Positions 1-27,227 of a DNA stretch of 27,227 nt are shown here, piece after piece. Position 1 is the stretch's first letter. The number at the start of each line of letters is the position of its first letter. The position numbers and the translations under genes were made by a program. Source of the stretch: a virus. Lineage: Duplodnaviria; Caudoviricetes. Location of the stretch: positions 1 to 27,227 of the IMG/VR virus record IMGVR_UViG_3300032272_000057. The stretch is one strand, 5' to 3'. The notes under the pieces are model-generated. The model ran no database searches. It saw only the letters and a list, made by a program, of their open reading frames with translations, and was not told where the DNA came from.

Positions 1-1
1 T

Positions 2-124
2 TCAGATAGCCCGTTCGCCGTTAAACTTAAAGGATATGAAGTAATAGCAGGAGAATTACATGAACGACATATTTGCTTAACCTGTATGCAGAAGATTATT
101 GGTAACGCAAATAATTCTACTTAA
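2..124 (+). CDS. 3' end of a hypothetical protein (truncated by window start)
   Basis: Open frame 2-124 (SDSPFAVKLKGYEVIAGELHERHICLTCMQKIIGNANNST*) ending just before the RBS of the next gene. Confidence 0.5.
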   Translation, partial: SDSPFAVKLKGYEVIAGELHERHICLTCMQKIIGNANNST

Positions 125-133
125 CACCTACGG

Positions 134-301
134 AACAAAGGGGAATAAGACAATGACTAATTGCGAGAAAAGAACACTAAAAAGATATGCAAAACAGGGT
201 ATGACTTTTGACCAAATAAGGCCGCTTGTTGATTGCACAGATGCAACGATAAAAAAATACATAAAGATTTTAGGTAACAAATAACAAAGGGGAATAAGAC
301 A
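134..301 (+). repeat. 19-bp direct repeat AACAAAGGGGAATAAGACA (134-152 and 283-301) forming the RBS of consecutive genes; degenerate third copy at 471-490
   Basis: Exact repeat read from the sequence. Confidence 0.9.
153..284 (+). CDS. Small hypothetical protein (43 aa), possibly HTH-like
   Basis: ATG at 153 preceded by AAAGGGGAATAAGAC; MTNCEKRTLKRYAKQGMTFDQIRPLVDCTDATIKKYIK has a helix-turn-helix-like pattern. Confidence 0.6.
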   Translation: MTNCEKRTLKRYAKQGMTFDQIRPLVDCTDATIKKYIKILGNK

Positions 302-483
302 TGAGTGAATTAAAAGAGGGTGACAGGATTGTTGTTAATTTTCATAATGCAGCTTTCACTCTTGTCGGTGATGGAGAACTAATCTCTATGCCGAGGGCAA
401 CTGGCGATAGTTGGGTAGTGAAAGACGCAAAAGGTGTTATTCATTATATCAGTGAAGGCTGCACAATAACAAAAAAAGGATAA
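301..483 (+). CDS. Hypothetical protein (60 aa), small beta-rich/SH3-like
   Basis: Repeated RBS upstream; ELKEGDRIVV...WVVKDAKGVIHYI beta-strand pattern. Confidence 0.7.
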   Translation: MSELKEGDRIVVNFHNAAFTLVGDGELISMPRATGDSWVVKDAKGVIHYISEGCTITKKG

Positions 484-487
484 GACA

Positions 488-973
488 ATGACACAAGATA
501 ACGAACTCACGGTGGAGAAGATAAAGAACAGAACTGAAATTGAAAATGGAGTTTATGAGCTTGATGACGGAGCTATAACCACTGATGATATATCTATAAT
601 TGCATTCCTTCTCGAGCAAGTGGATAAACAGCAGACACATATCGAGGTGCAGTTTAATAAAATCAATGCACTAACCAAGCAAGTGGAAAGCCAGAAGGAA
701 ACACTTAAAAAAGTATCTGAGACGCATGAGTTGATAGACAAAGCTATTGTGACCGACACCGCCACACATTGCGCTGAATTGGTAGAGGCAAAACTTATTG
801 AGAGGCACATGGTTGAGCAGTTACTACTCGACGCAACAAAAGTTAAAAAGGTGAACCCAGAAAGGTTGGGGTTTCTTACTGACTTAATCCACGAAGCAAT
901 CATAGCGACAGGGATAGATAAAGGAAAAGCTATCCGCACTAAATTTCAACTACCAAAAGATGAAGCGAGGTAA
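488..973 (+). CDS. Hypothetical phage protein with coiled coil (161 aa)
   Basis: RBS AAGGA; tightly packed with neighbours; heptad-like L..QVE repeats. Confidence 0.75.
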   Translation: MTQDNELTVEKIKNRTEIENGVYELDDGAITTDDISIIAFLLEQVDKQQTHIEVQFNKINALTKQVESQKETLKKVSETHELIDKAIVTDTATHCAELVEAKLIERHMVEQLLLDATKVKKVNPERLGFLTDLIHEAIIATGIDKGKAIRTKFQLPKDEAR

Positions 974-976
974 TAG

Positions 977-1213
977 ATGACACAATGCAGAAAACACGCA
1001 TGGGACACCGTGGATTGCCCGTATTGCACCATCGACACCCTTCTCAAGCAAGTGGAGAGCCTCACCACCCTCTGCTACAATTACGAGAAGCAGACAAGAG
1101 CCGACAACGACGAGATATATACGTTGTGCAGGCAATTAGAAAGCCAAGGGGAAGAGATAGCGAGGCTAAAACTAACCATCAGCGGCAAGACGTTCTTTGA
1201 TAAGGAGGATTGA
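977..1213 (+). CDS. Hypothetical protein with N-terminal Cys/His (CxxH...CxxC) motif and coiled coil
   Basis: RBS GAGG; CRKH...CPYC motif. Confidence 0.7.
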   Translation: MTQCRKHAWDTVDCPYCTIDTLLKQVESLTTLCYNYEKQTRADNDEIYTLCRQLESQGEEIARLKLTISGKTFFDKED

Positions 1214-1214
1214 T

Positions 1215-1406
1215 ATGTTATTTGATTGGTTGATACTCGGTAGGAAGAACCCGGAGGAGAATGGTGGATCTATCTACATCGAATTTACCAAAGGTGGTGT
1301 GATCCGGACCATCAACAACGACAAATCCGGAAAGATTGTTGCTGTTGACAAAGAAGGAAACATCGTCATAGCTGCAGAAAGGAGCAGGATCGATGCCGAT
1401 TTATGA
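1215..1406 (+). CDS. Hypothetical protein (63 aa)
   Basis: AAGGAGG at 1202-1208 points to ATG 1215 rather than 1197. Confidence 0.6.
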   Translation: MLFDWLILGRKNPEENGGSIYIEFTKGGVIRTINNDKSGKIVAVDKEGNIVIAAERSRIDADL

Positions 1407-1584
1407 ATACGTTTGTTGGATCTGCGATACGTCATTGACGGACTCTAAAGCCAAGATTGACCAACCACCGCCAGTTTGCCCGGAGTGCACTGCCGAGGGT
1501 GATGTTTATATGGTGCGTAAAGTCTCTGCGCCTGGTTTTAGATTGGACCACACAGTACGCGGGGATGGTTCCTCGTATTCCTGA
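1393..1584 (+). CDS. FmdB-family zinc-ribbon protein
   Basis: MPIYEYVCxxC ... CPEC ... RKVSAPGF signature of the FmdB/CxxC_CxxC_SSSS family; RBS AAGGAG. Confidence 0.85.
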   Translation: MPIYEYVCWICDTSLTDSKAKIDQPPPVCPECTAEGDVYMVRKVSAPGFRLDHTVRGDGSSYS

Positions 1585-1593
1585 ATTGATATA

Positions 1594-1635
1594 TGAATAG
1601 AGCTTGAATAGCTGAATAGCTGAATAGCTGAATGG
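1594..1635 (+). repeat. Tandem TGAATAGC repeat (3 exact copies 1605-1628 plus degenerate flanks)
   Basis: Read directly from the sequence. Confidence 0.9.
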
Positions 1636-1637
1636 AT

Positions 1638-1672
1638 GAGGGGGAGCCGATGAGCTCCCCCTCTTTTTGTTT
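1638..1672 (+). terminator. Intrinsic terminator between convergent transcription units
   Basis: GAGGGGGAGC/GCTCCCCCTC 10-bp stem, 6-nt loop, then TTTTTGTTT. Confidence 0.85.
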
Positions 1673-1902
1673 TATACCTTTTTGAGAAGGCGATCAACCT
1701 CCTGCTCGGCCTCAAGGATGCGGGTATAAGCGATCGGGATCGATGCCCGGTCCCGGCGGTAATCCTCAAGCGTATCAACCGTGACGCCGAGCCAACCCGC
1801 CATATTGACATTGTTCAAACCTTTGCGCTTTTGCCATTCCTTAAAGTCAAAAGCGTCCATCGGTTTATCATTATAATATGAGTCGAAATGTCTTAATGTC
1901 AT
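1672..1902 (-). CDS. XRE/Cro-like helix-turn-helix protein
   Basis: DFKEWQKRKGLNNVNMAGWLGVTVDTLEDYRR; RBS GAGG; paralogous to the upstream gene. Confidence 0.8.
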   Translation of the reverse strand: MTLRHFDSYYNDKPMDAFDFKEWQKRKGLNNVNMAGWLGVTVDTLEDYRRDRASIPIAYTRILEAEQEVDRLLKKV

Positions 1903-1920
1903 GTCTCTATCCTCTCCCCT

Positions 1921-2184
1921 TTATGCAAAAAGGTCATCGTTGGCTGCGGGCAACTGATCCTCAAGCTCCAAGATTCTAACTTCGAGGCGGTGTATTTCCC
2001 GTTCGAAATGCGCCAGGCGGGATACCGGAAGCGGCACCGGGTAAACCCCGCGGCGATAATTATCGATGGTGGCAGGGCTCACCCCCAACCATTTTGCCAT
2101 TACAGGGTTTGTTATTCGCTTAGATTTTTGCCATTCCTTAAAATCTTCCGCCGACATAACACAGTTTTTAGGTCGTTTTCCCAT
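1921..2184 (-). CDS. XRE/Cro-like helix-turn-helix protein with C-terminal coiled coil
   Basis: DFKEWQKSKRITNPVMAKWLGVSPATIDNYRRG; AAAGGAG at 2197-2191 and the promoter position favour ATG 2184. Confidence 0.85.
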   Translation of the reverse strand: MGKRPKNCVMSAEDFKEWQKSKRITNPVMAKWLGVSPATIDNYRRGVYPVPLPVSRLAHFEREIHRLEVRILELEDQLPAANDDLFA

Positions 2185-2218
2185 TGTCTTCTCCTTTGTT
2201 TTAGGGTTATTTTTAGAG

Positions 2219-2247
2219 AGCATAAGACTTATATTCTAAGTTGTCAA
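2219..2247 (-). promoter_or_regulatory. Sigma70-type promoter for the HTH pair, with an ACTTA-N5-TAAGT inverted repeat in the spacer
   Basis: Minus strand TTGACA (2247-2242), 17 bp, TATGCT (2224-2219); inverted repeat at 2227-2241. Confidence 0.75.
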
Positions 2248-2690
2248 CTGAAAAACACAGTATATAAGTGGTTTTCTGCCCAGGGTGCCCAAAACTTGCC
2301 TCATTTTTGCCAATATAGGGCAGGCGAGATTTACTTTATAGATCAAGTAGTTACAGAGGCAAAACTTATAATTTTAGGGGTGTCCTATTTGTAAACCTCA
2401 GTCCGATAGAAAATGAATAAAATATAAGCGAAGAACGCGAAGAATATAAGCGCTTATATGCTGGTAACTTATATATTATTTATTATTTACTAACTTGATT
2501 TATAAATAGGGATAATAGGGATAAGAAGTCAATGTATTGAAATCATTGAAGAAATTGCTGACCTATTTGTGACCTATGTGCCAGCAAAAAGAGCTAAGTG
2601 CTTGATTTTGGGTCGGAATCTCTGTTATTAGAGGATTCTCACGTGGAAATAAAGATCTCCCCCTCATTTTTTGCTGATGAAAGACAAACG

Positions 2691-2729
2691 AAAAGGCGGA
2701 GAGTCTCTTTGACTCCCCGCCCTTTTTTG
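2691..2729. terminator. Bidirectional intrinsic terminator ending the leftward operon
   Basis: GGCGG-A-GAGTC / GACTC-C-CCGCC stem flanked by an A-run and a T-run. Confidence 0.75.
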
Positions 2730-2744
2730 TTATATGAGATTTTG

Positions 2745-2906
2745 CTATTCAAGTATGGTTATAGTCTGGCCTTGGCCCGGATCGATTTTTAAGAAGGTGT
2801 AATCTTCTTCATCCGGGAGTATGACTTTTATCAATGTGCTTTGTTTGCTCTCTTCATCAAATATCGTAACAGTTTGGCCGGACATGACTTTAATTTCCTT
2901 TTGCAT
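2745..2906 (-). CDS. Hypothetical protein (53 aa)
   Basis: AAAGGGG RBS before ATG 2906 (MQKEIKVMSG...); ends just before the terminator. Confidence 0.65.
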   Translation of the reverse strand: MQKEIKVMSGQTVTIFDEESKQSTLIKVILPDEEDYTFLKIDPGQGQTITILE

Positions 2907-2925
2907 GGTTAAACCCCTTTCGTTT

Positions 2926-3207
2926 TTAGGCTCTGGCGTCCGCTGCTTTGATCCAGCTGCGTTTTTTAATGATTCTAAGGTCCTCATAGCCTTGGCGCTT
3001 TAACTCGGCGTGTAGAGCTTTGTATTCATCCGGGCCCGCCAGGTTAGACTGTTCCATGACAGCAACATAATCGCAAGCGCCATGCTGGCCAAGATGCTGG
3101 TAGCAGGAACAACCATAAAGGGCGCCGCGTCGGTCCTCGGCGATATAGGGAAAGATTGCAATAGTATCCCCGCCTTTTTTAAATCGTCTGTAAATTACTT
3201 CAGTCAT
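2926..3207 (-). CDS. Hypothetical phage early-type protein (93 aa)
   Basis: RBS AAAGGA; VIYRRF..GDTIAIFP...CYQHLGQHG...EY..L..EL...GY pattern. Confidence 0.8.
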   Translation of the reverse strand: MTEVIYRRFKKGGDTIAIFPYIAEDRRGALYGCSCYQHLGQHGACDYVAVMEQSNLAGPDEYKALHAELKRQGYEDLRIIKKRSWIKAADARA

Positions 3208-3211
3208 TTTT

Positions 3212-3319
3212 TTATCCTTTCGTGTTTTGGTTTAAATCTTTTCCTTCAGGTAAAGCTTTCGGAAAGAGGGAAACGATAACAACAGAGAAGAATACAAACA
3301 ACATATTCAATTCAAACAT
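3212..3319 (-). CDS. Small hydrophobic peptide (35 aa, MFELNMLFVFFSVVIVSLFPKALPEGKDLNQNTKG)
   Basis: AAAGG RBS; fills the gap in the operon; below the ORF-track cut-off. Confidence 0.45.
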   Translation of the reverse strand: MFELNMLFVFFSVVIVSLFPKALPEGKDLNQNTKG

Positions 3320-3393
3320 GATTAAAACCTTTCTGTTAAAGTTTAATGAACCTTTAAAGGCCGCCTCGATGAAGAGACGGCCTATAAGATTGA

Positions 3394-3738
3394 TTAAAAA
3401 TCTTGAATGATAATCCCGCCAGTAAACTCAATAACAAAAGTATTGTCCCGGAGATAATCCAAAACAAATTCTTCTCGATCTGCATCGGTTAAAGCTTCGT
3501 CGTCATCATCCAGGCCGGAAGGGTATCCGCAAGTGTCAACACATTCAATGGCTGATTCGTATTCACTAAACTCACAACATAATGCGATAACATCCAACTC
3601 TGTTTCAGTTTCGCATTGATCATCCAATTCTTCGATGAAGTCAAACAGGGCTTTTTTTGCATCATAAGTGAATTGGTCTTCCCTGTTCATGTCGCGGAAA
3701 GCATCGCAAAATTGAGAAAAGTTAATTGTTTGTTTCAT
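3394..3738 (-). CDS. Highly acidic hypothetical protein (114 aa)
   Basis: RBS AAGGAG; about 32 D/E versus 7 K/R. Confidence 0.85.
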   Translation of the reverse strand: MKQTINFSQFCDAFRDMNREDQFTYDAKKALFDFIEELDDQCETETELDVIALCCEFSEYESAIECVDTCGYPSGLDDDDEALTDADREEFVLDYLRDNTFVIEFTGGIIIQDF

Positions 3739-3761
3739 GATGTTTATCTCCTTTTATTTAA

Positions 3762-4121
3762 TTAGCAGTTGCAAGCTTCGGAATACATCATTGGCTGATA
3801 AACTGATCCAATGTTTCTATCCTGCCAGTTATCATCTTCCCCGGTCATTCTTAAAGAGCCCGCGATAATTAAAGCCTCTGGCTCCAGCTCCCAAACTTTT
3901 TCGAAAAAATAACCATGAACATGCCAACAGGCCGCGGCAACTCTCCGGCCTGTATGACCAATACGCCCGCCTTCGTTCTTTGACGTTTTAACAGTTAATG
4001 TAAAGCTAATTCGCTTTGAGCTGATTTGGGTAATGGTTTTATAAACAATATTATCGTTGAACATATTGTTTACATGTTTTAAAGCTTGATCCAGGGTTTC
4101 TCTGTTTGCAGTTGTTTGCAT
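3762..4121 (-). CDS. Hypothetical protein (119 aa), first gene of the leftward operon
   Basis: RBS GAGAGG; ACWHVHG motif; promoter directly upstream. Confidence 0.8.
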   Translation of the reverse strand: MQTTANRETLDQALKHVNNMFNDNIVYKTITQISSKRISFTLTVKTSKNEGGRIGHTGRRVAAACWHVHGYFFEKVWELEPEALIIAGSLRMTGEDDNWQDRNIGSVYQPMMYSEACNC

Positions 4122-4157
4122 GATGTTTTCCTCTCTATTTGGGTTTGATTTGTCTGT

Positions 4158-4188
4158 ATTTTACATAATGTTGTAAAGATTGCAACAA
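4158..4188 (-). promoter_or_regulatory. Leftward promoter overlapped by operator copy 1
   Basis: Minus strand TTGCAA (4185-4180), 16 bp, TAAAAT (4163-4158); TGTTGTA-aagat-TGCAACA at 4169-4187. Confidence 0.7.
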
Positions 4189-4214
4189 TAAAATAACACT
4201 TTTATTCATTTTTA

Positions 4215-4243
4215 TTGAAACCGGCCCAAAATGTGTATATAAA
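4215..4243 (+). promoter_or_regulatory. Possible rightward promoter for terS (divergent from the leftward promoter)
   Basis: TTGAAA (4215-4220), 17 bp, TATAAA (4238-4243); no SD before ATG 4254. Confidence 0.45.
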
Positions 4244-4253
4244 TCAATACATT

Positions 4254-4766
4254 ATGAGTGAAACTATTTTTCCATTAGAAAAAGCCCCTAATAAGACTGT
4301 ACGCCCTGCAGACCTTGAAATTGAGGAAAAAGAAACTTATATTCTCGATTTGCTCGGCGCTGGTGAAACAATGGCCGGGATCGAAAGAGAATTAAACTGG
4401 TCGAAGAGTGCAATCTTTCAATATGGCGAAAGAAATGTTTCTTTTCGTGAAAAAGTGCATCGCGCCCGCATAGCTGGAATGGATTCATTGGTTGACCAGC
4501 TCCAAACGATACCGGATGAAGAGCCAGATACAAACAAAGCCCGCCTAAAATGCGAGAATATTCGATGGGTTGCATCCAGGCTCAACAGACAGAAGTATGG
4601 CGATAAAGTAGACATATCGATGACGCATTCTATTGACCTGGAAGGCGCCATAGCTGAAGCGAGCCAAAGAGTTGAGCACAAGCGGGCGCAACTACTTGGT
4701 TTTACAGGGGAAGTTACCGAAGCAGAGCTGATAGTTGATGAGGATGAGACGTCCATATTTGATTGA
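4254..4766 (+). CDS. terS: Terminase small subunit
   Basis: N-terminal HTH followed by A..D......ARL..ENIRW.ASRLN...YGDKVDI motif typical of Sf6/P22-like TerS; lies upstream of terL. Start codon uncertain (4215 TTG or 4254 ATG). Confidence 0.8.
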   Translation: MSETIFPLEKAPNKTVRPADLEIEEKETYILDLLGAGETMAGIERELNWSKSAIFQYGERNVSFREKVHRARIAGMDSLVDQLQTIPDEEPDTNKARLKCENIRWVASRLNRQKYGDKVDISMTHSIDLEGAIAEASQRVEHKRAQLLGFTGEVTEAELIVDEDETSIFD

Positions 4767-4968
4767 CATAACTACCACATATGATGCGCCAGGCCAATTT
4801 CCTCAATGATTCCGCCTATTATTCAAATTCTTGAACGTTTACATAAATAAACATTATGCGACGTTGATGCTGCTGAGGCGGGGGGTACACCCACCCCACC
4901 CCCGGAAAAGCGCCGGGCCTGATACGTAAAGGGACCCCCCATAGAAAAATGAGGCAAAAAATTAGCGT

Positions 4969-5000
4969 TTGTTGCAATTCATACAACGTTGTGTTATAAC
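4969..5000 (+). promoter_or_regulatory. Rightward promoter overlapped by operator copy 2
   Basis: TTGCAA (4972-4977), 17 bp, TG-t-TATAAC (4992-5000); TGTTGCA-attca-TACAACG at 4970-4988. Confidence 0.7.
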
Positions 5001-5046
5001 CCCCTCATAATTCATTGTTAGTAAACAGAACACCAAGGAGGTAGAC

Positions 5047-5082
5047 ATGCAAAGCACCCTCAACAAATTGGTCGTTAAATGA
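5047..5082 (+). CDS. 11-aa leader ORF (MQSTLNKLVVK) overlapping the start of the next gene
   Basis: AAGGAGG at 5035-5041; ATGA overlap at 5079-5082. Confidence 0.5.
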   Translation: MQSTLNKLVVK

Positions 5083-5954
5083 GTTGGTCAGTCTCGGCCA
5101 CTTCCTCTGCTGTTAAGACTATTGACATTGAGTACAAGAGCAACGGGGAGTGGGAACAGTGGGGGTTGATTTCAAGCGACCGCCATATCGATAATCCGCA
5201 TTCAGACTTGGTGATGCAGCGGAAGCATCTGCAGCAGGCCAAAGAGCGCAACGCCTTTGTTATTGACACTGGCGATCTATTCTGCGCCATGCAGGGCAAG
5301 TTTGATAAGAGATCTTACAAACCGGATTTGAATGATGAGAACAAAGTGGGGGATTACCTTGGCTCTCTGGTTCGATCCGGTTTAAAGCTGTTTGAGCCTT
5401 TCAAAGAGAACCTGGCGATCATAGGCGAGGGTAACCATGAGTCGTCGGTCCGGAAGCGGGCAGAGTTTGATTTGACGCAAGCATTGGTCGATCGGTTGCA
5501 CGATAAGGGATCGATGGTGGCCATCGGTGGTTACCGCTTTTGGGTTCGGTTTAAGTTTAATAATAAATCAAAAACCAATCAGTATCGTCAGACCTTGAAT
5601 ATGTATTGCACTCATGGCGGCGGCGGGGGTGGTCCTGTAACGAAGGGCGTTATAAAGACCAACCGACGGGCGGTTTATCTTCCGGATGCTCACATAGTGA
5701 CCGGCGGCCATATCCATGAGAGCTGGTTGGTTGAGCTGACCCGGGCCCGACTGTCAACCAATGGGAAAGAGTTCCAGGATACCCAGACGCATGTGAGCTT
5801 GCCGACGTATAAGCAGGAGTTTATTGGTTCCGACGCAGGGTACCACCACGAGAATGAGCGACCGCCAAAGCCCCTGGGCGCCTGGTGGATACGTTTTTAC
5901 TTTGATCGATCCAAAAGCAAGAAGATTCAGTACGAGCTTCAACGAGCCCGATAG
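5079..5954 (+). CDS. Calcineurin-like metallophosphoesterase
   Basis: All five motifs present: SDRH, GD, GNHE, HG, GHIH. Confidence 0.9.
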   Translation: MSWSVSATSSAVKTIDIEYKSNGEWEQWGLISSDRHIDNPHSDLVMQRKHLQQAKERNAFVIDTGDLFCAMQGKFDKRSYKPDLNDENKVGDYLGSLVRSGLKLFEPFKENLAIIGEGNHESSVRKRAEFDLTQALVDRLHDKGSMVAIGGYRFWVRFKFNNKSKTNQYRQTLNMYCTHGGGGGGPVTKGVIKTNRRAVYLPDAHIVTGGHIHESWLVELTRARLSTNGKEFQDTQTHVSLPTYKQEFIGSDAGYHHENERPPKPLGAWWIRFYFDRSKSKKIQYELQRAR

Positions 5955-6019
5955 GGCGAGTTGATTCTTTCCCCGAAGGGGGAAGCTATAAAGGGCACGA
6001 TAGCCAAAAGGAGAAAGCC

Positions 6020-6148
6020 ATGCTAAGATTTTTTGACCTACTGGTCGCAATGTTTTCGGGTTACCCGGTGTACTCCATCGCGTTCTGTATCAGCGTTGGG
6101 TTTATCGGGGTAATGGTTTTTAAGATCCTTCAGGGAATTTTCGGGTAA
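6020..6148 (+). CDS. Small membrane protein (42 aa, MLRFFDLLVAMFSGYPVYSIAFCISVGFIGVMVFKILQGIFG)
   Basis: AAAAGGAG RBS; one hydrophobic helix; absent from the ORF track because of its size. Confidence 0.6.
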   Translation: MLRFFDLLVAMFSGYPVYSIAFCISVGFIGVMVFKILQGIFG

Positions 6149-6206
6149 TGTCCGTGAGCGTGAGTAACGCGAACTTCTCGCATGAGCGCAGCAAAGCGGA
6201 GCGAGT

Positions 6207-7700
6207 GTGAGCCAAGAGCAAAAACTTCTCATAGAGATTCTGCAGTATAGGGATGACCCCTTGGGGTTTATTCTCTTTGCCTTCCCTTGGGGTAAAAAAG
6301 GCACACCCTTGGAGCATTTCAAGGACGGGCCGGACAAATGGCACGTTGAGATGTTTCTCGATTTGGCCAAGCACGTTCAGGCAAATGACGAACGACGGGC
6401 CAACGGGGAAGAGATCAAGGCTTTTCAGAGCGCCGTAGCCTCCGGGCACGGTATTGGAAAGTCTGCTTGCGTTGGCTGGTTGGTTATTTGGTTGATGAGT
6501 ACGCGCCGCCATTGCCGTGGAGTCGTTACAGCAAACACCGGAAGCCAGTTGGAAGATAAGACCTGGCCGGAGCTGTTGAAGTGGCATAACATGGCCATCA
6601 ATAAGCATTGGTTTAATTGGACCGCCACGCAATACACTTGTGTTTTAGAGATTGGTGCTGAGAAGAACTGGAAGTTCGATGCGGTTACATGGTCTGAAGA
6701 GCGCACGGAAGCATTCGCAGGAAGCCACAACGCAAGCTCCGCGATGGTTGTTATCTTTGATGAGGCTTCCGCCATACCGGACGTGATCTGGGAGGTTACA
6801 GAGGGCGCCATGACAGACGGCGAGGGTTTCTGGTTCGCCTTTGGTAACCCGACACGTAACACCGGGCGGTTTAAGCAGTGCTTCGGCAAGTTGAAAAACA
6901 GATGGCGCACCCGCAACATCGACTCAAGATCCGTCAGAGTCACCAATAAAACAAAGTTGAAGCAATGGGTTGAAGACTACGGCGAGGATTCCGACTTCGT
7001 AAGAGTCCGTGTCAAAGGTCAATTCCCGCGAGCCGGCGATAAGCAATTCATTCCTGTTGATATGGTTGAGACGGCCCAGGCCAGGGAGCCTGTCAAGGAT
7101 GATGGCGCTCCTTTGGTCATGGGCGTTGACTCCGCCCGGTACGGCGGCGATAAATCGGTTATCCGTTTCCGGCAAGGATTGGATGGCGCGTCGATCCCAC
7201 CTCTTAAATATATGGACTGCAGCGCCACGGAGCTCGCGCACCGCATCGCTGAAGCCATGGATAAGTATGAGCCGGACGCAATCTTTATAGATTCAGGTGG
7301 AGGCGGCGCCCAGATCCATGATATTCTGCGGGAGAAGGGCTATAAAACTTCACTCGTTTCGTTTGGTGGAAAGAGCTCAAGAGACGACTGCGCCAACAAA
7401 CGAGTCGATATGTGGATGGAAATGAAAAACTGGTTAGTGTTAGGAAGCCTTGACAAAGACCAAGAATTATACGATGATCTAATCGGACCGGAATATCATT
7501 ACGATAAACAGCATCGATATTTGCTAGAATCAAAAGATGATATGCGGAAACGAGGGTTATCATCTCCGGATGACGGTGATGCTTTGGCTGTTACTTTCGC
7601 GTTCCCGGTATCCCGTAGAGATAGAAGGACCAGCAGGTTTGGTAACAACAGAAACATGGTCGCAAAGGATATGGACTATGACGTTTTCAACTACGACTGA
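6207..7700 (+). CDS. terL: Terminase large subunit
   Basis: Walker A SGHGIGKS, Walker B IFDEAS, coupling motif GNPT, RNase H-like nuclease GVDSARYGGD and SPDDGDA. Confidence 0.97.
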   Translation: MSQEQKLLIEILQYRDDPLGFILFAFPWGKKGTPLEHFKDGPDKWHVEMFLDLAKHVQANDERRANGEEIKAFQSAVASGHGIGKSACVGWLVIWLMSTRRHCRGVVTANTGSQLEDKTWPELLKWHNMAINKHWFNWTATQYTCVLEIGAEKNWKFDAVTWSEERTEAFAGSHNASSAMVVIFDEASAIPDVIWEVTEGAMTDGEGFWFAFGNPTRNTGRFKQCFGKLKNRWRTRNIDSRSVRVTNKTKLKQWVEDYGEDSDFVRVRVKGQFPRAGDKQFIPVDMVETAQAREPVKDDGAPLVMGVDSARYGGDKSVIRFRQGLDGASIPPLKYMDCSATELAHRIAEAMDKYEPDAIFIDSGGGGAQIHDILREKGYKTSLVSFGGKSSRDDCANKRVDMWMEMKNWLVLGSLDKDQELYDDLIGPEYHYDKQHRYLLESKDDMRKRGLSSPDDGDALAVTFAFPVSRRDRRTSRFGNNRNMVAKDMDYDVFNYD

Positions 7701-7715
7701 CAAGGGAGCGTAGAT

Positions 7716-8102
7716 ATGGGCTTAGGTACTGCATTAAAAAAATCTTTTAAAAATCCAATCGGCGCACTTAAAGACGCAGACAAGGTACTGAGGGAGTCGA
7801 TGACCGACCCTTCTATCGAATCTTTTGAAGACATATGGAATCCGTTGATCGGCGGGCCTGACCTCGGGCTGGCCGGAGCGACCGGTGGCGGAGAGATTGA
7901 TATATCCAAACAGTTTGATGAAGCCCTCGGCGGGGTTCCACCTACTCCCGAAGAGGTTGAAGAGATCGACACCTCCAAAGCCGATGAGGCCAGGCGTAGA
8001 GCTCTGGTGCAAAGCAGAGGCCGCCGGGTGAATATATTCACTTCAGGAAGGGGTTTAACCACCCCCGCCTTAACAGCATCAACACAACTATTAGGAGGAT
8101 AG
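7716..8102 (+). CDS. Small virion-associated protein (pre-portal gene, T7 gp7.3-like position)
   Basis: Position between terL and portal; RRR...GR...IFTS..GL....LLGG C-terminus. Confidence 0.65.
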   Translation: MGLGTALKKSFKNPIGALKDADKVLRESMTDPSIESFEDIWNPLIGGPDLGLAGATGGGEIDISKQFDEALGGVPPTPEEVEEIDTSKADEARRRALVQSRGRRVNIFTSGRGLTTPALTASTQLLGG

Positions 8103-8103
8103 A

Positions 8104-8352
8104 ATGACCGATTTATTTAAAGGGCCGTACTCGCCGTCGCCAGATGGCTTCAGCGTAACCCCGAGTGACACTGTGGATCTGACCCGCACGGCCAGGGCTT
8201 TGTATATTGGCGTGACCGGTGACGTAAAGATCAACACTCCCGAAGGAAACGCTTTGACCTTCAAGAATGTTCCGGTGGGTATTTTCCCCGTGCAAGCTTC
8301 GAGGGTTTTTTCGACCGGCACTGACGCTTCTGAAATTATCGCACTCGACTAG
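8104..8352 (+). CDS. Head spike base protein, RcGTA Rcc01079-like
   Basis: VTPSDTVDL...RALYIGVTGDV....TFKNVPVG..PVQ..RV..TGT.A..IIAL signature. Confidence 0.85.
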   Translation: MTDLFKGPYSPSPDGFSVTPSDTVDLTRTARALYIGVTGDVKINTPEGNALTFKNVPVGIFPVQASRVFSTGTDASEIIALD

Positions 8353-8362
8353 GTGAGGCAAT

Positions 8363-9997
8363 ATGGCTGAGAATATGGCGGAACAAATTGTCCGTGAGTT
8401 TGAAGCGGTCAAGGGCGATCGAGGTAATTGGGAAGAGCACTGGCAGGAAGTGGCTGAACTGTGTCTCGATCGATATAAAGACACAATCCAGACTTCCCCG
8501 GCGAACATAACCAAAGGAGAGAAGCGTCGTCAGAAGATGTTCGATTCGACGGCTTCTCTTGCATTGGAGCGTTTTGCAGCGGTCATGGATTCCATGCTCA
8601 CTCCGCGCCAGAATAAATGGCACAGGCTTTCCACCAGTGAGCCAATTCTCCAACGAAATCGCAACGTTCAGTTATATCTCGACGAAGTGACGCGATTACT
8701 GTTTAAGTATCGTTACGCGCCAAAAGCCAACTTCGCCAGCCAGAACTTTGAGGATTATATTTCTCTCGGCGCGTTTGGCTCCGGCGTTATGTATGTTGAT
8801 AGTTTGGTCGGGGGCGGGCTCCGGTACAAGTCGATCCCGTTATCCGACTGTTATTTCAAAGAGAACCATCAAGGCATCATCGACACAATGTATCGGTTGT
8901 TCACCCGGACCGCCCGCCAGGCCGTTCAACAGTTTGGTGAAGAAAACCTCCCTGAAGCCATACGCGAGGTTGCTAAAAATGACACGCATGTTAATTCCAA
9001 AAAAGAATATGAGTTTGTCCACTGCGTCAAACCGAATGATGACGTGGACCCGAACCGTCTCGACTTTCGGGGCATGGAGTTCTCATCCTACTACGTCATT
9101 CTTGAAGGTAAAGATATTGTCGAACGAGGGGGCTATCATAGATTTCCGTATCCGGTATCCAGATATGTAACCGGACCGGGCGAAACGTATGGCCGCTCTC
9201 CGGCGATGACAGCTCTGCCGGCGATGAAGACCTTGAACGCCGAGAAGAAAACTGTTTTAAAACAAGGACATAGAGTAACTGATCCGGTGCTACTTGCTCA
9301 CGATGATGGAGTGCTTGGCACTTTCAGTATGCGCCCGGGCAAGATCAACACCGGTGCGATGACCTCAGATGGTAAACGATTGGTGGACGTGCTGCCGACC
9401 GGTAACATTGCCGCCGGCATTGAGATGATGAACATGGAGCAGAACGTCATCAACGATGCGTTCCTGGTCACACTGTTTCAGATCCTCGTTGAAACCCCAA
9501 CCATGACGGCTACCGAGGTTCTTGAGCGCACCCGTGAAAAAGGCATGTTGTTAGCGCCGACTATGGGCCGCCAACAATCTGAAAAACTCGGTCCCATGAT
9601 CGAACGCGAGATCGATGTCCTGGCCAGGCAAGGGTTGCTGCCACCAATGCCGCCGATTATGATGGAAGCTCAGGACCAATTCGAGATCGAGTACGAATCC
9701 CCAATGAGCAGAGCCCAGAGAGCCGAAGAGGCAACCGGTTTGTTCCGTTACATGGAATTTGCCGATCGGGTTGTTCAGGCAACCGGCGACACCACTCCTT
9801 ATGATCATATTGATTTTGATGAAGCATCTCCGCAAATGATGGACATCACAGCCGTTCCTGCCAAGTGGCGTAAGTCAATGGAGCAGATCGAGGCCGAGCG
9901 TAAAGCACGGGCCGAGGCGGCAGAAGAAGAGCAGGCAATCAACGCCATGCCGGCCGCTGCGGGTATGGTAAAAGCAGTGGAGGGATCAAGTGGTTAA
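8363..9997 (+). CDS. Portal (head-tail connector) protein
   Basis: 544 aa; R.NWE.HWQE, FDSTA, GETYGRSP, MTATEV motifs of T7 gp8/BPP-1-like portals. Confidence 0.95.
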   Translation: MAENMAEQIVREFEAVKGDRGNWEEHWQEVAELCLDRYKDTIQTSPANITKGEKRRQKMFDSTASLALERFAAVMDSMLTPRQNKWHRLSTSEPILQRNRNVQLYLDEVTRLLFKYRYAPKANFASQNFEDYISLGAFGSGVMYVDSLVGGGLRYKSIPLSDCYFKENHQGIIDTMYRLFTRTARQAVQQFGEENLPEAIREVAKNDTHVNSKKEYEFVHCVKPNDDVDPNRLDFRGMEFSSYYVILEGKDIVERGGYHRFPYPVSRYVTGPGETYGRSPAMTALPAMKTLNAEKKTVLKQGHRVTDPVLLAHDDGVLGTFSMRPGKINTGAMTSDGKRLVDVLPTGNIAAGIEMMNMEQNVINDAFLVTLFQILVETPTMTATEVLERTREKGMLLAPTMGRQQSEKLGPMIEREIDVLARQGLLPPMPPIMMEAQDQFEIEYESPMSRAQRAEEATGLFRYMEFADRVVQATGDTTPYDHIDFDEASPQMMDITAVPAKWRKSMEQIEAERKARAEAAEEEQAINAMPAAAGMVKAVEGSSG

Positions 9998-10250
9998 ACA
10001 ATTTACTCACGCGGTGAGAGACTGGGTAATAACCCGAAAACAAGCATATAAACGAACCTTTGGCACCGAATCCGGTGCTAAAGTTTTGAAGGACCTGGCA
10101 AAGTTCTGCCGGGCTCACGAGTCAACCTTCCATGAAGATCCGAGAGTTCATGGTGTTTTGGAAGGCCGGCGCGAGGTATGGCTGCGTATTCAAACCAATA
10201 TGCAGTTATCCGATGAAGAAATGTGGGAATACTTTCAGGTTAAAGAATAA
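9990..10250 (+). CDS. Bbp19-like protein
   Basis: YKRTF..ESG..VL.DL..F....STF..DP......EGRREV.L.I pattern; follows the portal. Confidence 0.8.
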   Translation: MVKQFTHAVRDWVITRKQAYKRTFGTESGAKVLKDLAKFCRAHESTFHEDPRVHGVLEGRREVWLRIQTNMQLSDEEMWEYFQVKE

Positions 10251-10306
10251 AAAGTGCCGGCTCTCAGGAGGGAAAGAGCCGGCTAGGGGTGAGGAAGTAG
10301 GAAGAC
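10246..10306 (-). ncRNA. Candidate ~60-nt small RNA with CU-rich 5' end and terminator hairpin
   Basis: Minus-strand TTGACT (10340-10335), 16 bp, TATAAT (10318-10313); 9-bp stem 10256-10264/10275-10283 followed by a U-run on the minus strand. Confidence 0.6.
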
Positions 10307-10343
10307 ATACGTATTATAACCTTTTGAAAGGAGAAGTCAAGTT

Positions 10344-11174
10344 ATGAGTGAAGAGCAAGGAGCCCAAGGCGGCGAAGGCGGCCAGGATAACTCCGGAGCA
10401 AGTGAAGAAGGAGCCGGAGGAGTATGGACAGACGGACTCGCTGAAGACACACGAGGTTACGTCGAAAACAAAGGATGGGGTGACCCGTCCGCAATTGTTT
10501 CAAGTTACCAGAATTTAGAAAAGATGGTCGGAGCTCCGCCGGAGAGTCTGATCAAACTGCCCAAAGAGATGACGCCTGAAGCATCTCGGGAGATCTACGG
10601 TCGGCTCGGTATGCCTGAAGAGGCAGCTGGCTATGAGTTGGCCATCCCGGACGGCGAAGAATCTTTCGGGGAAACCCTGCGCGAGATTTATCATAAAGCC
10701 GGGGCGACTAAAGACCAGGCGAGCTCAATGACGGAAGCATTAATGGCTTTCGGCGCCGAGCAAGAGAAACAAGAAGTTGAAGCTCGCCAGTCGAAAAATG
10801 CTGATGAGAAACGAAACCTGGAAAAAGAGTGGGGCAATGCCTATGCCGACAATCTCAAAACGGCGGCGACTGCGGCCAGAGAGTTCGGGATGAACAAGGA
10901 GCAGTTAGATGCTCTTGAGCAAACCCTCGGTTACAAAGGCACTCATGAGTTGTTTCATAAGATCGGATCGAAGATCGGCGAAGCAAACTTCCAAGATGGA
11001 GACGGCAATGGTTTTGGCAACATCACCCCTGCTGCAGCGCAGGCAGCTCTCACAGAACTTCAGGGGACCCCGGCTTTCAAGGAAGCTTTCTTCGACAATA
11101 CCAACCCTAACCATAAAGCCATGGTTGAGAAGAAATCTCGCTTGACTCGCCAAGCTTTCCCGGAGGCTTCATGA
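10344..11174 (+). CDS. Capsid scaffolding protein
   Basis: Acidic; SYQNLEK.VG, LG.PE....Y, L.KEWG, HK..V motifs; lies between portal and capsid. Confidence 0.85.
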   Translation: MSEEQGAQGGEGGQDNSGASEEGAGGVWTDGLAEDTRGYVENKGWGDPSAIVSSYQNLEKMVGAPPESLIKLPKEMTPEASREIYGRLGMPEEAAGYELAIPDGEESFGETLREIYHKAGATKDQASSMTEALMAFGAEQEKQEVEARQSKNADEKRNLEKEWGNAYADNLKTAATAAREFGMNKEQLDALEQTLGYKGTHELFHKIGSKIGEANFQDGDGNGFGNITPAAAQAALTELQGTPAFKEAFFDNTNPNHKAMVEKKSRLTRQAFPEAS

Positions 11175-11401
11175 ATAATCTCGAAGGGAAACTGAGGTGC
11201 CTTGAGCTCGCCGAGAAAGTTTGTTTGAAACTCAGCGAACGGCACGAAGAAAAAATAGTTGCAATGTCAGACGTTTTCTGGCAATATGTGTCCCAAGATC
11301 AAAAAACTGATGTTCCGGTTCCTGCCGCAAAGGGTGGCAAGGGTAAAAAACCAGGGCGTCAACCCCGAGAAAAGCCCGGACAACCTGATCTTTTCGATTA
11401 G
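11171..11401 (+). CDS. Hypothetical protein (76 aa)
   Basis: ATGA overlap with the scaffold stop; GGAGG RBS; LRCLELA helix. Confidence 0.65.
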   Translation: MNNLEGKLRCLELAEKVCLKLSERHEEKIVAMSDVFWQYVSQDQKTDVPVPAAKGGKGKKPGRQPREKPGQPDLFD

Positions 11402-11498
11402 GCCCGAGCAATACTTTTTCGGATAAGCAACATGGCCCCGCCTCGTGCGGATAAGCCGAAGCATTAAGTCTTCATCTTATTCGCACGAGGTGACTATT

Positions 11499-12368
11499 AT
11501 GAGTTTCGAAATAAGCACAGCTTTTGTGCAGGATTACAAATCTACTGTAGCCCTGCTTCTGCAGCAACGCGGCTCCAAGTTGCGTATGGCTGTAACCGAA
11601 GGTTCTTACACTGGCAAAGCCGGTAAGGCCGTAGAACAGATCGGCGCCGTTGCCGCTCAGAAGCGGACTACCCGCCACAGCGACACACCGTTGATCTCCA
11701 CTCCTCACTCCGCTCGTTGGGTTTTCCCGACTGATTATGAGTGGGCTGATCTGATTGATGACCAGGATAAACTCCGCATGATCATCGATCCAACTTCCGC
11801 ATACGCCCAAAACGGCGCTTATGCAATGGGCCGTGCCCAAGACTCCATCATCATCGACGCACTTCTCGGCTCTGCCAAGACTGGCGAAGATGGCGATACC
11901 ACTACTATCTTTGACGCAACCAACCAGACGATCGCTTCCGGATCTGTTGGTCTGACCGTCGCCAAACTCCGTAATGCCAAGAAGATCCTGATGGCGAATG
12001 AAGTTGACATCGACAACGATCCGTTGTTCATGGCAATTACTGCCGAGCAGCACGATGATCTTCTGTCCGAAACCCAAGCTATCTCCCTCGACTACAACAC
12101 CAAGCCTGTCCTGGTCGATGGTAAAATCACTAGCTTCATGGGTTTCAATTTCATCAACACTGAATTGCTCGGTGTCGATGCGGCGAGCGCCCGCCGGTGC
12201 CCAGCCTGGGCTAAGTCCGGAGCGCACTTGGGCCTGTGGAACGACATCACCACGAAGATTTCCGAACGTGATGACAAGTCATACGCCGCCCAGGTTTATC
12301 TTAAAGAGACCATCGGCGCCACCCGTCTGGAAGAGGGCAAGGTTGTCGAAGTCCTCTGCAGCGAATAA
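11499..12368 (+). CDS. Major capsid protein (289 aa)
   Basis: GAGGTG RBS before ATG 11499; LLQQRGSKLR, D.QDKLR...DP.S.Y, GATRLEE.KV motifs; C-ending codon bias consistent with high expression. Confidence 0.93.
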   Translation: MSFEISTAFVQDYKSTVALLLQQRGSKLRMAVTEGSYTGKAGKAVEQIGAVAAQKRTTRHSDTPLISTPHSARWVFPTDYEWADLIDDQDKLRMIIDPTSAYAQNGAYAMGRAQDSIIIDALLGSAKTGEDGDTTTIFDATNQTIASGSVGLTVAKLRNAKKILMANEVDIDNDPLFMAITAEQHDDLLSETQAISLDYNTKPVLVDGKITSFMGFNFINTELLGVDAASARRCPAWAKSGAHLGLWNDITTKISERDDKSYAAQVYLKETIGATRLEEGKVVEVLCSE

Positions 12369-12379
12369 GGAGATAAATC

Positions 12380-12868
12380 ATGGCAGCTAGCACTGAAAAA
12401 TCCGTAGAAGTTACTGCAATCGACGCCGGGACCACCCTGGACACAACCGATCTTGCTGGTCGCGTTCGCGTCGCATACTTCACTCACACCTGGGTTGAGG
12501 CCACTGACCTCGATGCAGGATCTTCCGTAGCCCTTGTCAAGCTCCCTGCCGGCCGTGTTCGTCTGCTTGCATCGCTTTCAAAAGCGTATGTAAACTGGAC
12601 CACCGCCTCTCAGACTCTTGACCTCGGGTGGGACGCTTACACTGACATCGACGGCACAGCAGTTGCCGCTGATCCTGACGGTCTCGATGATGGTCTGGAT
12701 GTTGATGCAGTTGGTTATCAAACTTTCGGTAATGTCGCAGCTCTCTTGCTGACCGGCGGCGCCAAAGAGTTTGAAAGCCAAGACGGCGTAACCATTCGCG
12801 CAACTTGCACAGAAGCAATGGTTGTCGGCGACGACATCTGCGGCGCGTTCCTCTACGTTGTAGACTGA
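12380..12868 (+). CDS. Capsid decoration/cement-like protein
   Basis: AAGGAG RBS; directly after MCP; GRVR...KLPAG...TLDLG...DPDG beta-rich pattern. Confidence 0.7.
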   Translation: MAASTEKSVEVTAIDAGTTLDTTDLAGRVRVAYFTHTWVEATDLDAGSSVALVKLPAGRVRLLASLSKAYVNWTTASQTLDLGWDAYTDIDGTAVAADPDGLDDGLDVDAVGYQTFGNVAALLLTGGAKEFESQDGVTIRATCTEAMVVGDDICGAFLYVVD

Positions 12869-12893
12869 TCAAAGCCAACAGGCTAACACCACG

Positions 12894-12930
12894 AAAGAGG
12901 GGTGGGGATAACCCTGCCCCTCTTTTTATT
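12894..12930 (+). terminator. Intrinsic terminator after the capsid genes
   Basis: AAAGAGGGGTGGGG-ataa-CCCTGCCCCTCTTT then TTATT. Confidence 0.85.
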
Positions 12931-12944
12931 TAAGGAGCAAAATC

Positions 12945-13130
12945 ATGGCAAACGTACAAATTGATGTAGCCGGCGAAGTCGCTATTGATGATGTTGTCGC
13001 CACTGCTGCGGGGACCGTCACCAATGACGTTCGCGTTGTTCTGGCTGATGGGCTCGACAAGGACATCGCAATCCGCACATTGACCGCTATCCGGGATGCA
13101 TTGGTATCTGACCGTATTCTGACCTCTTAA
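12945..13130 (+). CDS. Small structural/hypothetical protein (61 aa)
   Basis: AAGGAG RBS; within the virion module. Confidence 0.75.
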   Translation: MANVQIDVAGEVAIDDVVATAAGTVTNDVRVVLADGLDKDIAIRTLTAIRDALVSDRILTS

Positions 13131-13154
13131 TAACGCAGAACAGGCGGTTTAAAA

Positions 13155-13712
13155 ATGTCATCTTCTGTTGATATTGCAAACAGTGCTTTAAGTAAGCTCG
13201 GCGCGGAGAGGATCACTTCTCTCGCCGATAACTCGCCTGCAGCCCGGGCGATGAACTTTCGGTTTGAACCTTTAAAGACGCAAGAACTCCGTAAGCATCT
13301 GTGGAATTTTGCCATCAAACGGGTCCAGCTTGCAGCGGACACAGCAACCCCGGCTTTCGGGTATGCGTATCAATTCACACTGCCGACCGACTTCCTGCGT
13401 TTCCACCCTGATAATGAAACCCAAGATTACAATCTTGAAAACGGTAAGCTTCTGAGCGATTCGGAAGGCCCTTTCAACATGAGGTACGTGGCCAACGTAA
13501 CGGACACGAATCTGTTCGACCCTCTGTTCGATGATGCTCTGGCTTCACGTATGGCGTATGACGCCTGCGAAGAGGTAACCCAGAGCAACACCAAAAAAGA
13601 AGCGGCCGAAGTTATGTACAAAGATGCAATCCGCGAAGCCAAAATGGTAGACGCGATCGAGGATGAGTCTGAAGAGGCCCCCGAAGACGAATGGATTACA
13701 GCGAGGATCTAA
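13155..13712 (+). CDS. Tail tubular protein A / adaptor (T7 gp11-like)
   Basis: VDIANSALSKLG, H.WNFA..R..L, Y.YQF.LP.D.LR, FDPLF..AL motifs. Confidence 0.9.
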   Translation: MSSSVDIANSALSKLGAERITSLADNSPAARAMNFRFEPLKTQELRKHLWNFAIKRVQLAADTATPAFGYAYQFTLPTDFLRFHPDNETQDYNLENGKLLSDSEGPFNMRYVANVTDTNLFDPLFDDALASRMAYDACEEVTQSNTKKEAAEVMYKDAIREAKMVDAIEDESEEAPEDEWITARI

Positions 13713-16172
13713 ATGCCAAAAGCGTCCCCGATCCAAACATCTTTTAACGCAGGGGAGTTTTCTCCCCTTATGTACGGCCGCGTCGATTATGACCGGTATA
13801 AGAATGGATTAGAACTTTGCGAAAATTGGGTGCCGATCATTCAAGGGCCTTTGTTAAAGCGCCCCGGCACAAAATTTATCGCGCATTTAGCTGACTCAAC
13901 TAAAAAGTCAAGTCTGATACATTTCTCTTTCAACGCCGATCAATCTTATATGATTGAATTTTCTGATCAGAAGATCAGATTTTATACCGATGACGCAGCC
14001 ATTGTCGAAGCTGATGTCACCATAACAGGCGCAACTCAAGCGAACCCTGTGGTGGTTACAGCTACGGCGCATGGCTACGCAAACGGCGACGCTGTTTATA
14101 TTAAAGATGTTGTCGGTATGACCGAGCTCAACGGCCGGCCTTTCGTTGTCGCCAATGTCACAGCCAACACCTTTGAACTCTCTGGTGTTGACGGCACCGG
14201 CTACACGGCATATACCTCTGGCGGAGCGGCCAACCGGGTTTACGAGATCGACTCCCCGTACCTGGAAGCGGACCTTCCGGAAATCCAACATGCACAAAGC
14301 GCAGATGTTCTTTATCTTACGCACGAAGACTACGCTCCGAGAAAACTGATCCGGATGGCTGATTTAACTTGGGAACTGCAGATCATCGATCTCGATGACG
14401 GACCTTATCTGCAGACAAACCCGGTTGATGAAAATGTCATAACCCCTAATAAAACATCGAATAAATCAATCACCGGCGCAACGCAGGCGAACCCCGTTGT
14501 TATAACCTCGGCCTCTCATGGCTTCTTAAACGGCGAGGCGGTTCACATCAACCAAGTTGTCGGCATGGAAGAACTCAACGACGGTATATTCACTGTCGCC
14601 AATAAGGCAACAAACTCTTTTGAATTATTAGGTATCGATGGGACTGCTTACGGCGCTTATGTTTCCGGAGGTATTGCGAGTTCTGTAACATTAACAGCAG
14701 CTAACCCCACATTCGCCGCCACTGATGTTGAACGCACTTTACGGTTTCTCGACTCAGCAGGAAACTGGTCCTGGTTTGAGATCATAGCGTACACAAGCTC
14801 CACGGTTGTTACCGCAGCTTTGCTCGGGCCCGATCTCGCCACCACCACTGGAACAAATAACTGGCGGTTAGGTGCTTGGTCAGACACAACGGGGTACCCC
14901 GGGTCTGTTACCTTTTTCGAGGATAGACTGTGGTTTGGTGGTGGTGCAGGGGAGCCCGCCCGTATTGACGGCAGTAAAACCTCTGAGTACGAAGTATTCT
15001 CCCCGAGCAACGAGGCCGGAGTGGTCCCGGCGAACTACGCCGTATCCGCAACGCTGAATGCAGACAGCATCAACGCTATCCGGTGGATGAGCGATAACGA
15101 AAAAGGCTTAGTGGTTGGCACCTCTGGCGGCGAGTGGATTGTCCGCCCATCAACTCTGAGCGAGTCTATTTCCCCGTCCAACATATCGGCCAAACGCTCA
15201 ACGACTTTCGGCTCTAAAAAAGAGCAACCGATCCGGGTTGGATCAAACACTTTGTTCATCCAACGTTCCGGCCGCAAGCTCAGAGAGTTGGCGTACTCTT
15301 TCGAAAAAGACGGTTTCACCGCCCCTGATCTGACGCTCTTATCTGAGCATCTATCCGAGACTGGCCTTGTCCAGCTGGCGTTCGCGCAGCAGCCGCAACC
15401 GATTGTTTGGGCTTTGCGGGCGGACGGTAAACTTCTCGGTATGAGTTACGCCAGGGAAGAGAACGTCGTCGGTTGGCACAAGCATACCCTCGGCGGAACT
15501 GATGTGGAGGTTGAGAGTATTTCTGTCATCCCAAGCGAGACGCTTAACGCCGATCAATTATGGATGATTGTTAAAAGAACTATCAACGGGGCGACTGCCC
15601 GATGCGTAGAGGTTATGACCCCGTTTTGGAAAGAGGGCGACACATTATCCGATTCGTTCTTCGTTGACAGCGGGCTGCAATCGACCTTCGCTTCGCCGGT
15701 CACAACCGTTTCCAATCTCCATCATCTTGAGGGAGAGACAGTCTCGGTACTGGCCGACGGCGCCACACACCCTGATAAAATAGTTGTTAATGGTTCGATT
15801 ACACTTGACAGAGAAGCCACGGTTGTTACTGTTGGGTTAGAATACTCTGCGACCGGACGGACACTCCGGGCCGAAGCAGGAGCAGCCGACGGCACCGCCC
15901 AGGGTAAAACAAAAAGAATTCACCGGGTAACGTTCCGGCTCAGAGACACCTTGGGTTGGAAGTATGGGAGAACCCTCGATGATTTATTCGAGTTACCGTT
16001 CCGATCGGCGGGGGATGACATGGATGAGCCGCCCCCACTGTTCACCGGTGACAAGACACTTGATTGGCCAGGGGGATATGACCAAGAAGGTTATGTGGCT
16101 TTTAGCCATGATCAACCTCTCCCGGCCACACTTATTTCTATCATGCCACAACTGATCACACAGGACCGATAA
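13713..16172 (+). CDS. Tail tubular protein B / nozzle (T7 gp12-like) with two inserted beta domains
   Basis: SFNAGEFSP.MYGR.D, KRPGT, AQSADVL, YP..V.FFEDRL motifs; 819 aa. Confidence 0.92.
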   Translation: MPKASPIQTSFNAGEFSPLMYGRVDYDRYKNGLELCENWVPIIQGPLLKRPGTKFIAHLADSTKKSSLIHFSFNADQSYMIEFSDQKIRFYTDDAAIVEADVTITGATQANPVVVTATAHGYANGDAVYIKDVVGMTELNGRPFVVANVTANTFELSGVDGTGYTAYTSGGAANRVYEIDSPYLEADLPEIQHAQSADVLYLTHEDYAPRKLIRMADLTWELQIIDLDDGPYLQTNPVDENVITPNKTSNKSITGATQANPVVITSASHGFLNGEAVHINQVVGMEELNDGIFTVANKATNSFELLGIDGTAYGAYVSGGIASSVTLTAANPTFAATDVERTLRFLDSAGNWSWFEIIAYTSSTVVTAALLGPDLATTTGTNNWRLGAWSDTTGYPGSVTFFEDRLWFGGGAGEPARIDGSKTSEYEVFSPSNEAGVVPANYAVSATLNADSINAIRWMSDNEKGLVVGTSGGEWIVRPSTLSESISPSNISAKRSTTFGSKKEQPIRVGSNTLFIQRSGRKLRELAYSFEKDGFTAPDLTLLSEHLSETGLVQLAFAQQPQPIVWALRADGKLLGMSYAREENVVGWHKHTLGGTDVEVESISVIPSETLNADQLWMIVKRTINGATARCVEVMTPFWKEGDTLSDSFFVDSGLQSTFASPVTTVSNLHHLEGETVSVLADGATHPDKIVVNGSITLDREATVVTVGLEYSATGRTLRAEAGAADGTAQGKTKRIHRVTFRLRDTLGWKYGRTLDDLFELPFRSAGDDMDEPPPLFTGDKTLDWPGGYDQEGYVAFSHDQPLPATLISIMPQLITQDR
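14022..14672 (+). repeat. Two ~68-aa internal repeats (ITGATQANPVV.T...HG..NG..V.I..VVGM.ELN...F.VAN...N.FEL.G.DGT.Y.AY.SGG)
   Basis: Copies at about 14022-14225 and 14469-14672. Confidence 0.9.
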
Positions 16173-16173
16173 T

Positions 16174-16614
16174 ATGGGCGCAGCTGTTATAGGAAAAATA
16201 GTCGGTACGGCCATAAACATGGGCGGTGCTGCAGTCGCCGGTAAAGCGAACGAAGCATCTTATGAAGCAGCGGGCGAGATAGCGGTTTTAAACGCAGACT
16301 CCGCCAAACAAAAGTTTATTGTTGACAAACAGAAATTAGAGCGTGACATCGCTCACCAAATCGGTTCGCAAATAGCGAATACCGGAGCTTCCGGTTTAGC
16401 ATTTACAGGCAGTGCTCTTGACATGCTGGCCGAAAGTGAAACCTTTGCAGCACTCGACATGGAAACTTTACGTTACAACAGTGATCTCGCCATCGCCGGG
16501 TTTAAATTCGAAGAGGAGTTGGCGATCCACGGAGAACGACAAGCTGAAAAAGGCACGGCGTTAAACGTGGCGAGCAGTTTATTCGGCGGCATGGGAAGCA
16601 TGATGGGGAAATAA
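16174..16614 (+). CDS. Internal virion protein (T7 gp14-like)
   Basis: Ala/Gly-rich; G.Q.A..GASG....GSALD motif; position after nozzle. Confidence 0.75.
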   Translation: MGAAVIGKIVGTAINMGGAAVAGKANEASYEAAGEIAVLNADSAKQKFIVDKQKLERDIAHQIGSQIANTGASGLAFTGSALDMLAESETFAALDMETLRYNSDLAIAGFKFEEELAIHGERQAEKGTALNVASSLFGGMGSMMGK

Positions 16615-18138
16615 ATGCCTAAAATACCACAATACCAATCAACTCAGAACGTAGCTGGCCAAACGCAATTCAGGACCCCGAGCCCGGAAAACTTAGGTGC
16701 GGGCACCGGTAGAGCGCTGCAGCAGGTCGGTGACTCTGTATCAAACCTGGGCGCCCAGATTCAAGGGTTCCAGGAGCGTAGAGATCTCAGCAAAGCCAAT
16801 AAAAATGTTTCGGCCTTGCGGGCCACCTACGCTCAAGAGTTGACCACCGCAGAACAAAACGCCAATTTCGGCGATGATGTCACCAGCGATATTTTAACCA
16901 AATATGATAAAGATGTTTCCTCGCTGATGGAGTTCGACACAGCCAAAGGTCGCTCTGAGTTCGAACGTATGTCCCTCGATTTCAGAAACGTTCTGGCCCA
17001 GAAGTCGATAACGGCCCAGGTTAAACGCCAAGGTGCCGGAGCTGCCCTCGACTTTCAAAAAGAGATGGACGCCAACGGACAACTCATTCAATCTGATCCC
17101 TCTATGTTTGGCAACATTGCAAACGAGATGGTATCTCAACTGGATGACGACAACGGCCGGTTTGCTAAACTCTCGCGAGCGAAACGCACTGAGCTGAAAA
17201 CAGAAGTCATACAGAACCTCGCATCCAACGCGGCGATGGGCACAATAACCCAAAGCCCAAGAGAAGCAGTGTTTATGGCGACTGAAGGCACCGGGCCGTT
17301 TGCTCACCTTTCCGCTGAGAAAAGGGGGACTTACACGAACGCCGCGTTATCAAACTACCGGACGCAGATGCAGTTTGTGCAAGGCCAGGAAGACCGGGAG
17401 CGTAACGGTTTGGAGCGCCAGCAGAGAGATACCGAAGAAAACACATCTAAATTAATGGACACTCAGTTTGCCAGCGGTAAGCTGACCGCAACAGAAGTTC
17501 AAGCTAATAAAGATAAATTGACGCCAGCTGCATACCGGTTTAATCTTGAGAGAGTATCGACCGGCCGCAAAGCCACAACTGTTCCGGACGTGTATTCTGA
17601 TCTCTACACCCGGGCGCTCAACGGCGAAGATGTTCTTAACGAAGCGACCGAAGAGTACCACGGATATAGATTAGAAGTCGCTCATTATAATAAGATTCTC
17701 GATGTGCACAAAGACGGACCGAAAGTTCCTGCCAAATTTACTGAGGCAGAACAGTACGTTAAAGACGCGATGCGGCCTGACCCGGCCAACCCGTCGTTCG
17801 GTCAACCTTTCCGCCACGCTGAATCCGTTGCTGATATTAGAGAGTGGATGAAGGATAACAAGAACGCATCGGCAGCAGAAGCCATGGCAGCGGCCAGGGG
17901 GATCGTTACAGATCGATCGTTGGTCAACCAAACTTCTTTCTCCATCAACACCCCGACGCCAAGGTTTATGTCCGGCAACAGGCAGATGATGGACTTCCAA
18001 GCGACCGTAGAAGCGACCGACCAGGCTTACGAAACAGGAGAACTCTCGGAAAAAGAGTATGATAAGCAATTAAATCTTATTGAACAATGGCAGTTACATT
18101 TAGCCCAACCAGTATCCCCGACCAAGGTGGAGAACTAA
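16615..18138 (+). CDS. Internal virion (ejection) protein (T7 gp15-like position)
   Basis: MPKIP.Y N-terminus, helical composition, synteny. Confidence 0.7.
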   Translation: MPKIPQYQSTQNVAGQTQFRTPSPENLGAGTGRALQQVGDSVSNLGAQIQGFQERRDLSKANKNVSALRATYAQELTTAEQNANFGDDVTSDILTKYDKDVSSLMEFDTAKGRSEFERMSLDFRNVLAQKSITAQVKRQGAGAALDFQKEMDANGQLIQSDPSMFGNIANEMVSQLDDDNGRFAKLSRAKRTELKTEVIQNLASNAAMGTITQSPREAVFMATEGTGPFAHLSAEKRGTYTNAALSNYRTQMQFVQGQEDRERNGLERQQRDTEENTSKLMDTQFASGKLTATEVQANKDKLTPAAYRFNLERVSTGRKATTVPDVYSDLYTRALNGEDVLNEATEEYHGYRLEVAHYNKILDVHKDGPKVPAKFTEAEQYVKDAMRPDPANPSFGQPFRHAESVADIREWMKDNKNASAAEAMAAARGIVTDRSLVNQTSFSINTPTPRFMSGNRQMMDFQATVEATDQAYETGELSEKEYDKQLNLIEQWQLHLAQPVSPTKVEN

Positions 18139-21100
18139 ATGTTGAACGAATTTGAAAATAAAATAGACAACGAGGAAATTGTCACTCCGGCACTCAGCGA
18201 GAAGCAAGACAACTTGGCCGAGCCCCACGAGACGAAAACCAGGACCCGTAACTCTGAGGCGGTGCGCTCGCGTATCACCGCTCGTTTTGAGCCAAAACCT
18301 GTTGATCCTGAAGTCACTAAGCAAATAAGTTCTACCTACACGGGCGCGACCGCCGCGATCATGGGCCAGATCGCCGATATGAACGCTAACGGCGGTTACC
18401 TTAAAAGTTCAATGAAAGCTGCGGTTGAAGTCCCCCGTGTCATTTATAACGGACTGGCCAACACCATCAACAGCATCATGGATTCGACTGAATACATCGG
18501 CGAGACGATGGCCGACTTCGTTATGCAGACCAGTGATGAAGAGAAGGCGCAGCTCGAAGAGTTAGAGATCAACCCCCGAATCCCTATGGCGGGCGAGCCT
18601 TCAACCGTCGTTGGTAAAGTCGGCCAAGAGATGATCACCTTTCTTGGTCTGTTCCAGTTTGCGGGCGGAGGCGCTACGGCGCCAACATCTATCCCGGCCA
18701 GAATGGGCGCTGACGCAGTAAAAGGAGCCATGGCCGACTTCATGGGCCCTGCTTACGAAACCAGAGCGTCCACAGCATTGAACGATGTTTTGAAAGAGAA
18801 CTTCCCCGGCCAAGAGAATACGTTCCTTGAGTGGATGGCCGGAGATCCCGATGATACCGAGGGTGATAAACGTATCAAGAATATGATAGAGGGGGCGCCG
18901 TTAGGGGTTGCAGCTGACGTATTTTTAACCGGTCTGAGAGCTTTGAAAAAAACCCGGTGGGCCAATAAAGCCGCCGACAAGATCTTTGGCCCAGGCCATA
19001 GCTCCGGAACGTTAGACCCCGAAATCAAGTTTGATGATCTGGATACATCAACCCCCGCAGCGCCGATCGAAGTAGAGCACCCGATCGTTAGAGGTGCTGA
19101 AGAGTTGGTCGATGCGGATTCCAGTATCGTGAGAGCGGCGCCATACGTTGAGCGTAACGGCAAACGTGTCCGTCCGATCTACACGGCCAACCGGGAGCAG
19201 ATCACAGACGTTATCAGTAAGACCGAAGCCGATTACACGAACCCGGATAAACTGGTATTTCGTGCCATCTTCCCGGATGATCTTAAATTCAAAGAAGGCA
19301 AGCTTCAGGCGAACCCGAAAGGTCATGCGACCGAAGAGGGCGAAAACCTGGTAGCATCTTGGTGGTCTTCGAGCCTTGAAGATGCCAAAGAAATTCTAAA
19401 GAACAAAGGCGAAGGCGCAAGAGTCGTCGCCATGAAAGTATCTGATTTACCTGATAAAACTTATCTGCAGAACGTAACTCCTGTTGACGACGTGCACAAA
19501 GTATGGGTCGGAGTCCCGGCCGACGTACCTCACAATAATTTATTATGGGTTGACACGGCCGGAGATTCTGCTACTATTGTTGCAAAACCTGCAACAAAAG
19601 GAGGAAAAAATGCAAAAACTGGAATCGATGACGTGGGAACAGTGGGAGAAGTATCGGGACGGCAAGGCGTTTCAGAAACTCCCGGTGGCCAAGCAGGTAG
19701 AAGTGATGAACAACTTGCCCAAGCAGCTGATGAGCAGACAGGTGGCGCAGGACATGGACAGCTCAAGCTAGAATCTGTATCCGGCAAAACCCCTGTTGAG
19801 ATTAACTTCGCCAGGATCGAAGCGCCTGAAGACATCAAAACGTTAATTCAGGATATGGCGAACGCCAAAGCCGGAGACATTGACGACGCCCGCCGCGGTG
19901 TTCGGACCTGGGAAGAAACAAAACTCTCGGCCGAGCAGGAAGACGCTTGGAAGATTCTCTCTGAACGCCGAAGCGGTGATCCTCTTAATGCCGAACAATC
20001 TTTAGCTGTTCGTGAGCTCTGGGTTCGATCTGCCGGTAAACTGAAGACACTGGCCGATCAAGCTGCAATCAACCCCTCTGAAGCCAATCTTTTTAAATTT
20101 CGCAAGATGGCGGCCACACATTCTGTTATCCAACAGGAAGTTATAGCAGCCAGGACCGAGACGGCTCGTGCGTTAAACGCATGGAAGATCCCGGCCGGCG
20201 GTAATGCCGAGAAGATGCGCCAGATGAATGACGTGCTAAACGCCGCAGGTGGCCCAGACGTCACCCGAGAAATGGCCGAGCGTTATTCCAAGATGGTCAA
20301 CGGCGGCGAGTTCGGGGCCTCTGAGAAATTCTTGGAGAGAAGTATTTACGAAAAGACCAAAGACGGAATAGCCCAAGTATGGGTAAACTCCCTCTTATCG
20401 GGCCCGAAGACTTTAGCCCGTAACGCCATATCCCAGACCGCCGTACTCGGCCAAATGATTTATGAGCGTAAAGCCGCTGAGTTGATCAGCGGAGCCCACG
20501 CCAACGGAGAGATCGCCCGTGGTGAAGCCATGCAGCTGATCTACGGATTGGTCGATGGCTTTAAAGATTCGTTCCGGGTTACCGCCAAAGGCCGGAAGAT
20601 GGCTATTGAGTCCGCCAAGAAAGTAGGCAAAGGTGATGTAGCCGGAGCGAAAGCAGCTCTTGAAGGTGGCCGGGATGAGTTTGGCACAGTATTCCAAAGT
20701 GTAGCCACCGGAGAATCCGGCATTGGCCTCGGGAAGATCGACCTGCCGAGACAAGGTTCTTTGTCGGCAGAGTCCCTTGGGGTTCAACACGCGGGCGTTG
20801 GTAAAGCCTTGGACGTACTTGATACAGTATCTCAGCTGCCGGGCCGCGCTCTGACCATATCTGATGAGTATTTCAAGACTTCAGCGTACCGAATGGAGCT
20901 TCGCGCCCAATCTCTCCGCCTGGCCAGTAAAGAAATAGCCGACGGGAAGATCCCTGCAGAACAATTAAAAGATCGCATGGCCGAGTTGATCAACGATCCA
21001 ACTGAAGAGTTGAGACTTGCTTCCGCCGACGCAGCCCTTACTGCCACATTCACCGGGCCGGTTGGTCCTGTTGGCGAAGCGATCACAAAGCTCGCGCAAA

Positions 21101-22305
21101 AGACCGGTCCTTTAGGACGTATCATCCTGCCGTTCCGGCGCACCCCTATCAACATCGCAGCTTACACTTTCGAGCGAACACCTCTGGCTCCTCTGGTCAA
21201 AAATTGGAGAGCCGATATGGCCGCAGGCGGCGCCAAGCGCGATCTCGCCCTGGCCAGAACATCAACCGGCACGGCGATCATGTTGGTTATGGCCGATCTG
21301 GCGATGAACGGAACGATTACCGGCGACGGCCCTGCGGACAACAGCCAGAAGGCGACACTGCAGCGGCAAGGGTGGCAACCAAACTCGGTGCGGGTACCAA
21401 CTGAAGATGGCGGCACCCGTTATTTCAGTTACCGTGGCCTCGAACCTATCTCCACCTTGATGGGCCTTTCGGCCAATACCATGGAAATCATGGAGCAACT
21501 CGGTGAAGATGATGAGAACGCCCAAGCTGATGAGCTTGTGATTGCAGGTATTCTCGCCATTGGTAACAACGTCACCAGCCAAACGTATATGACCGGTGTT
21601 TCCAACTTCATTGAAGCTTTGAACGACCCGGCACGTTTCGGCGAATCATATTTCAAACGCCTGGCTGCGTCCACAATACCTTCTGCGGTTGGCGAAGTTG
21701 CGACCTACAACGACCCTTACATGCGAGCGGCGAGTGATATGGCCGACGCCATGAAGCGAAAGACGCCCGGCTTATCCAAAGATCTGCCGTTTGTCCGCGA
21801 TCTCTGGGGGCGTCCAATGGACCGCCGATCAGGTATTGGCCCGGCGTATGATGCTTTCTCGCCAATATATTCGCGCAAGTTTAATCCACAAGCGATCGAC
21901 ACTGAGCTCGAAAGTCAAGAGATTTATGTCAGTCGGCCATCTAAAAAATCAGTGTTCAACGGGGTGGTCATGGATCTCGATCGATACCCTCATGCTTACG
22001 ACCGGTATCAAGAGTTGTCCGGAAACGCTATGACGCAAAACATATATGGCGCTCCGATCGATGTGTCTGGAAAAGGTTTGAAAGATGCTCTGAATGATCT
22101 AGTCACAGGCAAGCATCCACTGTCTCAAATTTATGATCTCTACTCTGATGGCCCCGACGGCGGCAAGAGCGATCTAATCAAAGATATGGTGCGCCAATAC
22201 CGAGAAGCAGCCAGAGCTCATATCTTAAAAGAGTTTCCAGAGATCGAGGCAGAGGTGGAGATCAGAAAAGCACAGCACCCGGGCAAGATTAACCTAGCCA
22301 ATTAA
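18139..22305 (+). CDS. Large internal virion (ejection) protein, 1388 aa, with an inserted ART-like domain
   Basis: Synteny (T7 gp16 position); conserved C-terminal part (NSLLSGP.T..RN, PF.RTP.NI, ITG.GP, GWQP.S, SY.GLEP, RDLWG.P). Confidence 0.85.
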   Translation: MLNEFENKIDNEEIVTPALSEKQDNLAEPHETKTRTRNSEAVRSRITARFEPKPVDPEVTKQISSTYTGATAAIMGQIADMNANGGYLKSSMKAAVEVPRVIYNGLANTINSIMDSTEYIGETMADFVMQTSDEEKAQLEELEINPRIPMAGEPSTVVGKVGQEMITFLGLFQFAGGGATAPTSIPARMGADAVKGAMADFMGPAYETRASTALNDVLKENFPGQENTFLEWMAGDPDDTEGDKRIKNMIEGAPLGVAADVFLTGLRALKKTRWANKAADKIFGPGHSSGTLDPEIKFDDLDTSTPAAPIEVEHPIVRGAEELVDADSSIVRAAPYVERNGKRVRPIYTANREQITDVISKTEADYTNPDKLVFRAIFPDDLKFKEGKLQANPKGHATEEGENLVASWWSSSLEDAKEILKNKGEGARVVAMKVSDLPDKTYLQNVTPVDDVHKVWVGVPADVPHNNLLWVDTAGDSATIVAKPATKGGKNAKTGIDDVGTVGEVSGRQGVSETPGGQAGRSDEQLAQAADEQTGGAGHGQLKLESVSGKTPVEINFARIEAPEDIKTLIQDMANAKAGDIDDARRGVRTWEETKLSAEQEDAWKILSERRSGDPLNAEQSLAVRELWVRSAGKLKTLADQAAINPSEANLFKFRKMAATHSVIQQEVIAARTETARALNAWKIPAGGNAEKMRQMNDVLNAAGGPDVTREMAERYSKMVNGGEFGASEKFLERSIYEKTKDGIAQVWVNSLLSGPKTLARNAISQTAVLGQMIYERKAAELISGAHANGEIARGEAMQLIYGLVDGFKDSFRVTAKGRKMAIESAKKVGKGDVAGAKAALEGGRDEFGTVFQSVATGESGIGLGKIDLPRQGSLSAESLGVQHAGVGKALDVLDTVSQLPGRALTISDEYFKTSAYRMELRAQSLRLASKEIADGKIPAEQLKDRMAELINDPTEELRLASADAALTATFTGPVGPVGEAITKLAQKTGPLGRIILPFRRTPINIAAYTFERTPLAPLVKNWRADMAAGGAKRDLALARTSTGTAIMLVMADLAMNGTITGDGPADNSQKATLQRQGWQPNSVRVPTEDGGTRYFSYRGLEPISTLMGLSANTMEIMEQLGEDDENAQADELVIAGILAIGNNVTSQTYMTGVSNFIEALNDPARFGESYFKRLAASTIPSAVGEVATYNDPYMRAASDMADAMKRKTPGLSKDLPFVRDLWGRPMDRRSGIGPAYDAFSPIYSRKFNPQAIDTELESQEIYVSRPSKKSVFNGVVMDLDRYPHAYDRYQELSGNAMTQNIYGAPIDVSGKGLKDALNDLVTGKHPLSQIYDLYSDGPDGGKSDLIKDMVRQYREAARAHILKEFPEIEAEVEIRKAQHPGKINLAN
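19550..19604 (+). promoter_or_regulatory. Intragenic promoter, operator copy 3 and RBS
   Basis: TTGACA (19550-19555), 16 bp, TG-c-TACTAT (19569-19577); TTGTTGCA-aaacc-TGCAACAA (19577-19597); AAGGAGG (19598-19604). Confidence 0.75.
19610..19771 (+). CDS. Nested +1-frame small protein (53 aa, MQKLESMTWEQWEKYRDGKAFQKLPVAKQVEVMNNLPKQLMSRQVAQDMDSSS)
   Basis: Own promoter, operator and consensus SD 5 nt before ATG; amphipathic helical sequence; overlapped host frame is low-complexity. Confidence 0.7.
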   Translation: MQKLESMTWEQWEKYRDGKAFQKLPVAKQVEVMNNLPKQLMSRQVAQDMDSSS

Positions 22306-22344
22306 AGTATTATTTTGTAGAATAATCGCAAATGGAGCTTAATT

Positions 22345-23442
22345 ATGACAGTATCCAGCACAGAAAATAGAGAATCTTATGCCGGCAATGGTTCAACCAC
22401 TGCTTTCGCGTTCCCAAACAAGTTTCTTTTAGACGCCGATCTGAAGGTTGAACTGGTCGTTGATGCAACTGGCGTATCAACCATGCAGGTTCTTACGACC
22501 GATTACACCCTGGCCGGTGCGGGACTGGACGCAGGCGGTACTGTCACGATGCTGACACCCCCAGCTTCCGGTGAAACCCTCGTTGTTTATCGTGATCCGG
22601 CGTTGATCCAACCTACCGATTACGTTGAAAATGATCCGTTCCCAGCGGCAACCCACGAAACAGCCCTTGACAGATTGACTTTGTTTACGCAACGTTTGAT
22701 GGATTTGGCGGTTAGATCCTTCCGTCTCGCCGACGCAGATGATTCCGGTGCGAGCACGGACGTCCCTTCCCCGGAAGCCAACAAGGTTCTAGCTTGGAAT
22801 GCCGCAGGGGACGCTTTGGAAAACATAGGGGTGTCGAATCTTGCCGGTTACACTGTCACTCAACTAAACACCCCATCTAGCGTAGTGCAAAGAGACGCCC
22901 TTGGAGACTTCGCTGCAGGGGAAATCACCGCTGAGACGGGTTTCGTTGGTGATGTAACCGGCGATGTTACTGGTAATATTACAGGGAATCTGACAGGTAA
23001 TGTTACCGGGGATCTGACCGGCGATGTAACTGGTAATGCCGATACCGCAGACTCGGCCACTCTTGCGGCGACGGTGACTCCCCCCTCGGCGGCTCAAGTG
23101 ATAGCGGGTGTTGAGAATACGTTAGGATTGACTGCGGCGGCTTTCGTATCCGCAGGCCAGAGTTTAGCAACTCCCGGTTATGTAACACTCCCAGGTGGTT
23201 TTATATTGCAATGGGGCATCCAGAACATGACAGACAATGATGAGGATAATGTTACATTACCTATTGCGTATCCTACAGCTCATGTGGCGGCGTGGGCAAA
23301 CCCAACCGACCTAGTAAAGCAAGGGATTGCCAACTGGCTTCTCGCCGCCGCAAACCCCGTCAACCTTACTACAGTTAGGGTACAATACAACGGCAGCGCA
23401 ACAGACACACAAGACATCCAATGGTTCTCAATAGGATATTAA
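22345..23442 (+). CDS. Tail fibre protein
   Basis: T7 gp17-like N-terminal anchor (Y.GNG.T..F.F.....DL.V; E.ALDRL), G[DN]xT repeats, C-terminal GY..LPGG.ILQWG...V.LPIAYP domain. Confidence 0.88.
   Translation: MTVSSTENRESYAGNGSTTAFAFPNKFLLDADLKVELVVDATGVSTMQVLTTDYTLAGAGLDAGGTVTMLTPPASGETLVVYRDPALIQPTDYVENDPFPAATHETALDRLTLFTQRLMDLAVRSFRLADADDSGASTDVPSPEANKVLAWNAAGDALENIGVSNLAGYTVTQLNTPSSVVQRDALGDFAAGEITAETGFVGDVTGDVTGNITGNLTGNVTGDLTGDVTGNADTADSATLAATVTPPSAAQVIAGVENTLGLTAAAFVSAGQSLATPGYVTLPGGFILQWGIQNMTDNDEDNVTLPIAYPTAHVAAWANPTDLVKQGIANWLLAAANPVNLTTVRVQYNGSATDTQDIQWFSIGY
22948..23043 (+). repeat. Eight tandem 12-bp units encoding G[DN][VIL]T (last unit GNAD)
   Basis: GDVT GDVT GNIT GNLT GNVT GDLT GDVT GNAD. 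Confidence 0.9.
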
Positions 23443-23814
23443 TTGACACGATCTGACCAACAGTGGGAGTTTCTGCAGGACATCGCAAAGCTTATTATCT
23501 TCGCCAAGGAGAAAGGTTACAAGCTCACTGGCGGAGAGCTGAAGCGGCCAACGCAGATGCAAGCTTTATACGTCAGATCCGGTCGATCAAAGACGATGAC
23601 CAGCGATCACTTGATCTCGATGGCCATAGACTTCAACATCTTTTTCGACTACGATGAGGATGGTGATAAGGATTATATCGGCGCCATCTCGAAGCAGGAG
23701 GCGATGAGAGTATCCGAAGACTTATGCGAATACTGGAAGTCATTGAATCCAAACAACTATTCGGGCCGGGATTGGGGTTGGGACATTCCTCATTTTGCGA
23801 GGCATAGCGTTTGA
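23443..23814 (+). CDS. Endolysin, peptidase M15 family
   Basis: R....Q..Y...GRS.TM.S.H....A.D and D.PHF zinc-ligand motifs; TTG start is uncertain. Confidence 0.85.
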   Translation: MTRSDQQWEFLQDIAKLIIFAKEKGYKLTGGELKRPTQMQALYVRSGRSKTMTSDHLISMAIDFNIFFDYDEDGDKDYIGAISKQEAMRVSEDLCEYWKSLNPNNYSGRDWGWDIPHFARHSV

Positions 23815-24317
23815 GTGGCGCTGCTCTTAAAAGATGTAGGTTGTGCGAAGAGGAAAAGCCGGCAACTGATAAGTATTTTCATAAACATAACAGCACAAAA
23901 GATAGGCTTCGCCACGTATGTAAACCATGTAGAAAGAAAGAGACATACTCAATTGACTACCATTATAAAAATAGGGAAGCAGTCCTCGCAAGAATGAAAG
24001 TGTACGCCCAGAGGCCCCTACCAAGAGCGAGAAAGTTTGTCAGAGATTACACAAGGATTGATATTAAAAAAGGGCAAACGTGCGATTTAACTGTTGAATT
24101 TATGCTGGAGGTATTTAAGCAAGCATGTGTGTACTGCGGAGATACAGATCAGATAGGCTGCGACCGAATCGACAACGACTCGGGGCATACCAAATATAAT
24201 GTGGTGCCATGCTGCAGGGTTTGTAATATAGCAAGAAGCGATAACTTTACGCACGAAGAAATGAAAACAATTGGAGCGGCTATTGCGGAAGTCAAGAGCC
24301 GCAGAAAACAACTCTAG
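23811..24317 (+). CDS. HNH-type endonuclease with N-terminal zinc finger
   Basis: CRLC...CKPC, then CVYCG...G.DRIDN..GH...NVVPCC..CN; AT-richer than flanks. Confidence 0.85.
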   Translation: MSGAALKRCRLCEEEKPATDKYFHKHNSTKDRLRHVCKPCRKKETYSIDYHYKNREAVLARMKVYAQRPLPRARKFVRDYTRIDIKKGQTCDLTVEFMLEVFKQACVYCGDTDQIGCDRIDNDSGHTKYNVVPCCRVCNIARSDNFTHEEMKTIGAAIAEVKSRRKQL

Positions 24318-24338
24318 CATCATCAACCGGAGATAGCG

Positions 24339-24533
24339 ATGCAAAGACAAGTAAACGTAGCCCAGGAAATTGCTAAATCAACACCGCCGATCAGCGTAGC
24401 AGGCGCCCACATCTTCGGTGTGCATTTCAGCGATTGGGTACTGATAATGACCGGGGTTTACTTGGTGTTCCAGATCATCGTTATTTTACCGAAAGTTTAC
24501 AGAACAATAATCACAAGGCGTAAGACGGAATAG
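24339..24533 (+). CDS. Holin (T7 gp17.5-like)
   Basis: PP.SV.G....G....DWV...T..Y...QI, basic C-terminus. Confidence 0.75.
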   Translation: MQRQVNVAQEIAKSTPPISVAGAHIFGVHFSDWVLIMTGVYLVFQIIVILPKVYRTIITRRKTE

Positions 24534-24542
24534 AGGCGACTT

Positions 24543-24926
24543 ATGGGAATCGATGCGATATTAGCACTTGGTGGTTTGATTATCCCGCCGGCTTTCGACT
24601 TCATTAAAAAGAAGTTTGTCAAAGGCGGCGACACTTCGCAAGCAACGGCGAACACCTTGGCCACGACAAAGCCTGAAGTTCTGCCAGAGTTCTTGAAAGC
24701 ATCGGCCGGCATTATTGAAGCAGATGTTAAGTGGTTCAACCGGGATGTCATTGGTATCCCTTCGCAATGGGTTGTCGATCTGAGAGCATGCATCCGGCCG
24801 ATGTCGGTTGTCATCGGGTTCGCCCTGTTGGCTCTTGATATGTCAAACACTTTAACTCTCGACCCGGGCACCCGTGGAAGCATTATTGTAAACAACTCAT
24901 CCTGGTTCGGATCTCGAATTAAGTAA
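24543..24926 (+). CDS. Membrane protein, 3TM/GTA-holin-like
   Basis: W...LRA.IRP + hydrophobic segment + WFGSR C-terminal motif. Confidence 0.6.
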   Translation: MGIDAILALGGLIIPPAFDFIKKKFVKGGDTSQATANTLATTKPEVLPEFLKASAGIIEADVKWFNRDVIGIPSQWVVDLRACIRPMSVVIGFALLALDMSNTLTLDPGTRGSIIVNNSSWFGSRIK

Positions 24927-24938
24927 TGGAGATTTAAT

Positions 24939-26603
24939 ATGGCAATGCTCGGTATAGGATTAGGCATACCCTGGAACAACGTGATCGGTGGGGCGGGTAG
25001 AGCCGTCGTAAGCTTTATCATCAACCTTCTCACAGCTTCCAACACCTCAACCACCGGCAGGACTGTCTGGGGCTATGATTCCGATGCCGTTATCGCAGAT
25101 GGCCAAACCCTCCTGACCGTACCCGCCCTTTATCCAGCAATCACAGGTGGCCGGTTGGCTACTACTGTTGCAGATGGGGCGAACTTGGGTAGTGAGGAAA
25201 TAACTAACGGAACCTTTGACACAAACATAACAGGGTGGACAGACATACTCGACGGTGTACCTAGTTGGGATGCGGGTCGGTTAAAACTGGCGCCAGTGAC
25301 TAATCTTGGTGGAGCATATCAAAGTTTCACCAGCGTTGTTGGTCAAGTTTATACTGTTTCGGCAGACTATGAAAGAGGGACAGCAGCGGCGGTTAGATTT
25401 TTGGCAGGGACAACATCTACCAACGGAAACTTACACGATAGCGGCGAATTAACAGATGCAAGTGGAACTTATACTTTCACAATCACAGCCACAACCACAC
25501 TGACATTTATCACGCCATTGATAACTTTGACTGGAACTGCTTGGTTTGATAATATATCAACGAAAGCTATCATCCCCGTCTGGTACGACACAGATGCAGA
25601 CGGAGCCAGCCTCGTAAATAGTCTGAGTGTGGCGAATGCGGGGACGAACAAGTGTGAGTGTGTTAAAGCGAATCCTACTGATACGACGGGGATAACGAAA
25701 ACGGGTGATGTTGCCAGCGTTCTTTCTGTTGTAGATGATTCTGCTGAGTTAGCACTAGCTGGACTTGATGAAGTTTGTAACGGCAATGTTTATAAATTAG
25801 ATAATACATCTGGCGTTGCTTTTGCTGCCGCAGACATCTCTGGTGTGACTGGTAACGCAAACGCTCATTTTGTCTCTGCTTACGTTAGGGCGGCAACAGG
25901 GACAGGTGGCATTAAAACAAACACAAGTGCTGAATTGCTTGCTATATCTGATAGTGGTTACGCCCGTTATGAATTAGCAATACCAGTACCTGGGACGACA
26001 GCTATTACTAGAATTTACGCAGACGCATCCTCGGTCGTTTACTTCATCCTCCCTCAACTAGAAGAGAACACAATCGCAACCCCTGTTATCATCGGTGCTG
26101 ATACGGCGGCTAGTGCCACCCGTGACGCAGATATTATAACCACCCCAACCCCCTCGGTTTTAACAGCGGCGAGTGGTGCGATTGAGATGGTGGTTGACCC
26201 TGCGGCAGCAATCTCGGCTACATCCTTTTTAATGGCAATTTATGTTGATGCGAGCAATTCAACTTATATTTATGCTTCAAGTTCTGGCGCTTCTTTAATA
26301 TTTGCGAAGCGTGTTGGTGGTGTGAATAATGAATTGACAGCCTTTTCATACACACCAACAGGCGGGACTCCGTTAAGATTCCAATTATATTGGGATTCTG
26401 TTTTGGGTAGAGGGTTAAGGGTGGCAGATGCTTCGGCAGATATTGCCGCTGTAGCATTCACAACAGATAGTGAAGTGGATGACACCCCGATAGGTTCAGA
26501 TATGTCTATCGGGCATCGTGCTGGCATACTTCTTTTCCAAGGTGAATACGCCAACAACGGATTGCCGATTTGCTACGCATCGAAGGAGGCCGCAGGATGG
26601 TAG
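24939..26603 (+). CDS. Head fibre / spike protein with carbohydrate-binding-like modules
   Basis: N-terminal MLGIGLGI motif; E.ITNGTFD...GW...FDNIS module; QLEE...TP.I......TR.AD module; Thr/Ala/Gly-rich. Confidence 0.7.
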   Translation: MAMLGIGLGIPWNNVIGGAGRAVVSFIINLLTASNTSTTGRTVWGYDSDAVIADGQTLLTVPALYPAITGGRLATTVADGANLGSEEITNGTFDTNITGWTDILDGVPSWDAGRLKLAPVTNLGGAYQSFTSVVGQVYTVSADYERGTAAAVRFLAGTTSTNGNLHDSGELTDASGTYTFTITATTTLTFITPLITLTGTAWFDNISTKAIIPVWYDTDADGASLVNSLSVANAGTNKCECVKANPTDTTGITKTGDVASVLSVVDDSAELALAGLDEVCNGNVYKLDNTSGVAFAAADISGVTGNANAHFVSAYVRAATGTGGIKTNTSAELLAISDSGYARYELAIPVPGTTAITRIYADASSVVYFILPQLEENTIATPVIIGADTAASATRDADIITTPTPSVLTAASGAIEMVVDPAAAISATSFLMAIYVDASNSTYIYASSSGASLIFAKRVGGVNNELTAFSYTPTGGTPLRFQLYWDSVLGRGLRVADASADIAAVAFTTDSEVDDTPIGSDMSIGHRAGILLFQGEYANNGLPICYASKEAAGW

Positions 26604-26971
26604 ACGTTATCCTGAAAATCAAAACCTCGCTTCCTGAAACTGCCGCTGAGTGCCTCGCTATTTTCGGAGAGGGTGGCTATCAACTTAGTGAAGGCGAAAC
26701 GATTGAGGACGTGAAAGTTGAAAACTGGATTGGCCACGTAAACACTCCACTATTGCAAGGTTACACCCGTGTTCGGATAGGTGAATACTTCGGACAGGCT
26801 CTTGAGTTCATCGACGCAAACGGTGGAAGTGTGAACGCTGATTTAATTCGGGTAGAGTGGCCGCTAGGTGAAGACGACGAACCATACCCTCCTTTCGAGG
26901 TTGAGGTTGACGCATACGACATTGACGGGAAAGTAATCGGCAAGAGTATGCAGGAAATAGGTTCGTTCTAA
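26597..26971 (+). CDS. Acidic hypothetical protein (124 aa)
   Basis: AAGGAGG at 26583-26589 favours ATG 26597; overlaps the fibre stop. Confidence 0.7.
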   Translation: MVDVILKIKTSLPETAAECLAIFGEGGYQLSEGETIEDVKVENWIGHVNTPLLQGYTRVRIGEYFGQALEFIDANGGSVNADLIRVEWPLGEDDEPYPPFEVEVDAYDIDGKVIGKSMQEIGSF

Positions 26972-27227
26972 TGCGGCTGTTAATCGCAATCGTGCTGTTA
27001 ATATGTATCTCAGCACCAGCGTACGCAGAAGACACCTGGACGGGCATTGATAAGAAGATGCACTTTGCTGGCGGCACATTCTTGGGTGTGGTTGGATTTG
27101 CATACACGGACATTACAAGGCCACTCGCTCCCAGATCGGAAAAGTTCTGGGAAGGGTTCACTCTTGCCGCTAGTGCCGGTCTGATAAAAGAACTCTATGA
27201 CGGGTCGAAAGACGACAACCACTTCTG
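26971..27227 (+). CDS. YfiM/DUF2279-like exported or membrane protein (truncated by window end)
   Basis: TAATG overlap; signal peptide MRLLIAIVLLICISAPAYA, then D.WTG.DK..HF and G..KE.YD motifs; no stop before the end. Confidence 0.7.
   Translation, partial: MRLLIAIVLLICISAPAYAEDTWTGIDKKMHFAGGTFLGVVGFAYTDITRPLAPRSEKFWEGFTLAASAGLIKELYDGSKDDNHF

Follow-up and report, generated by a model that had tools for sequence, protein, structure and literature searches.

Virion-delivered enzymes are made abundantly in the very host that they could poison, and how this is avoided is still open for polyvalent and ejection proteins. The locus analysed here raises this question within a single virion gene, in which a domain resembling ADP-ribosyltransferases (ARTs) is directly followed by a small open reading frame in the +1 frame. 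The window, i.e., the whole stretch of 27,227 bases that was analysed, is a virus record of about 69% completeness and covers the part of a T7-like podophage genome devoted to packaging and the virion, with genes for terminase, portal, capsid, tail tube, nozzle, three internal virion proteins and tail fibre. Its nearest relative is labelled as coming from a Planctomycetes bin, which is weak evidence for the host. The most likely reading, to which we give a probability of about one half, is that this gene encodes an injected ART-fold effector together with a nested cognate antitoxin, its toxicity, binding and activity being putative.

The carrier gene and its variable cargo site

The carrier gene (18139..22305, + strand, 1388 aa) encodes an ejection protein of the T7-like internal virion protein D family, as judged from homology and from its position in the virion block. 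It matched PHROG 6651, annotated as internal virion protein, with an E value of 1.7e-48, and tblastn retrieved the D-type internal virion proteins of podophages from the sea, namely pelagiphages, roseophages and cyanophages, at 22-29% identity. The gene lies 3' of the tail nozzle gene and two smaller internal virion genes and 5' of the tail fibre gene.

Elsewhere in the window, a calcineurin-like phosphoesterase gene (5079-5954, Pfam E 2e-4) is situated between the probable small terminase and large terminase genes. In addition, a Cys-rich frame of 168 aa (23811-24317), labelled HNH-like by eye from its translation, is flanked by a probable endolysin gene (23443-23814) and a probable holin-like gene (24543-24926), which were also labelled by eye.

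Comparison of homologue lengths revealed a variable cargo site at carrier aa 291-548 (19009..19782, + strand), which is 258 aa long in the window vs 25-88 aa in insert-free relatives. Of 539 homologous proteins, 120 were listed. Both flanking anchors were present in 117 of them, and in 11 proteins of this set, counting that of the window, the site exceeded 95 aa. The best 80 of 248 carrier loci from IMG/VR, together with the window, gave 70 distinct cases, and 15 of them had an insert at the site or no upstream anchor. The cargo was a zeta kinase domain in locus L055 (PF06414, Pfam E 4e-17), ART-PolyVal in L100 (Pfam E 6e-8) and, by a weak Pfam match, a GNAT domain in L070, while the remaining inserts were ART-like by eye only; a Pfam scan of 16 sequences left nine with no informative match above chance level or with no match at all. 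This range of cargo is the range described for polyvalent proteins in the accessible text of PMC5512222. The first-pass annotation had supposed that a swappable module was inserted in the middle of the protein, and the variability of the site among relatives, which hold a GNAT, another ART-like domain, a zeta kinase or nothing, bears this out.

Two more ART-like insert types occupy the same site, one in P0025, P0038, P0045, P0094, P0103 and L045 and the other in P0085 and L098; neither had a Pfam match, nor a nested frame where DNA could be examined. Profile-profile comparison of the window domain with the other ART-like inserts at the site gave no similarity (probability below 1%).

The predicted ART-fold domain and the frame behind it

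The motifs that the first-pass annotation quoted for an ART effector were located in the + strand carrier frame at aa 372-457, within a domain of 109 aa (carrier aa 369-477; 19243..19569, + strand). An initial model of 145 aa, with a pLDDT of 47, reached Z scores of only 2-3 and retrieved nothing from the PDB in Foldseek, and the trimmed model was used instead. The best AlphaFold2 two-sequence model of aa 369-477 had a pLDDT of 76 and a pTM of 0.72, and was the only one of five above 70, the other four lying at 54-59. Against 48,161 representative chains, VIA-align gave 28 chains at Z of at least 5 and none at 8, with a best Z of 7.6. The first rank was taken by an unnamed ADP-ribose complex (Z 7.6, rmsd 3.0, 87 residues aligned), and DarT gave Z 7.4, rmsd 3.4 and 108 residues aligned. 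Judging by their titles, we take 46 of the 50 listed rows to be members of the ART superfamily, including DarT, Tpt1, TreX, AvrPphF, Arr, RES toxins and PARPs, and these span model residues 1-109; the remaining four are the first-ranking complex, a pair of proteins from structural genomics and one chain of a cyanophage ejectosome. The Z scores themselves are middling, and the fold is assigned because the list is so uniform. The ESM Atlas, when restricted to its named clusters, offered PARP, Tox-ART-HYD1, TreTu_C and Arr-ms at 0.85-0.88 among matches of 0.85-0.89 overall, which serve as leads only. No match to the domain was found in Pfam, in PHROG or in a sequence search of the PDB. Taken as a structural prediction, the ADP-ribosyltransferase fold of aa 369-477 that the first-pass annotation had suspected is firmly supported.

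Residues 1420-1607 of PDB 9k3a chain B, from the cyanophage A4 pre-ejectosome, also matched the ART-fold model weakly (Z 4.3); no mention of ADP-ribosyltransferase, NAD or toxin was found in the accessible text of the corresponding paper (PMC12002296).

The active site is more difficult to classify. Arg375 is located on the first strand (model residues 4-9) and is invariant in both homologues, and the strand-2 segment reads WW-SSS (408-412), of which SSS (410-412) precedes a helix (model residues 45-52) and is replaced by TTS in the homologue. The conserved pair Asp450-451 sits in a low-confidence loop of the model. If the register is set by the usual spacing of ART motifs, there is no Glu on the last core strand (model residues 88-91) or its flanks in either homologue, just as the first-pass annotation had cautioned for the catalytic position. 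Of the R-S-E features that it had named, the strand-1 Arg is present and the catalytic Glu is not apparent, and the Ser motif before the helix is seen here but not in the homologue. The ART-PolyVal model (PF18760), which matches inserts of relatives, did not match this domain, whose first strand has Arg rather than His. Because it combines a strand-1 Arg with no apparent catalytic Glu and with SSS or TTS on strand 2, the domain is filed neither as R-S-E nor as ART-PolyVal. The two Trp before SSS also suit the aromatic pattern of H-Y-E enzymes.

These features leave some room for the view that the altered fold acts as a decoy, which binds NAD+/ADP-ribose or a host defence protein and has the peptide as its chaperone or regulator rather than its antitoxin. 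The missing Glu, the Trp pair at the strand-2 position and the presence of Tpt1 and a structural-genomics protein besides toxins among the near structural neighbours would all agree with it, but Arg375, the S/T-S/T-S segment and the acidic pair are kept in both homologues and the cargo site is repeatedly occupied by enzymes, so that we regard a decoy as unlikely.

The nested +1-frame ORF (19610..19771, + strand, 53 aa), the candidate cognate antitoxin, is marked by its open frame, its Shine-Dalgarno (SD) sequence and a codon-position bias. It lies wholly within the carrier ORF and starts about 40 nt 3' of the folded domain, in agreement with the first-pass annotation, which had placed a nested gene right after the domain. 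Its SD sequence AAGGAGG (19598..19604, + strand) is separated from the ATG by 5 nt, and the predicted anti-SD duplex of -11.6 kcal/mol exceeds in strength that of every long + strand gene scored (18 genes, best -9.3) and ranks first among 24 alternative-frame ATG starts of at least 40 codons inside those genes (next -10.5). Weaker alternative starts are a TTG upstream at 19484 and a second ATG at 19628 (SD -3.3). The carrier codons over the nested ORF are also biased, with A at the third position in 24 of 54 vs 21% elsewhere in the gene (p 1e-4); none of the 116 other 54-codon windows reaches 24, the highest having 23.

It might be objected that the 53-codon frame is no gene, its SD and ATG being by-products of the KGGKNA codons of the carrier and the segment a spacer that accompanies the domain. 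In 2000 rounds of random synonymous recoding of the carrier segment, GGAGG arose from the Gly-Gly and Lys codons in 19% and the frame stayed open in 11%, but all three of open frame, ATG and GGAGG coincided in 0.85%; as this test and the codon bias concern a site chosen post hoc, 0.85% is not a genome-wide p value. Among 479 core windows, 8 have a comparable SD-plus-ATG ORF, as do 3 of 55 insert-free loci, and two tests for constraint on the +1 frame in the single relative that carries the domain, P0004 with its cluster mate P0123, were both negative: second-base retention estimated from protein was 7/18 vs 26/63 and 91/179, and compatibility estimated from protein was 0.55 vs a control of 0.49 +/- 0.12, with 58 of 197 windows as high. 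Against the objection stand, besides the joint recoding frequency and the shifted codon-position bias, the conservation of the supposed spacer, which in P0004/P0123 equals that of the folded domain, and the independent parallel at the same site in L055, and such an accidental frame thus appears quite improbable.

The domain itself is 67/130 identical over the aligned residues in P0004/P0123, and the carrier segment over the peptide is 16/30 identical without gaps, vs 13/57 in the linker before the domain. Read at the protein level, no stop is forced in the +1 frame of P0004/P0123. Their codons could provide an SD-like K-G-E stretch as well as an ATG and the W-x-x-W-E-K plus R-D-G-K core of the peptide, and M/T-W-x-x-W-E-K fits the +1 frame. 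Domain and nested segment are thus kept together in two of two carriers, the second at protein level only, and the co-retention that the cassette idea had predicted holds to the extent of this one relative. Among the searched proteins and the best 80 of 248 carrier loci, P0004 and P0123 were the only homologues of the domain. Searches of INPHARED phages and IMG/VR returned none beyond the window and searches of GTDB genomes none, with none confirmed among the 152 stretches listed in each of IMG/VR and GTDB; metagenome contigs yielded five chance matches and the window's own contig. The count of carriers, i.e., the window and P0004/P0123, is therefore a lower bound.

Searches with the nested peptide gave four matches at E 3-10 and seven pattern matches, none in a related setting, and its exact sequence was absent from the protein collection searched; no stand-alone copy was found in these searches. 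A contig from one DNA sequencing run, possibly the source of the record, covers 19304-20200 with no differences, and no RNA sequencing run containing the nested region was listed.

Across the cargo site as a whole, nested SD-plus-ATG ORFs were present in two of the 15 inserts among the best 80 of 248 loci and the window, and were not found in the other 13, including three other ART-like ones (L045, L098 and L100). With most inserts lacking such an ORF and three of the insert-free loci having one, the site as such is not enriched, and nested partners accompany particular cargoes, not the site generally. The proposal that domain and nested ORF are swapped as a unit accordingly survives for these two inserts but not for most cargoes. 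The same count lends something to a further alternative, in which the nested ORF is indeed a gene but only a passenger, i.e., a small late gene in a permissive linker, unconnected to the ART-fold domain, since most ART-like inserts do without a partner. However, among the stored proteins and the 80 carrier loci (best 80 of 248) the segment was seen only with this domain, in both of its carriers, and it begins right behind the domain and has no stand-alone copy that we found; a passenger is possible, though on the unlikely side.

A +1 ORF in the insert of L079 was rejected as a nested partner on account of its SD of -2.9. Long alternative-frame ORFs were also observed near the 5' end of the carrier frame in L091 (codon 46, +1 frame, 143 aa, SD -10.3) and in L080 (codon 58, +2 frame, 275 aa), and these may be overlapping upstream genes or frameshifts.

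Zeta kinases with nested frames

The second insert with a nested ORF is that of L055, in which a zeta kinase at the same cargo site is followed by a 51-aa +1 ORF (L055:5199-5354) with an SD of -12.2. The best 80 of 207 zeta kinase loci in IMG/VR (L118-L197) comprised 68 distinct ones; these fall into 28 clusters at an identity threshold of 70%, or 12 at 60%, and are therefore not independent. A +1 ORF was found from the kinase end in all 68, and a strict test for an ATG start and 40-80 aa was passed there by 66. At three upstream control anchors the test was passed by 4/68, 5/68 and 0/68 loci, at downstream anchors by 1/17, 2/15 and 1/15, and in the +2 frame by 0/68; a fourth upstream anchor gave 27/68, none with an SD better than -4.6, vs 62 of 68 ORFs at the true anchor with an SD reaching -5. 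To find a partner, one may thus read the +1 frame just behind the enzyme domain, a rule that recovered the ORF in 66/68 zeta loci.

The kinase is terminal in 34 of these loci, where the small ORF runs beyond the kinase stop, and internal in the other 34, where the small ORF lies inside the carrier (one is cut by the locus end). A profile built from the free parts after the stop scored 10 of the 34 internal peptides, that of L055 included, above all 680 shuffles; therefore, the nested form appears to be this same gene, through which the carrier frame continues. The phage zeta ORFs form a family of 44-75 aa with a C-terminal helix of A-x-x-L-N-x-x-V type. In MW202577.1, an unannotated 40-aa ORF (L115:5676-5799) lies across the stop of an 878-aa protein annotated as thymidylate kinase, which has a C-terminal zeta_1-type kinase domain; this ORF did not score with the terminal-peptide profile.

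The phage-type kinase is a member of the family of gonococcal zeta_1 (E 4e-56). Eight plasmid zeta loci were taken from two tblastn lists of 14 and 96 records, and seven of them have a nested, unannotated +1 ORF behind the kinase: L116:2129-2332, on a Novosphingobium plasmid, L117:2192-2419, L199:1473-1736, L200:1392-1592, L201:1386-1586, L202:1392-1592 and L203:1401-1604. The eighth, from Neisseria, has the epsilon_1 gene upstream instead. According to the accessible text of PMC5923241, epsilon_1 is a proven antitoxin, which neutralises zeta_1 and binds as an extended chain. The profile of the seven plasmid ORFs scored 19.6 bits against gonococcal epsilon_1, with 2000 shuffles reaching at most 8.9, in a comparison made after a resemblance had been noticed. 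The partner-finding rule thereby ties the plasmid cases to a proven antitoxin and would explain why seemingly orphan zeta_1 genes are tolerated. The phage-type zeta partners gave no match to epsilon_1 (2/71 at p<0.05, both plasmid), and their role is therefore proposed from position. Likewise, the window peptide appears unrelated to the zeta partners (profile scores of -0.2 and -0.1; 5/68 pairwise at p<0.05), so the zeta case serves as an analogy for the window. The general design put forward in the first-pass annotation, a toxin domain with an out-of-frame nested antitoxin, is supported through zeta_1-type kinases.

Proposed mechanism and comparison with known systems

If the nested frame encodes an antitoxin, the most likely course is that the cargo slot captured, as one cassette, an effector gene together with a partner gene that overlapped its downstream end. 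Loss of the effector's stop would then have let the carrier frame run on through the partner, which persists one base out of frame. The carrier and the 53-aa peptide would both be produced from the same late mRNA, and by binding the domain the peptide would keep it silent in the virion-producing cell. It might not be delivered, or might be stripped as the ejection protein unfolds to exit the capsid, and the domain, injected with the ejection protein, would act only in the newly infected cell. Its NAD-using activity would be non-canonical, proceeding without the usual Glu, either as transfer or as NAD cleavage.

An out-of-frame nested antitoxin would be a concrete answer to the problem of self-poisoning, invisible to gene callers and to standard annotation. 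The wider idea, which we put forward tentatively, is that phage ejection and polyvalent proteins as well as plasmid zeta_1 genes carry effector cassettes with the cognate antitoxin overprinted in the +1 frame, the Glu-less pair of the window among them, which might amount to a large unannotated class of antitoxins, perhaps with a function in self-immunity. The zeta evidence contributes as much to this case as the window locus does. If true, hidden peptides let phages build, and perhaps be immune to, their own injected toxins. In the literature searched, no out-of-frame antitoxin was described that is nested behind an effector domain, be it in a virion, polyvalent or zeta gene, although subscription papers and the supplements of PMC5923241 and PMC5512222 may hold such a description; it is already known that ARTs are injected, that polyvalent proteins carry cargo and that an antitoxin can be encoded in frame within its toxin gene (Rpn).

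MuF and other polymorphic toxins combine a virion carrier, an exchangeable toxin domain and a small immunity gene downstream. In those systems the toxin forms the C-terminus and its immunity gene comes after the stop codon, whereas the candidate toxin domain of the window is internal to its carrier, and it is for this reason that its partner would be overprinted. Polyvalent virion proteins have been described as large carriers whose exchangeable ART, GNAT and zeta domains are predicted to work on the host during infection (accessible text of PMC5512222 and PMC9503650), and a MuF-zeta fusion is mentioned in the former. The window carrier resembles them in that its relatives hold ART-PolyVal and zeta domains, but unlike ART-PolyVal, with its H-Y-D site, the window domain has a strand-1 Arg, no Pfam match and a single homologue; nested partner genes are not mentioned in the accessible text of PMC5512222, where the word overlap does not occur. 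T4 Alt, a member of the R-S-E clade, is a head-packaged, injected ART that exists as a protein of its own and has a catalytic Glu (same source). The window domain is predicted to share with it an injected ART fold, the strand-1 Arg and a Ser/Thr-rich strand-2 segment, but differs as a domain of 109 aa within an ejection protein, with a nested partner ORF and a last core strand without Glu.

The Rpn systems have an antitoxin gene within the toxin gene that is translated separately (10.1101/2023.05.02.539157, accessible text). There, the antitoxin is the toxin's own C-terminal domain in the same frame and functions in host defence, while the partner in the window is out of frame and in a phage virion gene. 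The gonococcal epsilon_1/zeta_1 pair is similar in using a small partner for an enzyme, epsilon_1 being an extended helical antitoxin of about 60 aa (PMC5923241, accessible text), and in kinases homologous to zeta_1 the +1 frame contains a nested ORF resembling epsilon_1. The Neisseria epsilon_1 is a separate upstream gene, whereas in the window the candidate toxin has an ART fold and its nested peptide is not homologous to epsilon_1.
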